The notes under the pieces were generated by a model that saw nothing but the letters and a program-made list of their open reading frames with translations, was not told the origin of the DNA and did no database searches. 56,874 nucleotides of DNA from a virus. Lineage: Duplodnaviria > Caudoviricetes. Position numbers and translations under genes: made by a program. The DNA lies in the IMG/VR virus record IMGVR_UViG_3300045970_000182, positions 1 through 56,874 of that record. One strand, 5' to 3'. Positions 1 through 56,874 of the stretch are shown one piece after another. The number at the start of each line of letters is the position of its first letter. Positions within the stretch are counted from its first letter, which is position 1.

Positions 1-384
1 AGGTATACCTACAACAAAATCTTCTGTCCTAATAAGCACTATAGAATACATACCGGCGTGTACCGTTGCTATATCACCACCATTAAGTTCTAATGTTATT
101 AATCCTACAGCAGGTCCTAACTTACACAGCTTTTCGATAACAACTGTGTTGTTCTCCGGGTCAATAATGCGAGCATACACCTGTTGGTTACTTTGCACAT
201 TATATGGAATACGGTCTGGGCCTAACACCCTAAATAATAACTTGTTGTCAAGCCCTTTATGGACGCGAAGTGGTGTAGTAGCCATGGGGGAATTATCCTT
301 AAGATAACAGACAACATCATCGACTGCTAACAGTTGGCGAACGTCGTCGTATAGATATAGTTTATTGAAGGTTTTGTCTGACAT
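1..384 (-). CDS. conserved phage protein, possibly structural (runs off the window edge)
   Basis: Open frame MSDKTFNKLYLYDD...VHKGLDNKLLFRV..., not in the ORF track; GATAAATA late-promoter motif just upstream (391-398). Confidence 0.65.
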   Translation of the reverse strand, partial: MSDKTFNKLYLYDDVRQLLAVDDVVCYLKDNSPMATTPLRVHKGLDNKLLFRVLGPDRIPYNVQSNQQVYARIIDPENNTVVIEKLCKLGPAVGLITLELNGGDIATVHAGMYSIVLIRTEDFVVGIP

Positions 385-453
385 ATCACATATTTATCAA
401 ATATATAATCAAAAAAAGTTCTGTTTCATAAAAATCTATATAAATACTTCTAT

Positions 454-825
454 ATGATACATCTTACCGAAATTAAAGAAAAATTCCCGTTTTTGAGCGG
501 TATTAAATGCCAAACTCACGAATATATCTGCATTATTCAAAATTCTGATGATAAAATCATTAGTTTCTATGATTACGAATGTATAAAAACACCAGAAGAA
601 AAGAAAATATTTTTAGAACTCGGTGACACATGGTGGTGGGAGAGCAATCGTATATTACCAATCAACATATTTCTACAAGGGCAAATGCTTCCGTTTAGGT
701 ATTGTATGAAAACTGTTGTCAATAAAGACATAGAGCTAATGTTTGGCACATTAACCAGTCTCAATAACATTATGAAGAAGCGTATTAAGAAACGCCAGAT
801 ACAGTTAATCAGACGTACTGATTAA
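454..825 (+). CDS. conserved hypothetical phage protein (WWWESNR motif)
   Basis: 123-aa ORF directly downstream of a TATAAATA motif. Confidence 0.75.
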   Translation: MIHLTEIKEKFPFLSGIKCQTHEYICIIQNSDDKIISFYDYECIKTPEEKKIFLELGDTWWWESNRILPINIFLQGQMLPFRYCMKTVVNKDIELMFGTLTSLNNIMKKRIKKRQIQLIRRTD

Positions 826-1409
826 TCTTTCGATAGTTGTTCAACAAGTAAGTTTAGATTCACAATAACTGCCAGCGAATAGGCGACAGAATGGCACCTT
901 TTGAAATGGTACGCGGTTTTATCTAAATCTTTGTCCCACACTTCCTGTCTAATCTTATCCCATCCATGTGATTGTAAATATGCCTTTGCAGGACGAATGA
1001 TAGCGAGTATCATTGCCAAATCCTCGACAGACGTAGGCCTATACTTCTTCAATAAAGCACTATACCCATTTAAATGAAACAGTTGATCTGTTATTTCTTC
1101 GTATTGGAAGAAATCCCACGGTGGCTCTCTGTCTAACAGTTCCAGTAAATGTGATTCATCCCTTACACCTTCATACATATTAACATTAAGCAGGTCTATC
1201 TTGAAATATCCGTAATCGCCTGCTACCTTATGATCTAATGTGCTTGTATTTGTAAATGGATCTCGTGGAATATTCTGAAAATATACGCCAGTAGGGTGCT
1301 TTTCTAACCCAAACGGGCGATCTATGGCACCATATACACACTCTATGCCTTTTAGTATTTCTTCCCTGTTAAATACGTCGATGTCGACGTCTGTTTCCAC
1401 TTTACTCAT
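822..1409 (-). CDS. DNA polymerase III alpha (DnaE)-like short fragment
   Basis: DnaE-like motifs TDVDID, HPTGVYF, GYFKIDLL, LAIIRP and FKRCHSVAYS in only 195 aa. Confidence 0.75.
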   Translation of the reverse strand: MSKVETDVDIDVFNREEILKGIECVYGAIDRPFGLEKHPTGVYFQNIPRDPFTNTSTLDHKVAGDYGYFKIDLLNVNMYEGVRDESHLLELLDREPPWDFFQYEEITDQLFHLNGYSALLKKYRPTSVEDLAMILAIIRPAKAYLQSHGWDKIRQEVWDKDLDKTAYHFKRCHSVAYSLAVIVNLNLLVEQLSKD

Positions 1410-1623
1410 TTGAACCTCGTAACATTTGTTCTACTTTAGTGTAACATCTGCTGCCGCCGAATGTAAGCATGAATGCAATGGCGTCTTCCTCGTGTTCAAA
1501 GCATAGTTCCTTGGTTTGCCATGTATATGATACATCTTTTATCAAATCCCTATGCAATAACCAGTCTGCCACCTTAACAGAATCGCGCCTGGTAGGCAAT
1601 CTAATAGTGATAGGTATATTCAT
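1402..1623 (-). CDS. hypothetical protein
   Basis: 73-aa ORF overlapping both neighbours; FEHEEDAIAFML motif resembles the 46517 ORF. Confidence 0.6.
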   Translation of the reverse strand: MNIPITIRLPTRRDSVKVADWLLHRDLIKDVSYTWQTKELCFEHEEDAIAFMLTFGGSRCYTKVEQMLRGSNE

Positions 1624-2336
1624 TATAATCCGGCCTGTTGCAGCATATTTTTTATAAAATCTACATCATCGGAATTCTTTTTAAATCGTTTTATCCAGAA
1701 ACCTGCGTCTATAATGCTTCCTATTATTTTTGCATGGTCTTGATTAAATCTTCCCATTAAATCCCCGGCAGAATTGCACAAATACAATATCCACGGGCTA
1801 ATCTTACCTGTTCTGATCAGGTGCGATGCTTCATTTGCCGAAATCTGGCGAAAAAACTCGTTAAAATCTACATTATTAAGCTCAGACCAAGTCATGATTT
1901 CTGTTATAGATCTCTCTGTTGCTGCTACAGCCGGTTCTTTCTTTATTAAGTCATCTATGTATGTTTCAAATACGAAATCTTTGGTCCAATCCTTTAGTTT
2001 TACACTATTTTTAATAACAAACTCAACAAACTGTTCCGGATATATCGGTTTAAGATTAGAAATGTGATTTCCAAACTTTACAAAGTCTATATAGTATGGA
2101 CTTTCTATAAAATCCTGTGTTGTTTTTGGCTTCTTGGAAGACATAGTGATTTCATAGAATCTCTTATACGCTATAAAACCAAAGCGAGATGCCATTGTGT
2201 CTATTTCCATATGTCTGCGCTTTTTAACGCACATATGAGCTGATAAAGTTTTCTCTCGTTGAAATGCTTTACCGCAATATTTGCATGAATACTGTTGAAC
2301 TTTCGCAGTTGCCATAAAGTTGTTAGTGTGTTTCAC
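1623..2336 (-). CDS. C2H2 zinc-finger-containing phage protein
   Basis: N-terminal CKYC-x12-H-x-C zinc-finger pattern; replication-gene context. Confidence 0.65.
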   Translation of the reverse strand: MKHTNNFMATAKVQQYSCKYCGKAFQREKTLSAHMCVKKRRHMEIDTMASRFGFIAYKRFYEITMSSKKPKTTQDFIESPYYIDFVKFGNHISNLKPIYPEQFVEFVIKNSVKLKDWTKDFVFETYIDDLIKKEPAVAATERSITEIMTWSELNNVDFNEFFRQISANEASHLIRTGKISPWILYLCNSAGDLMGRFNQDHAKIIGSIIDAGFWIKRFKKNSDDVDFIKNMLQQAGL

Positions 2337-2338
2337 AC

Positions 2339-2890
2339 CTATGCTCCCACATTTCCCTTAAGAATGTCTTTTATTGCTTTATCATCCATTGCATTCTCCT
2401 TTAGAAAGGCAGCAAGATCTTCTGCTGTGTTGATTTGCAGTAACAGTTCTACTTCGTCCCGTTTCATTAATGGAAACATAGTGTAAAGTAGCTCTTCCAA
2501 CTTGTTCTTCTTTGTTTTCTTATGCGGTGGTATCCATTGATGCATTTGCTTTTTTCTTGTACCACACACAGTTAATAGCTTCCACTGTAGTTCCGGGTGT
2601 TTATTTAACACGCTAAAGTTATAGTTGACGAAGGAGTTTACATAGAGTAAATGTCGTTCTGCGCTATTTGCAGATGAACTCATGTATCGCATAAGGACCC
2701 ATAAGCTGATTTCTTTTTTATGCACATCTGATAAGTTAGAATAGAACTCTCTATCACATAAATCCATTGCGTTGAGCTCTGAAGAAAGCGATAATGTATT
2801 TTCTTTCTTCCCTGACGATACATTTTCGTCGTCCGTATCGGGATTTAATGAAAAGAACTCATTGCGCCACTGTTCTATGTCTTCACTCAT
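2339..2890 (-). CDS. putative clamp loader small subunit (T4 gp62-like)
   Basis: LMRYMSS...NKHPELQWKLL...HQWIPP pattern and size recalled for this family; context. Confidence 0.55.
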   Translation of the reverse strand: MSEDIEQWRNEFFSLNPDTDDENVSSGKKENTLSLSSELNAMDLCDREFYSNLSDVHKKEISLWVLMRYMSSSANSAERHLLYVNSFVNYNFSVLNKHPELQWKLLTVCGTRKKQMHQWIPPHKKTKKNKLEELLYTMFPLMKRDEVELLLQINTAEDLAAFLKENAMDDKAIKDILKGNVGA

Positions 2891-3390
2891 TCGAATAACC
2901 CGCCTATGTCAATAACTTCCGGCAACTTATTTATTTCTTTAACAAACAATGCACACGGTGGATGGGGTGTATCGTCTAACGGTACAACTAAAATATTTCC
3001 ATGCTTTAGTTTAGGGAAGAACCATTTCACTTCAGAGTATACATTTACTATGGTAATAGGTTGAGGGCGAGGCACCATATGCCTAAGCGGATTAAATGCC
3101 ATTGTATAAAATCCGCGATCATTTAAACTGGTAAGAGACATGATTTCTAAATCACTATAGTTATCGTCACATACAAGTATAGACCAGTCTAATGGCATCT
3201 GAATCTTATGGTCTCCGATCTGTAATACAACAGCGGGTGCATAAAAACTCTCAAGAAAAATAAGTGGTATAAAGAAATAATCTACATTCTTAGGATCAGT
3301 ATAATCTAATATACAATATCGTATGTCTTCGACCTCGTTAGGTACCTTATCAAGCTCATATGCTTTATTTTCTGTTGTTAAGATTCGCAA
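2887..3390 (-). CDS. conserved hypothetical phage protein
   Basis: 167-aa ORF overlapping the downstream gene start, RBS (GAGGTG) upstream. Confidence 0.7.
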   Translation of the reverse strand: MRILTTENKAYELDKVPNEVEDIRYCILDYTDPKNVDYFFIPLIFLESFYAPAVVLQIGDHKIQMPLDWSILVCDDNYSDLEIMSLTSLNDRGFYTMAFNPLRHMVPRPQPITIVNVYSEVKWFFPKLKHGNILVVPLDDTPHPPCALFVKEINKLPEVIDIGGLFE

Positions 3391-3455
3391 AGTTCACCTC
3401 ATTAGTTAATATAACATATTATAACATAATATACGCAATATACAAGAGTTTCATA

Positions 3456-3809
3456 TTACATTGTCCAACCTGTTTTTCGGCGCCTTGACTTCCTATATTC
3501 TTCATACTCTTCGTCTGTCGCGGATTTAGTAGGAGCCTTACCACAACTAATCATATATCCGTCCACCCCACATCTCATGAGATAATCGTGCAACATATTA
3601 TCTACACTGCAATGTTTTAAGGCCAAAAATGCCAATGTATTTGCCGACTCGGAGTTCTCATCATACGATATTGTTATCTTAGGTATCTCAATGTGGTTAA
3701 ACTTATCTGTTTTGGCGGTATCTATTACAGCGACTATATCATTTGCCTTACAGAATATCTCTATCAATGATATATACCCATCGGAAATGCCAGTTTGTAT
3801 TGTTTTCAT
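3456..3809 (-). CDS. hypothetical protein
   Basis: 117-aa ORF co-oriented within the operon. Confidence 0.55.
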   Translation of the reverse strand: MKTIQTGISDGYISLIEIFCKANDIVAVIDTAKTDKFNHIEIPKITISYDENSESANTLAFLALKHCSVDNMLHDYLMRCGVDGYMISCGKAPTKSATDEEYEEYRKSRRRKTGWTM

Positions 3810-3816
3810 ATTGCAT

Positions 3817-4659
3817 TTAATAGTTTATTTTTTCTATAGAGAAGGGGTATTCCGCTTCCTTATAAAACTTCTTTCTTTTTGTAAGATGAGTCTTGCTATA
3901 TTTACAGTTGGAACATATATCATACACATTAACGAAATCTTTGTCTTCGGCAACTCGTATTCCTCTACCAATACTTTGTATCACCCTAACAAAACTCTTT
4001 CCAGCCTCAAATAGTATCATGTTAAATATGCGAACAATGTTGATACCCGTTGATGCAACACCGTATGTTGCTATAATAACCTTCCCATCCACTTCCTGAA
4101 CTTCTTTATATTCCGACTTACGATCTTTAGACTTCATTTGTCCAGAAACAAACACAGATTCCGGAATAAGTGACTGTAATAGCTTACCTGTCTCTATACG
4201 ATCCACCAATATAAGCGTATTACCGGTTTCGGATATTTCTTCTATCTTACCTGCTATGTATTTTAGTCGTTTTTCGTTTGTTGTAAGCCACTTTAGTTCT
4301 GTTTGATAGTTACCGGAGGCCGCTGATCCTACATCTTGCAGTTGCCATACGTTTACATGCAGTTGCGCTAATATACCTTTATCCTGCAAGTCTTTTGTAT
4401 TGATTTTGCCTAACATGGGTCCTATACATGCTTTCACTGCAATCTTATCACCCTCTTCTTCCGGCATAGTGCCCGTCAGTCCCCACCTAATAGGTGCGTT
4501 TGACAATGGACCACTAAGTATTTTACGAAGCACATCCGCCTTTGCCTTATGGCAGTTTTCTACTACAGCACCGTCGACTATATAGTTGTGATCATTTTTT
4601 ATACCTAGTGTATAAATTTCTGCAGGTTTATCTATCTCTTTTCTTGTTATAAGCTTCAT
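3817..4659 (-). CDS. uvsW: split intein C-part (35 aa) fused to the C-terminal half of UvsW-like SF2 helicase
   Basis: IYTLGIKNDHNYIVDGAVVEN (intein blocks F/G) then C-HKAKA; helicase motifs GLTGT, STGINI, QSIGRGIR. Confidence 0.9.
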   Translation of the reverse strand: MKLITRKEIDKPAEIYTLGIKNDHNYIVDGAVVENCHKAKADVLRKILSGPLSNAPIRWGLTGTMPEEEGDKIAVKACIGPMLGKINTKDLQDKGILAQLHVNVWQLQDVGSAASGNYQTELKWLTTNEKRLKYIAGKIEEISETGNTLILVDRIETGKLLQSLIPESVFVSGQMKSKDRKSEYKEVQEVDGKVIIATYGVASTGINIVRIFNMILFEAGKSFVRVIQSIGRGIRVAEDKDFVNVYDICSNCKYSKTHLTKRKKFYKEAEYPFSIEKINY

Positions 4660-5554
4660 TTAGTGCCTTTATCTTTTTTTGAGTATTAGGATCAAAGTCT
4701 TCAATACGGACCATTGTGGACATTTGTTGTATATCTTCTTGGGTGATAATATTCATTTTATAATCATTATTTTTACACCATAATGATAATGATTCTATTT
4801 TTGATTTTTCCTTATCACGAGATAAGAGCTCTTCGGGTTTTATTTCCGTGGATATCTTTGTATTATGATTTATAAAATCCACTATGTAGATATATTCTTT
4901 ATTATCATAGATATATTTTATTCTCAATGATTCATATAAATCATCCTTATTCAATGAATAATATATTGCTTCCCACGAAGATCTAAACTTTTTATCTCTA
5001 TAATAACTATCCCAGTGTGTATTCCTATTATTAGAATTCGGAGTAAAACATCCATCGAGAATCTTCTGTTTCATTATGATAGATTTCTGATCTTTATCCT
5101 TCTGCGGCATTTCTGTGCCGAACATAGGATTACCTTGTCCTGTTCTATTATTAGATAATGTCTCTAATCTTTTATCTGTATCCTTCGTAAGACCTTTACA
5201 CCAACTCGAATATGGATAGTCACCCTTTGTGTTTTTGTTCCAAGGAATACCTGTATTTAGATTCTTCTTTATGTTCTTGCCGTGAATAGATTGACATGCT
5301 TTTCCACCTTTTTTAGATATAAGAGATTTTATTTTCTTTTCGATCTCTACTTCAAATGTAAGATATATTTTATCAAAGTTCTTTATCCAGTGTTCGTCGC
5401 CATTTATGCGTCTAATAATCCGCAGTGCCGAATTATCAAAATATTCGATATTATTCAAAATAACTTTTTTTGGGCTAGCTGAATAAAAAGATATTTTCGA
5501 TATCTGGTTATATTCTATCAATTTATTATTGAGATTATCTATATTGAGTTGCAT
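4628..5554 (-). mobile_element. free-standing putative homing endonuclease (NUMOD-like repeats plus TnsA-like PD-(D/E)xK domain) between the split intein halves
   Basis: WNK/WCKGLTK/GNPMFG repeats; FRSSWE...YESLRIKY...YIVDF...EIKP. Confidence 0.75.
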
Positions 5555-5572
5555 AATACATCTGCCTTTGTT

Positions 5573-6592
5573 TTATGTATTTATGCTTTTTATATCATCT
5601 TCCTCGGTTATCCGATCTGCTCTAACCCACCCTCTTTGTGTCAAAAATCGATGATTCCCTGTAACTTTTATTTTTTTACTATTATCGAATTCTAACTCAT
5701 ACATTTTTTCATTTGAAGATTTTGTTAGATTTGTATGTACATATTCGACGATATCTTCCTTGAATATATTTTCATTTTCTGAATAATTGATTACGACATC
5801 ACCCACTTTTATATCACTTATCTTCATATAACCGCAAGATGTCAGCACTAATGCATCTGGGTGGAAGCACTCGTCCACAATAACGCAAACCACCCCCTCG
5901 AAGAAAGCGTTTATATCTATCTCTAAATCGTGTTCTTTTGATTTCTTTGCTAGGCTTTCTAAACTTTGCCATGTGCATATAGTATGGGTTTTACCATATT
6001 CCTTTCTATCACCGAAGAAAACACCAACATCTAATCCCATATTGATATAATCTTCTTCGGTTTGCGTCACTAAGTCTTTTGTAGGAACAATAACTATACT
6101 ACGGCCATACGGTTGCACCTTATGACTAAGAATAGCCGTGATTAATGTCTTTCCACTGCCCGTAGGTGCTATATTAACACCCGTTATATTATTTAAGTAT
6201 GAGTTTATTACTTCTGTCTGGTGATCTTTAAGCATTATAGGCTGACCGGCGATAGGATGCCCTTCGGGCCAGCAAATATGACTATAACTGTCTTCTGTTA
6301 CTTCTTCAAACTCAAACTCTTCTGATGCTTGTCGTTTATCGTCGATTTCTACCTCATAACCTGCATTTTGCACTATAGGTAATAGAATATCGAGCAAGTT
6401 TAGATATGATCTACCACCTATATCGCAGAAACTCATCTTTCCAGACCAACGACCTAACTTAAATGCTGGCGTATGTCGTGCATATGGAAGCATAAACTCC
6501 AACGATGTCACCATTTTGCGTCTGCATTCTGGTGATAAGTCGTGGAATCGTATGTTTACTTCATCTATTATTTCTAATCTTGTTTTTGCCAT
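5573..6592 (-). CDS. uvsW: N-terminal half of UvsW-like SF2 helicase fused to split intein N-part (98 aa)
   Basis: Walker A APTGSGKT, VIVDE, then intein block A CFHPDALVLT and block B VTGNHRFLT. Confidence 0.9.
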   Translation of the reverse strand: MAKTRLEIIDEVNIRFHDLSPECRRKMVTSLEFMLPYARHTPAFKLGRWSGKMSFCDIGGRSYLNLLDILLPIVQNAGYEVEIDDKRQASEEFEFEEVTEDSYSHICWPEGHPIAGQPIMLKDHQTEVINSYLNNITGVNIAPTGSGKTLITAILSHKVQPYGRSIVIVPTKDLVTQTEEDYINMGLDVGVFFGDRKEYGKTHTICTWQSLESLAKKSKEHDLEIDINAFFEGVVCVIVDECFHPDALVLTSCGYMKISDIKVGDVVINYSENENIFKEDIVEYVHTNLTKSSNEKMYELEFDNSKKIKVTGNHRFLTQRGWVRADRITEEDDIKSINT

Positions 6593-7050
6593 TAAATACT
6601 CGCATCGTCTAACCCGGCCGCCCGTAGTTTCACAATATGTCCTAACATAAAATTCTTTGCCTCCATTGCCTTGCTGATTGCTAAGAATTTATTCCTCAAC
6701 AGTGCTACTTCGTTAATAAGAACGGTTGTGTCGACTATGCTGGCAACGCCATCTACATACTTTTCAGCATCTCGCGAACTCAATGCCTTGTTATATGCTT
6801 CTAAAAACTTCTTGAATTCAATAGATCTATCTTTTCTTAACTGTATATTAAGAAATTCCAGGACTGCCTCTATTTCCTGCAACTGAGAAAATCTTTGCTC
6901 AACAAGGCCGGGCAGCTCGGCGGCATGTTTCTCTAATGTCTTACCCTTTAATGATAATTCGATACGGGCTTGAATAAGCTCAGTCTCGTAAAAATCAATA
7001 AAATCAGGTATATTAGATAAGTCTGCCGTTACTTTGTAATACCATTTCAC
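6592..7050 (-). CDS. uvsY: recombination mediator UvsY-like
   Basis: Helical 152-aa protein, ALSSRDAEKYVDG, C-terminal IVKLRAAGLDD; adjacent to uvsW. Confidence 0.75.
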   Translation of the reverse strand: MKWYYKVTADLSNIPDFIDFYETELIQARIELSLKGKTLEKHAAELPGLVEQRFSQLQEIEAVLEFLNIQLRKDRSIEFKKFLEAYNKALSSRDAEKYVDGVASIVDTTVLINEVALLRNKFLAISKAMEAKNFMLGHIVKLRAAGLDDASI

Positions 7051-7358
7051 AGGTTATGCACTCTTTTAATACCAAGTTCCATTGCTTGCACTAATAATAC
7101 AGCCTTTTGCGTTCTGTTCATTGAAGACCGTCTAATAGCAAGTAATCTGGGAGGGACATTTAAGTCTTCCGCTAAAGTCTTTTGTACCTTAGTCAGGTTT
7201 ACTGGCTCAGTAATCCACATAACAAAGTTAGCACCTACAGTTGCATCTCTCATTTTTTCTTTGAACTGTTGAACTTCTGTTAAGGACCGCTGAACATCCT
7301 TACTGCTAATAGCGTTTAATAACGCATCACCTATATCATTCGTCATCGTATTCCTCAT
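7047..7358 (-). CDS. hypothetical protein
   Basis: ORF in tightly packed operon. Confidence 0.6.
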   Translation of the reverse strand: MRNTMTNDIGDALLNAISSKDVQRSLTEVQQFKEKMRDATVGANFVMWITEPVNLTKVQKTLAEDLNVPPRLLAIRRSSMNRTQKAVLLVQAMELGIKRVHNL

Positions 7359-7569
7359 CTGGTTCGTCTAATGGATCGCCGATATGACTTCGCACTGCTG
7401 CACGAAGTGGCTTATCTAAATCCTCATCCATTAAATCATCATCTACTTTACCGAACTCGTCAAAAACAACAACAAGTATGTCTGCTACTTCTAAACGATC
7501 CTTTGGTGGAATATGAGATTTTATTCTTGCCCATAACTCCATAATCAATTCATTATTTTCATTTACCAT
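7336..7569 (-). CDS. small acidic hypothetical protein
   Basis: 77-aa ORF directly downstream of uvsX. Confidence 0.65.
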   Translation of the reverse strand: MVNENNELIMELWARIKSHIPPKDRLEVADILVVVFDEFGKVDDDLMDEDLDKPLRAAVRSHIGDPLDEPDEEYDDE

Positions 7570-7579
7570 TTTATTATTC

Positions 7580-8671
7580 TCACTCCTCTATAAAAGCTAC
7601 CGTAGGGATTTCTGCAGGACTATCTGCTATAACCACCTTAAAGTCATTATCTGTGAACTCATCCATCACTATCTTCATTTTAGCAAGATCGTTCCACTCT
7701 TTTCTAAAATATTTCATTTCCTCACCGGTGCGTTTTGATACATATTTATATCTGTTGCCTTCTTTGATAAGGACTCCAGATTTTTCAAATAAATCAAACA
7801 AACCCGATACAGGATTCATACCAGTTTCCCAAGGAATATCTAACTTAATAGATTCAAACGGTTTAGCATATCGTGTTTTAACAACTTTGCAAGTTGCCCT
7901 GATACCTGTCACTTCTGTGATCTTGTTGCCGTCTTCATCTTCTTTTAGTTTATACTTTTTCATAGCAACTATGATGCTAGAAGCGAACATGAAACCTGAT
8001 CCACCCGATATCTTATCATCCGGGTCAAACATATCTTGACTTGCATATGTGTGGTTAGTAACAACCATACCTATGTTTAAATCGCCAAACATATTGACAC
8101 AGTTCGATACAAATGCCTTAAGCTGCTTTGCTTTTCGACCCATATCGCCCTTCATATCGCCTGCTTCGAATTGTTTTACTTCTGTTGGTGTCAATAACAT
8201 ACCAATCGAGTCAATAACAAACAGAATCTTCGGGCGTTCTGCCTTAGGTAAATCTAAATAGTTTGCTTTGTATTCTGATACGAAATCATGAACAATCTTA
8301 GCTACCTCGTCAATCATAGATGCACTGATACGAAGCATTTTATCCTCGCCAGTCTCTACTCCTAAGTTTGCCAGCCACTTTTCATCCAATGCATTCTCAG
8401 TGTCAATCATAACTACGAAAATGTTTTGCTCTTGCGCTGCTTTTGCAATATTGCCAGAAACAATGTAAGATTTACCTGCTCCAGACTCCCCTGCAAATAC
8501 TGTTACCTTACCCATCGGAACACCTTTATAAAAGTCTCCGCTGATAAGATAGTTTAATCCATAAGATCCTGTACTTACCCAAATATCCGGGTCGTTGAAT
8601 CCTGTTGAAATGCCTGTAATACTTTTTGTTAAGTTCTTGCGGAACTTACTTATGTCAAATGGTCGAGTCAT
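7580..8671 (-). CDS. uvsX: RecA/UvsX-like recombinase
   Basis: Walker A GESGAGKS, IDTENALD, VIDSIG, TNHTY, SGGSG. Confidence 0.93.
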   Translation of the reverse strand: MTRPFDISKFRKNLTKSITGISTGFNDPDIWVSTGSYGLNYLISGDFYKGVPMGKVTVFAGESGAGKSYIVSGNIAKAAQEQNIFVVMIDTENALDEKWLANLGVETGEDKMLRISASMIDEVAKIVHDFVSEYKANYLDLPKAERPKILFVIDSIGMLLTPTEVKQFEAGDMKGDMGRKAKQLKAFVSNCVNMFGDLNIGMVVTNHTYASQDMFDPDDKISGGSGFMFASSIIVAMKKYKLKEDEDGNKITEVTGIRATCKVVKTRYAKPFESIKLDIPWETGMNPVSGLFDLFEKSGVLIKEGNRYKYVSKRTGEEMKYFRKEWNDLAKMKIVMDEFTDNDFKVVIADSPAEIPTVAFIEE

Positions 8672-9315
8672 TTTTTATTTTCCTTATATCTACAATTATC
8701 TCCGTGGTGCTTTTTCATATTACCCGGATCTACCATTTTTTTACAATGTAGGCACTCGGTTTTAGATGATACTACGCCTTTATTCCACGCTATTTTACCT
8801 TTATACATAGCTGACAAGTTATCTTTAAAATCTTGCGATCTAACTTTTCCTATGTTCTTATGTGGTTCTGTTTTCTTCATCGGGTTGGGTTTACCTTTCC
8901 TGCCGGTAGGTATTCCTTTTCTTGCGTCGCTATTTACTTTAATTTGTTCAGCCGTACGTTTTATTCCTTTATTTGCCTTACCTATCTTCAATCTTGTATC
9001 TTCGGATGGATTTGATACGCCATCGCCACCATCTGTTAAATTTAATAACGGGCCTTTTCCTAAATCTTTTCTGCCTATTTCAGAAATTAATTCTTCTTCA
9101 AGAAACAATGCAAATTCTTCATCGTATCCCGAATATAAACCTATTATAGGTTTAATTTTATGCTCCTTCATATATTGCAATCTCTGGATAAATGGATGTC
9201 TTTTACGTTTTGTAAGATGCTGCCACGCCCTGGTCCCGTGACCTTTTCCTACGTAGATAGGTTCGTTGTCACGGGACGGATCATAATAAATATAAGTATA
9301 AAAATTATCTTCCAT
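8668..9315 (-). mobile_element. GIY-YIG-type homing endonuclease with NUMOD3 repeats
   Basis: FYTYIY...YVGKG...R, LLNLTDGGDG, repeated basic KIGKANKG/WNKG motifs. Confidence 0.8.
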
Positions 9316-9345
9316 AAATAGGGTAACTACTTACCCTTGCGCTGA

Positions 9346-10404
9346 TTAAGATTGCTTATTTCTTGAGCGGAGCATCTGCAAAATCTCTTGCGGACTCTTA
9401 CCTGCCGGTGCAGATGTTTCGCCTACCAGTTCTTTAGTTGGTGCGGTTGTCACTACAGGTGCTTCGGCTTCTGCAAGATCTTCTTCAAGTTCTTTCTGTG
9501 CCACTACTGTAGCAGGCTTTGCAATAGCTGCCTGTGTTGTGCGTTGTACGAATGCAGGACGCGGTGTTCTTACGCCTTCGCCGCCATCGTCGTCGCCTGT
9601 TGGAGCAGAATCAAAGCCAAACGGTTTGTAATATTGACTCCATTGTGCTGGATCATACAGCTCTCCGTCCAACGATGCCTGGAACATTTCAAACATTGCG
9701 TTTGTTTGTTCGGCTGTTGGTCTCTTAGGTAAGTAATCGCTTAACTTCACTAAACCGTATTGATTGATTGCTGCCAACTGTGATTCTGTAAGACTCGATT
9801 CCTTACGTGCCCACTTAGATGTACCATAATCAGCAAAACCGCCTTTGCTTGTCTTTGCAACAATAAAGTCTGTTCCGTTGATATAATCTACTGGATTGTT
9901 TTCCATATCTGGATCCATTAATGCAGCTTGGATAATCTTAAAGATTTGCGGGCCGATAATGAATTTGCGGATTGGATTTTCTGGAGGATCTTGCTCACCT
10001 AATGCGTCTTGCTTGACAAAACCTTGTGTGTAATACGTTTTCTTTACCCAATATTTACGGGCAGTTGCTTCTAATGAAGCATCTTTCCACATAGGACGAA
10101 CTTCGTTTAAGATAGGGCAAGTCATTTTACCATCCCACATCTCGATACACGGAACTTGGACAACTACTTCCTTGTGTTCGTCGTGTCCTTTAATACCAGG
10201 GAATGGTAACTTGATTAGTTGCCGTTCAGCCCAGAAAAATGTGTTATCTTCATCACCGTCAGGTAACATTCTAAGGATACACTGTGATCCTTCTGCTATA
10301 TTCCAATGTGGGTAAACTGTTTTGTCATTGCTAAAGTTGGATGATCCACCTTTGCGATCCATTGCTTGCAATTTCTTGCGGATTTCGTCGAGAGTTTTAC
10401 TCAT
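9346..10404 (-). CDS. single-stranded DNA-binding protein (gp32-like)
   Basis: LRMLPDGD, FFWAER, CPIL, GTDF...KGGFADYGTSKW; adjacent to uvsX. Confidence 0.88.
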   Translation of the reverse strand: MSKTLDEIRKKLQAMDRKGGSSNFSNDKTVYPHWNIAEGSQCILRMLPDGDEDNTFFWAERQLIKLPFPGIKGHDEHKEVVVQVPCIEMWDGKMTCPILNEVRPMWKDASLEATARKYWVKKTYYTQGFVKQDALGEQDPPENPIRKFIIGPQIFKIIQAALMDPDMENNPVDYINGTDFIVAKTSKGGFADYGTSKWARKESSLTESQLAAINQYGLVKLSDYLPKRPTAEQTNAMFEMFQASLDGELYDPAQWSQYYKPFGFDSAPTGDDDGGEGVRTPRPAFVQRTTQAAIAKPATVVAQKELEEDLAEAEAPVVTTAPTKELVGETSAPAGKSPQEILQMLRSRNKQS

Positions 10405-10552
10405 AATATATATTTCCTTATAACGCTGGTTAATGCTTATGCTTTATTTTGACTAAAAAGTGCGTTATTTTTTTAATCAACAAAGTATTTATCTGTTTTA
10501 TTATGATAGTGCCTTTTTATAGGCACAAAGTAAAACAGGTCCTCGTATAGTG

Positions 10553-10581
10553 ATTATACGAAGACCTGTTAAGGATGTCAA
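10553..10581 (-). promoter_or_regulatory. sigma70-type promoter for the gp32/uvsX operon
   Basis: TTGACA-N17-TATAAT, perfect consensus. Confidence 0.85.
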
Positions 10582-10591
10582 GAGTTTCTTG

Positions 10592-12166
10592 TTAGAAATT
10601 CAATGTAAATCTATCGAAAAATATTGAGAGGTCGACCGATTCTTTAAGTTCTTTGGCAGAGTTGGGTTTAGCCTCTTCTACCTTAGCATTTTCTAATACT
10701 TGTTTAAGTACAGCACGCTCGAAGTCATTAACTGTACCTTCTTTGCACAGTTTTGTACCTATTTTGTTTACAAACGACGATAATTCATCGTTTTCTGTAA
10801 TACGCAAGGCAAATTCATTCAATCTGAACCCTAAACGAGCATTTTCGCTTGCAAATTCAAACATAGGAGTAGGAGATAACGATTCGCGACGTAAAAATAC
10901 AGCATTACCTGCTGCTTCTTCAATTCTTTTGTGATATGTGTCTTTTTCTTGCACTAACTGCTTAACAATAGGCAATACTTCTTCAAACTTTTCATCAAAC
11001 TTACGAATTGTGAATAAATCTTTCAGCTGAGTGGTGTCATCTTCCGATAATGCTTCTCTCTCAAATGTTTCTAAGCGAGCTTTTGCCGTTTCGTATGTCT
11101 TAGAACCAGTCAATTTCTTCAATTCTGCACGAATTGTTTCAATATTTTCTTTAATCGTGTCTATAATACCCGAACTATCCTCATTTATGAGCTTATTTGT
11201 GGTTACATATCGGTTAAATGACTGAAGTTTTAGTAAATTGCTTGTATTTTCGCTAATATATTGTCCAACTTTGTCAGACATTGTTCCACCGTGTGACATA
11301 TGTTGGGCCATTGCGCGGGCACCAGCTAGATAGTTGTGTTGGAAACGGAATCTTTCACCGTTACATTCTAGGAAAATTGCGCTGATGTGGCGTGATCTTG
11401 CACCGCGAATATTTTCATCGACGGGGACTTTATGTCTTACTAAGATTCTAACATTTTCCAATGTTTGTTGAGATGTTTTTAGAGAACCGAACATCTTGCT
11501 GAAGCTTTCTACAAGTGCATCATCCGACTTATTCTCCACTACAATGTTCAACTTATACATAGGCATCATAGGATTATTTGTTTCTATCTTGTTTATTTTA
11601 TTTTTGCCTTCTTCTTGGCCGGACTTCCATAGTTTGTTTAAGGCATGCTGTATAGACTGCAAGTTGCTACCTTTAAACTGATGTACCAAACCTCCAGCGG
11701 TTACAGGAGAGTTAGTTTTTGTCATAAAATGCATTATCTGACCCATCAAATGGCTGTTTGTATCTGCTTTTATATCTTCGTTCATTGCATTTTCCTTATT
11801 CATCTTTGCTCTGTATGAAAAATCCTTAGGCTGAATAGATTTTCCGAATGTTGATATAGAAAAGTTTAGTGGAGGAACATTATTGCCTGCTAGTTCTCTT
11901 ATAGAATTCTGCAGTTCCGACACTGCTGAATCATCAAATAATTTACCTTTACTAAATTCAACAAATGCCTTTGATTCTGATGTAGCATCGTTAAGTGTGA
12001 TCATTATATTAGGTGCCGGAATAAAGAATCTGCGTCCTTCACCGGGAACTACTGTGTCTTGCCCGCCCGCATCAAATATTGTAAGTTTTAATCCATTACC
12101 TTTCAGCAACGAAAAAACCTTTTTCGCTAAATCATCTAACGGAGATTCTTTTTGTAATTCATCCAT
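10592..12166 (-). CDS. conserved late (probably virion) protein
   Basis: 524-aa ORF after a GATAAATA motif, next to terminase; GARAMAQH motif. Confidence 0.65.
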   Translation of the reverse strand: MDELQKESPLDDLAKKVFSLLKGNGLKLTIFDAGGQDTVVPGEGRRFFIPAPNIMITLNDATSESKAFVEFSKGKLFDDSAVSELQNSIRELAGNNVPPLNFSISTFGKSIQPKDFSYRAKMNKENAMNEDIKADTNSHLMGQIMHFMTKTNSPVTAGGLVHQFKGSNLQSIQHALNKLWKSGQEEGKNKINKIETNNPMMPMYKLNIVVENKSDDALVESFSKMFGSLKTSQQTLENVRILVRHKVPVDENIRGARSRHISAIFLECNGERFRFQHNYLAGARAMAQHMSHGGTMSDKVGQYISENTSNLLKLQSFNRYVTTNKLINEDSSGIIDTIKENIETIRAELKKLTGSKTYETAKARLETFEREALSEDDTTQLKDLFTIRKFDEKFEEVLPIVKQLVQEKDTYHKRIEEAAGNAVFLRRESLSPTPMFEFASENARLGFRLNEFALRITENDELSSFVNKIGTKLCKEGTVNDFERAVLKQVLENAKVEEAKPNSAKELKESVDLSIFFDRFTLNF

Positions 12167-12225
12167 GTTTATACATTCCCTATTTTAGTATTTATCTAAT
12201 AAAGTATTTTTAGTTGATATAATAT

Positions 12226-13806
12226 TTATATCATTATAGGCATAGGAGAATCCATAGCTGATTCTTCCGAATCAGAAACATCTATGTTGATTGCTGCCTG
12301 AGACTTATCATCCCATGTTGAAATGTAATCTAGCATACGAACTACCAATATAAGCGCCATGATTAAATCGTCTGTTTGGCCAATACGCGCCTCGTATGTG
12401 TTTCCTCTCGATACAAAAACTTTGAACTCTGACAACAATCCCTTTGAGTTTATTTTCATTTTCGTGGATTCTATCAAGAATTTCAACTTGGCACAACATT
12501 CTAGCTTAGATTTATTTGTTGTGATAAATCCTGCTCGGCGACCTGTCTTACCTTGCAATCTATTCTTAGGATCGTGTAACATCTGCCCTGCGAAGTTTTC
12601 TTCGCCTGTATCCCGTATAACAACTAATGCTGCTTCACCGAGTGTATTACTTTCTACTGACCAATATATTTCTGATTCGCCTTTACTTTCTTCTTTTATT
12701 TCTTGTAATACCTTCTTCAGAGTTCTAACTTGTTCTTCAATAGGAGATCTATTGCTACTCCATTCTGCTACCTGTATAAGCGTAGGTAACTCAAACACCT
12801 GTATAGCAGCATTGTCGCCACCGGTGCCCATTGATGGATCTAATCCCGCAACATATATCATGTTTGGTCTAATAGGAGCAAACCATCTAACCTGACCTGT
12901 CTTCTTAATAGGCTGAATGGATTCCATTTGCCCAAGTTTAATAGGATTAATAAGTGTTTCTTCGAATGTAATAAACTCGCCGCAGTGTTCTCGCAAGAAT
13001 CTATCTTCACCGATTGCAGCTTCTTCCTTATCTGCCCATGCTTGATCTCTATCAGGGTGTTGATGCCATACAGCCTTATAGGATTTAAATCCGTTTCTAC
13101 CTATCTCTGTTTCATTTCCGTTGTTGTCAACTGTTTTCAACGAACCAAACCATATTTCAGCAAACTGATCTTCGTCTGTGTTAGGGGTAGATGTAATAAT
13201 GCACTTACCGCCTGTGGACAGTGTAGGAGATAGCGATGTCCAAAACTCTTTTGCTATACCGGGTTCTACGAATGCAAACTCGTCTAAATACACAAGTGAT
13301 AACGACATACCCCGACCAGTGTTTTCTGTTGTGGTTGTTGCTACAATACGGGAGCCGTTTGCAAAGTCGATAGACCTTTTATTATATGTTTTTACGCCGT
13401 CTCGTATATGGTCAGGTATAGATTCGTATGCATATCTAACCCGTTGCATGATTTCTTGAGCACCGTCATACTTATTTGATGTAATAAGAATGGTAGAATC
13501 ATCATTAAACATTGCATACCATAACAAATACCCTGACGCCACTGTGGTCTTTCCAAGTTGGCGACCTAATAGGTTAACTGATTTTCTATATTTGGTGTAT
13601 GTTTCGAGCAACTCAATCTGAAAATCATATAATGAGATCTTTATCTTACCCCTGGTAGGGTGTTGCACATACATAAAATTCTGTATAAAATATAGAGGAC
13701 CGGTCTCTGGGTCACAGCACTTAGCCAGTTCCTCCATTTGTGCTGGAGTATAGTTTACTTTAGAAAATGCACGTTTTACAAGAGTGGAATCTTGATAAAT
13801 GGCCAT
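12226..13806 (-). CDS. terminase large subunit (gp17-like)
   Basis: RQLGKTT Walker A, YLDEFAF Walker B, ITSTPN, GLDPSMG nuclease, DDLIMA. Confidence 0.95.
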   Translation of the reverse strand: MAIYQDSTLVKRAFSKVNYTPAQMEELAKCCDPETGPLYFIQNFMYVQHPTRGKIKISLYDFQIELLETYTKYRKSVNLLGRQLGKTTVASGYLLWYAMFNDDSTILITSNKYDGAQEIMQRVRYAYESIPDHIRDGVKTYNKRSIDFANGSRIVATTTTENTGRGMSLSLVYLDEFAFVEPGIAKEFWTSLSPTLSTGGKCIITSTPNTDEDQFAEIWFGSLKTVDNNGNETEIGRNGFKSYKAVWHQHPDRDQAWADKEEAAIGEDRFLREHCGEFITFEETLINPIKLGQMESIQPIKKTGQVRWFAPIRPNMIYVAGLDPSMGTGGDNAAIQVFELPTLIQVAEWSSNRSPIEEQVRTLKKVLQEIKEESKGESEIYWSVESNTLGEAALVVIRDTGEENFAGQMLHDPKNRLQGKTGRRAGFITTNKSKLECCAKLKFLIESTKMKINSKGLLSEFKVFVSRGNTYEARIGQTDDLIMALILVVRMLDYISTWDDKSQAAINIDVSDSEESAMDSPMPIMI

Positions 13807-13807
13807 G

Positions 13808-14101
13808 TTATTTGCCTATCTTTGCTCTTTTATTTCTTAAATCATCTAACATTTCTATTGCCTTTTCTTTTAATTTCTTGGATGAGTCGTCATTAGCAAA
13901 ATCAGTATTAATAAGAATTCTCAAGTTGTTATCGGCAGCGTCTAACATACCATTTATTGCACGAATCTCTGATACATCGGTGGCTATAACTAAGTTATCG
14001 AGCAAATAAACAATCCCCGAATATATTCTTATAACTTCTAAATCAATACCGGCAATAGTTGCCCATGCCTTGTCGAGCTCATCTATCTCTAATATTACCA
14101 C
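13808..14101 (-). CDS. hypothetical protein
   Basis: 97-aa ORF filling the gap in the late operon. Confidence 0.5.
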   Translation of the reverse strand: MVILEIDELDKAWATIAGIDLEVIRIYSGIVYLLDNLVIATDVSEIRAINGMLDAADNNLRILINTDFANDDSSKKLKEKAIEMLDDLRNKRAKIGK

Positions 14102-15261
14102 GAATTATTTTTCTTGTTATGCTTATATATTGATATTTGTTTCTCGAGATCATCCGCAGCGTTTTTCATTGTACTATGGAGTTTATTTAATACACCCGAA
14201 TCCGTATTTACTAAAGATTCCTCTAAGAACTTCCTATAGTTATACACTAACTCTTTATGTGTTTCGGCAACCTGTAGTTTTTTCTGTTCAGGATTATCGC
14301 CTTGACGAGCGCCCGAAGGGCCTACAACATCTGTCACAGGACTATCAGCGCCATTAGGGAAGAAATCTTCACCCGACGCAGTCTTAACAGTGTCATAACC
14401 GTTGTTCAGATCGGTTTCTTCTAACGGACCGTCCCATGGTTCTGGTTCATCTGGCGGGTCGAAATCGTCGAAATCACTTTCTCTCGGTTCTTCACCTGTG
14501 CCGCGGCACGAGCTGCATCTGGTGCCGTCGAACATACCTTCGCCCGACCCATTACATGCACCACATATTCGATCTTCTTCATCGTCACCTTCGGCGGGGG
14601 CGGGTTCTTCATCATTGAATAAATCATCAATGCCGGTGCCTTCGTCGACGCTGTCATCGGCGTTCATTTCATACTCATCAAAATCAGTAGGAGAATCCAT
14701 TCCGTCGGTGTCAGGATAATAATCTTCATCAGACCCGTGACCTGCACTAGCAAGTGCAGCGGCATCGTCTGACATGTCGTAAGAGTCGTTGTACCCATCG
14801 CCCGTAGCATTGAAAAGATTATTGTCTTCCATGTACTCCCATACAACATCGGAGTTACAACCTAATGCTCTAGCAACTTCTTCTGCTTCTGCTTCTGAAT
14901 AAGTGCTGTCAGGCGAATATGTGGCAGCTAAATATTCTCGTATGCGATCGTGCAAATCATCTATGCTATGTTGATACATTTCCTGACGTTGATTATACTC
15001 AGAGTCGCTACCGTCACCGTTGAACTTATCTGCATCAGGATGAAACATTGCGCCTTCTTCTACCGGTTTCTTTTCTTCCTTAGCCTTCTTAGCATCGGCG
15101 CGTTCTTTTTCTGCCTTTGCTATTTCAGCATCTTGGCGTACTTTGCTCGGCTTGTTTGCATCAAGATAGTGCTGTGTGTGGGCACCTTCTGTAGCAATAC
15201 CTACACCGGGCACCGATTCCACACCTTCCATAAGATTGATTAGTTTTCTCATATCGTTCAT
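14095..15261 (-). CDS. very acidic putative head-associated protein with a DnaJ-type CxxCxGxG pair
   Basis: N-terminal MRKLINLMEG, D/E-rich body, CGACNGSG...CSSCRGTG. Confidence 0.65.
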   Translation of the reverse strand: MNDMRKLINLMEGVESVPGVGIATEGAHTQHYLDANKPSKVRQDAEIAKAEKERADAKKAKEEKKPVEEGAMFHPDADKFNGDGSDSEYNQRQEMYQHSIDDLHDRIREYLAATYSPDSTYSEAEAEEVARALGCNSDVVWEYMEDNNLFNATGDGYNDSYDMSDDAAALASAGHGSDEDYYPDTDGMDSPTDFDEYEMNADDSVDEGTGIDDLFNDEEPAPAEGDDEEDRICGACNGSGEGMFDGTRCSSCRGTGEEPRESDFDDFDPPDEPEPWDGPLEETDLNNGYDTVKTASGEDFFPNGADSPVTDVVGPSGARQGDNPEQKKLQVAETHKELVYNYRKFLEESLVNTDSGVLNKLHSTMKNAADDLEKQISIYKHNKKNNSW

Positions 15262-15929
15262 TGTAATACTCCTGCTTTTGACAGTTTTGTTTTCTTTACT
15301 CTGCCGAAGAAGCCTGTGTCATCACTCTTTAGGTTTTTCGGATCGTTGAAACTATCGTAATCTTTTCCGACTGCATCTGTCTTTGCTGCCGGAGACAATG
15401 GATTATCAACTGTTGTTATTTTTCTTTCTTTGCTTACTTTTTCAAGTTCCTGCAAGAAACTAATATTATATTCCGCGCCATATGCTGGCTTTTCTGTTGC
15501 TTCGTAATCAGAACCCAATCTTGCCTTATAGTTCTTTTTGTATTCTTCTGAGTTCCTGTCAACATACAAATCTGTCTCTATTTGTCTTGGATCATTCTCG
15601 GAATATACTGCAAGAAACTCGGGGGAAATATGCAAACTGTTGCAAATATATGTTTTAAGAAAATCTAACGATGCAGGATACCCCATAGATATGTTGCATA
15701 TAAACACTGATGTATTTTTTACATTTGGAAAATCTAAAGGATTTGATTGTATTGGTGTTCTCTTAAAGGGAGACGCAGAAATAAGTTCATACTTTTTAAG
15801 GCATTCTTCCAACCCGTCTAGTTTGTCGTCTATACTGTCTACAGCAAACTTCAATACATATTTGTATTCTGTCTTTGTTTCCGCTACATATCGGACGAAT
15901 GTTTTTTTATCTGTCATTTGTGACTCCAT
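15258..15929 (-). CDS. conserved hypothetical late protein
   Basis: 223-aa ORF, TPIQSNPLDFP motif, GATAAATA upstream. Confidence 0.7.
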   Translation of the reverse strand: MESQMTDKKTFVRYVAETKTEYKYVLKFAVDSIDDKLDGLEECLKKYELISASPFKRTPIQSNPLDFPNVKNTSVFICNISMGYPASLDFLKTYICNSLHISPEFLAVYSENDPRQIETDLYVDRNSEEYKKNYKARLGSDYEATEKPAYGAEYNISFLQELEKVSKERKITTVDNPLSPAAKTDAVGKDYDSFNDPKNLKSDDTGFFGRVKKTKLSKAGVLQ

Positions 15930-15937
15930 TAATGTAA

Positions 15938-16435
15938 CTATTTATCAGAATTCTCTGACTTCTTGGAACTTACTATTAATCGAACCAATTCGTTTCTATC
16001 AAATTCATTGCCTACAGCAGGTTTTCCTGCTGCATTGCCTAACTCAAAGTCTATTTGTTCTGCTCTTACCTTCTTAAGTTGTAGTTCAATCATCTTGAGT
16101 TTCTTATCTGCTTTTGCTACTTTTGCATCTAATGCAGTCCTTAACATCTGGCCTGCTACTTCAAATATTTTGCCAGCGTGCATATCAGGCACATTTGCAC
16201 CCAACGAAATTAAATCCTCGAATGTTCTTTCAGCGCGGACAGACAATGCATCCATATCTGATTCAAATGTGTCTAAACCAGTTACTGTTGGTAAAGCATA
16301 ATCGATTTTTTCTGCTGTGGTTAGTGCAGAATATATTTCTTTTGCATCAACCATTAACTCGTCTTTTGTCTTTATGACAGCAGGTGGTTCGGCAGGTGGT
16401 AAGTTAAAAAAGTCTTCAAGTGATGTAGTTGCCAT
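15938..16435 (-). CDS. putative terminase small subunit or packaging-related helical protein
   Basis: LEDFFNLP start, IFEVAGQML, coiled coil, DRNEL end; near terL; function inferred. Confidence 0.45.
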   Translation of the reverse strand: MATTSLEDFFNLPPAEPPAVIKTKDELMVDAKEIYSALTTAEKIDYALPTVTGLDTFESDMDALSVRAERTFEDLISLGANVPDMHAGKIFEVAGQMLRTALDAKVAKADKKLKMIELQLKKVRAEQIDFELGNAAGKPAVGNEFDRNELVRLIVSSKKSENSDK

Positions 16436-16869
16436 TATTTCCTTCCAGGATGGTGGTATATATGATTTTCATTCATTATTCTAAATGTCATCCCGTGAGC
16501 CTTAGCAAATACGTTTGCTGCTGCCCATTTAAATGTATTCAACGCTACAGCCATTTTCGACCTTTGCGATTTAGCCTGTTCAAGAAATGTTTCATGAGCC
16601 GGCTTAACTTCGATAATTTCCGCTTTTTTCTTCCCATTGGCATCCACATAAGTAACAACAAAATCAGGTATATACACGGTGTATTTACCCGTAAATGGAT
16701 TTTGATAAGGAATTTTAAGGGATTCACTTGCCCAGTTTGTTATATTAGGGTTAGCATCAAACATCTGCATGACCTTGAACTCCCAACTACTGCGGAAGTA
16801 GATAGGATATGTGCCTACATATTTTTCTGGATGGGCGGGTTTATATTGCCCTTGGACATATGAGCTCAT
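16435..16869 (-). CDS. head completion nuclease (T4 gp4/TnsA-N-like)
   Basis: KYVG...YFRSSWE...WASE...IPY...YIPDF...IEVKP...KWAAA; start reassigned to MSSYVQG. Confidence 0.85.
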   Translation of the reverse strand: MSSYVQGQYKPAHPEKYVGTYPIYFRSSWEFKVMQMFDANPNITNWASESLKIPYQNPFTGKYTVYIPDFVVTYVDANGKKKAEIIEVKPAHETFLEQAKSQRSKMAVALNTFKWAAANVFAKAHGMTFRIMNENHIYHHPGRK

Positions 16870-17579
16870 GCTAATGGATCTAGTATAACTAACTGTGGAA
16901 TGGTACCTGTCATCCGCCACATAATATTCCCTTCATGCAGATCTACCATAAAATCTTTATTATTATTTCTTAAAAAACTAATAGCATCTAATGCTTGTTT
17001 AAGTTTCGCATCTTTAATAAAATCATTTGGGTTTCTTACACCTCTAGATAACCGCAGGATAATAAAATCACCGTATAAGGCATATCTATATTCATCTAAC
17101 TTTGGATCATTTTTTACAGACTCATCTAAATCTTTACCAAACATACGCATACATAAAGATGACATTACCGGTTCATTACCTAATATCATTTTCGAAGTAA
17201 ACGTTACCAAGTCTTCCATATTAACACGATAATGTAGTTTATCATCCGGACCTTTCATGATTTTTAAATCATGTATAATCGGAAGATAGGGATTCACATC
17301 ACCAATCTTCGCTCTGTGATTCACTTCACGCAACCAACTTAAATAACCATCATCGCTTATATTATCAGTGGGAATCAAGGCGCCACCTGGCATAGAAGCT
17401 GCTCTACCTAGCTTTGTTATCTGATTTAATCGTTTCGGTGAATTCATGTTGTATGCCACACCGAAAGATCCACTGCCTTTATGGTCCGGCTTGGTTGCGG
17501 TTCTTATACGACGAGAGTGAGTTATAAAGTCTCGATTACTCTTAACTGGTGTAAAGTCGATTAATTCGCGTAGAAGCAT
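16866..17579 (-). CDS. protein-kinase-like protein with MLLREL N-terminal motif
   Basis: Gly loop GSGSFGVAY, catalytic loop DLHEGNIM, metal-binding ILDP. Confidence 0.7.
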   Translation of the reverse strand: MLLRELIDFTPVKSNRDFITHSRRIRTATKPDHKGSGSFGVAYNMNSPKRLNQITKLGRAASMPGGALIPTDNISDDGYLSWLREVNHRAKIGDVNPYLPIIHDLKIMKGPDDKLHYRVNMEDLVTFTSKMILGNEPVMSSLCMRMFGKDLDESVKNDPKLDEYRYALYGDFIILRLSRGVRNPNDFIKDAKLKQALDAISFLRNNNKDFMVDLHEGNIMWRMTGTIPQLVILDPLA

Positions 17580-17580
17580 A

Positions 17581-18045
17581 TTATTCCTTTATTTCTCTTG
17601 CTACTAAGCTGTCTGCATTTATAGCAGTTGTCACAGTGCTTATTTGATGCGATGGATCTCTTAGTTGATTAAATAATGCTATAGAATCATTACTTAGTGA
17701 TAACTTACCTAATATATTTTCAGTATCTAATAAAGTCTGCGGAGTAATGGCTCTTGCTGTGGAAATATCCATTATGATAGATGCCAATGAATCTGCAAAC
17801 GCTGCACTTGCACCACGAGATAAGAAATAGCATCTTGTAAAGTTATAGTTGTCGGGAGAAAAACTTCCTGCAACATTATTTGGATCGTATTGAGAATCTA
17901 CAGGAATATAAGTTGTTGGTCCCATTGCATAGGTAAAAGTATTCTCGGGTTGACCTGTTACATTTTTGACAACTTTCTGAGTTCCTAAATATGTTAATAT
18001 TTGAGAACTGAATCTACCAGTGGAAGCAACATTGGTATTAGACAC
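17581..18045 (-). CDS. hypothetical (likely baseplate/tail) protein
   Basis: 154-aa ORF in tail gene cluster. Confidence 0.55.
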   Translation of the reverse strand: MSNTNVASTGRFSSQILTYLGTQKVVKNVTGQPENTFTYAMGPTTYIPVDSQYDPNNVAGSFSPDNYNFTRCYFLSRGASAAFADSLASIIMDISTARAITPQTLLDTENILGKLSLSNDSIALFNQLRDPSHQISTVTTAINADSLVAREIKE

Positions 18046-19300
18046 TTGATTTACCTACCCTATTTATATCTTTATACTGTGTAGAACTTTGCACAGCGGT
18101 TGATCCAAACGAACGCGACTGTACTGCCGGTGGTGCAGGGCTGGTTGCTGGTTTAGGAGAAATATTTGCCATACCGTTTAGCACGCTTGCGCTAACTGGC
18201 CGCACAACTTTATCCGATAAGAATGATCCTGTTACCTTACCTATGGACGATTGCACGTTCTTACCTACACGCTGCAATATAGGATTGTCAGATTGTAATA
18301 GTGGATTATTAGATTCAACAAAATCCATAAGTGTTGCATTAAATGCAAGGGAGGGTAGTTCTAAAAACTCACCGTGTTCAAATGGTTCTGTAGAAGACCT
18401 ATTATCGGTTGTTGTGCTGCCTAACTTCATATTTTGTATTTCGTAATACGCATATTCATATTCTATAGACATAGTTATTTCTATTGTCTTATCAGTTGAT
18501 GCATAGTTAAGTGTATCGTGGTTGAATGATGCTATACGTGGATTTACTAAAGTTACTTTATTAAATCTACCGCCATGCACCTGAAATATATCTATTGATT
18601 GTATTAAATTGCGGACATCTTTTACTCTATCTAAGTTAAATCCGAAGTTATGATTATCGAGTGTGTCTGTAACAATATTCTGTATGGCACTCTTTTGCCC
18701 CAATGTATTTGTTGGGGTAGGTTTTGCGGCAGGTTGGGTACCATTTATTAAATTCTTTACGCTTGTTGCTAAACTTGTTATATTAGGATTTATGGAAGGT
18801 GTTATATTCTTTATTAACTCTTCAACAGTCATAGGCTTTTTCTTACCAGGTGGTGTAATGGCTTTATTATTTCCCGGTTCTTCACCATCAGAAAAGTAGT
18901 ATCTATAATACATTTCCCAAAATTTTAAAGTCTTTCCATCTGCAACATCATGGAATACCATTTTAATCGGGTTGAATTCTATTTTTGTTTGGCTCAATCT
19001 CTTTCTGTTGTATTGATTTAATGCAGTTGTCTCTATCTTCATAGAGGGCATCTCAATGCTTTTTACAAGTGGTGTAACTTGAGACCACGATGCAGTATTG
19101 AATACAGTAGAAATATAATCTTTTGCGGTGCCTACATTGGCAAGATTTATGTTTATATAAAACTCAAAAGGAAATCTCGGCTGATTTGTATATAACGACT
19201 TACCGTCTTGGTTGAAGTTATATGTAGCGTGCCTCGGACTTTTTTCGTAAAAGAATCCTGCACCTGTTAGTGTCGTGATTAAACTTGAGAATGATGGCAT
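18038..19300 (-). CDS. tail-tube-like baseplate/tube initiator protein
   Basis: LVKSIEMPS...NQYNRKR...FHD...LVNPRIASFNHDTLNY...IEYEY tube-fold pattern. Confidence 0.7.
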   Translation of the reverse strand: MPSFSSLITTLTGAGFFYEKSPRHATYNFNQDGKSLYTNQPRFPFEFYININLANVGTAKDYISTVFNTASWSQVTPLVKSIEMPSMKIETTALNQYNRKRLSQTKIEFNPIKMVFHDVADGKTLKFWEMYYRYYFSDGEEPGNNKAITPPGKKKPMTVEELIKNITPSINPNITSLATSVKNLINGTQPAAKPTPTNTLGQKSAIQNIVTDTLDNHNFGFNLDRVKDVRNLIQSIDIFQVHGGRFNKVTLVNPRIASFNHDTLNYASTDKTIEITMSIEYEYAYYEIQNMKLGSTTTDNRSSTEPFEHGEFLELPSLAFNATLMDFVESNNPLLQSDNPILQRVGKNVQSSIGKVTGSFLSDKVVRPVSASVLNGMANISPKPATSPAPPAVQSRSFGSTAVQSSTQYKDINRVGKSSV

Positions 19301-19310
19301 AGTGTGTTAT

Positions 19311-19466
19311 TTATCTTCTTTTGGTTACCATATTCTGCTTCCTAATATATGCGTCCGCAGTTGTTTTTCTAAGCCATTTGACAAGCTCAATTCCTTCTTG
19401 GAGTAGTTTAATCTTTTCTTGTTCTGTTAACTCCTTCTTCAGTTCTGTTATTTTTTCTTTATTCAT
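19311..19466 (-). CDS. small hypothetical protein (51 aa)
   Basis: MNKEKITELKKE... overlaps the stop of the upstream endonuclease; below ORF-track cutoff. Confidence 0.4.
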   Translation of the reverse strand: MNKEKITELKKELTEQEKIKLLQEGIELVKWLRKTTADAYIRKQNMVTKRR

Positions 19467-20361
19467 TTATCAGTTCTCCGTCCTTATTAAAAATCATAAA
19501 CTTAAAGTTATAGCCTGCATCGATGCAGGCTTGACGTTTAAGGAGATTTGTGGTATACCATTTCTGCTGACTGCTATACGTCCACAGAGACTTTACCTCT
19601 ATTATGAGATTTTCCTCTGGAATATAAATATCCGGATAATACCTGTGTTTCTTACCATCTACTTCTACATAATATATAGATGGAAGGGAGGGGTTTATCC
19701 ATAATTCATCCTCTGTATATGTTTTTAATAATAGATTTATGCACTTATCTTCATACCCCTGTACCTTAACTATCTTGCCGGATGGCAACACATAATCTTT
19801 CTTTAAATAATATCTATTTTTATCAAATATATCTTTAGATTGCATAACATTTTCCGAACCATATTTTTCAAGGCAGGTATCGATTGATTTCTTTCTTACT
19901 ACTTTATTTTGCTGCGGCGCCGATACACCATATTTTTCCATACATGTATTCTTGGATTTCTCTTTTAACTCTTTTAATCTCTGTGGTTTTTCGACACCAT
20001 ATTTTTCTAAACATGTTTGTTTGGATTTATTTTCAAATTTTTCAAGTAACTGCGGCGTGGCGGTTCCGTGTCTTTCTATGTTTGTGTCTTTTATTTTCTG
20101 TCTGAATTCTGCTATATTCATTGCATTCGTAATACCTTCTCCATATTTTTCAGTAAACGACTCTTTGATACGATCCTTTATTATGTCGGCCTTAGATGGA
20201 TTGGTAACACCGTATCTTAACAACGAAGTTTGTTTTACCTTTTCAGAAACACCTAAACGACGACAGGAAGAACAGCAATATTTTTTATACTGCCCATTCT
20301 TCCTGTGTTCTGTTATTATTATTCTACAATCTTTATTATTACATTTCTCACCATTTGCCAT
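19459..20361 (-). mobile_element. putative homing endonuclease with (T/C)xEKYGV repeats and a PD-(D/E)xK domain
   Basis: About six KYG repeats, VQGYE, YYPDIYI...IIEVKS; inserted between tail genes. Confidence 0.75.
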
Positions 20362-20410
20362 AAAATACCCTTACTTTGTGTAATGTATTTATGACATATA
20401 TTGGAAATAA

Positions 20411-21025
20411 TCATGCGAAAGTGGTTCCACCGGTGGGTGATGCTATATTCGGGAACGGATTACCGCCCACTGTTGTTCCGTTGTTTGTATTTGGACCAGA
20501 TACGTTTGTTGCATTATCAAATCTAATTGTTAATGTAACTTCATGGATATCACTACTCGAGAAGTCACCATCACTGTACTGTACATCCTTTAACCAGCAT
20601 CCATCTAACACCCAAGATTCTAACTGCTCGTTATCTGTACCGTCCATTGAGTGAATTTCCATTGCAAACTTGTAGTTTATGCCGGCTACAGCACTTGTTT
20701 GTTCGAAGTGATTCATTTGTTTCTGTACCTGAGCACCTACAGACGATATAACTGCATTAGTAATATCATCTCTTAGCTTAATTTCGATAGTTTCAAATGT
20801 ATGTTTTCCAGCAATCCATGCAACAGAATTGTATGAGTGCATTTCTACTTCTGCATATGATATCTTAGGACGAGAGCATGTGATAACATTTTGTGTCATT
20901 TCTCGCAATCCGTTATTCTCGCCAAAATTTTGCCAAACAACCCTGAAACGATATTTCTGTTTTGGGTGTAACATACCAAGTTTGTTTCCATCTAACGGAA
21001 CACCGAATTTGGATAAATTTGCCAT
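20411..21025 (-). CDS. tail tube protein (gp19-like)
   Basis: PKQKYRFRV, YNS...AGKH, LRDD, LDGCW...LTIRFDNA; follows the sheath gene. Confidence 0.88.
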   Translation of the reverse strand: MANLSKFGVPLDGNKLGMLHPKQKYRFRVVWQNFGENNGLREMTQNVITCSRPKISYAEVEMHSYNSVAWIAGKHTFETIEIKLRDDITNAVISSVGAQVQKQMNHFEQTSAVAGINYKFAMEIHSMDGTDNEQLESWVLDGCWLKDVQYSDGDFSSSDIHEVTLTIRFDNATNVSGPNTNNGTTVGGNPFPNIASPTGGTTFA

Positions 21026-21171
21026 TTATATTCTCCTGCTTAAAAGCTAATACTATTTATCAAATTTATGAATTTTTTATCATATGGTATAATAGTGCTT
21101 GTTTATCAAGTATTTATCAAAAAAGAGGATATCTTTTCCTACAGGAAATGTATGTTTATGGAGTTATATCA

Positions 21172-21202
21172 CAAATAAAGGGACCGTCGGTCCCTTTATT
21201 TT
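21172..21202 (-). terminator. intrinsic terminator after tail sheath
   Basis: AATAAAGGGACCG/CGGTCCCTTTATT inverted repeat. Confidence 0.7.
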
Positions 21203-21216
21203 CATTTATTATCTGC

Positions 21217-23796
21217 TTACGCTGATAAAGATGCGCCTGTGTTCTTAATACGCACAGGAATGTAAATAAACTCAACTGCTTTAACAGGCTGAATTGCAAT
21301 ATCAATCCACAACTCGTTCCTATCTATACGAGTAGGTGTATTATTGCTTGTGTCGCATACAACCAAATAGTCATATAAACCACGCAAAGTAATCAACTCT
21401 GATAAGAATCTATCAAATGCATCCTTAGCAGCCTTTCTTGTAACAGAATCATTTGGCTCAAATAAGAATGGTTGAGCTAACAAGTTAAGTTGATAGCGCA
21501 AATAGTTTTCTAAACGAACTACATTGATACGATCTGTTGCACTGGAGTAAAGCTGGCGTGTTTTTTGTCCAAATATTACAACTCCACCCGATGGCATAGT
21601 TCTAATAGGGTTGATATTATTTTGATATAATATATCTCGCTGTCCTTCACTTAGCTTAACAGTTATGTATTGTCCTGTGCTGTTTACATAACCAACTGAT
21701 GTAGCATTATTTACAACACCGCGTTGTAATCCTGCTGGTGCAAACCACGGATACGCCACTTGGTCGTTGTATGCAATAGTACGCAATGCCATGTGTGATG
21801 GTGGAACAACAACGTCTGTGCCATCTACATTGGTTGCCAATCCACTTGGATACCAAGATGCGAAGTATTTACTTGCTGAAGTTAATCCATCTGCTCCGTT
21901 ACCGTATGCACTATTACTATTTGATGCCCATGCCTGCAATGTTGTGCCTGTTGGAGATAAAGTAAATGGAGAGTCACCAACAACGAATGCAGTCATTTGT
22001 CTATCTTCGTTTAATAACAACATTTCATCTATCGCTTCAACATATCCAGGTGCTGCAATCAGGTTAAAATATAAATCTTCTGAACGAACTTCTTCGTTAG
22101 AAGTAATCATTTCTTGGATTGCTCTTACAACACAAATATTTTGTGCTGCTGCGCCCATATAAGGCACACCGCCTACATTGTTACCGGAGTATGTAACCCA
22201 ACGACCTAAAGATTCGCTGTTTGTGTTGTCTGCTGCTGCTGCAACACCACCATAAGAAAATGTAGAATTCCATTGTTTTACATTATTTGTAGAATAACGA
22301 GTATTCCATAATAGGAAACCACGTGGATATAAATCAGCATCGGGACGATCTGGATCTAAGTCCGGTGTTGATGCAACTTCGCCGTTATTAACACCTGTGT
22401 TGGTGCCAAATAATGGGCTCGGACGTGCATCTGCAAAAATAATACCATTTGGTGATGTTTGATCTGTATTATCAACCAATGACCATGCTGTACCAGACCA
22501 ACGTTTAATAACAGGATATGGTGCTAAATCTGTATCAACCCATATATCACCTGCTACCATAGTTGGTGCTGTAGGATTGTCTCTTGGATCACCAGATTGT
22601 GCAAATAAGGTGTATGCATCGCCGGCAATAAGAACATGGCCCACTGCTGGTGGCGCTATTTGTCCAGGTAACACAACATTGTCCCAAGTACCGTTACCCG
22701 TACATACCAATACGTCTACTGTAGAAAATCCTGCACCGTTAATACCTACTTCGGCATTAAACCATAATGTACCTGCTGTAGGACCTGCCATTGGCATAGT
22801 CGAAGATCCGATTATTGTGGTTACAGTGCTGTACGCTTCTGCATATGCTGTTCCTACCTTAATAACAAGCGTATTTCCGGAGGAATAATCAGCAAATAGC
22901 TTACCTGTAGCACCTGTTGTACTTGTTGCATAATATGCATCAGCTGCAACCGAGTCAGCTAACACAGGCACAAGTTGTTGAGCAAACTGCGAAGTTGTTG
23001 CGCTCATTTTAAGCAATACAATATCTACGCCTTGTGCTGCTGCACCAGTCTTAACCCAATATTGTTTAGTGTTGCTTATTAAATCTGGCCATACAGGTGT
23101 AATAATGATACTATCTAAGTTGGTTGCACCGCCTGTACCGCCTGGTGTAACACCTACTGTCGTCATCTTCACCCATGCACCAAGATGTGCAATCCAATAT
23201 GCTAATGTACCTGTTGCAGTTTCAAACGATACCGCAATTTCGCCGTCAACATTAATGATGCCGTTGGATGGTGTATTTCCTGTTCCTGTGGAAAAGTTAA
23301 CCACATAGTTCGGTGTTACCTTAACCCAGGATCCCGATGCTCGACTAAATAATCCAAAATCTGTACCTGTAGTCTGCGATTCATCTAACCAGTATGTTCC
23401 TGCAGGCGATGCACTTGCTGGTTGCACAGATGTAGCAGCAAGTTGGGCCGTGTCAATGTTTGCACGAGCAACTCTTGCTAGGTTTGAGCTGCCTAAATAA
23501 GAATAAGCTGCTAATAATCCATATTCATTTAATGGATAACCATTAACTGACGAACCGCCAATGCTGTAAAACATAGGGTCGCCAAATGTTTGCACTAAAT
23601 CTCTTTGTGATGTGATTGAATAAACTTTTCCTGCATTGGCTGCAAGAGTACCTGCGGCAACTGCTGTTCCGGTAGGATCGCTTTTATTTTCTTGTGTGGC
23701 TATAAAAATCATAGGCACTGTTCCTGGGCCGGCGCCGACATTAACCGACTGGTCTGTAACTGTGATATTTGAGCCTGGGGATACTGAAACTGCCAT
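21217..23796 (-). CDS. contractile tail sheath protein (gp18-like)
   Basis: SPG start, FGDP, NEYGL, WFAPAG..RG, LYQNNINPI, DRINVVRL, IQPVKAVEFIYIP. Confidence 0.95.
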   Translation of the reverse strand: MAVSVSPGSNITVTDQSVNVGAGPGTVPMIFIATQENKSDPTGTAVAAGTLAANAGKVYSITSQRDLVQTFGDPMFYSIGGSSVNGYPLNEYGLLAAYSYLGSSNLARVARANIDTAQLAATSVQPASASPAGTYWLDESQTTGTDFGLFSRASGSWVKVTPNYVVNFSTGTGNTPSNGIINVDGEIAVSFETATGTLAYWIAHLGAWVKMTTVGVTPGGTGGATNLDSIIITPVWPDLISNTKQYWVKTGAAAQGVDIVLLKMSATTSQFAQQLVPVLADSVAADAYYATSTTGATGKLFADYSSGNTLVIKVGTAYAEAYSTVTTIIGSSTMPMAGPTAGTLWFNAEVGINGAGFSTVDVLVCTGNGTWDNVVLPGQIAPPAVGHVLIAGDAYTLFAQSGDPRDNPTAPTMVAGDIWVDTDLAPYPVIKRWSGTAWSLVDNTDQTSPNGIIFADARPSPLFGTNTGVNNGEVASTPDLDPDRPDADLYPRGFLLWNTRYSTNNVKQWNSTFSYGGVAAAADNTNSESLGRWVTYSGNNVGGVPYMGAAAQNICVVRAIQEMITSNEEVRSEDLYFNLIAAPGYVEAIDEMLLLNEDRQMTAFVVGDSPFTLSPTGTTLQAWASNSNSAYGNGADGLTSASKYFASWYPSGLATNVDGTDVVVPPSHMALRTIAYNDQVAYPWFAPAGLQRGVVNNATSVGYVNSTGQYITVKLSEGQRDILYQNNINPIRTMPSGGVVIFGQKTRQLYSSATDRINVVRLENYLRYQLNLLAQPFLFEPNDSVTRKAAKDAFDRFLSELITLRGLYDYLVVCDTSNNTPTRIDRNELWIDIAIQPVKAVEFIYIPVRIKNTGASLSA

Positions 23797-23882
23797 ATTA
23801 TTTAACTCCTATTGAAGATATTCTTCTTGTTGCTAGTATTTATCAAGAAGGGTGTTAAACATGCTGCAAATAAAGCACCGAG

Positions 23883-24521
23883 TTATAATATATGCGCTAA
23901 CACTTCCTTCACCTGTGTTTCTAGGGATTCCAATGTGCTATCGTTATTTATCTCATGATCTATTTTGGAACCAACCCACGCCCATTCACTTAGGTGTGCA
24001 GCTGAATAAGTCTTTGCCATTGCTGCTTTAGCAATAGAGTTTCCACGGTTTGCTAATATAGCAGTTTCGTACCAAACCGGTGCTGGGCCACGGTTTACTT
24101 TAATCAATGTCCCACCTTGATCTTGAATGAACTTAATCTCGTTAGGAAATCTAACATCGCTGATAACAACATTTTTATCAGGATTTTTATATATTCTGTT
24201 CCGTAATGTTAGAAACCATAAGTCTTGATGGAAGTTGTTACGCAATGCATCGGTGCCGATTACTTGTAATGCAAGTCTTGGACTAAAGTTAGGCATACCG
24301 AGCTGTTTAGACCACCAAGGATCAACTGCTTCGCGCCATTCTCTTGATTCTTTTGTATCACCTTCCAGCATATTGCGTGGCCAATCAAACATTACCGCAC
24401 ACGCATCTTTCAGACTTGTTGCAAAGCTGTCTTGTCTAAAGTTGTAATCACTTACCAGTTTAGATGCTACAGTACCTTTACCACTATTAATAAATCCCAG
24501 AATACCAACAATTTTAGCCAT
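23883..24521 (-). CDS. deoxynucleoside monophosphate kinase (gp1-like)
   Basis: GFINSGKGT, SFATSLKD, PRLALQVIGTD, ISDVRFPNE, HLSEW. Confidence 0.9.
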   Translation of the reverse strand: MAKIVGILGFINSGKGTVASKLVSDYNFRQDSFATSLKDACAVMFDWPRNMLEGDTKESREWREAVDPWWSKQLGMPNFSPRLALQVIGTDALRNNFHQDLWFLTLRNRIYKNPDKNVVISDVRFPNEIKFIQDQGGTLIKVNRGPAPVWYETAILANRGNSIAKAAMAKTYSAAHLSEWAWVGSKIDHEINNDSTLESLETQVKEVLAHIL

Positions 24522-24599
24522 TAAACACCCCTAAGTTAACGTCTATGTAGTTATACATAAACTGCTTAGAGGGCTGCTAATCTTGTTACGGAGCGGACA

Positions 24600-25352
24600 T
24601 TATCCGATTATGAAGCTGTATCCGTCGCCGCTTGTAACCATATTGAGTAACTCTTTTTCAAGTTTATCAATTTCAACTTGTGCCTCAGTCTTTAGTGCAG
24701 CACCGTTTAATGTAACACTGCCATTAGGGCCGGCAAAGCCACTGGAAAACTTATCTCTTGCTTCACCTAACATATACTTTGCTTTTGCTGAAGCATAGGA
24801 AAGTAACCAGAGACCTGTGTATGGATCATTTATAATATCATCTTCCGATTTTTTCACATACACCCTAACAGAAACTTCCTCATCTGCCCTTGGGCGGCGA
24901 ATGATAGTTAGTTTATGTGAATTGACATCCCACGTAAAGTTCATCTGACTTGCAAACATTCTCTCTGCAGTCTCTAAGTATCCATTATACAGGTCCCAGG
25001 TCGCTAATCCACCAGATCTATTTGGTTGTAACATATAGATATTGTAGAATGCAGCATCAACCGGGTCAAAGTTTACCCCGCCGCCGGTATATGCACCGAC
25101 ACCGCGACGGTATAGACGTCTCACTTCTTGCACTTCATCTGGTAGAGTGTACTCTGAAATGTCTCGTGTGATGTGTAGGAAAATATCTTTCTCAAGTAGC
25201 GAACCGTCCGATTGCTGACGCAACTTTAGGAGCCCCACGTTTATTGCAAGATTCAAGTGATCGGGATCTAATTCAACATCGACCATTTGCGAACCGAGTG
25301 TTAACTCGATTTGCCTCATTAATAAAACTCTTGGTGTAACTTGTGCGGACAT
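24600..25352 (-). CDS. neck protein (gp13-like)
   Basis: LGSQMVDVELD start; LGEARDKF...GPNGSVTLNG...AQVEIDKLEKEL end. Confidence 0.85.
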   Translation of the reverse strand: MSAQVTPRVLLMRQIELTLGSQMVDVELDPDHLNLAINVGLLKLRQQSDGSLLEKDIFLHITRDISEYTLPDEVQEVRRLYRRGVGAYTGGGVNFDPVDAAFYNIYMLQPNRSGGLATWDLYNGYLETAERMFASQMNFTWDVNSHKLTIIRRPRADEEVSVRVYVKKSEDDIINDPYTGLWLLSYASAKAKYMLGEARDKFSSGFAGPNGSVTLNGAALKTEAQVEIDKLEKELLNMVTSGDGYSFIIG

Positions 25353-25384
25353 AACGTATCATCTCTCCAGTGCTACGTTATTTA

Positions 25385-25837
25385 TCAATATCCTAGTGTT
25401 GCCTTCTTCATTACCATTGCATCATCTAACGCATTATGCACATCATACCCGAATTTAACAACAAGTGCTTCTTCGACCAAATCAGATACCCTAACTGGTA
25501 TGCATATTTTTTCTAAGTTGGCAGGCCATAACGGCGATATTAATCTATTTAGATGTGGAATATCCCATCCCGGATTATCAGATGCGATAGTGCATGGACA
25601 GTTTCTATCTTCTATCCAGTTAGCAATAGCAAAAGAACATTCATGATGTGTCATTCTGTTTTTACCACGCAATAGTGGTAATACATCTGTCTTGACAAAA
25701 TCAGAACAATCTTTCAACTCATATGTGTCCGTTAGTTCGGCATAGAAATAGTTCTCATCCTCATCAACCAAAGCAATGCTGATTAGCTTATTGCCCGGTA
25801 TTAGATCAGTGAATTCTGTGTCTAAAAATAATCTCAT
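25385..25837 (-). CDS. DEDDh 3'-5' exo(ribo)nuclease
   Basis: FLDTEFT, LISIALV, D-x-P-x-WD, HNALDDA. Confidence 0.85.
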   Translation of the reverse strand: MRLFLDTEFTDLIPGNKLISIALVDEDENYFYAELTDTYELKDCSDFVKTDVLPLLRGKNRMTHHECSFAIANWIEDRNCPCTIASDNPGWDIPHLNRLISPLWPANLEKICIPVRVSDLVEEALVVKFGYDVHNALDDAMVMKKATLGY

Positions 25838-26997
25838 TTATCAATTCTTAAAATAATATGGTGTTCGTTTAACTTACCAGAACAAGGAATATCTACTGTT
25901 GTTAAATCCTTTAAAAAAGTGCGAAGTTTAACCTTACTTGCTTTTTTAAAGTCTGCTAACGCTTCTGCGGGCTTCCGTAGTGTTTTTTCTGCAGAATCTG
26001 GCGAATAATTCAACAGGCTTGCACCCTTAACACCCAGGCCGCCAGCGTCTAATGCTTTGTACTGCGCTAACTTGCGAGTTTTAACTGAATACAGCCATAC
26101 TTCCTTGCTGCCGATTATCTGTGTAGGATTTAAGCTAACAAGGCCTAATGCCTTATCATCCTTTTTATATTTCAGTCTTGACACAACTTTATCTGCAGAC
26201 ACCAGTTTCTTTTTACGTGGTGCGCGTTCAATCTTGGCTGATTCTTGCATCATGCTACACGCTTTCAATAAGTTCTTATGAAACGTGTCAAACTTCTTCA
26301 ACTCTGCTTTTGTATAGTTGGAATATGCTTCTACCAAATCCTTATCTTTACCTTGAAATGCTTCTTCTATTTCTTTTGCACGCTTTTCAAATGTATTTTG
26401 CATATACCTCATATGCGGCGCCTTTAGATCAGACGACTTATACAGATTTACAAAATCCTCAACCGTTTTGACAGATATCTTTTTATCCATCATAAAGTCA
26501 TCTATCCACCCTTCCACTTCTCCGGCCACCTCGGCGGCTTTTTCGCGGATGCGATCTTGTATGGAAATAACCGTTTTAACCGGTACAGCAGATTCGTCAA
26601 TACCGTGTTCCTTTCCGATACTGTGCCTCGATTCCTTTTCAACATACGCAAGCCGAGCTTCTTCTTCATATATGACTTTTTCCAGTGCAGGCATTAACTT
26701 AGGCATTATATCATCGGGGATATCACAACCATGATTAAGCAGATACATATACTTACCAACTGTTGCAAATCGGTTTTCGTGCATGTCTATAATCTTTGGT
26801 AATAATGCATGAGCAGGATTTATAGAACGTAGATATTTTATAACTTCCTTTTTCAACTCAGTTGCAGACAACTCGTAATGAGCGTACAACATTGCGCCGT
26901 GAAAGTTTCTTCTAAAATGTTTGTTTGTTTTTACAGTGTATTCAAAGTCTGGTTTAGGCCAACTCACGAATACCCCTGCAGATTTCTTTGCTGCCAT
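25834..26997 (-). CDS. conserved hypothetical phage protein
   Basis: C-terminal KTLRKP...GKLNEHHIILR; start reassigned to MAAKK because the ORF-track TTG is a -35 box. Confidence 0.7.
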   Translation of the reverse strand: MAAKKSAGVFVSWPKPDFEYTVKTNKHFRRNFHGAMLYAHYELSATELKKEVIKYLRSINPAHALLPKIIDMHENRFATVGKYMYLLNHGCDIPDDIMPKLMPALEKVIYEEEARLAYVEKESRHSIGKEHGIDESAVPVKTVISIQDRIREKAAEVAGEVEGWIDDFMMDKKISVKTVEDFVNLYKSSDLKAPHMRYMQNTFEKRAKEIEEAFQGKDKDLVEAYSNYTKAELKKFDTFHKNLLKACSMMQESAKIERAPRKKKLVSADKVVSRLKYKKDDKALGLVSLNPTQIIGSKEVWLYSVKTRKLAQYKALDAGGLGVKGASLLNYSPDSAEKTLRKPAEALADFKKASKVKLRTFLKDLTTVDIPCSGKLNEHHIILRIDK

Positions 26998-27094
26998 TTT
27001 TATCCTTTTGTGATTAACTATTTTAGCATAGGCTAAAAATAATCGCAACTAATATTGGTTAGCTGCTCAGCGGATATTTATACAATGGCTTATT

Positions 27095-27259
27095 TTAATG
27101 GTCGGATACAGGCTTCTTATGTTTCTCTCTGCGAGTAAACTTCTTTTCTGTATGGGCACCTGCACCTGTTTTAGGAGCATTTTTCGCTACGAAATTTCGA
27201 GGTGTGGAGGCTGGTACTTTCTTCTTTGTTTTTGCTTCAAATAATTCAAATAATCTCAT
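27095..27259 (-). CDS. small basic protein with MRLFELFE N-terminal motif (54 aa)
   Basis: MRLFELFEAKTKKK...RNFVAKNA...GAGAH...RREKHKK; RBS AAGGTG; not in ORF track. Confidence 0.7.
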   Translation of the reverse strand: MRLFELFEAKTKKKVPASTPRNFVAKNAPKTGAGAHTEKKFTRREKHKKPVSDH

Positions 27260-27326
27260 ATCACACCTTATAAAGATAGGAATCTATCTTAAAATAATCA
27301 TATTTCTATGATTGATAAATAGTTCA

Positions 27327-27983
27327 ATGTATTTATCATATACTTATTATATTTCAAATAATGAAACCGGGCAGTTCTATTACGGATCTAGATTTAAGAA
27401 TGTATCTCTTAAAAGAACTCCGGCAGATGATTTGTGGATTTATTATTTTACTTCATCGAAATATATAAAAGAACAGATCAACGAATACGGTAAAAGCTCA
27501 TTCACTTATAAAGTATTATTAGAATCAGAAAATTATGACCATTGCTACTGGTATGAACAAGATTTAATTAAACTCAACATAGATAACAAACTATGTCTGA
27601 ATAAATTCTATATAGATAATACCACTATGTCTCGCAAATTTTCACCGGCTGGCATACCTAAAACTGAAGCAGATAAGCGTAAAATGTCAATTATTATGGC
27701 CGGAAAATCGCCATCTAACAAAGGAAAGATTACAGGAGAACAAACATCCATTCATAGAACAAATATTTCAAATTCTATGATTAGGCACTATAATACATTA
27801 AGAGAAAACGGTATATCACTAAATAAGAAAACTTCTTTTTTAAGAAAAAGATTAATTCCATATGATGTTATCATAGATACCGTAAATAAAGTTGGATTTA
27901 AATTGGCAGCAATAGAATTAAATGTGCCGGTTGTAAATTTGCGAGCCAGATATCATTATGCAATTAATGTATTGAAAAGGTAA
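27327..27983 (+). mobile_element. GIY-YIG (Seg-like) homing endonuclease
   Basis: YTYYI...FYYGSR...YFTSSK...E...CLNK; opposite strand to neighbours, own GATAAATA motif. Confidence 0.75.
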
Positions 27984-28046
27984 AGAGCAGTAGCGAATTG
28001 CTCTTTACCTGACGCCTGCATTTTACAACAGTAATCACAACCGGTC

Positions 28047-28223
28047 CTAAGATAGTTGTTGCTTATATTTATCAAATAGAGCCGTAATTCTTTCTTTCGT
28101 ATTAAATGTCATAACATTCATTTCATATAGCATATATTCTTGCATAGAAAGAAAATATGCCATAGGTGTTTTGGCTTTTAATACTTTAGTCATATGCCAA
28201 TTTCTCATTATTCCTGAACTCAT
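28047..28223 (-). CDS. small hypothetical protein (58 aa)
   Basis: RBS GAGGA, ATG, GATAAATA motif at 28245-28252; ends in TAG. Confidence 0.45.
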   Translation of the reverse strand: MSSGIMRNWHMTKVLKAKTPMAYFLSMQEYMLYEMNVMTFNTKERITALFDKYKQQLS

Positions 28224-28524
28224 TTTGTTTCCTCGTAGTCTATATATTTATCGAGCACTTCTCTTATATTTAATTCAATCAAAAAATGGGGTAAGAATTG
28301 CTCCTTACCCCACCATGTGTTCCTGGACTCCCCAACGGACTTTAACATCCTACCCAAGATCCCCATCCTGTATTAGCGTTTCCTCCGCAGTTACATTTCC
28401 CTTGGTAGAAAAAAGTGCTGCTCTGCCTTTTATAAGCACATGTATGCCATGCACGGCATTTAGTACATAGGTGCTGCTTAATGGCTACAGGTGCACGACC
28501 GGCGCTACCACACCACACATTAAC

Positions 28525-28881
28525 TCATTTTAGTATGCCCATATTGTAATATGCTTCACATTGAACATGCGCTAAAACTTCTATCTTCTCATCATACGAA
28601 ACTTCATCAACCGCTTGCTTTTTTCCGTATAACTTTAATAATATATTATCAAAGTTGCGGATTAATCCGTATAGTGTTTCTTTCATTATTTTTGCATACG
28701 GCCTTGACTGTTTTGCAATATAATCTTCCACACATACTTTAATCTTCGCTTCTTTGGCTAAATCCACTTGCACTGTAGGAGGTGTTATTTCTGGAAATAT
28801 ATCGTGTTCTTTTGCTACAGAACTAAACGACATACTTACCAAAAATAACACAGTAACTATGTGGAGGGACAAGCCCCTCAC
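28525..28881 (-). CDS. secreted hypothetical protein
   Basis: Hydrophobic signal peptide ending SVA; two Cys. Confidence 0.6.
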   Translation of the reverse strand: MRGLSLHIVTVLFLVSMSFSSVAKEHDIFPEITPPTVQVDLAKEAKIKVCVEDYIAKQSRPYAKIMKETLYGLIRNFDNILLKLYGKKQAVDEVSYDEKIEVLAHVQCEAYYNMGILK

Positions 28882-28886
28882 TTAGC

Positions 28887-29921
28887 TTACTCCGCTTCGT
28901 CTTCCGTTCCTGCATACACAATCTTCAGCATTGCTTTCTTTTGTGCAACATTCTTGGCTTGCTGTTCTTTCGCTTCTTCCAGTGTCAGATCAGTATATTC
29001 GACCCAACCACCATAGACACGAACCAAATCATACAACTGGTCATCTTCTTCATCAAAGTCAAAGACGTCTTCGTCGAACGAATCCAGGTCTGCTTCGGGC
29101 ATTTGCGGCATCTTTGCAGCGTCTTCGGTAGGGAATGGCCATGCTGCTTCAGGCTTCAGGGTAGGCTTCGGCGAATATTGTTTGTTAACAACTTCCTTGA
29201 ACTCTTCCTCTGGCTCGCCGCCAACTTGGCCGACCACTTCGTATCTGCAGCAACGGCCTTTGGCGCCGTTGTAGTCAGAAGGAATACTAACCACATCTGC
29301 CGGATTGATCTTCAAGATCATAACTGGCTGGGTTTGACTACCAAAGTGTGTCAAGTAACTTTCGCTACAGAAGTGCAAACCATCCGAACAAGTTTCATCC
29401 GGGTTATCATTTACCTGGTTACGCACCATCTCAACTACCTGCCCGATGCTGTTGTCAAACTTGCCAGAATGTAAATCCATATAGTTGTAGTTTACCTTCT
29501 TAAATGCAAGGAAATAGCCATCTTCTGTGATTGGCAGGCTATTCTTTTCCAAGAAACCATATAACTGCTCCACAGAACGCTTAGACGGATTGTCCATCAA
29601 GTTTTCCATAAATGCAATCATCGGATCAACAGGGAAACCTTCTTGATACATTTCCAACATACGCACAGACAATGCGTTATGGAACGGTTCATCTTTCCAC
29701 ATAACAACGCCGTCTTCCACGGAAACATTGCCTTGGCCAAAGTTGATAATAGCCTTTGTGGGCTCAACCAACTCTCGCAGTTCGTCCCAATCGGACTCTT
29801 TCAAAGCAGCAACAATCTTCTCATAGTTCATATGAGTGTCACGGCTGATAGTGTGACTTTTTCCATCCAATACCAAAATAATGTTTTTGCCTTGCAGCAA
29901 ATAAGCCGGAGTAGAGTTCAT
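28887..29921 (-). CDS. rIIB: RIIB-like protein
   Basis: NPSKRSVEQLYGFL, ITEDGYFLAFK, CSDGLH, INPADVVSIP.DY...KGRCCRYEV. Confidence 0.9.
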   Translation of the reverse strand: MNSTPAYLLQGKNIILVLDGKSHTISRDTHMNYEKIVAALKESDWDELRELVEPTKAIINFGQGNVSVEDGVVMWKDEPFHNALSVRMLEMYQEGFPVDPMIAFMENLMDNPSKRSVEQLYGFLEKNSLPITEDGYFLAFKKVNYNYMDLHSGKFDNSIGQVVEMVRNQVNDNPDETCSDGLHFCSESYLTHFGSQTQPVMILKINPADVVSIPSDYNGAKGRCCRYEVVGQVGGEPEEEFKEVVNKQYSPKPTLKPEAAWPFPTEDAAKMPQMPEADLDSFDEDVFDFDEEDDQLYDLVRVYGGWVEYTDLTLEEAKEQQAKNVAQKKAMLKIVYAGTEDEAE

Positions 29922-29946
29922 AAAATACCTTTCTGTGTAATGTTAT

Positions 29947-29975
29947 ATTATATACTAAAAAATCTGCACTGTCAA
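29947..29975 (-). promoter_or_regulatory. sigma70-type promoter (rIIB)
   Basis: TTGACA-N17-TATAAT. Confidence 0.85.
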
Positions 29976-29984
29976 CTATGGTTG

Positions 29985-32105
29985 TTACTTAGAATCGACC
30001 AAAGTAACATAGTCAGCAATAGCATCATTCGGGGCGCCTGACAAGTGTTGAAGTAACGGATATTTAGCCTTTATTGCTGATACCTCGTCATTTATTGATT
30101 TCTTTATCTTATCAACCTGCACTGTCTTACCATATTTACCGCACAAAGTAACAAGCGAATCTAATCCGTTTGTTGATTTTGCTCCGGCAAACTTATCAGC
30201 AAATACAGCATAAGGTGATTTAGCAGAAACTTTCCTGGCAACTTCCTTACTAATGTATTTCTCATAACTGTAATGAGATAACATTGTTGATGCAACCATT
30301 GTAGAAATAACAGCATCAGATATCTTAGCAGTTTCTTTTGTTATGATATCATCTACCCATTTCCAGTTCTTTAACGGAGTAATGTCTTTAATGCGGCTCT
30401 TTTGCACACCAAAGATTTCAATGGTGGATAAATCTTTAATCTCTGACATATCCATTAAGTTCTTTATGCCTTTAATGTTATAGTCCTTGCCCAATACGTC
30501 AGTACTCGTAACATTACTTAAACATACATAGTTATATGTTTTCTTAGGAGATAACTCTTCCTGATAAGGAATCCATTGATAGTTATCCTCGCCAGAACGA
30601 TATCTATCATGGTCTGTTTTCTTTTTAAGAATCATAATACCGCGATTAGATAATGCTTCGCGCTTAACTGGTTCTCTTTTCGCCATACTACTTGCCATAA
30701 TAACAGTCGGCGGCTTATGCAGTTCCTTTAAGATCTTATCATACTCTTTCTGACGAACTGCTAAATCAGGGTCAGTATGCGATATACAATACACACTATT
30801 ATTGGCTACAGGAGCCTGAGAAAAGTGGTATTGTGCTCTTGTCATTGCACCAGTCTTTAAGTCATTAAGTACAATAACTACTTCTTTTTCGACAGGAATA
30901 AGCATTGCCTGTGTATGTACACCTTTAACGGTTGCATATGTTTCGCCGATTTTATGACTTTTACTAATGCCGATATAACGCGCAGAAATATCAAGGTTAC
31001 GATCTTTCAAGTCTTTAGCAGAAAATATAAATGACTTCTTACCATAATACTGATCTGGATCATATAACGGAAACTTAGTGTCGGCCGCATATTTCTTCAC
31101 TGCGGAAGAATATAGTTTGGAACGTGCTTGTTCTGTCAAATAAAAGGCACGCTCCCATTCATCCTTAATAAGGTCTGCTTTGGTAGCAAGGTGCTTGGCC
31201 AAGTTTGCATTAAGCAAATCTAACTTACGCTTGATACTTGCAATAGTGATAGGAACATAACTAAGTTCTTCACGAGAGGCAGCAAAGTCAAGTTCGCCAA
31301 TATTGAACTCTAACACTAACCCGCAAGATAACAGACTGTATGTATCGGGAAAATGCTTGTCTGGTTCCGAAATATTCAATGGATAGCAAATGTTACCCAT
31401 TAACGCGATAGATTCGCCGTAGTTACTGTTAACAGTGTGGACACCCGGCACAATGTCTTTTTCGGTATATGCCACAGTTGAATGTGTAAACGATGTGCCT
31501 GTAACCTTTGGCTTATTTTTAAAATACCTAAATACCTTTTCTGCTTCGTATTTAAAACTATCGTAGTCGCGTCTATTAACGACGCTGAATTTTACTTCGA
31601 CGCCGTTTCCTTCTGTGGTAGCTTCTGTATTCATTTCTGCAATACTTGGCACACCCATTTCGTTAATAAATGCGCTATAGATGCGTTTGATACCATCTTT
31701 AATAGCAGTGATGGTAAAATTCTCAGTATAACTGAACGGGCTTTTGGCACCGAGGCCAAGGGCGCCCACCAAATCATTCGAGTCTGTTTTTGTTGAAGTA
31801 AAATACGATGCATATATTTGAGATATGTCTTCGCCCGACAATCCTGTGCCAAAATCCTGCACAGAGAACCACGGTTCAAGCATTGTTGGCAAATGCACCT
31901 CAAACGGTATATCTGCCTTGCCGGCCGATATATGTGAATCTAATGCATTTGTTGAAAGTTCTCTTATAATAGCTTTGATTTTGTTGGAATATAAACCGGA
32001 ACTAAGAATCTTAAAACTGTGCGCGGTGGCTTTAATCGTAAATGCTTGTGTGGACACCACATTAGTCAATACAGCATCGTTGATTGGAGCATTGTTAATA
32101 ATCAT
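29985..32105 (-). CDS. rIIA: RIIA-like protein (GHKL ATPase N-domain)
   Basis: LYSNKIKAIIRELSTNALDSH, DFGTG, STK...GALGLGAKSPFSY; start reassigned to MIINN. Confidence 0.9.
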   Translation of the reverse strand: MIINNAPINDAVLTNVVSTQAFTIKATAHSFKILSSGLYSNKIKAIIRELSTNALDSHISAGKADIPFEVHLPTMLEPWFSVQDFGTGLSGEDISQIYASYFTSTKTDSNDLVGALGLGAKSPFSYTENFTITAIKDGIKRIYSAFINEMGVPSIAEMNTEATTEGNGVEVKFSVVNRRDYDSFKYEAEKVFRYFKNKPKVTGTSFTHSTVAYTEKDIVPGVHTVNSNYGESIALMGNICYPLNISEPDKHFPDTYSLLSCGLVLEFNIGELDFAASREELSYVPITIASIKRKLDLLNANLAKHLATKADLIKDEWERAFYLTEQARSKLYSSAVKKYAADTKFPLYDPDQYYGKKSFIFSAKDLKDRNLDISARYIGISKSHKIGETYATVKGVHTQAMLIPVEKEVVIVLNDLKTGAMTRAQYHFSQAPVANNSVYCISHTDPDLAVRQKEYDKILKELHKPPTVIMASSMAKREPVKREALSNRGIMILKKKTDHDRYRSGEDNYQWIPYQEELSPKKTYNYVCLSNVTSTDVLGKDYNIKGIKNLMDMSEIKDLSTIEIFGVQKSRIKDITPLKNWKWVDDIITKETAKISDAVISTMVASTMLSHYSYEKYISKEVARKVSAKSPYAVFADKFAGAKSTNGLDSLVTLCGKYGKTVQVDKIKKSINDEVSAIKAKYPLLQHLSGAPNDAIADYVTLVDSK

Positions 32106-32136
32106 TATTTTCTTTCTATAGTTAAATAATATACAT

Positions 32137-32165
32137 ATTATATAACAAAATAAACGATCAGTCAA
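32137..32165 (-). promoter_or_regulatory. sigma70-type promoter (rIIA)
   Basis: TTGACT-N17-TATAAT. Confidence 0.8.
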
Positions 32166-32175
32166 CCGGTATGCA

Positions 32176-32241
32176 GATAAATAGTGTAGTTCGCGGAATT
32201 GGCATTCCCAACTACTCTAATGCTTATAAGGAGCAATCAGT
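32176..32241 (+). promoter_or_regulatory. late promoter plus two-hairpin leader of endonuclease gene (copy 1)
   Basis: GATAAATA, GTAGTT/AACTAC hairpin, TGCT...AGCA hairpin containing the AAGGAG RBS; similar copy at 53072-53138. Confidence 0.7.
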
Positions 32242-32973
32242 ATGATTATTTATAAACTGTATGTTAAGACGCACAGGAAAACAGGATTAAAATACCTCGG
32301 TCAAACCAAAAAAGACCCACATATCTATTTAGGATCGGGCGGTGATTGGTTGCAACATCTTTCTCGCAATGGCAATGATGTGCAGACAGAAATATTATTA
32401 GAGACACCTAATACCGGCGAACGGAATTTCTGGGGAAGATATTATAGTACCCTTTGGAGAATAACCACTTCAGTTGACGATTTTGGTAATAGAATATGGG
32501 CAAATCGCATACCCGAGACCGGTGGTGGTGGTGGCAATACATTTATGACGCCCGAATCTGTTAAGAAACGAGCAATGACACAGACCGGCACAAAGAAGCC
32601 GGAAACACACAGAAAAAAGTGTTCGGTTCGTATGTTAAAAGAGCACCGTGATCCAAGTTCAGTATATAATAGCGAAAGTATTAAGTTAAAGAAATCTAAA
32701 TCAATGAAATCTTGTCGGAGTGATAAAACTTCAGTATCAAAATTCAATACGGCCGAATATCATATAAAGATTAGAAAAAGTTGTAAGACCGGGTCAGCAA
32801 AATTTAGGTTGCATTATATAATATGTAATCCGGTTGGCGTAAGATACGACATCATTGGGTTAGTCGATTTCTGTAAAGAACATAATCTAAATAAAGGCGC
32901 AATGGGCGCAGTAACCCGAGGTGAAACTACACACCATAAAGGTTGGACCGGATATAAGGTGAAGTTAATATAG
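32242..32973 (+). mobile_element. GIY-YIG-type homing endonuclease
   Basis: LYVKTHRKTGLKYLGQT...YLGSG...WANRIPETG; C-terminal HHKGW DNA-binding motif. Confidence 0.8.
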
Positions 32974-33062
32974 AATTGATAAATAACATACACTGTGGAA
33001 ATAGTTCTACATTGAATGATGGAGATCCCCTATTTAGGGAGTACCCGTTCAAGGAGATTATC

Positions 33063-33932
33063 ATGGGAAAACCCATTCAAAAGAAATGGTTCGGCGTTGC
33101 AACAACACCCGGATCACAAATCGTAGTTAGCGGCGTTAAATGGGCCGACGGAACTACAGCAACAAGCGATTACATTGTTAAACAAACAGGATCGCACGCT
33201 TATGTCGTAAGCAACGGAACAAAGAGCGAAACTTGTTTCATGGTCAATGCAACAGACGTAACTGGATTAAATCCGGGCGAATGTTTTATTTTAGCAACAC
33301 CGTTTGGCGGATCTGCACGTCCTTGCAAAAAGATTATGCAATATCGTTTAGATTTATATGAGGCTGATGGATCGGTAGGTAACTATAGCTGGTCTGCTAT
33401 TCCTGCAACAGGACTTGGCCAAGCTGACTTGATCGCTGGTGCTGGCGTTGGTGGTGCAATATTAACAGTAAGTGTTGATCCGGGTAGTGCTGGATATTTT
33501 ACAGCGCCGTCTGTAAGCTTCACAGGTGGTGGCACAGGTGCAACAGCTCACGCAACAGTAGTGAATGGTACTGTAACAGCAGTCGTAGTTGATTTACCAG
33601 GAAAAGGCTATACAGCAGGAACAGTTGTATTATCGGCTCCACCTGCTGCTGTAACTGCTACAGCAACAGCACCAGTAAATAATGGTGCCGGTGGCGTAAC
33701 ATTGGGCGCACTTACTATGTTGGTCGGTGGTGGATTTTATAGCGCGATACCAGCTGTTACATTAGGTGGTGGCAATGGTGATGCCGTGGCTACTGCTACA
33801 GTGACAAATGGTGCAGTTACCGGTATTCTTGTTACCGGTGCTGGTACAGGTTTCGCTGGTGCTGTAACTGTTTCTGTTGCTGCACCTGCAGCAGCAGTTC
33901 AGGCTACTGCCACTGCTACATTTACAGTATAA
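33063..33932 (+). CDS. virion structural protein with Gly/Ala/Thr/Val-rich beta repeats
   Basis: MGKPIQKKWFG start after AAGGAG; repeated PxVxxxGG.GATAxATVxNGxVTxxxVxxxGxG[YF] units; GATAAATA motif at 32978. Confidence 0.7.
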   Translation: MGKPIQKKWFGVATTPGSQIVVSGVKWADGTTATSDYIVKQTGSHAYVVSNGTKSETCFMVNATDVTGLNPGECFILATPFGGSARPCKKIMQYRLDLYEADGSVGNYSWSAIPATGLGQADLIAGAGVGGAILTVSVDPGSAGYFTAPSVSFTGGGTGATAHATVVNGTVTAVVVDLPGKGYTAGTVVLSAPPAAVTATATAPVNNGAGGVTLGALTMLVGGGFYSAIPAVTLGGGNGDAVATATVTNGAVTGILVTGAGTGFAGAVTVSVAAPAAAVQATATATFTV

Positions 33933-33944
33933 GAAACTTAGCTC

Positions 33945-33975
33945 AAAAGAAAGCCCACCTTGTGTGGGCTTTTTA
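33945..33975. terminator. bidirectional intrinsic terminator
   Basis: AAAGCCCAC/GTGGGCTTT stem flanked by A and T tracts. Confidence 0.75.
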
Positions 33976-33976
33976 T

Positions 33977-34008
33977 TGGTACCGCTACCAGGAATCTAAC
34001 CCGGATCT
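33977..34008 (-). pseudogene. 3' fragment of a tRNA (T-arm, acceptor strand, CCA)
   Basis: Minus strand CCGGG-TTAGATT-CCTGG-TAGCGGT-A-CCA with no matching 5' half. Confidence 0.55.
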
Positions 34009-34033
34009 AATCTATATGATGATAAATACATGT

Positions 34034-34687
34034 ATGATTAAATATATAAACTGCTGCCATTGCGGAATACATACAGAATTACCTAAATCAAACCCTTATA
34101 AAAAGTTTTGCTCGATTAAATGTGGAGCATTATTTCAAAATAAAGATAAAATAAATCTGTTAGCGGTCGAATACGAAAAATCACCTAATATATGTTTCAC
34201 ATGCGAATGTAATCTGCCGTACTCGAAAAGACATAATAAATATTGTTCACGATCTTGTTCCGCGAAAACTACAAAAAATAATACTACTCACGGAAAATAC
34301 ATAATAATAGAGAAAGAATGTATTATATGCAAATCTATAACAACCAATAACAAAGTATGTTCGACATCTTGTAGGAAAGTTTTATTATCAAGACCAAGGA
34401 AATATTTTACAGAGGAAGAAAGATTACATGCTAAACGGGCAATACAGCGTGAAGCAAATGCTCGATATTGTGCCAAAAAGAAGTATAATACGCCAGTGGA
34501 TGAAGATTTATCTGCTATAAAACTTTTTTACAGAAATTGTCCGATGGGATATGAAGTAGATCATAAAACACCTATATCTAAAGGTGGTGCCCATTCTTTA
34601 GTAAATATGCAATACCTTACTATCTCTAATAATAGAAAGAAACATGCTAAGTTAGATTGGTGCCCCGAAGACGAATCAAACGTCTGA
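34034..34687 (+). mobile_element. HNH endonuclease with Cys-rich Zn-binding repeats
   Basis: Three CxxC...[FY/V]CSxxC repeats, YEVDHKTPISKGGAH..VNMQYLT...NRKK; own GATAAATA motif. Confidence 0.8.
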
Positions 34688-34733
34688 CCTTATTCTTAGG
34701 AGGAATTTGCTCTATTCACTGAGCTACCGGGGC
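34658..34733 (-). tRNA. tRNA-Arg(CCU)
   Basis: Cloverleaf GCCCCGG...CT-CCT-AA...TTCGGGGC-A-CCA; T-loop is TTTGATT. Confidence 0.8.
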
Positions 34734-34760
34734 CTATTCTATACGTTGAACTATAGCGAT

Positions 34761-34979
34761 TTAGTTTTCTATTTGAGTAGTGTAATACTCGGGAGATTCG
34801 CTTATACGGATTAATGCTATCTCTCTTGCTTTGGCTCTATCATTAACTTGCTTTGTTTCAGCCATTATACCCCTTGCCAATTTCACTACTAAGTCCGTAT
34901 ATGTTAAACTATGTTTTTCTTTAACTTGGTCGAAAGATACCGTTGCATAGTCATGTGCTTCGTGCTCTCTTGTACCCAT
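34761..34979 (-). CDS. hypothetical protein
   Basis: 72-aa ORF abutting the glutaredoxin stop codon. Confidence 0.55.
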   Translation of the reverse strand: MGTREHEAHDYATVSFDQVKEKHSLTYTDLVVKLARGIMAETKQVNDRAKAREIALIRISESPEYYTTQIEN

Positions 34980-35213
34980 CTACACACCTGCTAACGTCTG
35001 TCGCAAACCCATATATCCACCTGGTACAAAATCACCATTAATAAAAATCTGCGGGATTGTTCTGACTTTGCTTCCGATTCGTCCTTCCAATGTCTGCAAG
35101 TTTTCAGGGGAGCCAACATCTATATAGTTATACTCTATATCACGTGTTTCGCATAGTTGAACTGCCTGTGTGCAATAGTTGCACGAACTTGCCCCATATA
35201 TCTCTACTTTCAT
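34980..35213 (-). CDS. glutaredoxin
   Basis: CNYC, TIPQIFING, GGY. Confidence 0.9.
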   Translation of the reverse strand: MKVEIYGASSCNYCTQAVQLCETRDIEYNYIDVGSPENLQTLEGRIGSKVRTIPQIFINGDFVPGGYMGLRQTLAGV

Positions 35214-35255
35214 ATTTGTTCTCCTTGGTTACTTACTTACCTAAAACTATTCACT

Positions 35256-35465
35256 CTAATCTATAAATGCCATAAATTCTAACCGACCATCCGGGTACTC
35301 AAATAGACCCAAAGAACACCCTGCTGTTTGCTGTCGATGGTGTTTTGGAAACTCTGTTACCTTTATAACAAGCACATTTTTTCTGTATGTTTCTGTTATT
35401 TTTATTACTTCCCCTTTGTATCCTTCGAACTGAAGTTTACTCCCTTCTTTATAATACGATGCCAT
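35256..35465 (-). CDS. hypothetical protein
   Basis: 69-aa ORF in operon. Confidence 0.55.
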   Translation of the reverse strand: MASYYKEGSKLQFEGYKGEVIKITETYRKNVLVIKVTEFPKHHRQQTAGCSLGLFEYPDGRLEFMAFID

Positions 35466-35715
35466 TATTCCCTTTATTTTGCTGACTTGCAGCTATCATT
35501 TTGTTAGCAATTTCATTTGCTACCTCGTCTGCGGTTCTTCCGCCGCGTTTTGTATATTCTTTTAGTTGGTCTTTAATCCACTGTGGGAAATGAGATCCTG
35601 TTAAAGCATCTATATCAGCATCGGAATAGTTAGCTATATTATCCATCACCTTTTGTAGGTCGGGTTTCTTTTTCATTTTCTTAAAAAAGGTATCTTTACT
35701 TAAATAACTTCTCAT
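35449..35715 (-). CDS. hypothetical protein
   Basis: 88-aa ORF in operon. Confidence 0.55.
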   Translation of the reverse strand: MRSYLSKDTFFKKMKKKPDLQKVMDNIANYSDADIDALTGSHFPQWIKDQLKEYTKRGGRTADEVANEIANKMIAASQQNKGNNGIVL

Positions 35716-36182
35716 TAATACACTACTTTATCATTGTTATATTCAAAACAATATACATTACCTGTGCTATATTGATTGTTATACGCAGTAACTAAAGAAA
35801 GATCAGAGTCTTTATAGAAATACATCTTACTATTATAGATGAAAATAATAGCCATATAGTCCAGCTTCTTTATTTTTACTACCTGTTGATAATCTTCGAA
35901 CTTTTTATCTACGGTAAAATAGAATTTTCCATCTATTAGGTATGCCCTTTTCTTAACCTTGGCATCAACAGCGAAGTTTTCTCCCAATTCGTTATAAACT
36001 ATAAAGTCTGGAATGACTACAGATCCTTTTGTTCCTATCATACGCGGTCCGCCACCGTCTTTATACTTCTGGCGCCTGCAGTCTTCTACCCAGTCGTTAT
36101 GCTTTGTTAGCCAGGGATAGATCTTGTCTTCACCTGCAATACCCATTGCAAGTTTTTCTTCGAAGTTATTTCTTAATCGCAT
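35715..36182 (-). CDS. PD-(D/E)xK nuclease-like protein
   Basis: G..GE...IPDFIV...AVDAKVK. Confidence 0.55.
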   Translation of the reverse strand: MRLRNNFEEKLAMGIAGEDKIYPWLTKHNDWVEDCRRQKYKDGGGPRMIGTKGSVVIPDFIVYNELGENFAVDAKVKKRAYLIDGKFYFTVDKKFEDYQQVVKIKKLDYMAIIFIYNSKMYFYKDSDLSLVTAYNNQYSTGNVYCFEYNNDKVVY

Positions 36183-36642
36183 CTCTCACTCTCATTAGTG
36201 TAATACCGAGTAAGTTCTGACCGCGCCAAGTTGACTGGTCTAATGCGCGTGGATCATCTTCTGCTAGCCCTATACCCCATATTCTATCAACAGGACTTGC
36301 TTCTACAATAATAGTATCGCCTGTATTCAGTAATGCTTCTTTCAATAAGGGATTTTGATTAAACTTTTCAAATAATCCCTCAACCATTATATCGACTCGT
36401 TTTTCAGCCCATACTGCTTCGTCGTAGTTTGCAACCATTCTACCTAAATCTTTCTGCTCTTTAGGATTACCGGTTAATAGGATGGCATGAGCAGTATTAA
36501 CATCGCCAAATAGCATAGCTTTTTGATACATCATGTATTGCTCACCTCGGGAAAATGTGATACCGTTGTGTGTAAAAATGCTAGGATACCAGTTGGAGAA
36601 AGGCGACCTATTCTGCCAAAAGAAGGTAAAGTTGTGTGTCAT
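36166..36642 (-). CDS. NADAR (YbiA-like) family protein
   Basis: FSNWYPS, EQYMMYQKAMLFGD, KFNQN, VEASPVDRIWGIG, GQNLLG. Confidence 0.92.
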   Translation of the reverse strand: MTHNFTFFWQNRSPFSNWYPSIFTHNGITFSRGEQYMMYQKAMLFGDVNTAHAILLTGNPKEQKDLGRMVANYDEAVWAEKRVDIMVEGLFEKFNQNPLLKEALLNTGDTIIVEASPVDRIWGIGLAEDDPRALDQSTWRGQNLLGITLMRVRDAIKK

Positions 36643-36664
36643 TGTTTGCTTTCGTAGTTAATGC

Positions 36665-36739
36665 TGGTCCGGCGTAGTGGAATCGAACCACTGTTTATTC
36701 TTTAGAAGAGAACTGTATTTTCCACTATACTAACGCCAG
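36665..36739 (-). tRNA. tRNA-Arg(UCU)
   Basis: Cloverleaf CTGGCGT...GTTCT-CTTCTAA-AGAAT...TTCGATT...ACGCCGG-A-CCA. Confidence 0.85.
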
Positions 36740-36743
36740 TATA

Positions 36744-36974
36744 TTATTTAATTCTTGTAACTCGGTGACTACCCTTGATGAATAGGTGCCAGTATTTACC
36801 TTTTGATTCTGCGCCCGACCATTTTTCAAATGCAGCGCGAGTAATACCAAATACACTGAATGCCCTACCATTTGATAACTTCATTGTTACCCGTTTGTTT
36901 GGCCGGTTATGTATTAGTTCAGAAATCCAGGTAGATGCTACACGCTTTTCTAATAACAGTTCTATTATTTTCAT
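36744..36974 (-). CDS. KTSC-domain-like protein with MKIIELLLE N-terminus
   Basis: VASTWI...SNGRAF...AESKGKYW..FIKG pattern. Confidence 0.65.
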   Translation of the reverse strand: MKIIELLLEKRVASTWISELIHNRPNKRVTMKLSNGRAFSVFGITRAAFEKWSGAESKGKYWHLFIKGSHRVTRIK

Positions 36975-38164
36975 TTCTTCTTTTGCTTTATGCCGGCTAA
37001 GTCTTTCATTCTTTGCAATTCGGGTGTCAACATATCAGGTGTTTTATCAGGGGCGGGTAATGCAAGTGGTTTATCATCGTCTGCATATTGTACAGGGCCC
37101 ATATCTATCGGTTCTTGTTTATCTTGTTCTTTATCAAATGGCTTATTTACATACTGTTTAAGTTTAACAGCGGCAAGTGCGGCAAGTCTAGCAATGGTAG
37201 GCAATATACCGGCTGAACTACCGGCTGTATTAGCAGCCGCTAATACATCTTTAGCTGACTTAACGACTTCGGGCGGAATTCCTGTCGCATTATTTATAAT
37301 ATCTTTGGCAGAAGCCACTATAGATGGTATGCCAGCTGGAATACCGTCTGCTGTGTCCGACGATGCATCTGTTGGTTCATTTGCTAGTTCAGCCGAGCGT
37401 ATATTATTATCGTGTGTTGCTTGTAAATGCCTTTCTTCACGGTCTGCATCATATGCAGATTTTGCACCAGTATACGGAGGGACAGAAGCTGGATTAACGG
37501 TACCTTTGCTGGGCACATAGTTTAGATATTCGTCGACTCGTTTCCCTGCCTTTATCATTTCATCTGCTGTATATGTATCATCTACACCCTGACATAAACT
37601 ATCAGACGGGCTACCCTCTATTGTAATAGGTTTTCCGTTTTTATCAAAAAACGATAAAATACCGTGGTCATTTAAGCACTCTACATTACCTGTATTTGCA
37701 ACCAAAAACGGCACACCATTAGGTGATTTTCCTATATAAAAATGTTTACCCCACGGAGTAAGTCCAGTCTTATTATTATCGGCTATTGAGGTTACATCGT
37801 TTACACCCGGTGACCAATGAGATATATCGTCGTCGTATTCGCGATGATCCCACCCTTTTTCCGCATATTCCTCGGCTTCAGAACTATTCCATGCATCTGC
37901 ATCCTCTTTAGCAGCACCCAAGAACTTACCTGCAGACTGGACTAAGGCAGATGCTATTGCTGACGCTGGCAAACTTCCGGTAGTTGCTGCTACCGCACTG
38001 GCAGGGCTCAACACACTAGCTGCGGTCCCTTTTGCTACAGTTCCCACAGTGCTTGCTAACCCTGGATGAGCTGCAACTGCTGCGGCTGCGCCAACTTTTC
38101 TTAAGAAAGATCTGCGACTAGGATTATCGGGCTCGCCAGCCTCAAGTATTTCTTTTAAGTTCAT
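36971..38164 (-). CDS. hypothetical late protein with MNLKEILE motif and twin-arginine signal
   Basis: SRRSFLRK followed by an Ala-rich stretch; C-terminal ELQRMKDLAGIK; GATAAATA upstream. Confidence 0.7.
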   Translation of the reverse strand: MNLKEILEAGEPDNPSRRSFLRKVGAAAAVAAHPGLASTVGTVAKGTAASVLSPASAVAATTGSLPASAIASALVQSAGKFLGAAKEDADAWNSSEAEEYAEKGWDHREYDDDISHWSPGVNDVTSIADNNKTGLTPWGKHFYIGKSPNGVPFLVANTGNVECLNDHGILSFFDKNGKPITIEGSPSDSLCQGVDDTYTADEMIKAGKRVDEYLNYVPSKGTVNPASVPPYTGAKSAYDADREERHLQATHDNNIRSAELANEPTDASSDTADGIPAGIPSIVASAKDIINNATGIPPEVVKSAKDVLAAANTAGSSAGILPTIARLAALAAVKLKQYVNKPFDKEQDKQEPIDMGPVQYADDDKPLALPAPDKTPDMLTPELQRMKDLAGIKQKKK

Positions 38165-38181
38165 CCAGTATTTATCAAAAA

Positions 38182-38271
38182 TGGCGGAAGATAATAGAAT
38201 CGAACTATTGCCTATTCATCATAAGCAGGGCGGTTTTCGAGGCCGTTTAACTCCCAGAGTACCTATCTTCC
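38182..38271 (-). tRNA. tRNA-Ser(CGA)-like, non-canonical (possible 8/4 fold)
   Basis: GGAAGATA/TATCTTCC-G-CCA, long variable arm, CT-CGA-AA loop, 4-bp D stem with TGG loop. Confidence 0.75.
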
Positions 38272-38275
38272 ATTT

Positions 38276-38372
38276 CAGTATAGCTTAATAATGCCTACCA
38301 AGGTCTCAAAGGGAATCGAACCCTCCAGTTTCATTTTCAAGTTGAATTAGTTTTTGTTGCTGAAACTATACT
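38276..38372 (-). ncRNA. CAGC-stem ncRNA copy F (Y-RNA-like, with T-arm)
   Basis: AGTATAG-TTT-CAGCAAC...AGGG-TTCGATT-CCCT...CCT-TGGT-AGG...CTATACT-G. Confidence 0.7.
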
Positions 38373-38379
38373 TTAAAGT

Positions 38380-38471
38380 TGGTACGAGCGGAGAGGATCG
38401 AACTCTCTCAAGAACGCTAATCTGGCGCTAAAAGGTTTATAAGACCTCTCTGACTTCCAAGTCTCGCTCGC
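38380..38471 (-). tRNA. tRNA-like RNA with UAU anticodon, long variable arm and abbreviated D-arm
   Basis: GCGAGCG/CGCTCGT-A-CCA; GACT-TGGA-AGTC; GAGGT-CTTATAA-ACCTT; GAGAG-TTCGATC-CTCTC. Confidence 0.7.
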
Positions 38472-38488
38472 ATATTCTTTTACTTCTT

Positions 38489-38593
38489 TTACTTCTTGCG
38501 CGAAGCCCACCATGTTTTAACCTGATTCCAGATCATGATCCAAAATGGTGCAAATGCTGCGCCTACTGCTATACCTATAATCAAGTTTAACAT
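38489..38593 (-). CDS. small membrane protein (34 aa)
   Basis: MLNLIIGIAVGAAFAPFWIMIWNQVKTWWASRKK; AGGAG RBS and GATAAATA upstream. Confidence 0.65.
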   Translation of the reverse strand: MLNLIIGIAVGAAFAPFWIMIWNQVKTWWASRKK

Positions 38594-38641
38594 AATCTAT
38601 CTCCTGTGCGTTATACGCAATATTATTTATCTTTACTAAAA

Positions 38642-38715
38642 TGGAGCGGGATGGGAGAATCGAACTCCCGACTTCAGTTTGGAAAACTGAGGTAATGCCA
38701 TTTTACGAATCCCGC
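38642..38715 (-). tRNA. tRNA-Gly(UCC)
   Basis: GCGGGAT...TCAGT-TTTCCAA-ACTGA...ATCCCGC-T-CCA. Confidence 0.92.
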
Positions 38716-38719
38716 GTAT

Positions 38720-38795
38720 TGGTGCCCTTAGTCGGATTCGAACTGACCACCTACTGATTACAAAACAGTTGCTCTGCCAAATGAGCTATAAGGGC
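38720..38795 (-). tRNA. tRNA-Thr(UGU)
   Basis: GCCCTTA...TT-TGT-AA...TAAGGGC-A-CCA. Confidence 0.9.
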
Positions 38796-38840
38796 TTAAT
38801 CTTATTTATACGTTTATTATACAACTAAATGTATTATTGG

Positions 38841-39287
38841 TCAACTACACCAATCGGACTTTGGACCTATTCCTGTATATGGCCGAGCAAGACTATTCTT
38901 AAGCAGTTCTGCGCCAACATCTACGTTAGCAATAACCACTATTCCGTCTATGCGGCCGCCATATTTGTCCCATTTAACATTCTTAACTGTCATTGTAGTT
39001 TCTTTACCAACCAACGTTTTAACAAATGCTTTTGCTTCTAACCCCTTAGCTTTCTCGGCAGGGCATTTAGCAAGATAGGAAGTTTCGGGAGTATCTATTC
39101 CCAATATTCTAATCGATACATTACACAAAGGGCAGGGTAATGCAAGGGTGGAACTTATTGTGTCACCATCTACTACAGCCCTGATTGGTAATACCAAGTT
39201 GGCGGCGGAAGCGCATACAGCAGATAAAAATGCAACAGTAACTAAAAACCTTTTCATAATACTCCTCGGCCAAAAATAAGCCCTCAT
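38841..39287 (-). CDS. secreted thermonuclease (SNase-like)
   Basis: Signal peptide; VVDGDT, IRILGIDTPE, DKYGGRI, LARPYTG. Confidence 0.88.
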   Translation of the reverse strand: MRAYFWPRSIMKRFLVTVAFLSAVCASAANLVLPIRAVVDGDTISSTLALPCPLCNVSIRILGIDTPETSYLAKCPAEKAKGLEAKAFVKTLVGKETTMTVKNVKWDKYGGRIDGIVVIANVDVGAELLKNSLARPYTGIGPKSDWCS

Positions 39288-39328
39288 GATATATATTTAT
39301 CATAAGGGCGTATTCGGAGTATTTCTAC

Positions 39329-39538
39329 TTACTTTGCAGCAGATGCTTTTACAACTGGAGCGGATGCTTTCTTAGCAACCTTAAGTTCTTTGGCTTTCTT
39401 TGCTGGTGCAGAAGCTTTAACAACTGGTGCGGAAGCTACCACAGCTGGTGCAGATGCCTTAGCGACGGGTGCTGTAACTTGTGCAGATGCGGCAAACGAT
39501 GCGGCCAAAACAGCCAATACTAAAAGAGATTTCTTCAT
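39329..39538 (-). CDS. small secreted Ala/Lys-rich protein with ASAP repeats
   Basis: Signal MKKSLLVLAVLAASFAASA; four ASAP units. Confidence 0.7.
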   Translation of the reverse strand: MKKSLLVLAVLAASFAASAQVTAPVAKASAPAVVASAPVVKASAPAKKAKELKVAKKASAPVVKASAAK

Positions 39539-39639
39539 AATGTTCCTTGATGTGTTAATGCGAGTAAATCGCGTAGTTATTATTTATGCCTTACATACGA
39601 TTATAACGTAATAATCACGATTGGGCAACCTATCCAATA

Positions 39640-39662
39640 TAGGCCCGCATAATGCGGGCCTA
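39640..39662. terminator. hairpin downstream of the DUF2828-like gene
   Basis: TAGGCCCGCAT/ATGCGGGCCTA inverted repeat. Confidence 0.55.
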
Positions 39663-39678
39663 TATGAACTCAACTTAC

Positions 39679-41115
39679 TTAAAAGTCGTAGCGTTCGACC
39701 ATTACAGTCTTCAACATAATGCTGATCGGTGTCATTTCTTCTCCACCTAACACTGACTTAACAATGCTTGGCGAGAATCCAGACACTAATGCAGCACCTA
39801 CCTTGTTGTAGGTAACCGGGCTGTTTCCAGCACGACCATTCAGATTCCAAAATACCACTTGTGGCACCTTGTAACCAGCTGCGGCATATTCTTGTTCGAT
39901 GAAGTCCATTGCGCTTACGCTAACAGATGAACCACCACTCGACATATATCCACGAACCTTACCTGATCCGCCTGTTGTTACACAAGCGTCGAATTCCATA
40001 TCTGACAAGATCAAGATCTTTGTAGGCATTTCTGCTTCCGAAACCTTGTGCTTTACTGCTGCATTCAAGATTAACTTAAATACCGCACCCAGATCTGTAT
40101 TCATAGACCAGTTGGAACGGGCCATTTGGTCGTAACGTTGTTCCAGCGTACCCTTCAAGTGCAGCATTTCTGGTGCACCAGAGAATGTAACGAACATATC
40201 CTTAAATACGCCGCCCATTCTTTCCGATGTATACAATCCCAAAGAGATCGCAACATCCATGGCAGTTACGCTTCCAGACACTGCTACACCACTCATCGAA
40301 CCCGATACGTCAACAACCGATAGGATGTTTTCGTCCGAACCTTCCAAATAGTTTGGCAATGCTGCCCATTGTGCGTTCGCAACAACCTTATCGCCGTTCT
40401 TCAACGAGCGGATAACGTCATATGGATACGCAACAGATGCGTTGATCTTTGCTTCGCCCGATACCAACTTTTCCTTGTAGACACCATACCCCTTCGGGTC
40501 GTGCTTCAAGAATGCCTTTTGGTAACGGCCAGCTGCTACAGACGGAACATGTGGGTAAACAATGTTTTCCCAATCACGAGCACACATCTTTTGTTCTACA
40601 GTTGTAGACATTCCAACCAATAACTTACGATATTGCTTAGGTGTCATACGCATATAGGCACGGATTTTGTTAGCTTCTGCACCTTGACGGGGCATCCACT
40701 TAGCGCATAAACCATCTTGCACGTCATTCAACGCGAAAGAGATCATACGCAACGCATCACGCTCCAAAGGAGTGCCAAATGTCACAAACAAGTCGTCCCA
40801 ACGACCAAGTTCCGGTACCTTCATCAACAGACGAGCTGCCAACTTTGGTTCAGTCTTAATCAAATGTGTAAACAACTTACGGAACGTATCGCGTTCACCT
40901 GCACCACCACGTGCATCACGTGCCCATTCAAGGACACGAACTGCTACTTCGGGGTCTTCTACCAACGCACCGACAAAGGTAGGTGTAATATCCTTACCAC
41001 GGCTTGCGCCGGCTAAGAAAAATAGGTCCACGTTCTTATTTAACGAGGATGCGTTTGTAACTGCGCCATTGGCTGTTACGGCTGTTGCGTTTACTGCTGC
41101 GAATAATGTGCTCAT
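39679..41115 (-). CDS. DUF2828-type protein: TROVE/Ro60-like helical domain plus vWA (MIDAS) domain
   Basis: TANGA, RDARGGAGER, GRWDDL, AKWMPR, DVSGSM (MIDAS), ILSDMEFD, VFWNL, VSGFSP. Confidence 0.85.
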   Translation of the reverse strand: MSTLFAAVNATAVTANGAVTNASSLNKNVDLFFLAGASRGKDITPTFVGALVEDPEVAVRVLEWARDARGGAGERDTFRKLFTHLIKTEPKLAARLLMKVPELGRWDDLFVTFGTPLERDALRMISFALNDVQDGLCAKWMPRQGAEANKIRAYMRMTPKQYRKLLVGMSTTVEQKMCARDWENIVYPHVPSVAAGRYQKAFLKHDPKGYGVYKEKLVSGEAKINASVAYPYDVIRSLKNGDKVVANAQWAALPNYLEGSDENILSVVDVSGSMSGVAVSGSVTAMDVAISLGLYTSERMGGVFKDMFVTFSGAPEMLHLKGTLEQRYDQMARSNWSMNTDLGAVFKLILNAAVKHKVSEAEMPTKILILSDMEFDACVTTGGSGKVRGYMSSGGSSVSVSAMDFIEQEYAAAGYKVPQVVFWNLNGRAGNSPVTYNKVGAALVSGFSPSIVKSVLGGEEMTPISIMLKTVMVERYDF

Positions 41116-41129
41116 TTTACTTTCTCCTT

Positions 41130-41165
41130 CAGAATTGTTAATCTACGTTTTGCTGTTCAAATTCT
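41130..41165 (-). ncRNA. CAGC-stem element A (minimal; abuts the RBS of the DUF2828-like gene)
   Basis: AGAATTT-GAA-CAGCAAAA...AATTCT-G, then AAGGAG. Confidence 0.6.
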
Positions 41166-41169
41166 TTAT

Positions 41170-41279
41170 CAAGATCGCTTTTCTCTTTTTGACCTGTGTG
41201 CTACCGTTACACTAATAACCCGGAATCGAACCGGTCCACTGGTTTGGATTTTAAGATTTATTTTTGCTGAAACGATCTT
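41170..41279 (-). ncRNA. CAGC-stem ncRNA B with permuted tRNA-like T and D arms (Y-RNA-like)
   Basis: AAGATCG-TTT-CAGCAAAA...CCGG-TTCGATT-CCGG...TA-GTGT-AACGGTA-GCAC...CGATCTT-G. Confidence 0.8.
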
Positions 41280-41293
41280 TTAAATATTAAAAA

Positions 41294-41390
41294 CAGACTA
41301 GCTTTTGGCGAGTTTTTACTTTCCCCTCCAGAAAGTTTCGATTAGGTTGCCCCAATCAGTGCTTATTTTATTTTAGGCTGTAACTAGTCT
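41294..41390 (-). ncRNA. CAGC-stem ncRNA C
   Basis: AGACTAG-TTA-CAGC...GATTGGG-GCAA-CCTAATC, ACTTTC/GAAAGT...CTAGTCT-G. Confidence 0.7.
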
Positions 41391-41401
41391 TTACAAACTG
41401 T

Positions 41402-41430
41402 AGTATAGTATAACAACATTACACTGTCAA
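41402..41430 (-). promoter_or_regulatory. sigma70 promoter for ncRNAs C-B-A and the DUF2828-like gene
   Basis: TTGACA-N17-TATACT. Confidence 0.8.
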
Positions 41431-41451
41431 CTATACCACACTTTATTTTAA

Positions 41452-41694
41452 CGGGATGGTGGAAACAAAAGTTTATTTTCTGGTCTACTGTATCCCCTGT
41501 ATAATGGTTCAGCTTCCATAGACCCTATCATCCGATTCGGCGGTGACCTAGTTCACTCTTATTTCTGTTGTGACCCCATATCAGCTTCGGCTGTATATTC
41601 GTTTCCTCTGCGCCTTATATTTCTATAAGGTAAAGTTTACTCAACCACATTCTACGAATTTAAGCAGTATATTTTAATATGCTGTAATCATCCC
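41452..41694 (-). ncRNA. CAGC-stem ncRNA D (about 243 nt)
   Basis: GGGATGA-TTA-CAGCA...CATCCC-G; internal hairpins (CCG-AAT-CGG, CAGC-CGAA-GCTG, CCTTATA-GAAA-TATAAGG). Confidence 0.7.
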
Positions 41695-41713
41695 TCTTAT
41701 CTTACAAGCTGCT

Positions 41714-41742
41714 ATTTTACAATAACAACTATAAAATGTCAA
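41714..41742 (-). promoter_or_regulatory. sigma70 promoter for ncRNA D
   Basis: TTGACA-N17-TAAAAT. Confidence 0.8.
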
Positions 41743-41748
41743 ATATAT

Positions 41749-42002
41749 CAGTATGGTGTAAGGGACAATATTGCTGTTCCTAAGAACCATATATTGCTAA
41801 CGAGGCCTTACCACCGTTTTGGAATTGTTAGCCACTGTCCGTGTGGTTTGATTGCACGCTAGTTAACTTCATAGCCTTCCTATTGGATAGGCTCCATTAC
41901 TTCGCCAATACTTCGCTTCAACGGGTTGCCCCTCTGCTATGTATCCTGTAAGCAATCACCATAGACATCTTTCGATGTAAGTTGTTTTGCTGCATCCATA
42001 CT
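41749..42002 (-). ncRNA. CAGC-stem ncRNA E (about 254 nt)
   Basis: AGTATGG-ATG-CAGCAAAA...CCATACT-G; internal hairpins (ACATC-GAAA-GATGT, GGG-GCAA-CCC), GCAATAT/ATATTGT helix. Confidence 0.7.
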
Positions 42003-42021
42003 TTAATGCTCTACAACGTGT

Positions 42022-42050
42022 ATTGTATAGTGTTTTTATTTATAAGTCAA
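42022..42050 (-). promoter_or_regulatory. sigma70 promoter for ncRNA E
   Basis: TTGACT-N17-TACAAT; the spacer contains TATAAATA. Confidence 0.75.
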
Positions 42051-42084
42051 CCTATTTTCTGTGCGAATATAGGGTAAAAAGAGC

Positions 42085-42816
42085 CTATTTTGTTAAATGA
42101 GCTAACTCTTTATCTATAAAATCAACCGCACGCTTGATAAGACGCCTATAATCGGGTGATTGGGTTCTTTCTGGGAACAAATCTGCAATTTCATATTTAA
42201 GTAGCAAATGATTCAAATCGTGCATAACCTTTGGTCGAGCTTGGTCGGGAGATTGTTTAAGTGCTCGTGGAATGATTGATGTTGATAATACATCCAACAC
42301 TTCTGTAAATCTTGCATTTATCTCGGCTGGTTGAGCACGATACTGGGCTGTACTATAAGGGTCTTCCTTACGATGCTCTTTCTTCCGTGGAGTAAAATAT
42401 CCTTTTGCATCGCCCGGAAAAAATCCCGATTTATATTCATCTAATGCGTGTCTTAGTTCATGAGTAATAGTTGTTCTCATTCTATCTGCATCTAAATAGT
42501 CGAGATTAAGCACTATGGTTTTGATAGATTCGTCCCACATTGCAAGAACTATGCCTTCGTACTTTTTACCGTTTGATTCTTTTGATCTCTCGATAAATGG
42601 TTCACCGCCCTGGAGTTCAAGTCCTACATTGTTTAATACTTCGATAGGTGTGTCAAATAGATCACCTATCTTTCCTAAACTAACTATTTCTTGTTCTTCG
42701 TCTGTATAGTCGGGTTCAGTAACAAAATAGTTCTGCAACTTTGCATAGACGGCAGAGGATAACGACACAAGTGCCCTATCTTCCTCTGTTGTCTCGAATA
42801 ATTCTTGCAGTCTCAT
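42085..42816 (-). CDS. zincin-like metallopeptidase with MRLQELFE N-terminus
   Basis: HELRH motif plus downstream Y...P.EINAR; GATAAATA upstream. Confidence 0.7.
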   Translation of the reverse strand: MRLQELFETTEEDRALVSLSSAVYAKLQNYFVTEPDYTDEEQEIVSLGKIGDLFDTPIEVLNNVGLELQGGEPFIERSKESNGKKYEGIVLAMWDESIKTIVLNLDYLDADRMRTTITHELRHALDEYKSGFFPGDAKGYFTPRKKEHRKEDPYSTAQYRAQPAEINARFTEVLDVLSTSIIPRALKQSPDQARPKVMHDLNHLLLKYEIADLFPERTQSPDYRRLIKRAVDFIDKELAHLTK

Positions 42817-42847
42817 AGCATATCCTTCAATATGCTATTTATCACAA

Positions 42848-43228
42848 CTATGCTACTGCGACACCTTTTAAAATGTCAATAACGGATGGACGCAATCTAT
42901 AGCTAATCATAATATCGCGCCGTTCAACACTCGTAAGTTTCATCCAACATTCAACATTTTCTTTATTGCCCCAAGACTGGCGTGGAGCAAAACCATCTAA
43001 CCAACATGCCAAATCACGAAATGTATCTGCTGTAAGCATTCTGTGTGCTCTGGCTACAGCACCAACAAAATCATTTGTCAGCACAGCCATACCAAAGCCG
43101 CCTGGTTCAATACCGTATGCCATATACATCCAAAGAGATTCCCTGAAGTCGATAGGCACTTCCGGATAGTAGTCCGCAAATGTCCTATCAAACCAGGGGT
43201 GCATCTTTCGATACGGTACGCTATCCAT
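42848..43228 (-). CDS. hypothetical protein
   Basis: GIEPGGFGMAVLTND...P..SWG motif; RBS. Confidence 0.65.
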   Translation of the reverse strand: MDSVPYRKMHPWFDRTFADYYPEVPIDFRESLWMYMAYGIEPGGFGMAVLTNDFVGAVARAHRMLTADTFRDLACWLDGFAPRQSWGNKENVECWMKLTSVERRDIMISYRLRPSVIDILKGVAVA

Positions 43229-43236
43229 TTTAGTCC

Positions 43237-43443
43237 TTAAATAATAGTTTCTGTTGCTGTTACTTGTTCAGTAGAGTAATATATAGCATACTCATCGGAT
43301 TTAGCACGATAGGAGTTATCAAACTTTACTTCGGCCTCAGCAACAGAGTCGGCATCCACTAACCGAGTAACGAATTTTTTTTCTTTAGAGAAATCGGACA
43401 TATACTCTTCTTTCTTAATATATCCGGTAACTAAATATAACAT
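43237..43443 (-). CDS. hypothetical protein
   Basis: 68-aa ORF with AAGGA RBS. Confidence 0.6.
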   Translation of the reverse strand: MLYLVTGYIKKEEYMSDFSKEKKFVTRLVDADSVAEAEVKFDNSYRAKSDEYAIYYSTEQVTATETII

Positions 43444-43539
43444 ATTAGTCCTTTGCTTTTAATAAAAATAGTGTAACATAAAAATAATAATATGTCTATA
43501 ATTATCACGGACATCCATGCCAATTAGGTAAATAATAAT

Positions 43540-44505
43540 ATGAATAATTATCTACTCAAACTTATATCTGTTTCCAAACAAAATAAATATACCAAAATAT
43601 ATCAACTTATTATCGAACGAGCGTTATTAAGAGTGTCTGGTATCGCCTCTAACTCTAATTATGTATTAAGGAAAGAAGCAACCCGAATATTAAACTGTCA
43701 TGTAGAGGGACACCATATTTTCCCAAGGTCGCTGTGTCAAACTCTGCAAGAACAAGATGATATTCATAACTATGCATTTCTTACGTTCAAAGAACATTTG
43801 CTCTGCCATAAACTGTTGGCTACCAAGATGCTCGATAGTACGCCGTTAAATTGTGCATTTTATGCAATGTTTACACGTCGAAATACAAAACAACAGTCCA
43901 GATTAATGACTCTTAGAGAAGCGGAATGGTTCAAACAAAATAGTATGCAGTCGTGGTCCCGCCCTGGAAAAGAAAACGGTATGTTTGGAAGAAAGCAAAC
44001 CGAAGATACAAAATTAAAGATATCGAGAAAGGCAACGGGACGGAAACCAACCAATACTTCACGAAAACTAATGAGTGATTCTCAACTAAAAAGAAGAGAG
44101 GAAAATGCATGGAATCAACTTATTAAAAACCCTGTCTATCAGAAATTTTCCGACTACAAAGATTTCTTATCTAAAATTAGCGAAGTCTATGAATCGTGTT
44201 ATAGACTACCTTTATTGATTTCGAAAACTATAGGAGCCACAGAATGTGGTGTAAAAACTGTACTAAAGGCACAAAAATTAGAATATATCACCGATCAACG
44301 ATTTAGTAAATTAATTAAAAATTATGGTGGCAAGTTTAAGTCATTCAATGAATATGAAGACTTAGTTCTTTACCACCATAATAACGGTCTTAGTTTCTCT
44401 CAAATAGCCGCAGAACTATCAGTTAATATGCATGGAGTATTGTCTGTATTAAATAATAGAGGTATAACCACGCATAAAGCTAAAACAGGGCCTAAGAAGA
44501 AATAG
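43540..44505 (+). mobile_element. HNH homing endonuclease with NUMOD3 and HTH motifs
   Basis: EGHHIFPRS...N...LTFKEHLLCHKLL, GKENGMFGRKQTEDTK, C-terminal SFSQIAAELSV. Confidence 0.82.
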
Positions 44506-45525
44506 TTATTGCCTTAATAAATATTTGTTAGATACCACCTTAAAACTTGCGTGGCACTCATTACAATTAAATACAAGGCCTTCTCTTTCACACCCGATCA
44601 TTCCCATAACAGATTTACCTTCAGCAAATAATAATAAATCATTAATAGTCTTATCGGATAAATCATATACCGAATTAAGTATAGGGACAGATGTCAACCC
44701 CAAGTGTTCTATTAATAATTTCTTCTCTGCAGGATATAAATATTCTTGTTTATCTATATCATAAATATCAAATACAACCAACATATGATCTTTTAATTGG
44801 TATATATTTCCCTGAATCCCTGGTCCTAAGATTTCTGATTGGATTGCTAAATTCCTGTTTAACGCTAATAATTTATTTTTCAAATCATACTTAATAGCAG
44901 TTTTCCACATTGTATTGTTTTCGTCTTCCTTTAAGTCGAGATTACGGCTGCAAACACCAAACTCACTGTCCATTAGATAAGCTGTAAGCGATGAGCCTTC
45001 ACATTTTTCAGACACCGACCAGGTGAATTTCTTTTCTTTCCAAAATTCAAGTTCTTTTGGTAGATTTTGAATTCTCTCTTGGTCAGTTTTAGGAATTCTC
45101 GACGGAAAGTTTCCGCGCACAAGTCCTGCAAGCTGAGCAGAGATAGGTGCTTCATATTTTTGAATGTTAAGCGGGAAAGATACATCCAATCCTTCAAACA
45201 GCATAGATTCTATGTTAGCGCAAGTTGGTTCGAGCGGTAGTAATAGACCTTGACTAAGCTGCTTTTTTAGCCGAATTGTGCGTAGTTTTTCGCCCTTAAC
45301 CCCGTTATACTCCCGCGGCTCTTTGCCTTTACACAAAAACGGCGCTAATTCGACGGGAATCCAGGAATCAGGTTCAGCATATACTACCAAATCACCGACC
45401 ACATATCTTCCTACCTGGTCAACAACCCACCAACCGTCCACCCGATACGCACAGATTAAATCTGCTTCGGGTATTGCTTGTATTTCTGCTATCTTTCTGA
45501 TAGTAGCCATTTTTCTTTCTGTCAT
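44506..45525 (-). CDS. RNA ligase (Rnl2/DRB0094-like family)
   Basis: N-terminal OB-like ATIRKI...VDGW.VV; motif I EKCEGSS, VCSRN, GPGIQGN, REGLV, FKVVSNKYL. Confidence 0.9.
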   Translation of the reverse strand: MTERKMATIRKIAEIQAIPEADLICAYRVDGWWVVDQVGRYVVGDLVVYAEPDSWIPVELAPFLCKGKEPREYNGVKGEKLRTIRLKKQLSQGLLLPLEPTCANIESMLFEGLDVSFPLNIQKYEAPISAQLAGLVRGNFPSRIPKTDQERIQNLPKELEFWKEKKFTWSVSEKCEGSSLTAYLMDSEFGVCSRNLDLKEDENNTMWKTAIKYDLKNKLLALNRNLAIQSEILGPGIQGNIYQLKDHMLVVFDIYDIDKQEYLYPAEKKLLIEHLGLTSVPILNSVYDLSDKTINDLLLFAEGKSVMGMIGCEREGLVFNCNECHASFKVVSNKYLLRQ

Positions 45526-45731
45526 TTTACCCCCTTTAATTTCTTTACTATATGCTCTGCTTCCCACTCTTCGAGTCCGTCGTTTAACCAACGCCGATAA
45601 TCCTCCAACGCCCACACAAATCTATCTGGCGTATATTCCGGTTTGTGTTCAACCAATACATCTAGCGCAGTGAGTGCTTTGCGATGTTGCTTCATTGATC
45701 CTGCAATATATTCTTTGCGGCGTGCAGCCAT
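45522..45731 (-). CDS. hypothetical protein
   Basis: 69-aa ORF overlapping the ligase start. Confidence 0.55.
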   Translation of the reverse strand: MAARRKEYIAGSMKQHRKALTALDVLVEHKPEYTPDRFVWALEDYRRWLNDGLEEWEAEHIVKKLKGVK

Positions 45732-45749
45732 GTCGCCTCATATGAGTCA

Positions 45750-45995
45750 TCATAATGTCCCATTTTTGCCGATCCTTTCTGCTATTTTCCATTTTATATA
45801 TTCCAGATGCTCATTAAACATAATAACATCCGGATACTTTGTATGCGCCTCTTCGAACTGTCGTCTGAGTGCTTCCAGTTCTTTCATTGTCTTTTTAGCA
45901 TACTCTATCTCGACATTATACGTTAGTCCGTTTGTACCCATTCTCGTATCCTTTCTTGAATGCGTCTCGTTCAAGTTCTTCGCCGCGCTGATCAT
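45750..45995 (-). CDS. hypothetical protein (start uncertain)
   Basis: ORF in operon. Confidence 0.45.
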   Translation of the reverse strand: MISAAKNLNETHSRKDTRMGTNGLTYNVEIEYAKKTMKELEALRRQFEEAHTKYPDVIMFNEHLEYIKWKIAERIGKNGTL

Positions 45996-46515
45996 ATATC
46001 TGTTGAAACGGTTCCTTTCTCAAACCAGAATCATATCCCTGATCATACGGTGTTTTCATGCCTGCATTGGCTGTGCCTCTTGCCGGCTTCTTTGCTACCC
46101 ATAAATGTTTATTCTTATCCATAAATTCTTGGTCCTCTTTATTCATTATGCTCTTACGCTTACCGTTACATGTTTCGCAGCCAGGGCGTAAGTTTTCAAC
46201 ATCATTTAATCCACCTAAACTGACAGGTACAATATGATCCCGTGTCATCATAACAAGCGACTTGCCTGTATGAGCAAATAGCTCTAATACCGGCCGTTTA
46301 TTCCGATCATTCTTGTGATGTTTCACTATAAATCTATCAGCCTCAACACCGCAATGCCAGCATTTTAGCGGAGCATTTGTTTCTCTGCAAGTTTTCCACA
46401 GAGCTACACCACTCGGGGCTGATACTTTTTGTCCATCTACTTCGCGATCTTCCCTGTGAGCTTTAAGGACCTTAAATCCTTCATCCAGCGATAATTCTTT
46501 ATAAAAAATAAACAT
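45916..46515 (-). CDS. HNH nuclease-domain protein
   Basis: CWHCG...MTRDHIVPVSLGG.NDVENLRPGCETCNGKR. Confidence 0.8.
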   Translation of the reverse strand: MFIFYKELSLDEGFKVLKAHREDREVDGQKVSAPSGVALWKTCRETNAPLKCWHCGVEADRFIVKHHKNDRNKRPVLELFAHTGKSLVMMTRDHIVPVSLGGLNDVENLRPGCETCNGKRKSIMNKEDQEFMDKNKHLWVAKKPARGTANAGMKTPYDQGYDSGLRKEPFQQIYDQRGEELERDAFKKGYENGYKRTNV

Positions 46516-46516
46516 G

Positions 46517-46921
46517 TTAGCTTCTCTTATTTGGACCTTCCGGAACATCTGTTATAAACTCGCCGAACTTTAACTTAAATGCTAATGCATCTTCTTCGTT
46601 GCTAAAATGGAACCTAAGCCAGTATTGATATACCACAGTGCTATGTTCCCAATCAGTTTCATCTTTTCCATAATATCTTCTATACGATCTATCAACCTGA
46701 TCATATATGACTGTTTCAAGCAAGGTTTCTACCCATTTGCGTATTTGTATCTGTGTTACAGATTGTAAGTCATCTTTTTTTATTCCTAACACATACGGAT
46801 ACTGCGGGCTTGGCCAGTCATATTTCCACCTCCCTTGAGCGCTGGTGTTAGACCACCTGGCATCTTCAAAATACCAGGCCGAGTTGTCATTTATTTCATT
46901 TATCGATAGTAAGTTGCTCAT
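46517..46921 (-). CDS. hypothetical protein
   Basis: 134-aa ORF; FSNEEDALAFKLKF motif. Confidence 0.6.
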   Translation of the reverse strand: MSNLLSINEINDNSAWYFEDARWSNTSAQGRWKYDWPSPQYPYVLGIKKDDLQSVTQIQIRKWVETLLETVIYDQVDRSYRRYYGKDETDWEHSTVVYQYWLRFHFSNEEDALAFKLKFGEFITDVPEGPNKRS

Positions 46922-47154
46922 ACAATATGATTTTCAATTCTTGAGCCGGATAACAAACACAGCATTATTAAATCTTCTTCATCGCACATAATCTCCCAAT
47001 GATGATTCGCATCAGATTTAGAATATGAACCTCGAAGCCATTTACAGTTCTCATATGGTATCCCGGCGCGCCAGAATTTATGACGATGATCTTTTATACT
47101 AGCAATGTGGTGCATTCCGGGAGGAATAGATAACGCAACTGTGTATTTGCTCAT
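46918..47154 (-). CDS. hypothetical protein
   Basis: 78-aa ORF overlapping the next gene. Confidence 0.55.
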   Translation of the reverse strand: MSKYTVALSIPPGMHHIASIKDHRHKFWRAGIPYENCKWLRGSYSKSDANHHWEIMCDEEDLIMLCLLSGSRIENHIV

Positions 47155-47403
47155 ACAGCTATTATAAACGAAGACACCGCTTAAAGCAAGCGGTGTTATT
47201 AAGTAAAAGAAACTTACTTCTTTTTAGCTACAGGTGCTACCTTTGTAACAGGCAGTTCGTAATATGCCCATTTTTCCCGTATTATCCTCATTCACTGCTG
47301 CCCACTTCTTTACTCTTGCCCGTTGTGCTTCCGTATCCATATGTGTCCTTTCTGTGTTAGACAATCGTATTGTATATTGTTGTTTGTGTAAAAACAACCG
47401 AAA

Positions 47404-47796
47404 TCAAAATAGCTTTAGGTGGCCAGTGATTTTGTTGATTTCTTCGTCGTTATCGGGGCCTATTCCTACAGCAGTTAAGGTAGGAACACCGTTAAACTCT
47501 GTTAGGCCTGCATCTTGTATTAGTGAACAAGCTAAACCGGCAGCTTTTGCTGCATTATGTAATGCTATTAGTTCGTCGTCGGTTTCAACATAAGCAGTAA
47601 TCTTAGTAAATCGACCAAGTAACCAATCCTTAACAAACGGGTTAGATAGAGGGATAACAAGTTCATTATTTTTATATTGTCCGAGTGATAGGAAGGCCCC
47701 GAGACTGGCGTGGGCGCCTTGCGAAATGTACTTTCCGGTGCGCATGTTGCGTTCCTTAGGAAACTTTCTCATCACTAATACTTGTTTGCTGCTCAT
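47404..47796 (-). CDS. peptidyl-tRNA hydrolase, Pth2 family
   Basis: KQVLVMR, GKYISQGAHAS, KI, IQDAGLTEF, TAVGIGP, ITGHLKL. Confidence 0.92.
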   Translation of the reverse strand: MSSKQVLVMRKFPKERNMRTGKYISQGAHASLGAFLSLGQYKNNELVIPLSNPFVKDWLLGRFTKITAYVETDDELIALHNAAKAAGLACSLIQDAGLTEFNGVPTLTAVGIGPDNDEEINKITGHLKLF

Positions 47797-47804
47797 GGTG
47801 TTAT

Positions 47805-48191
47805 TTAATATCCTGCTTTATACGATGCATTAGACATAGTGAAGCGATGTTTCCAATCCCACTCATCTAATACCAGTTGATTGAATACGTCTTCTTCAAC
47901 ATCAATAATATCTTCTACAGATAGTTCAAGCATCCGAATTGCTCTGGCATAGTTGTTTTCGTAAGAGTTAGGCTCCGCCGGAACTGCCTTTATTTTTTTA
48001 ATCTCAACTAAATCACCGGTTTTTGCTAACTTGTTATTAGCTGTGGTTACCTTAATAACGAGCGCCTTGTAATCTACAACAGCTTCATTAAAGTCTTTTA
48101 TATGTTTTTCTTTATTGGATTTAACTATATCCAATAATTCAACTCGAGACATCTTAATAGAGTTCATAACATTCCTTTTCGTATTTTGCAT
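47805..48191 (-). CDS. conserved hypothetical protein
   Basis: Y.RAIRMLELSV...FNQLVLDEWDW. Confidence 0.65.
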   Translation of the reverse strand: MQNTKRNVMNSIKMSRVELLDIVKSNKEKHIKDFNEAVVDYKALVIKVTTANNKLAKTGDLVEIKKIKAVPAEPNSYENNYARAIRMLELSVEDIIDVEEDVFNQLVLDEWDWKHRFTMSNASYKAGY

Positions 48192-48269
48192 AAAAATCTT
48201 TCATTAAAAGAGTATGAATACCCTTATAACAACAATATACGCTAATACGAACTAAATGTCAATGGCTTC

Positions 48270-48869
48270 TTATCTCATTTCTTTAAATATTAATTCAGAT
48301 AACTCTTTTATATGCATTCTTATAATAGCCTTTTCCATATCTGTCGGGGGTGTTGATAAGAACAAATGAATGCTGCCGACAAAGTTACCGTACGACGGTG
48401 GTACGCTTGTTGCGCAAATAGTGCTTATATAAGATGCACCTAACGGCATATTTTTATATAACATACTTTCGGAAAAAGGTGTGCACACAAACTCGTGATT
48501 TATAATACTAATCATTCGTGCATTGTTTTCGTCGTTGTTATTTGTAAAGATAGGCATAATCTGTGATACCCTACCTGTTATATAGTTGGTATACATTACC
48601 TGTAACTCATTAGTTTCTAAGTGGCTGAAAACAATATGCCTTGCATTTTTAGATAAATCCATAGACATTACTTGTAAACCCTTATATGTAGGATTGCTAT
48701 GCAAAAACATATCTATCTTAACAATGGTGTCGGGGTTTAAAGTAGTAAACGGTTTCTCATATGCTATTACACTATACAGTATCAAACAAAATACCGATGT
48801 TACTACCGCTACCATAATCGCCAACCATTTTAGTGGCATTCGCGGGGGTGTTCTTTTTCTTTCTTCCAT
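48270..48869 (-). CDS. single-TM protein with periplasmic domain (T4 holin T-like; paralog 2)
   Basis: One N-terminal TM; NARM..IN.EFVC.P...C...PP.YG.F.G shared with the 49123 ORF. Confidence 0.5.
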   Translation of the reverse strand: MEERKRTPPRMPLKWLAIMVAVVTSVFCLILYSVIAYEKPFTTLNPDTIVKIDMFLHSNPTYKGLQVMSMDLSKNARHIVFSHLETNELQVMYTNYITGRVSQIMPIFTNNNDENNARMISIINHEFVCTPFSESMLYKNMPLGASYISTICATSVPPSYGNFVGSIHLFLSTPPTDMEKAIIRMHIKELSELIFKEMR

Positions 48870-48872
48870 AAT

Positions 48873-49142
48873 CTATCCTATAAGTGCAGCAACTAACAAA
48901 AACTCTTTTACCATTTCTAAATCTTCATTGATTTGTGGTAATAGTTCTTTTGCTGCTCCTGTTTTACCGCGGCGGGCATCAACCTCAGCCTTTGATAATA
49001 ATGTTACCTCTTTTTGCATATTTTTGATAAGGTGTACGACATCTCTACTGTTAGCAAGTTTTCTACTTTTGCTTAAAAGATATGTTTCTATCTCAGCCCA
49101 ATCTGTGCTACTCTTTATCTTTTTATTTAAAATCTCGCTCAT
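48873..49142 (-). CDS. hypothetical protein
   Basis: 89-aa helical ORF between the paralogs. Confidence 0.6.
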   Translation of the reverse strand: MSEILNKKIKSSTDWAEIETYLLSKSRKLANSRDVVHLIKNMQKEVTLLSKAEVDARRGKTGAAKELLPQINEDLEMVKEFLLVAALIG

Positions 49143-49782
49143 AAATCTTTAATGCTAAACTTCGTGTCAATTCTCTAATCTGGGATATTTCTGGAGGAGT
49201 CGGTGCCCTTGATGTAATAACATTTACTACACCGCTGAACATACCATAAAACGGTGGTATGCCATTAGAACAAACAGTATGGGCAAACGGTATTGTAGCA
49301 GGATTTACAATAGCGTCAATAGAGTCGGCATACGGATGGCAAACAAACTCGCCATTTATTAAATCAACCATTCTTGCATTATTAACGGTATCGTTATTGA
49401 ATAACGGTAGTTCTCCGACCACATTTGTATTGCTATTATTATATAAATCTCTTAAGCCTGAGTTGTCTGTATTACGATATAATATATGCCGGGTGTTTCT
49501 ATTAAAATCTACCGTGGCTATAACAACGCCTACTATTAAATCTGATCGAGATACAATCAACTCGATCTCAGCCTTTGTCTCAGTCGATAACGAATACACT
49601 GGCGCTGTATATTGTCCAATCCTAGGATATTTTGTAAATTCGTGTAAATATTCTCTTGTTTCGTATAGTGCAACCGAAACACCTATCAACAATAAGAATA
49701 CAAATAGCTGTGCTATTTTATTCCATGTTAATGCTTTTAAAAATCGCTGAACTAACGATATATTTTCGCCTATACCTGCCAT
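49123..49782 (-). CDS. single-TM protein with periplasmic domain (T4 holin T-like; paralog 1)
   Basis: One TM, paired Cys, GATAAATA upstream. Confidence 0.5.
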   Translation of the reverse strand: MAGIGENISLVQRFLKALTWNKIAQLFVFLLLIGVSVALYETREYLHEFTKYPRIGQYTAPVYSLSTETKAEIELIVSRSDLIVGVVIATVDFNRNTRHILYRNTDNSGLRDLYNNSNTNVVGELPLFNNDTVNNARMVDLINGEFVCHPYADSIDAIVNPATIPFAHTVCSNGIPPFYGMFSGVVNVITSRAPTPPEISQIRELTRSLALKIYERDFK

Positions 49783-49858
49783 ATTACCCCCAATGATACA
49801 GCATGTGCTTATCATCAATATTTATCGGGTTATAATGAAACAGTTAGTATGTATTTAA

Positions 49859-49933
49859 TGGTGCCCATTCCGAGAATCGAACTCGGGATCTCCTCTTTAC
49901 CAAAGAGGTGCTTTACCACTGAGCCAAACGGGC
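49859..49933 (-). tRNA. tRNA-Thr(GGU)
   Basis: GCCCGTT...CCTCT-TTGGTAA-AGAGG...AATGGGC-A-CCA. Confidence 0.92.
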
Positions 49934-50018
49934 AAAATAGAGTAGGTATACTGTTTTGATAGTATATCTGGCCGAAGGATCTTGTTCTAAGATACACTCC
50001 CGGCATACTCTGTATTTA

Positions 50019-50219
50019 TTATTCTACCAGAGCAAGTGGGTCTTTATTCCGCAAGTTAGGTGCTTTAGCCTTTAACGATTGCCGGCGGGCTGCTTCTTCT
50101 GCCAACTCGCCCTGGATCATCAACGACTTGTAAAACGACCTATCTTCATTAGACTTACATAACAGTGCAATCTCTGTTTTTGCACGCTTCGAAAGTCTAA
50201 AATTCTTATCTGGGTTCAT
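50019..50219 (-). CDS. hypothetical protein
   Basis: 66-aa ORF. Confidence 0.6.
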   Translation of the reverse strand: MNPDKNFRLSKRAKTEIALLCKSNEDRSFYKSLMIQGELAEEAARRQSLKAKAPNLRNKDPLALVE

Positions 50220-50584
50220 ATATCTTTTCTTTCATTTGTTTCGCGTCTGTCGCGTTGATTAACATTTCTTCTTACCGAGCCGATTTGCTCTTTAAGCGAC
50301 CTTGATTTTTTATCGTTTGCATCTTGTCTCTTATTAAGCCCTAATATAGCATTTTGCATCTCGTTTAGTCTACCGGTGCCAGATGACGATTGCAAACGAT
50401 TTCTTGTTAGACTTTCTGCTACAATAATAACAATGGTTGCCTCTTTAGGGATAAAAATGCGAGATCTTACAACCCATTCTTCACCTTCTATAATAACTGT
50501 ATCACCGGGTGATGGAGGTATAAGGTCCTCTTCACTATTCCAGTATAGTTTATTTCCATATTCGTCTTCGTAATCTATTTTCAT
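50216..50584 (-). CDS. hypothetical protein with C-terminal coiled coil
   Basis: 122-aa ORF; TATAAATA upstream. Confidence 0.6.
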   Translation of the reverse strand: MKIDYEDEYGNKLYWNSEEDLIPPSPGDTVIIEGEEWVVRSRIFIPKEATIVIIVAESLTRNRLQSSSGTGRLNEMQNAILGLNKRQDANDKKSRSLKEQIGSVRRNVNQRDRRETNERKDI

Positions 50585-50602
50585 ATTGTATTTATATAAA
50601 AG

Positions 50603-51058
50603 TTAGGTGAGTGTCTTGCTAACCGGTCATCATAGCTACCAAGCGTGACTCAACCGGTTTGCCAGACCTATCACACTATACGTTATATTTCTCTATATAA
50701 CTTCTCTGTCCATTTTCCCAACACCCGGGAGGAGATAACGTAAGATAGGAAAGCGGCCCTGACAGTTTATCGACCTGCTGCTGCATATCCACCGGCGTAT
50801 CTCTTTCTTGACTGCCCAAATTACCTAATAACCATAAAATAGTGCTATGCTGATAAGGCGATGACCACAATGTATTTACAGAGACTTAACTCCAACCCAT
50901 CCGTAATAGATAGGGCGCTACATTCTTCACTAACGGGTATTAAGCGACACCCGGTATGCCTCCATGAGCATACTACCTTCCGCTGTATCGGACGGAATCC
51001 GGCCAGCTACTGCCCCTGGCAGGGATTGAGGCACATAGAAGTGTACCATCCTCAAGTC
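50603..51058 (-). ncRNA. GC-richer structured intergenic region, probably two ncRNAs (50603-50828 and 50883-51058)
   Basis: Terminal helices TTAGGT/ACCTAA and GACTTGA/TTAAGTC each enclose several hairpins; no credible ORF; strand inferred from context. Confidence 0.45.
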
Positions 51059-51245
51059 ATTTATGCAACTCTGCTTGTCGTTTCTCCCACGACAGGTTAA
51101 ACACAGTGCATGTATCATTATCACCAACTACAAAGTCGAGCTCGTCGCCTTCCAGCCACCCCACTTGTTCTAGCATTTCTTTAGGAAATGGTAAAACTGA
51201 GTTTCCTTCAGCATCTTCTTCAACTGTAACTGTCCATGTATTCAT
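51057..51245 (-). CDS. AbrB/MazE-like DNA-binding protein
   Basis: VLPFPKEMLEQVGWLEGDELDF swapped-hairpin pattern. Confidence 0.75.
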   Translation of the reverse strand: MNTWTVTVEEDAEGNSVLPFPKEMLEQVGWLEGDELDFVVGDNDTCTVFNLSWEKRQAELHK

Positions 51246-51246
51246 A

Positions 51247-51639
51247 TTATCTTTCTAAAACTGTATATGGTTTCTTTGTTTTTCTTGCGTAGCGTATTGT
51301 TGTCCAGGAACCGCTACGCCACTGTTCTTCATTTGTTAATGGGGCGCCGATTAAATATTCCGAATCGTCGACAATATCTTTATCTCTATTTATATACGAT
51401 CCCGGAACACGATGTTCGTCACCTTGCTTAAATGCTTGTGTATATGGCAACTCTGGCGGGTGTATCACAATATATACATCTGGAAAGAACTCCCGCACTA
51501 TATCATGTGCATCAGAATCAGCGCCTTTGCAATCACCGTGATGAAATTCAGTTAGACCAAGTTCAAACAACTTAAGAACAAACTGCTCTTTTTGGTGTTG
51601 AGTCATCCCCTCGCGTGTGCCTGTAAAACCTATTATCAT
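51247..51639 (-). CDS. SLOG/YspA-like nucleotide-binding protein
   Basis: IIGFTGTR, HHGDCKGAD, R..DIVD, SGSWTTIRYA. Confidence 0.7.
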   Translation of the reverse strand: MIIGFTGTREGMTQHQKEQFVLKLFELGLTEFHHGDCKGADSDAHDIVREFFPDVYIVIHPPELPYTQAFKQGDEHRVPGSYINRDKDIVDDSEYLIGAPLTNEEQWRSGSWTTIRYARKTKKPYTVLER

Positions 51640-52085
51640 TTGTAGTTTCCGTAAAATTCTTGTGTTAGTTTTTTACCGTTATATTTATACCACCCGGGCT
51701 TCTCACTAATGCGAGTAACGATTCTCTCTACATTAACACTTATTTCTTGTTTGTCTGGTTGCCAACTGCTAATATTAAACATTGGCGGAATATCTTCCAT
51801 AAACTGATAAAACGTACCTGTTTTAGATAGGCTGTATGATCGCTTTAATAGTTCATTAGATAAATCTGCATACCTATCAGTAAGAAACTGCATCTTATTA
51901 TAAAAAAAGGTAACATGCCCTTTGTTCAGTGTATATCTTATAGGAATATTCTTTAAAATATCAGTCGGTGTTCTTGTCCTGAGAGATCTTCTAAGTGCTG
52001 CGGGCACCATCTTGATCTCTCGCCATTCTGCAAATAAATGCTGGTCTGCGAGATTTCCTACAGGGACTAAGTTAATGCGTGTCAT
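51636..52085 (-). CDS. denV: pyrimidine dimer DNA glycosylase (endonuclease V)
   Basis: MTRINL..LADQHL.AE.REI, LNKGHVTFFYNK, KPGWY. Confidence 0.92.
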   Translation of the reverse strand: MTRINLVPVGNLADQHLFAEWREIKMVPAALRRSLRTRTPTDILKNIPIRYTLNKGHVTFFYNKMQFLTDRYADLSNELLKRSYSLSKTGTFYQFMEDIPPMFNISSWQPDKQEISVNVERIVTRISEKPGWYKYNGKKLTQEFYGNYK

Positions 52086-52097
52086 AATATTATAAGT

Positions 52098-52172
52098 TGG
52101 TGCCCTGTGTCGGAATCGAACCGACGAATAAAAGTTTTAGAGGCTTCGGATCTACCATTGATCTAACAGGGC
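52098..52172 (-). tRNA. amber suppressor tRNA (CUA anticodon)
   Basis: GCCCTGT/ACAGGGC-A-CCA, GATC D stem, anticodon arm GAAGC-CT-CTA-AA-ACTTT, GTCGG-TTCGATT-CCGAC. Confidence 0.8.
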
Positions 52173-52207
52173 ACGTCTTCATATTATATAAACATTATTG
52201 CTAATCG

Positions 52208-52528
52208 TCAACCGGTGTGTTTATATAAGTTCCATTTAGCAAATACCGCACGCTCTTTATTTGTAAAGATAGGTCGTGTGCATATAGCTGTATGGCCAAG
52301 GTCGTTGTCAGGCTCAAAAAACATGCAAAAATCAATGCCTTTTAGCTCTAATATCCGCGCTTTGCGATACAGGTCTGCCTCATTATATGCGTGTAAAAGA
52401 ATGAGGCTTGCTGTTTTACCCGGATGCTTAAACTTCAATCCAGCCTCATATGTTGCGTGACCAAGCTGCACTATTTTCTGTTCAGGTGTCATGTCGTCCC
52501 TGATGAAAGTGTAAATGTATGGATTCAT
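52208..52528 (-). CDS. Pth2-like peptidyl-tRNA hydrolase family protein
   Basis: YTFIRDDM..EQKIVQLGHA, FFEPD, TAICTRP. Confidence 0.7.
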   Translation of the reverse strand: MNPYIYTFIRDDMTPEQKIVQLGHATYEAGLKFKHPGKTASLILLHAYNEADLYRKARILELKGIDFCMFFEPDNDLGHTAICTRPIFTNKERAVFAKWNLYKHTG

Positions 52529-52893
52529 GCTAATAGATCTCTCAGTTGTTTCATAAGCTCAGGCGTAAAAGTTATTCCAAACTTTTTGTTTAACCATTTA
52601 ATACGATCCGCCAACTCGAGCGCTCGTGTTGCTATTCTTGTTGCAGATTCACCAGCATAGATGGTAGGTTCGCGCAATGTCCAATAGGCTTCGTGTTTAG
52701 CTTTATCGAATGATTGCCATTCTGTAAAACCGTTTGATAACTTACTTTGTTTTTGTATTGGGCTAAAACCGCGTTTAAGGTCGAATCCCCTGAGCACATT
52801 GTATAAAATGTGATCTTGTGCTGTGCGAGATGGAATAGTTTTCCATGCAGCAGCTAAATTTAAATACTCTTCTTTATTGATAATGAAATTCAT
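52525..52893 (-). CDS. hypothetical protein
   Basis: HILYNVLRG...RGFSPI...KLSNG; AAGGA RBS. Confidence 0.7.
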   Translation of the reverse strand: MNFIINKEEYLNLAAAWKTIPSRTAQDHILYNVLRGFDLKRGFSPIQKQSKLSNGFTEWQSFDKAKHEAYWTLREPTIYAGESATRIATRALELADRIKWLNKKFGITFTPELMKQLRDLLA

Positions 52894-52954
52894 GATTGTT
52901 GTCCTTTATAAAATATAATCATTTGTTTGTTTTCTAACCTTACATTGATTTATT

Positions 52955-52984
52955 TTATGGACTTCTGTTTAATACCTACATCAT
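52955..52984 (-). promoter_or_regulatory. leader minigene AUG-AUG-UAG (readthrough product MM*VLNRSP)
   Basis: Strong RBS AAAGGAG before ATG ATG TAG GTA TTA AAC AGA AGT CCA TAA; upstream TTGCTA-N17-TATAGT and TATAAATA. Confidence 0.6.
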
Positions 52985-53071
52985 TTTGGCTCTCCTTTAG
53001 TTAAGTTAAGTATTTATACTATATGTATGATTAACTATAGCAGTTTTGATTCGAATTAGCAACCGGATTTA

Positions 53072-53138
53072 GATAAATAAGTGTAGTTCGCGATACTCGA
53101 CATATCCAACTACTCTAACGCTTATAAGGAGCATCAGC
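53072..53138 (+). promoter_or_regulatory. late promoter plus two-hairpin leader of endonuclease gene (copy 2)
   Basis: Shares GTGTAGTTCGCG, CCAACTACTCTAA and GCTTATAAGGAGCA with 32176-32241. Confidence 0.7.
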
Positions 53139-53774
53139 ATGTCTATTTATACACAGTCATCTTTTAAACCTACATATCTATATATTAAACAGCATTCTAT
53201 TACAGGCAAACTCTACTTCGGCAAAACTATAAAAAACCATGATAAAATGTTAAGCTATTTAGGATCTGGAAAATATTGGACAAATCATATCACAGAACAC
53301 GGAAAGCAACACACAGAAACACTCTGGTATTGCCTTTATTATGAAGAAGTAGAATGCAGTAATTTTGCCCTGGCATTCTCTAAAAACCAATCTATTGTAG
53401 GATCGTCTGAATGGGCAAACCTTAAAGAAGAAAATGGGGCTACCGGTGGGCATAATGGGAAAGATCAATCAGGTAAAAATAATCATTTCTATGGAAAACA
53501 TCACACAACAGAGACCAAAGGTAAAATTGCAGAATCTATAAGAAATATGCCAGATGATTATAGAAAGAAGTTGTCTGATTCGAGTACGGGCAGAAAACAC
53601 ACCTACGAAACTAAACAGAAGATGTCGGAATCTCACACTGGCCGAACAGGCTACTGGAAGGGTAAAACTAAGTCGGACGACTTTAAAAGTACAGTGAGTG
53701 CTACATTAAAAGGTAGACCAAAGACCGAAGAACATAAGGCAAAAATATCGGCAGCTAAGAAGAAACAGCCATAA
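53139..53774 (+). mobile_element. GIY-YIG-type homing endonuclease with NUMOD3 repeats
   Basis: LYIKQHSITGKLYFGKT...YLGSGKYW...WANL..ENG; HTTETKGKI/HTYETKQKMS/EEHKAKIS. Confidence 0.85.
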
Positions 53775-53798
53775 AAATAGGGCAGCATTGCCCTATTT
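53773..53798. terminator. bidirectional terminator between convergent genes
   Basis: AAATAGGGCA/TGCCCTATTT. Confidence 0.7.
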
Positions 53799-53817
53799 AT
53801 TAGCTAATATAGGTTAT

Positions 53818-54279
53818 TTAAAAACTATATTTTGCACCAACAGAGACCATATTTCCGTTTAGATACTTAACACGCTCTTGACCCATTTGGTAAGCATAAT
53901 CTGCTACCAAACTAACTTTCTTTGTTAGTGGATAAGATACACCTGCACCAACCAATGCTGCATAACCGTCATCACCGACGCTCGAATCAAGATATGCTGC
54001 GCCAGCTTTACCTGCGAAGGTAAATCCTGCCAACTTCATAACTTCATAAGAACCAACCACGCTGTAACGGTTTAAGTTTGCTACACCATTCGTTGTACGG
54101 TCAAACGCAACTTCTGCACCAACTTTTCCATATTGTTGGCCAAGAGTAACACCGGCGGTATTAAGACCGACGTTTGTTGTATCAACTCCACCAATGCGAC
54201 CACCGCGAATGCCGATGTCCATTGCCGAGGCTGCTGCTACAGATGCTGCCAAAACTGCCATAATTACTAATTTTTTCAT
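53818..54279 (-). CDS. outer-membrane beta-barrel protein (OmpA-TM/OmpX/Lom-like)
   Basis: Signal peptide, alternating amphipathic strands, C-terminal VSVGAKYSF BAM signal. Confidence 0.85.
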   Translation of the reverse strand: MKKLVIMAVLAASVAAASAMDIGIRGGRIGGVDTTNVGLNTAGVTLGQQYGKVGAEVAFDRTTNGVANLNRYSVVGSYEVMKLAGFTFAGKAGAAYLDSSVGDDGYAALVGAGVSYPLTKKVSLVADYAYQMGQERVKYLNGNMVSVGAKYSF

Positions 54280-54338
54280 TGTATTTTCCTTTTATTTAAC
54301 ACTGTTTTACCAGCGAGTATATATTTATCTCAATCTGT

Positions 54339-54367
54339 ATTATATAACACTAATATAGATTTGTCAA
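54339..54367 (-). promoter_or_regulatory. sigma70 promoter for the OMP gene
   Basis: TTGACA-N17-TATAAT, plus GATAAATA downstream. Confidence 0.8.
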
Positions 54368-54418
54368 GTTTGGTTTAAGATAGGCCGAGGCGTTTCCAGT
54401 CTGAACGGATCTTCGTTT

Positions 54419-54496
54419 TCACACTATCCGGTAGGGTGACATAATCGAGGTCGTCTGCTGATTTGCTGCCAAGAGGATTGCTAATAAGTTTTTCAA
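54419..54496 (-). CDS. possible 25-aa peptide
   Basis: AAGGAG RBS, TTG start, MKNLLAILLAANQQTTSIMSPYRIV. Confidence 0.3.
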   Translation of the reverse strand: MKNLLAILLAANQQTTSIMSPYRIV

Positions 54497-54579
54497 ATGT
54501 TACTCCTTTAAGTAAGCTAATATTTGGCTAACATTTGTTAAAAATATGTTACGGTTTTATTACAAGGTTTTTACAATGT

Positions 54580-54608
54580 AAAAAGAAAGGGGCCGAAGCC
54601 CCCTCTTT
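54580..54608 (-). terminator. terminator after tmRNA
   Basis: GGGGC-TTCG-GCCCC-TTTCTTTT. Confidence 0.85.
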
Positions 54609-54945
54609 GATTGGTTTGGTTACAAGGTCTTTCTACCTCGCGCTTTGTGTTTCTTAGGCAGCAATAGCGTAGTGAGTATCGTTTGCAGATATTCTGTTTT
54701 GCTTGATTTACAGTCATCGCCTACTGAGTTGCCTTTTTCAATATCTCACGCCATCGATTACCGGAGCAGCCCCATCAGAAACACTCTTTGGTCTATCCGA
54801 ACTTGTCCGTGAATCACGGAGAGTATTCTGGTGTACCAGCCCTGAGAGTTGATGTTATCGTATCTTCAAGAGTGTTTATGGTGGAGCTGGCGGGATTCGA
54901 ACCCGCGTCTGGCTTGCCTTTTCTCCAACGGAATTACAACTATCA
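54609..54945 (-). ncRNA. ssrA: circularly permuted (two-piece) tmRNA; tag ANDTHYAIAA
   Basis: Acceptor piece GACGCGGGTTCGAATCCCGCCAGCTCCACCA (ends 54879) precedes GGGGCTG (54773); tag frame 54686-54654; G3:U pair; promoter TTGATT-N17-TATAAT at 54952-54980. Confidence 0.9.
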
Positions 54946-55063
54946 ATCTATATTATATTATGTCACTAATATAAAATCAACTATCCACGAATGCCGAGTA
55001 GAGCAGGAGGTGCATACACTCATGTATTTATTTTAATATTGAAATAAGTTAACTATAGCTTAA

Positions 55064-55255
55064 TCATTTTGTTCCAATGTGGCCTGTGCCCCATAATATT
55101 GCGATGACAGGAAGTGCGATATGTTCAAAAATCTCATACAATGCCCACAGAGTTAATCCTATCGCGAACCAGTTGCTTGTTGTTGCCTTCCTACTCAGCC
55201 AACCAAAGAACTGCCCGTGCCACTTACCTATATTTCTTGCGAATCTTACTATCAT
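55064..55255 (-). CDS. small membrane protein
   Basis: Hydrophobic C-terminal half, YEIFEHIALP. Confidence 0.6.
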   Translation of the reverse strand: MIVRFARNIGKWHGQFFGWLSRKATTSNWFAIGLTLWALYEIFEHIALPVIAILWGTGHIGTK

Positions 55256-55264
55256 ATGTTTCCT

Positions 55265-55441
55265 TTAATCTATCTTTGTTACCATTTCTGTTGCATTTAT
55301 TGCAACTGAGCCACCGGGCTTATTCTGCTGGTCGAGTTTTACCGCCCATAATCCAAATGTTTTGACCCAAACAACAGGGCCCGAACATGCACGAACGAAC
55401 TTATAACCTACCGGTATTTTGCTGTATTGTATTTTCTTCAT
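55265..55441 (-). CDS. small hypothetical protein (58 aa)
   Basis: MKKIQYSKIPVGYKF..., below ORF-track cutoff. Confidence 0.5.
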   Translation of the reverse strand: MKKIQYSKIPVGYKFVRACSGPVVWVKTFGLWAVKLDQQNKPGGSVAINATEMVTKID

Positions 55442-55481
55442 AGCTATATTATGTTATATTTACATCAAAAAATCAACTAAC

Positions 55482-55751
55482 CTATTTACATGCGTTTAGT
55501 TTGGCGAGTAACTCTGTTTGATAACCTTGTCCCAGCTTTCTGTCAGACAATAAGCACCTAACCTGAACATAAATGTCTGTTCCGTCCTGTATTTTTACAA
55601 AGCAGAAATCGGGTGGTGGTGGTGCCTCTTCTTTACACGGAACTGCTACAGGAACTTCAACCTTCTGTGTTACTATCTTTATAACAGGTTCTGGTGTTGC
55701 ACATCCTATTAATAAAACAATAGGTAATAGAAATATTTTATTTACGAGCAT
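55482..55751 (-). CDS. o-spanin (Rz1-like lipoprotein)
   Basis: Lipobox LLIG-C, Pro-rich, overlaps the end of the i-spanin gene. Confidence 0.8.
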   Translation of the reverse strand: MLVNKIFLLPIVLLIGCATPEPVIKIVTQKVEVPVAVPCKEEAPPPPDFCFVKIQDGTDIYVQVRCLLSDRKLGQGYQTELLAKLNACK

Positions 55752-56145
55752 TTGCTAACTCCTCATTTATAAGTGCTTCTGCTGCATCACACTTCGACAT
55801 ATCTTGTGGTGGCGGACGATTTAGTAAATCCTCTGCCTGTCTCTTATATGATTGTGCTACAGCTTGCGCTTTCTTAACTTCAACAGCATTTTTTGCTAAT
55901 CTTGCATCAGATTCTGTTTTTAACTTTTCTATAGCGGCATTTTGTGCTACTATATCATTCTTTAACTGTAATAAACTTGCTTGAGATGCATCTAAAGATA
56001 TCTGCAAAACCTGCTTTTCTGCAACTAATGTATCTTTTTGAGATCTTAATACAGTAATATATACTGTTTGCCCTGCTATAACAAGGCCTAATAGTGCTAT
56101 AACTATATAAGTCTTGTTATTTAAGAAAAATGTTAATATTCCCAT
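55738..56145 (-). CDS. i-spanin (Rz-like)
   Basis: N-terminal TM, long coiled coil, single Cys near the C-terminus; GATAAATA upstream. Confidence 0.8.
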   Translation of the reverse strand: MGILTFFLNNKTYIVIALLGLVIAGQTVYITVLRSQKDTLVAEKQVLQISLDASQASLLQLKNDIVAQNAAIEKLKTESDARLAKNAVEVKKAQAVAQSYKRQAEDLLNRPPPQDMSKCDAAEALINEELANARK

Positions 56146-56196
56146 ATACTGTTCTCCATTTATATGGGTATTTATCTTCTAAATCGTGCGGTCGTT

Positions 56197-56222
56197 AAAA
56201 AGCCCTATTAATAGGGCTTTTA
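56197..56222 (-). terminator. terminator after the cytochrome gene
   Basis: AAAAGCCCTATT/AATAGGGCTTTT palindrome. Confidence 0.65.
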
Positions 56223-56224
56223 TA

Positions 56225-56874
56225 TTATGCGAAATATGCTTTGATCTTTGTGAAGACCTTTGCCATGTATTTCATTGCCTCGTCATAAGCCTGAGCGCAC
56301 TTAAATGCTGCGTCAATGCTGTGGCAAGTTTCGCACTGGTCGGATGTAACTGGGTGACCTGGTGTGTAGAATGTCTTGCCTTTGGCGTATGTTCCGTTGT
56401 GACAAGTTACACAACCAGTTGTCACACCTAAGTGAATCTGCGTGTGGCTAACTGTCCAGTTGGCAGTTGTGTGGCAGTTCTTACAATCCACTGTTGTCGC
56501 AATGTGAGTAGTTGATTTCGCCTTGGCATTGTAAATCGTATATGATCCGTTGTGGCAGCTATCGCAGTTGTTTGCTGCAACCGATGGGTGGTTCATAGTG
56601 AAGTTAGTTGTAAAGAGTGTTGTGGTGTGGCACTGAGCGCAATCAATCAGCCCTGTTGGGATGTGCGATAGCGAACGACCTACCGTCAAACGCACTGGAT
56701 CGCCGTTGTGGCATCCAATACAAGTTTTGGGTGTTCCAACGAATACTGCGCTTTTGTGACAGCTGGCACAGGTTCCGCATTTTCCGGTGGATAAGTGAGC
56801 ACCGTCCAATACAAACGATGGGTGTGATTGTTCGTACAGCGTACATTCAGCAGCGGACGCACTTAACGGTGCCA
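56225..56874 (-). CDS. multiheme c-type cytochrome (7 CxxCH; 5' end beyond window)
   Basis: CASCH, CIGCH, CAQCH, CDSCH, CKNCH, CVTCH, CETCH with interspersed His; frame stays open to the edge through APLSASA-AEC, a signal-peptidase-like site. Confidence 0.85.
   Translation of the reverse strand, partial: APLSASAAECTLYEQSHPSFVLDGAHLSTGKCGTCASCHKSAVFVGTPKTCIGCHNGDPVRLTVGRSLSHIPTGLIDCAQCHTTTLFTTNFTMNHPSVAANNCDSCHNGSYTIYNAKAKSTTHIATTVDCKNCHTTANWTVSHTQIHLGVTTGCVTCHNGTYAKGKTFYTPGHPVTSDQCETCHSIDAAFKCAQAYDEAMKYMAKVFTKIKAYFA

Follow-up and report, generated by a model that had tools for sequence, protein, structure and literature searches.

The DNA analysed here, a stretch of 56,874 nucleotides that makes up one phage record (Caudoviricetes) and is called the window below, raises the question of what kind of RNA would carry a T arm ahead of a D arm with no acceptor hairpin between them, and what two such RNAs, B and F, might do beside the same protein gene. 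The phage is a freshwater, T4-like one, and the runs with window positions 38200-42100 are DNA, labelled as pond, wetland, river and sediment metagenomes. A preliminary description had reported this order of arms, with an anticodon-like stem continuing into a long closing stem, and every string that it quoted for B and F was found when the minus strand was read. The parts of B are as follows.

41171..41279, minus strand: ncRNA B, Y-RNA-like, in which a tRNA-like module lacking the acceptor is joined to a closing stem and a C(A/C)GCAA handle
41279-41270 (AAGATCGTTT) with 41180-41171 (AAGCGATCTT), minus strand: closing stem of 10 bp, 10/10 pairs formed in B
41264..41279, minus strand: probable binding handle for the Ro60-like protein, formed by the conserved CAGCAA (41269-41264) and the 5' strand of the closing stem before it
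41239..41243, minus strand: 5'-proximal strand of the anticodon-like stem, ACCAG, pairing with CAGGT at 41196-41192 with one A.A mismatch
41219..41235, minus strand: T arm ACCGG-TTCGATT-CCGGG, with A.G as its outer pair; the T-stem pairs covary
41215..41218, minus strand: linker TTAT, 4 nt, in place of the acceptor hairpin
41213-41214, minus strand: U8-A9 equivalents (TA), directly before the D arm
41198..41212, minus strand: D arm GTGT-AACGGTA-GCAC, with the equivalents of A14, G18 G19 and A21; the D-stem pairs covary
41192..41196, minus strand: 3'-proximal strand of the anticodon-like stem, CAGGT, preceded by a single A (assigned from sequence and covariation)
41171..41180, minus strand: 3' strand of the closing stem, AAGCGATCTT, followed by a conserved G at 41170

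Read from its 5' end, B thus passes from the closing stem to a 5-bp anticodon-like stem and then to the T arm, the linker, U8-A9 and the D arm, the acceptor hairpin being absent. This is not a cloverleaf, as the arms are permuted and both the acceptor stem and the anticodon loop are missing, and neither B nor F is among the eight tRNAs that ARAGORN and the Rfam tRNA model find in the window. Present genome annotation overlooks these RNAs or calls them pseudo-tRNAs. Exact copies of GTTTCAGCAA are found in B and F only.

The T-then-D motif by itself proves nothing. Within the window, a permissive search for a T arm followed by a D arm matches B alone, and the same search is satisfied at least once in 35 of 200 shuffles that preserve dinucleotides (mean 0.185). 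When B is folded as a single sequence, the closing stem, the T hairpin and the D hairpin are all formed (z = -1.72), and 9 of 200 shuffles fold equally well; this fold was left out of the supporting evidence. Likewise, scans for a stem with CNGC outside ORFs were very noisy in coding DNA and were used solely for gathering candidates. The structure of B is accepted because its relatives support it, through covariation, RNAalifold and the covariance model R1, the motif and the fold alone being insufficient. In nine acceptor-less orthologues 87.5% of the pair cells are paired, as opposed to 30.8-47.2% when the partners are slid, and 10 pairs have changed on both sides, a number reached by 7 of 500 shuffles. 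The anticodon-like stem (helix 2) is paired in 75.6% of its cells in the same nine, with two pairs changed on both sides. Across 73 distinct family members, in an alignment fitted to R1, pairing reaches 87.9% (at most 44% in controls), and unsupervised RNAalifold recovers the closing, T and D stems and misses the anticodon-like stem. R1, in which B (112.1 bits) is itself one of the seed sequences, gives 100 matches at E <= 1 in 592,603 bases searched on both strands, all of them on the strand of the Ro60-like gene described below.

It is from these relatives that the nature of the missing segment can be read. In many of them the T and D arms are separated by a capped 5-8-bp hairpin, the order known from YrlA, and such an acceptor-like stem-loop is present in 13 of the 24 relatives that were parsed. 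The segment between the arms is TTAT in B, 5-12 nt long in its orthologues and 18-30 nt long in other relatives. For three short-linker RNAs, those of L017 and L014 and F of the window, the nearest relatives outside the linker carry the hairpin (identity 0.82, 0.77 and 0.76, respectively), and the clade of B forms a fourth group without it. Judged from these sequences, the acceptor arm is dispensable, being absent in at least four lineages that keep the elbow nucleotides. Short linkers in L020:2868-2987 and L045:1858-1952 were rejected as artefacts of the R1 alignment, the hairpin being present in both. The family also has members with a T arm only (L054, L068, L069 and L078) and members in which the order is D arm, anticodon arm, T arm (L045:2005, L054:4466 and L064:2579).

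The second RNA, F, lies outside the positions that the preliminary description gave and is the more reduced of the two.

38277..38372, minus strand: ncRNA F, with the same handle as B, AGTATAGTTT-CAGCAA ... AAGCTATACT
38325-38309, minus strand: intact T arm GAGGG-TTCGATT-CCCTT
38303-38294, minus strand: D remnant CCT-TGGT-AGG, preceded by a 5-nt linker, TGAGA

F sits between tRNA-Ile (7 nt before) and tRNA-Ser (5 nt after) and is matched by R1 with 39.3 bits (E 8.3e-5). The D arm of F is vestigial, a point that the preliminary description does not make: it is a stem of 2-3 bp around TTGGTA in which R1 aligned one of the four D-stem pairs. The F orthologues in L004 and L005 retain both the acceptor hairpin and a full D arm.

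An RNA of this kind could in principle be a decaying, functionless remnant of tRNA genes, either a tandem pair, as the preliminary description had considered, or a permuted pseudogene. This phage has many tRNA genes, two of which enclose F, the D arm of F is degraded, the B orthologue of L002 has non-canonical loops, and the motif alone is not improbable. Against this, compensatory changes maintain all four helices, and the arms are kept in orthologues from phages whose Ro60-like proteins are just 77-88% identical. Furthermore, what lies between the arms in relatives is complementary to itself and forms a capped hairpin, in place of two unrelated acceptor strands, its flanks pair with each other, and the whole is enclosed in a handle that is family-wide and foreign to tRNAs. 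The decayed-tRNA reading is disfavoured for both B and F, and we regard it as very improbable.

The nucleotides that would form the elbow are better kept than the arm that was lost. Among the distinct RNAs with both arms, the equivalents of A14 and A21 are present in 24/24, and a D-loop GG occurs together with a T-loop UUC in 22/24; these counts omit F of the window and seven hairpin RNAs whose D arms R1 mis-aligned (L020:2868, L012:2010, L066, L059:2489, L045:2118, L045:2261 and L064:2808). The two D loops without GG, AACAGCA in L002 and AAUAGCA in L074, belong to exactly the two RNAs that have UGC T loops. This correlated 18:55 change at two distant loci is as expected if the D and T loops touch. 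The Levitt pair 15:48 is A:G in the subgroup of the window and is canonical in 3 of 11 short-linker rows versus 11 of 13 hairpin rows. Because of this A:G, the A.A mismatch in the anticodon stem and the outer A.G pair of the T stem, the predicted L-shape of the window's subgroup may be less tRNA-like than that of YrlA, where, unlike in this subgroup, the Levitt pair is kept.

Whatever its tRNA-like part, every family member has the handle, in which the closing stem begins with AG and C(A/C)GCAA comes next on the 5' strand. Among 73 distinct members, which are rows selected by R1, the C, G and C of this motif are each present in 73/73, one A in 71/73 and the other in 60/73, and a G stands right after the 3' strand of the closing stem in 72/72 rows. 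The handle also occurs on RNAs with other cargo, such as a pseudoknot module, or with none, and both cases are seen next to B.

41295..41390, minus strand: ncRNA A, with a handle of the same type, AGACTAGTT-ACAGCC ... AGCTAGTCT, and a hairpin plus pseudoknot module as its cargo
41131..41165, minus strand: minimal handle hairpin AGAATT ... CAGCAA ... AATTCT, in the 5' UTR of the Ro60-like gene
41402..41430, minus strand: sigma-70-like promoter match TTGACA-17-TATACT (11/12), upstream of A, a consensus match only
39679..41115, minus strand: gene for a Ro60-like protein of 478 aa, Pfam DUF2828 plus DUF7788, the presumed protein partner

ncRNA A lies 15 nt upstream of B; the idea that its GGAGG loop mimics a Shine-Dalgarno sequence was dropped, as this loop pairs with the downstream CUCGCC in a covarying pseudoknot. 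The minimal hairpin ends 3 nt ahead of the GGAG Shine-Dalgarno of the Ro60-like gene, and it has counterparts directly before the gene in L011, L012, L016-L019, L021 and L022; the copy in the window is not reported by R1 at E <= 1.

The Ro60-like gene, which the preliminary description had not mentioned, begins 56 nt downstream of the end of B and has F about 1.3 kb beyond it, all on the minus strand. YrlA-type Y RNAs are placed within about 4 kb of a Ro60 orthologue and on its strand, and B and F both have this position relative to a gene whose product is Ro60-like by fold. In Pfam, only PF25043 (DUF7788) and PF11443 (DUF2828) are reported for the 478-aa protein at E <= 0.01, with no match to TROVE (PF05731) at that cut-off, and neither NCBIfam nor PADLOC has a family for it; it matches PHROG 850, named 'RNA-binding protein'. 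The AlphaFold model (mean pLDDT 79.3) has helices over residues 27-252 and an alpha/beta domain over 264-471, that is, a helical N-terminal half and a vWA domain with a DxSxS MIDAS motif, of which D269, S271 and S273 are invariant in 25 homologues. When this model was compared with the PDB by Foldseek, ranks 1-12 were all Ro60/TROVE structures (E 3e-10 to 2e-5, query TM-score 0.33-0.58), and on the strength of the model the protein is assigned a Ro60-like fold. A single-sequence search of PDB chains gave nothing useful, and a family-profile search reached the TROVE chains of phage phiLo at E 6.7e-4 in the vWA part only; the top match of that search, a designed repeat protein, was rejected as spurious, as no single stretch of it passes. 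Homologues of the 478-aa protein are present in 710 phage records, and phages with DUF2828/DUF7788 range from Felix-like coliphages to phages of Listeria, Staphylococcus, Campylobacter, Vibrio and mycobacteria, with the mycobacteriophage homologues annotated 'Ro-like RNA binding protein'.

The closeness of B to this gene also allows an explanation in cis, in which B belongs to a structured leader at the 5' end of the Ro60-like mRNA and the array of A, B and hairpin controls translation or stability; in one variant the protein would regulate its own synthesis by sitting on the handle beside the Shine-Dalgarno sequence, with the tRNA-like part as a sensor or stabiliser. No promoter-like site is found between A, B and the gene, the nearest being upstream of A, and the match at 41402..41430 is a possible start, from its sequence, of a transcript with A, B, the UTR and the gene; promoter-like sites in the region number 11, with 9.8 expected. 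Just a few nt separate the final handle element from the ribosome-binding site in every case, this element being a minimal hairpin here and, in L001, L006, L014 and L020, the tRNA-like RNA; 53 of the 70 distinct matches in loci lie upstream of the gene. However, the other 17 lie downstream, Silverleaf-type arrangements included, and F and an RNA of phage Felix O1 are found inside tRNA clusters, where tRNA processing would free them. Known Y RNAs, moreover, are described in the available text of PMC4201824 as co-transcribed with rsr and then processed, and roles in cis and in trans are mutually compatible. As the explanation of B, a cis-acting leader is unlikely.

The best-described relatives among known systems are the YrlA RNAs, which are known from Salmonella Typhimurium, Mycobacterium smegmatis and 22 phages in the account available (Chen et al., 2014; PMC4201824). 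As a class they are bound by Ro60 and bear pseudouridine-55 and dihydrouridine, introduced by TruB and DusA. As far as those descriptions go, B and F resemble YrlA in lying on the same strand as an adjoining Ro60-type gene and in having a long 5'/3' stem that runs into an anticodon-like stem, and B also in having the T arm before the D arm with tRNA-type loop nucleotides; Y RNAs also often occur in tandem. In contrast, the described YrlA has an acceptor stem-loop (nt 50-64 of the Salmonella RNA) where B and F have a linker of 4-5 nt, its handle motif is GNCGAA(N0-1)G as opposed to C(A/C)GCAA, and its partner belongs to Pfam TROVE, as opposed to the presumed DUF2828/DUF7788 partner of B and F. 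The published GNCGAA(N0-1)G motif is indeed not present in the 5' part of B or F. Scoring against the Rfam YrlA model, which the preliminary description had proposed as a check, gave a divided answer. B and F have no match to RF02553 either at its gathering threshold (69 bits) or at E <= 10, in scans run at the gathering threshold, at E <= 10 on 33-57 kb and at E <= 10 on 41080-42120; the other Rfam matches on the two RNAs were discarded as chance miRNA or snoRNA matches. Relatives do match below the threshold (L006 35.8 bits, L066 33.7, L069 33.2, L068 31.9 and L020 27.8), which is weak evidence, as 13 of 14 control genomes also have RF02553 matches below the cut-off. In L066 the T, acceptor and D parts align to the RF02553 model, and the published YrlA of mycobacteriophage ET08, at 37.4 bits here, likewise falls below the cut-off. 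The kinship with YrlA that had been suggested for B and F is upheld by relatives with the full order of T arm, acceptor hairpin and D arm, by these sub-threshold scores and by the Ro60-like nature of the adjoining gene.

Two further Y RNAs differ from B in ways that have parallels within the phage family. According to the part of PMC4201824 available, YrlB of M. smegmatis has only a possible T arm on its Ro60-binding stem, as do the T-arm-only members of the phage family, and Yrn1 of Deinococcus radiodurans reverses the order of its T-like and D-like parts, the family including members with D arm, anticodon arm and T arm. B is unlike both, as these are described there, in combining a T arm and a full D arm with no acceptor arm. 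Among the literature found, neither an acceptor-less YrlA nor Y RNAs for DUF2828 proteins are described, and the variant structures in the supplement of PMC4201824 may bear on novelty; by title and abstract, the DUF2828 literature holds nothing on phages or Ro60.

Another example of a phage Ro60 has been described in the Thermus phage phiLo, where the protein binds phage Y-like RNAs and, in vitro, the host PNPase, and where two such RNAs (Yrl1 and Yrl2) lie upstream of the gene, as stated in the available sections of PMC12135203. The phiLo Ro60 (PDB 9KOP and 9L5Y) carries the annotation of a protein with a TROVE domain, and no other structure matches the model of the window's protein better (E 3e-10 and 5e-9); sequence identity in the Foldseek alignment is 18%. 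Its RNAs are presented as stem-bulge-stem structures with a CGAA motif, and the main text, to the extent available, does not use the term 'tRNA-like' for them.

Among cultured phages, mycobacteriophage Silverleaf has an RNA with the CAGCAA handle just downstream of its Ro60-like gene, which scores 50.6 bits with R1 and 39.8 bits with Rfam YrlA. In Felix O1, a homologue of the window's protein (40.4% identity) lies directly upstream of the tRNA gene cluster, and a handle-bearing tRNA-like RNA lies inside that cluster. Vibrio phage ValKK3 has no R1 or YrlA match within 3 kb of its homologue, and a quick search of the ET08 genome, in which an empty answer shows little, gave neither a protein homologue nor an R1 match. 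The Felix-like coliphage Bas63 has a Ro60-like protein, gp130, encoded directly upstream of a tRNA gene cluster, and in the portions of the PhageMaP preprint available (PMC11482910) the authors guess that some 'tRNAs' of the cluster are Y RNAs and identify none; gp130 resembles the Felix O1 homologue in position and is a candidate orthologue. It is also reported there that expression of gp130 by itself from a plasmid counteracted Ppl, a defence, on behalf of phage T7, so that at least this activity needs no phage Y RNAs. At the end of the T4 tRNA cluster, rnaC and rnaD (species 1 and 2) are small stable RNAs placed like F, and rnaC has a T-arm-like hairpin; they were rejected as relatives of F, as the R1 match to rnaC is confined to its 17-nt T arm (11.3 bits, E 2.2), and neither CAGCAA nor CCGCAA is present in the rnaC/rnaD stretch read.

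The preliminary description had proposed that the elbow acts as a decoy for tRNA-binding enzymes or as a recruiter of them. As free-standing decoys, B and F would work without the Ro60-like protein, and what they sequester or divert would be either a tRNA-binding enzyme of the host or a defence factor directed against tRNAs. Nothing in these RNAs is kept better than the elbow nucleotides, the acceptor arm has been lost repeatedly, and the window is rich in genes for translation support or conflict, with a permuted tmRNA, eight tRNAs, an RNA ligase and genes for a NADAR protein and an SNase-like nuclease; all of this would suit such a role. The handle, however, is common to RNAs with quite different cargo, from the pseudoknot of A to none at all, which argues for a common protein-binding function and not a tRNA-only role, and the strand and position of the RNAs are tightly tied to the Ro60-like gene. 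As there is no anticodon loop, B and F would not be decoys for anticodon nucleases. We think a free decoy distinctly improbable, and the recruiter, understood as the effector module of a Y RNA, appears to fit the YrlA literature better, as far as 10.1101/312249 is available. In that text, the conserved elbow is the expected binding site of YrlA effectors, and the acceptor, anticodon and variable regions differ in size.

Taken together, B, and in more reduced form F, are likely to be YrlA-type phage Y RNAs that belong to a divergent Ro60 system and represent a variant without the acceptor. The mode of action proposed for them has two modules. The first, a stem of about 10 bp starting with AG together with C(A/C)GCAA and the G after the 3' strand, would bind the ring-shaped Ro60-like protein. 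The second would be a circularly permuted tRNA look-alike whose anticodon-like stem runs into the handle. With the acceptor stem-loop deleted in B and F, what would remain is the T arm, the D arm and the contact between their loops, the tRNA 'elbow', which may dock a host elbow-recognising protein onto the Ro60-like ring or gate access to the ring. This docking is proposed by analogy with the Ro60, Y RNA and PNPase complexes of Deinococcus and the Thermus phage and with Salmonella YrlA, and its role could lie in RNA repair or turnover, or in counter-defence. An RNA without an acceptor stem would be an improbable substrate for RNase P or for CCA addition, and would in this way be maintained as a closed adaptor. 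The pattern suggests that the elbow, or 'corner', is the working part of the tRNA look-alike.

A broader reading, which we put forward tentatively as a possibility short of an even chance, is that DUF2828/DUF7788 proteins are a sister branch of Ro60 with a Y-RNA class of their own, defined by one handle, exchangeable cargo, a minimal elbow ligand and autoregulation. One ring protein would then be served by a set of adaptors whose cargo may be a complete permuted tRNA, a tRNA reduced to its elbow, a single T arm, D, anticodon and T arms together, a pseudoknot, or nothing. The elbow-only RNA would be proof against RNase P and CCA addition, and the copy of the handle at the ribosome-binding site would let the protein throttle its own synthesis.

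If B and F are indeed acceptor-less Y RNAs, the at least four natural deletions of the acceptor arm, with the T- and D-loop nucleotides kept, amount to an evolutionary deletion experiment, and they point the same way as the elbow prediction that the available text of 10.1101/312249 makes for the YrlA partner. The acceptor-less RNAs may also serve as a smaller bait for finding the protein partner of the tRNA-like module of bacterial Y RNAs. For the phages themselves, a very common protein (DUF2828/DUF7788) would be linked to Ro60 and to a recognisable RNA handle, and this linkage would cover cultured, tractable phages such as the relatives of Felix O1 and Citrobacter phage Ci1.

RNA B, a 109-nt unit on the minus strand (41279-41171), is probably a Y RNA, judging by its anatomy and its linkage to a Ro60-like gene. 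The preliminary description had claimed that the T arm precedes the D arm without an acceptor stem; all of the strings that it quoted are present on the minus strand of the window, and this anatomy is borne out in B when it is read on that strand, where the strings as laid out below give the arm order T then D, with four bases in the place of the acceptor stem.

RNAs B and F and the Ro60-like gene
41279-41270 with 41180-41171, minus strand: closing stem of B, AAGATCGTTT with AAGCGATCTT, 10/10 pairs, one of them U.G
after the 5' closing strand, minus strand: CAGCAA, then an A-rich stretch
41243-41239, minus strand: first strand of the anticodon-like stem, ACCAG, three bases before the T arm
41235-41219, minus strand: T arm, ACCGG-TTCGATT-CCGGG, four Watson-Crick pairs and a flanking A.G
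between the arms, minus strand: TTAT, then TA directly before the D arm
41212-41198, minus strand: D arm, GTGT-AACGGTA-GCAC
41196-41192, minus strand: second strand of the anticodon-like stem, CAGGT, after a single A, pairing with ACCAG with one A.A mismatch
3' end of B, minus strand: A-rich stretch, then the 3' closing-stem strand
38372-38277, minus strand: RNA F, between tRNA-Ile (7 nt before it) and tRNA-Ser (5 nt after it)
39679-41115, minus strand: Ro60-like ORF, 478 aa; B ends 56 nt upstream

The anticodon-like stem of B opens toward the closing stem, which together with the C(A/C)GCAA motif forms a handle common to the RNA family. F is closed by an analogous stem (AGTATAGTTT/AAGCTATACT) and has an intact T arm, then TGAGA and a D-arm remnant of only 2-3 bp, and the 10-mer GTTTCAGCAA that it has in common with B has exact copies nowhere else in the whole window.

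The T-then-D motif does not by itself exceed chance: a loose pattern (T arm, with a D arm within 3-14 nt) has B as its sole match in the window, and at least one match in 35 of 200 dinucleotide shuffles. At minimum free energy B folds into the closing stem and the two hairpins, though z is only -1.72. As motif and single-sequence fold are unremarkable on their own, the case for the structure of B rests on its relatives. Scanning viral contigs with the neighbouring protein gave 80 loci, in many of which the same kind of RNA adjoins the Ro60-like gene. When nine acceptor-less B orthologues were aligned (partner proteins 77-88% identical to that of the window), 87.5% of pair cells were paired, as opposed to 30.8-47.2% with the 3' partners slid, and both sides had changed in 10 of 24 pairs, a level reached by 7 of 500 shuffles, with all four helices contributing to the covariation signal. 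Without a supplied structure, RNAalifold recovered the closing stem (7 pairs) and the T and D stems (4 each) and did not recover the anticodon-like stem, which is the weakest helix (75.6% of cells paired). The covariance model R1, built from these nine orthologues, was searched against the window and the 80 loci (592,603 bases, both strands) and gave 100 matches at E <= 1, every one on the same strand as the protein gene, F scoring 39.3 bits (E 8.3e-5). In the 73 distinct matches, 87.9% of cells were paired versus at most 44% in slid controls, in an alignment fitted to R1 and biased toward it.

Published YrlA RNAs have been described with the order T arm, acceptor-like stem-loop, D arm, and with an anticodon stem that runs on into the Ro60-binding stem (PMC4201824; 10.1101/312249). 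Many B relatives have exactly this arm order, whereas B and F are without the acceptor hairpin. Among the viral loci carrying homologues of the Ro60-like protein, L006, L007, L011, L016, L019, L021, L045, L066, L068, L069 and L074 have a self-complementary 5-8-bp hairpin that separates the T arm from the D arm, as do the F orthologues in L004 and L005; the caps are GAAA, TTCG, GTAA or similar. That B and F are instead decaying tRNA remnants is highly improbable, since their helices show compensatory changes, the hairpins between the arms in relatives are capped, and the enclosing handle is not a tRNA feature.

The kinship with YrlA put forward in the preliminary description is supported by the T/hairpin/D order of these relatives and by their sub-threshold matches to the Rfam YrlA model, while B and F themselves had no Rfam match at all. 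Five relatives matched YrlA at 27.8-35.8 bits, below the 69-bit threshold, with the T arm, hairpin and D arm of L066 aligned column for column; because such matches also come from tandem tRNAs (they were seen below the cut-off in 13 of 14 control genomes), these scores count only jointly with the anatomy. An RNA with the same CAGCAA handle lies directly downstream of the 'Ro-like' gene of mycobacteriophage Silverleaf and scores 39.8 bits with YrlA and 50.6 bits with R1. Felix O1 (L085, 5391-5521) has a handle-bearing T/hairpin/D RNA within a tRNA cluster, downstream of its Ro60-like homologue, where its record annotates no RNA gene but just a short ORF on the opposite strand, of unknown function, and a handle-bearing tRNA-like RNA of Citrobacter phage Ci1 (L088, 5012-5125) is partly annotated there as 'tRNA-Pseudo'.

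Both arms could be parsed in 24 distinct RNAs, 13 of which have an 18-30-nt hairpin segment between them. Eleven were scored as short (5-12 nt), or ten after removal of L045:1858, a mis-parse in which the hairpin is present; the linker of L014 and L015 (CCUUCAUAGG) still allows 3 pairs. Outside the linker, L017 is nearest to the hairpin-bearing L011 (identity 0.82), L014 to L007 (0.77) and L016 (0.76), and window F to the F orthologues of L004 and L005, which carry the hairpin (0.76), whereas the B clade groups with itself; in L020, hairpin and short-linker types stand side by side. Since the nearest relatives of L017, L014 and window F carry hairpins and the B clade is separate, the acceptor hairpin appears to have been lost in at least four lineages, gain being less likely.

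The elbow nucleotides are kept where the hairpin is gone: the D loop begins and ends with A in all 24 RNAs, and in 22 of them it contains GG and the T loop opens with UUC. GG is missing from the L002 type and L074, and precisely these two have a T loop opening with UGC, a co-change at the positions of the tRNA 18:55 contact in two distantly related loci, which is the strongest sign in these data that the D and T loops may interact. The 15:48 Levitt positions are canonical in 11/13 hairpin RNAs versus 3/11 short ones, and B has A:G there, an A.A in its anticodon-like stem and an A.G at its outer T-stem pair; these points speak against a perfect tRNA shape.

In the 478-aa protein, Pfam finds DUF2828 and DUF7788 and does not match TROVE; PHROGs labels its family 'RNA-binding protein'. 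An AlphaFold model from 25 homologues (mean pLDDT 79.3) combines an N-terminal half made of helices with a vWA-like C-terminal half, with the DxSxS motif (D269, S271, S273) invariant across them. The best 12 matches of the model in the PDB are all Ro60/TROVE (Thermus phage phiLo Ro60, Deinococcus Rsr, Xenopus and human Ro60; E 3e-10 to 2e-5, query TM-scores 0.33-0.58), and isolated vWA domains rank next. By tblastn, homologues are found in 710 phage records, those of mycobacteriophages being annotated 'Ro-like RNA binding protein'. From these structural matches, the vWA half with its DxSxS motif and the annotations of homologues, the gene is, by predicted fold, a divergent Ro60 homologue.

The handle, C(A/C)GCAA here as opposed to GNCGAA(N0-1)G in published YrlA RNAs, has a freely covarying stem in the 73 distinct R1 matches. 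Its 5' strand opens with A (69/73) and G (66/73) and is followed by C (73), A or C (58 and 12), G (73), C (73), A (71) and A (60), with G directly after the 3' strand in 72/72 rows, counts which overstate conservation because the rows were picked by R1, which contains those features. Between the handle strands lie different cargoes: T/hairpin/D, T/linker/D, a T arm only, D arm/anticodon arm/T arm in normal tRNA order, a hairpin with pseudoknot, or nothing. That B and F act as decoys independent of Ro60 is quite improbable.

Handle-bearing elements around B
41430-41402, minus strand: promoter-like site upstream of A
41390-41295, minus strand: RNA A, 15 nt upstream of B
41165-41131, minus strand: minimal handle hairpin, AGAATT ... 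CAGCAA ... AATTCT, ending 3 nt upstream of the Ro60-like gene's GGAG, with the start codon after that

RNA A joins a B-type handle to another cargo, made up of a hairpin at 41335-41319 (CUUUC-UGGAGGG-GAAAG) and a pseudoknot that its loop GGAGGG forms with CUCGCC further downstream; Rfam gave only a chance-level overlap on A (tsr25, E 3.8). A-type RNAs also occur in L001, L002, L004, L006, L007, L011, L012, L014, L016-L019, L021 and L022. Across 15 sequences, 91.5% of cells are paired versus at most 63% in slid controls, and 4/6 pseudoknot pairs have changed on both sides; L022 has six standard pairs, five differing from consensus, and L017 is largely compensated with one mismatch. In relatives, a handle element, either the minimal hairpin or the tRNA-like RNA itself, is always present a few nt before the ribosome-binding site, which suggests that the Ro60-like protein may repress its own translation. 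B as a cis-acting leader of this gene is unlikely, and would be compatible with the Y RNA reading.

Other elements were noted nearby. A ~250-nt element (41440-41700, minus strand) behind a strong promoter-like site (41742-41714, TTGACA-17-TAAAAT) is handle-like by its start GGGATGATTACAGCA and end CCATCCCGTT, and its counterparts may be the AGGGTAGGTTCAGCAG-type RNAs of L005 (2698-2826) and L011 (2020-2148). A weak R1 match (41955-42005, minus strand, 20.3 bits, E ~1), a short hairpin that contains TATGGATG-CAGCAAAAC and closely follows a 243-aa ORF, may be another minimal handle. In a distant relative, L045 (1525-2391; also L046 and L059), at least six consecutive handle-bearing RNAs lie upstream of the Ro60-like gene, five being T/hairpin/D modules and one a handle-enclosed D/anticodon arm/T in normal tRNA order.

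Earlier work already covers tRNA-mimicking Y RNAs and their occurrence in 22 phages, acceptor stems of variable length, Y RNAs in tandem and Ro60 proteins of phages (PMC4201824; 10.1101/312249; PMC12135203; PMC7824862). In literature on YrlA, Y RNAs and phage Ro60, neither an acceptor-less T-D elbow module (the supplementary 2014 phage list lying outside that search) nor the C(A/C)GCAA handle was found, nor, in literature on DUF2828, Ro60 and YrlA, DUF2828/DUF7788 proteins paired with identified Y RNAs. In mycobacteriophage ET08, the phage depicted in the 2014 paper (PMC4201824), a quick genome search turned up neither a homologue of the window's protein nor an R1 match; this hints at two Ro60 lineages in phages, though such an empty answer is weak.

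The window makes up the whole of a 56,874-base virus record (completeness estimate 15%) and derives from a T4-like phage, and runs labelled pond and wetland metagenomes also contain its DNA. Genes lie on the minus strand from ~34 kb to 57 kb, a region with 8 tRNA genes and a permuted tmRNA; B sits in a 969-base gap without genes (41116-42084).

Neighbouring protein genes
44506-45615, minus strand: RNA ligase (PF09414 and an OB-fold domain)
36166-36642, minus strand: NADAR-domain protein
38841-39287, minus strand: SNase-like nuclease

Around the Ro60-like, Y RNA and tRNA genes, these three look like an RNA-repair and counter-defence neighbourhood. The phage-encoded tmRNA is circularly permuted and two-piece (54584-54989, minus strand; Rfam beta_tmRNA 132.6 bits, tmRNA_permuted 122.8 bits), and ARAGORN reported no tmRNA in the window. 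A tRNA with a CTA anticodon (52098-52172, minus strand), labelled 'tRNA-Pyl' by ARAGORN and a normal tRNA by Rfam (59.7 bits), is probably of amber-suppressor type.

The array of A, B, hairpin and gene would be one transcript that is then processed, and tRNA processing would set F free from its cluster. Given that the handle is shared, and given known Ro60/Y RNA biology, the handle of B would bind the Ro60-like ring. The elbow would offer a host factor the surface of a tRNA corner, and would either tether that factor to the ring or act as a gate on the ring. Precedents have been described in the Deinococcus Ro60/Y RNA/PNPase complex (PMC4201824) and in phiLo Ro60-Yrl-PNPase assemblies (PMC12135203), and YrlA effectors have been predicted to bind the elbow (10.1101/312249). 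In M. smegmatis, a YrlA with a 7-bp acceptor stem is cleaved by RNase P and extended by CCA addition (PMC4201824). Lacking that stem, B would probably be neither cleaved nor extended in this way. The Ro60-like gp130 of a Felix-like coliphage counters Ppl defence even when expressed alone, so that this activity, as described there, needs no phage Y RNAs (PMC11482910). For the phage RNAs described here, the presence of RNA ligase and tRNA genes nearby suggests a role in RNA repair or turnover.

Follow-up and report, generated by a model that had tools for sequence, protein, structure and literature searches.

The window, by which we mean the whole stretch of 56,874 nucleotides analysed (IMG/VR virus record IMGVR_UViG_3300045970_000182), carries a short leader ORF, a gene for a 122-aa protein (hereafter X), a gene for a 106-aa protein with a Pth2 fold (hereafter Y) and a gene for an amber suppressor tRNA (Table 1). 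An earlier sequence-only reading had given this layout, from the RBS, the ATG ATG TAG, six further codons and the TAA to the two genes and tRNA(CUA), and it was confirmed, with all parts on one strand. A search of GenBank phage DNA with the locus region returned no match.

Table 1. Features of the locus, in window coordinates.
Feature	Position	Strand	Remarks
Promoter of the sequence-only reading	TTGCTA 53062-53057; TATAGT 53039-53034	minus	17-nt spacer; 9/12 matches; TG ahead of -10
TATAAATA, T4-late-promoter-like motif	53011-53018	minus	27 nt 5' of leader ATG
Leader Shine-Dalgarno (SD), AAAGGAG	52992-52998	minus	ATG 7 nt further on
Leader ORF, M M UAG V L N R S P UAA	52955-52984	minus	9 codons
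ATG ATG TAG of the leader	52984-52976	minus	UAG 52978-52976; closing TAA 52957-52955
RBS-hiding hairpin	52901-52962	minus	5' arm 52962-52946; 3' arm 52921-52901
Gene X, 122 aa	52525-52893	minus	First gene after the leader
Gene Y, 106 aa, Pth2 fold	52208-52528	minus	ATGA overlap with X stop
Promoter of the tRNA, TTGACG, 17 nt, TATAAT	52183-52211	minus	Overlaps last Y codons; 11/12 matches
tRNA, anticodon CUA (amber suppressor)	52098-52172	minus	ARAGORN; Rfam tRNA, 59.7 bits

The suppressor tRNA had been proposed to be under the control of the leader. This part of the proposal was not supported, since the tRNA has its own near-consensus promoter and lies upstream of the leader in bacterial cassettes; 12 of the 13 related loci checked have a TTGACx-17/18-TAxxxT promoter in the corresponding position. 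The nearest non-CUA tRNAs in the loci shared only ~70% identity with tRNA(CUA) and were a mixture of types, so that they did not point to an amino acid for it. The TTGCTA/TATAGT promoter proposed for the leader fared no better: a scan of the 2-kb region gave 8 promoter sites against 8.0 expected from shuffles, and this promoter was not conserved in relatives. ATAAATA stood at the equivalent position in 9 of the 19 leader loci, and the window contained 13 copies of TATAAATA on its minus (coding) strand compared with 3 on its plus strand. These motifs resemble T4-type late promoters, and TATAAATA is a candidate promoter of the leader operon.

Within the window alone, the mini-ORF is not above chance. 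A loose pattern of SD, ATG, one to five codons and a stop was found on the two strands 8 times with TAG, 13 times with TAA and 8 times with TGA, and the leader was the sole intergenic mini-ORF of this pattern with a complete AAAGGAG. It stands above chance because it is kept in relatives. Note that every related locus was found through Y, so that all counts cover Y-bearing loci only; leaders and gates, the latter meaning early in-frame UAGs, were scored by fixed automatic criteria in the 112 non-redundant loci of all collections with enough upstream DNA. A gate was present in 97 of the 112, in a leader (69 loci) and/or inside Y (51 loci). After inspection, it was missing in seven loci with enough upstream DNA (L014, L030, L041, L080, L085, L093 and L136, the last of which is cut). 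In the viral set, the window and 18 further distinct loci related to it have SD, ATG, one to five codons, TAG and a short extension ahead of the operon, the SD preceding the leader in 19/19, and the opposite strands of these loci, used as a control, gave 1 distinct match. Conservation of the UAG leader upstream of homologues of the 122-aa gene, which the sequence-only reading had suggested as a check, was borne out. A chance arrangement without function would agree with the frequency of UAG mini-ORFs in the window, which is as expected, and with the failure of the TTGCTA/TATAGT promoter to exceed chance, but the gate persists in both phages and bacterial genomes, where the proteins of the neighbouring gene share 35-75% identity; since these comparative data already contradict it, we give this explanation practically no credence.

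The early UAG occurs in two forms. In the first, a short leader of M-x-UAG and 4-20 further codons precedes a homologue of the 122-aa gene. In the second, the Pth2-fold gene Y itself opens with M-x(1-4)-UAG, as in the cultured phages GAP32, Arash and RsoM2USA and in many uncultured loci, and 47 of the 51 loci of this form have no other in-frame ATG ahead of the conserved domain. The UAG lies between codon 3 and codon 6 in all 69 leaders, most often at codon 3 (57 leaders), and one to five codons of varying identity separate it from the AUG. Homologous leaders in L001, L002, L004, L007 and L015 read M-x-UAG-[VI]LN[NH][GS]PP-stop, and within class A the peptide [VI]LN[NH][GS]PP is kept through synonymous changes (Leu TTA/TTG/CTC, Ser AGT/TCG, Pro CCA/CCG/CCT/CCC); contigs from three other runs, near-identical in the next gene, have the leader M-Q-UAG-VLNNGPP-stop. 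The runs listed as containing this DNA include no RNA run. The endings of the 69 leaders were RxPP in 26, other xPP in 13, S-[ST]-stop in 26 and P-stop in 2. Note that the 26 leaders of class B contain no proline and no known stalling motif. RAPP, RGPP, RDPP and RSPP are published as stalling or arrest-permissive motifs in the available parts of two reports (PMC12992588; PMC10951233). The window leader ends R-S-P-stop, without a motif of the RAPP/RGPP type, and appears to be a weakened variant, as its closest relatives have G-P-P-stop; a stall in the window is less certain because of this single Pro.

Conservation of this kind suggests that the frame past the UAG is translated. The UAG would then be meant for readthrough and not for ending a dipeptide, since the peptide after it is conserved and the M-x-UAG head is fused in frame to Y. 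This bears on the way in which the leader was first read, namely as a two-codon minigene causing peptidyl-tRNA drop-off. In a plain minigene of the lambda bar type, the UAG would be a true stop, dipeptidyl-tRNA would drop off, and the link to Pth would be one of supply and demand. The strong SD, the AUG-NNN-stop, the Pth2-fold gene downstream and the very early UAG (at codon 3 in most leaders) would suit such a minigene, and peptidyl-tRNA drop-off favours very short peptides. However, a bar minigene ends after two codons with no selection past the stop in frame, whereas here the six to seven post-UAG codons are kept as a peptide and carry stalling motifs. In addition, the variable AUG-UAG spacer does not look like a tRNA-specific drop-off trap, and the fused form cannot make Y at all without readthrough. 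We consider a plain minigene very unlikely. What appears to stand of the first reading is a conserved leader ahead of X and Y that reports whether its UAG is terminated or read through, as supported by comparative evidence; the drop-off minigene does not.

We also analysed the hairpin over the X ribosome-binding site. Its 5' arm begins in the last two leader codons, and AAGGAC, the site for X, lies within its 3' arm. The window hairpin folds at -12.6 kcal/mol with a z-score of -2.52, which is modest; 4 of 200 shuffles folded equally well. Folding predicts the same hairpin architecture in related loci. In 18 of 19 loci, the SD of the next gene lay within the best duplex formed by the leader end with the region upstream of that gene; the mean energy was -9.98 kcal/mol, compared with -6.32 kcal/mol for mismatched classes. 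In one of the related loci (L022), the start of the next gene was placed differently in two analyses. The 5' arm began 10-26 nt past the U of the UAG and at -11 to +8 relative to the second stop. When all leader classes were aligned together, no consensus structure emerged, as their arms lie in different registers, and each class was therefore analysed on its own. In the 29 relatives of the RxPP (bacterial) type, 96.4% of cells pair, with compensatory changes in 6 of 9 pairs; this level was reached by 0 of 500 shuffles, and slid registers gave 26-57%. The window's own class showed little covariation (1 of 19 hairpin pairs). The locus thus combines a same-strand uORF, which has its own SD and start just upstream of the next gene, with a hairpin that pairs the uORF end with the next-gene SD, as is the case for a translational attenuator.

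As the pairing is the best supported part, an RNA-only element has to be weighed, in which temperature, a protein or an sRNA opens the hairpin and the ORF with its UAG is a by-product of the anti-SD arm. The CCN CCN codons for Pro-Pro do look like an anti-SD, and they could persist partly through a need for CCUCC-like anti-SD bases. On the other hand, the invariant SD, ATG and in-frame TAG lie outside the helix, 15-25 nt 5' of the arm, in 69 non-redundant loci, the residues that precede the arm, namely V-L-N-N or the Arg of RxPP, are kept while their codons change synonymously, and the UAG of the fused form has no hairpin role. An RNA-only element is accordingly very unlikely in our judgement.

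If the phage reads TAG as sense throughout, the leader would be an ordinary arrest-peptide uORF with an incidental TAG. Further in-frame TAGs are found inside Y of four related loci (L012, L016, L023 and L027), and sense reading of TAG has been documented in phages (bioRxiv 10.1101/2021.08.26.457843, in the part of the preprint available). For the window, however, 57 kb from a genome that is probably far larger, coding cover was 90.6% under table 11 and 93.0% with TAG as sense. Of 88 window ORFs picked by length, 13 end in TAG, and just two pairs of adjacent ORFs are in frame across a TAG. Neither pair (49142-48873 with 48869-48270, and 35213-34980 with 34979-34761) was supported as one gene by family searches, and both were treated as chance for this reason; a 77-aa thioredoxin-like ORF of these pairs covers only positions 71-143 of a 162-position profile. 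Conserved genes running across a TAG, as expected of a stop-codon-recoded phage, were not seen in the window. Furthermore, an 859-aa protein is free of internal stops in three related complete genomes, the TAG is always at leader codons 3-6, which is not expected from chance use as sense, and the cassette is present in bacterial chromosomes too. Recoding throughout the phage is, in our view, highly improbable.

X matched phrog_22448 (5e-14) and had no match in Pfam, and NCBIfam and PADLOC gave no match for X or Y, in either the window copy or the bacterial-cassette copy. The AF2 model of X is all-helical (pLDDT 92); fold searches returned no match in the PDB (best E 0.55) and no usable match in the ESM Atlas. 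Among the viral-set relatives listed, all but L007 and L022 (15 of 17) have a homologue of X after the leader. X and Y overlap by ATGA in 10 of the 12 loci checked and are fused into one ORF in L019, suggesting that they belong together. A predicted X + Y complex scored 0.00, which gives no verdict and counts neither way.

For Y, the designation "Pth2-like" held at the level of the fold, as judged by AF2 and Foldseek, and failed at the Pfam threshold for the window protein. The AF2 model (pLDDT 93) was matched by Foldseek at a probability of 0.99-1.00 in the 13 best entries, of which 12 were of the Pth2/Bit1 type (3erj, 2zv3, 1q7s, 1rlk, 1xty and 1wn2 among them) and the thirteenth, 2gax, is a protein of unknown function; TM-scores were 0.71-0.78 in 11 of these entries, 0.68 for 2gax and 0.53 for 1rzw. 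The top match of a Y profile against the PDB was a peptidyl-tRNA hydrolase (E 0.0014). PF01981 did not match window Y at E up to 1, nor was the Pfam gathering score reached, and it matched 19 of 23 Y relatives at E up to 1, with a best E of 1.3e-4. In one alignment of Y with a solved Pth2, R-x-D and V-Q-x-x-H-A align with the same motifs, and the invariant Glu72 of the Y family stands opposite an Asp of Pth2. The catalytic residues of archaeal Pth2 are Lys and Asp, and the Lys position is Q or K in the Y family. The M-x-UAG head would explain why the Pth2-like gene lacks an annotation or is split in the records of GAP32, Arash and RsoM2USA. Several other jumbo-phage records likewise appear to lack a feature under the match.

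The anatomy of the locus, its conservation, the coding-type conservation past the UAG and the pairing are direct observations, and they point to a translational attenuator that probably opens only on UAG readthrough, switching on X and, by coupling, the Pth2-fold Y. From these observations we infer readthrough by this tRNA(CUA), the stall and the direction of the switch. In the OFF state, a ribosome terminating at the UAG would halt ~15 nt before the hairpin, so that the X RBS would stay paired and X shut, and Y, coupled to X by the ATGA overlap, would be shut as well. In the ON state, the phage tRNA(CUA), transcribed separately from what would be its own host-type promoter, would read the UAG, and the ribosome would reach the second stop and sit on the 5' arm of the hairpin, freeing the RBS. 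The ribosome probably lingers at the second stop, as the leader ends in Pro-stop here and in RxPP or xPP in most relatives. With hairpin opening gated by the UAG, production of X and Y would therefore require, and roughly scale with, the reading of UAG as sense. The quantity sensed could be either RF1 status or suppressor tRNA activity, which are not separable from sequence. As a guess, X and Y handle by-products of suppression or tune suppression.

We compared this proposed switch with known systems. In ermC, cat, SecM-secA and MifM-yidC2, a leader peptide and an SD-hiding hairpin bring about translational attenuation; as here, the uORF has its own SD, the 5' arm lies at the uORF end, the 3' arm contains the next SD, and a ribosome on the 5' arm opens the hairpin. 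The trigger in those systems is an antibiotic or an export defect, whereas here it would be sense reading of a stop codon. In prfB, RF2 regulates its own synthesis by an in-frame UGA that is escaped by +1 frameshifting. The early in-frame stop likewise ties output to termination efficiency, with the fused M-x-UAG Y as the closest form, but here readthrough would depend on a suppressor tRNA and not on a frameshift, and the product has a Pth2 fold and is not a release factor. With the lambda bar minigenes, the leader shares the strong SD, the AUG-NNN-stop and the functional tie to peptidyl-tRNA hydrolase, and it differs in the conserved peptide past the stop and in having 1-5 codons before it.

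As far as the available parts of the reports go, the RAPP/RGPP arrest peptides (ApdA, ApdP, ApcA and Streptomyces uORFs; PMC7897499, PMC10951233, PMC12992588) are also encoded by a small same-strand ORF just upstream, end in motifs like the C-terminal RxPP-like motif of 26 of the 69 related leaders, with RDPP and RSPP variants too, and are expected to expose the downstream RBS by a stalled ribosome. They differ in that here the motif is reached only past an in-frame UAG at codons 3-6, the leaders have 9-25 residues and no secretion signal, and stop-codon decoding, not protein export, would be sensed. A synthetic counterpart is the switch of Liu, Qi, Yanofsky and Arkin (2011), in which, according to the portion of a review available (PMC6412442), a TAG in a leader peptide places downstream expression under a suppressor tRNA; theirs is transcriptional, unmasking a rut site, and uses an unnatural amino acid, whereas the present one is natural and would be translational. 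Recoded phages also encode tRNA(CUA), judging from the available text of two reports (bioRxiv 10.1101/2021.08.26.457843; PMC9523058), but in the present phage fragment ordinary genes still end at TAG. For the jumbo phage XacN1, the part of the paper available (PMC5852040) describes two "orphan" tRNA(CUA) for which its authors found no target, whereas here the leader and the M-x-UAG gene heads may supply one. Our literature search found no description of such a natural suppression-sensing leader, though related uORFs may figure in the supplementary tables to the papers on XacN1 and RAPP. To our knowledge, this would be the first natural gene switch that reads the meaning of a stop codon.

Bacterial genomes, most of them Chloroflexota MAGs, carry the same three-part cassette. 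Among 151 genomes sampled from the class to which one bacterial host belongs, 2 contained Y, indicating that the cassette is accessory, not core, in that class. A wider reading, which we put forward tentatively, is that tRNA(CUA), X and Y form a self-contained module that moves horizontally among large phages and, patchily, bacterial chromosomes. The tRNA would compete with RF1 at early UAGs placed for this purpose, and X and Y would be made in proportion to failed UAG termination and would then act on the translation machinery. As part of such a module, X and Y could be a back-up peptidyl-tRNA hydrolase system, dealing with ribosomes or tRNAs that remain after failed termination at UAG, or a feedback brake on the suppressor. 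If this holds, the module would be a natural homeostat of stop-codon meaning, whose logic is comparable to that of RF2 autoregulation and the tmRNA-ArfA fail-safe. Phage amber suppressor tRNAs under the standard code had no known target, and the leader and M-x-UAG heads would give them a conserved, easily tested one, thereby connecting suppression with a novel family of helical proteins and a divergent branch of Pth2. The leader, hairpin and tRNA are, in addition, compact enough to be used directly for reporting suppression.

The leader at the head of this operon, a nine-codon ORF reading M-M-UAG-V-L-N-R-S-P-stop, is likely an amber-readthrough-gated translational attenuator that switches on two downstream genes, here called X and Y. 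We re-read the locus on the minus strand, and the account of its features in the sequence-only reading was accurate; the coordinates are collected in the table. The 56.9-kb virus record has ~38% G+C, the majority of its genes on the minus strand, eight tRNAs and a two-piece tmRNA, and relatives of its small proteins occur in GAP32-, CBB- and RaK2-like jumbo phages.

Features of the leader operon and the tRNA(CUA) gene
Feature	Position	Strand
Weak sigma-70-like promoter	53062-53034	minus
TATAAATA	53018-53011	minus
AAAGGAG, Shine-Dalgarno (SD) sequence of the leader	52998-52992	minus
Leader head, ATG ATG TAG	52984-52976	minus
Leader remainder, six codons (V L N R S P), then TAA	TAA at 52957-52955	minus
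X, 122-aa ORF	52893-52525	minus
Y, 106-aa ORF, ATGA overlap with X	52528-52208	minus
Near-consensus promoter of tRNA(CUA)	52211-52183	minus
tRNA(CUA)	52172-52098	minus

Taken in the window sequence alone, the UAG mini-ORF is no more than chance, and the case rests on relatives. A promoter scan returned 8 sites vs 8.0 in shuffles, and loose SD-ATG-x(1-5)-stop mini-ORFs in the window numbered 8 for TAG, 13 for TAA and 8 for TGA. Using X, Y and alignments of Y as queries, we gathered 32 viral loci (30 distinct records), 80 metagenome loci and 20 bacterial-assembly loci, plus four cultured phages. A fixed leader pattern (SD, ATG, 1-5 codons, TAG, 2-15 codons, stop) was applied to the viral set. 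It matched once in the window and once in each of 18 distinct loci, always ahead of the operon where a leader is expected; on the opposite strands, one distinct match was found. The codons between ATG and TAG were variable (M, K, Q, L, TEQ and others), and the TAG was invariant. After the TAG, class A leaders encode [VI]LN[NH][GS]PP-stop and class B leaders [VI]Y[FL][ND]S[ST]-stop, and further leaders have several short forms ending in xPP-stop. Within a class, synonymous codon differences were observed after the TAG while the peptide was kept, indicating that this frame is translated, and the ATG preceding the TAG is its sole start. Contigs of three other runs, near-identical in X, carry M-Q-UAG-VLNNGPP-stop vs M-M-UAG-VLNRSP-stop in the window, so that the window leader is a slightly shortened variant of class A.

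The amber codon was also found at the head of Y itself. No usable start was found for the Y match in GAP32, Salmonella phage Arash and Ralstonia phage RsoM2USA; each has an in-frame head behind an SD (M-A-Q-UAG, M-L-UAG and M-L-UAG, respectively), and the public annotations have the gene truncated, split or left out. A UAG-headed Y was also present in seven viral loci, including the Acinetobacter phage ME3 record, and in most metagenome and bacterial loci. In a non-redundant set of 116 loci, 112 of which had enough upstream DNA, fixed automatic criteria detected an early in-frame UAG in 97 of the 112 (leader in 69, fused UAG head in 51, or both). The UAG was codon 3 in 57 of the 69 leaders and codon 5 in 37 of the 51 fused heads, and 47 of these heads had no alternative in-frame ATG before the conserved domain. 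On inspection, eight of the 15 remaining loci show an M-x-UAG head (L022, L024, L026, L027, L087, L133, L134 and Xanthomonas phage XacN1); seven were overlooked through the SD or ORF-length rules, and the eighth, XacN1, has its head at a long distance upstream of its Y match, in front of an HD-like domain. The other seven (L014, L030, L041, L080, L085, L093 and the cut locus L136) had no such UAG even on inspection.

Two of the cultured-phage loci have further features. In XacN1 (L034, 1928-2803), ORF364 comprises an HD-like domain, judged by eye, and a Pth2-fold domain, with an in-frame M-K-UAG four codons before the annotated start; this phage has two tRNA(CUA), for which PMC5852040 reports no target. 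In Arash, the UAG-headed Pth2-like gene is recorded as two separate CDS, and ~1 kb downstream of it (L035, 3801-3875) is an annotated tRNA-Phe whose anticodon is CUA by ARAGORN.

The window has a hairpin whose 5' arm (52962-52946) is formed by the final two codons of the leader with the 14 bases behind them, and whose 3' arm (52921-52901) contains the ribosome-binding site of X, AAGGAC (-12.6 kcal/mol, z -2.52; as good in 4 of 200 shuffles). The same architecture was predicted by single-sequence folds in 16 of 18 other leader loci, where L027 was not folded and L022 was unclear. When each leader end was paired with the region upstream of the next gene, the best duplex spanned the SD of that gene in 18 of 19 loci, with the next-gene start of L022 differing between two analyses. 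Duplex energy averaged -9.98 kcal/mol vs -6.32 for leader ends combined with sites from other classes. The arms differ by class with complementarity kept (GUCC/GGAC, CUUCC/GGAAG, CCUCC/GGAGG and CUAGUAG/CUACUAG). Covariation within classes was slight in class A (1 of 19 pairs) and class B (4 of 21). For the RxPP type, we aligned 29 leaders from metagenomes and bacterial genomes, leaving out L120, which has a long insertion; 96.4% of cells in the 9-pair helix were paired, 6 of 9 pairs had compensatory changes, and this support was matched by 0 of 500 shuffles, with registers slid by 1-3 columns giving 26-57%. Counted from the U of UAG, the 5' arm begins 10-26 nt downstream; relative to the second stop, it begins at -11 to +8. 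Given its footprint, a ribosome on the UAG hardly touches the arm, while a ribosome on the second stop or the Pro-Pro codons sits over it; the geometry of leader and hairpin fits a switch.

Regarding the leader endings, RxPP (RAPP, RDPP, RGPP, RSPP or RPPP) was found in 26 of the 69 leaders, and the remainder comprised other xPP forms (13), class B (26), P-stop (2, the window being one) and other forms (2). A Pro-stop slows termination. According to two studies, RAPP and RGPP are arrest motifs active with varied, short N-terminal contexts, and RDPP and RSPP are arrest-permissive and avoided in proteomes (PMC12992588; PMC10951233). Any stall at the R-S-P-stop of the window or at class B endings is putative. 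RAPP arrest peptides are among the nearest described systems to the leader, as is an engineered TAG-in-leader switch (PMC6412442), which is synthetic, not natural; a full-text literature search found no natural example of such a leader.

The sequence-only reading had also placed the suppressor tRNA under control of the leader. This is contradicted by the tRNA's own promoter (TTGACG-17-TATAAT), which overlaps the end of Y and is kept in 12 of 13 related loci, indicating that the tRNA is the input. TAG remains the stop codon of 13 of 88 ORFs in the 57-kb record, where no conserved genes spanning a TAG were seen. Loci L012, L016, L023 and L027 have additional in-frame TAGs in mid-Y, and in their phages TAG probably has a wider use as a sense codon. 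At L030 (2795-3306), a Y homologue free of the early UAG adjoins a tRNA with anticodon UCA (opal suppressor), and a UGA leader was not found there. The tRNAs after Y in L002 (3733-3807) and L003 (3455-3531) have odd anticodon loops, called 'ctaa' and 'tct' by ARAGORN although the loop contains CUA. A 92-nt tRNA-Ile(UAU) called by ARAGORN in the window (38380-38471, minus) is unusually long for its type and is not in Rfam at gathering score.

Other features of the surroundings were as follows. The two-piece (permuted) tmRNA gene lies at 54584-54989 on the minus strand (Rfam beta_tmRNA, 132.6 bits; tmRNA_permuted, 122.8 bits), and a tmRNA is likewise found 1.8-2.7 kb upstream of the leader in L002-L005 and L008, so that the tmRNA is carried along with the Pth2-fold gene and the suppressor tRNA. 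Between the leader and the tmRNA and outer-membrane-protein-like genes, on the opposite strand, is a homing-endonuclease-like gene with NUMOD3 (53139-53774, plus); in L001 and L002, the DNA immediately before the leader is different. L001, L002, L010 and L012 share a conserved inverted repeat, GAGTA...TACTC, around a stem-loop 60-90 nt upstream of the leader and directly before ATAAATA; it is absent from the window. A 153-aa ORF (53818-54279, minus) has a signal-peptide-like start and weak outer-membrane beta-barrel matches (E about 1e-3 to 5e-3), and a contig-end ORF of this phage record (56225-56872, minus) has seven CxxCH motifs and is multihaem cytochrome-like.

The model of Y had a pLDDT of 93, and its best 13 Foldseek entries were 12 structures of Pth2/Bit1 type plus one protein whose function is unknown, with TM 0.71-0.78 in 11. 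The best match of the Y-family profile to PDB was a solved peptidyl-tRNA hydrolase (E 0.0014), and PF01981 was matched at E up to 1 by 19 of 23 family members and not by the Y of the window. Together, the modelled fold and the family-level matches indicate that Y is a divergent Pth2-fold protein with putative hydrolase activity. The catalytic lysine of archaeal Pth2 has no conserved counterpart in the Y family. The X model is all-helical (pLDDT 92) and matched no PDB fold. Of the 17 viral-set relatives listed, 15 have an X homologue after the leader, the exceptions being L007, where the leader directly precedes Y, and L022, where an unrelated gene comes next. An ATGA overlap joins X to Y in 10 of 12 loci, and in L019 (2605-3315) they are fused into a single 236-aa ORF behind the leader M-T-UAG-TNKAPP. 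From this arrangement, X and Y very probably work together.

Finally, the cassette was found in bacterial assemblies, mostly of Chloroflexota, with one Obscuribacterales MAG and one Vulcanimicrobiota MAG, on contigs of up to 1.75 Mb. A tRNA(CUA) lies ~600 nt upstream of Y in 19 of the 20 loci, and the order in the loci read among L117-L135 (e.g., L122, 2326-3378) is tRNA(CUA), an M-L-UAG...RxPP leader, X and Y. Y has an M-x-x-x-UAG head in 15 of the 20, L124, L130, L133, L134 and the cut L136 not showing it. Neighbours are ordinary cell genes that vary by genome (glutamine synthetase, EamA transporter, ABC transporter and cellulase), and only 2 of 151 genomes sampled from the class of one host carried Y. 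Given this patchy presence and the varying neighbours, the cassette looks like a small accessory module common to phages and some bacteria. The putative role of X and Y may be to clear by-products of suppression, to set the suppression level, or to back up UAG termination.
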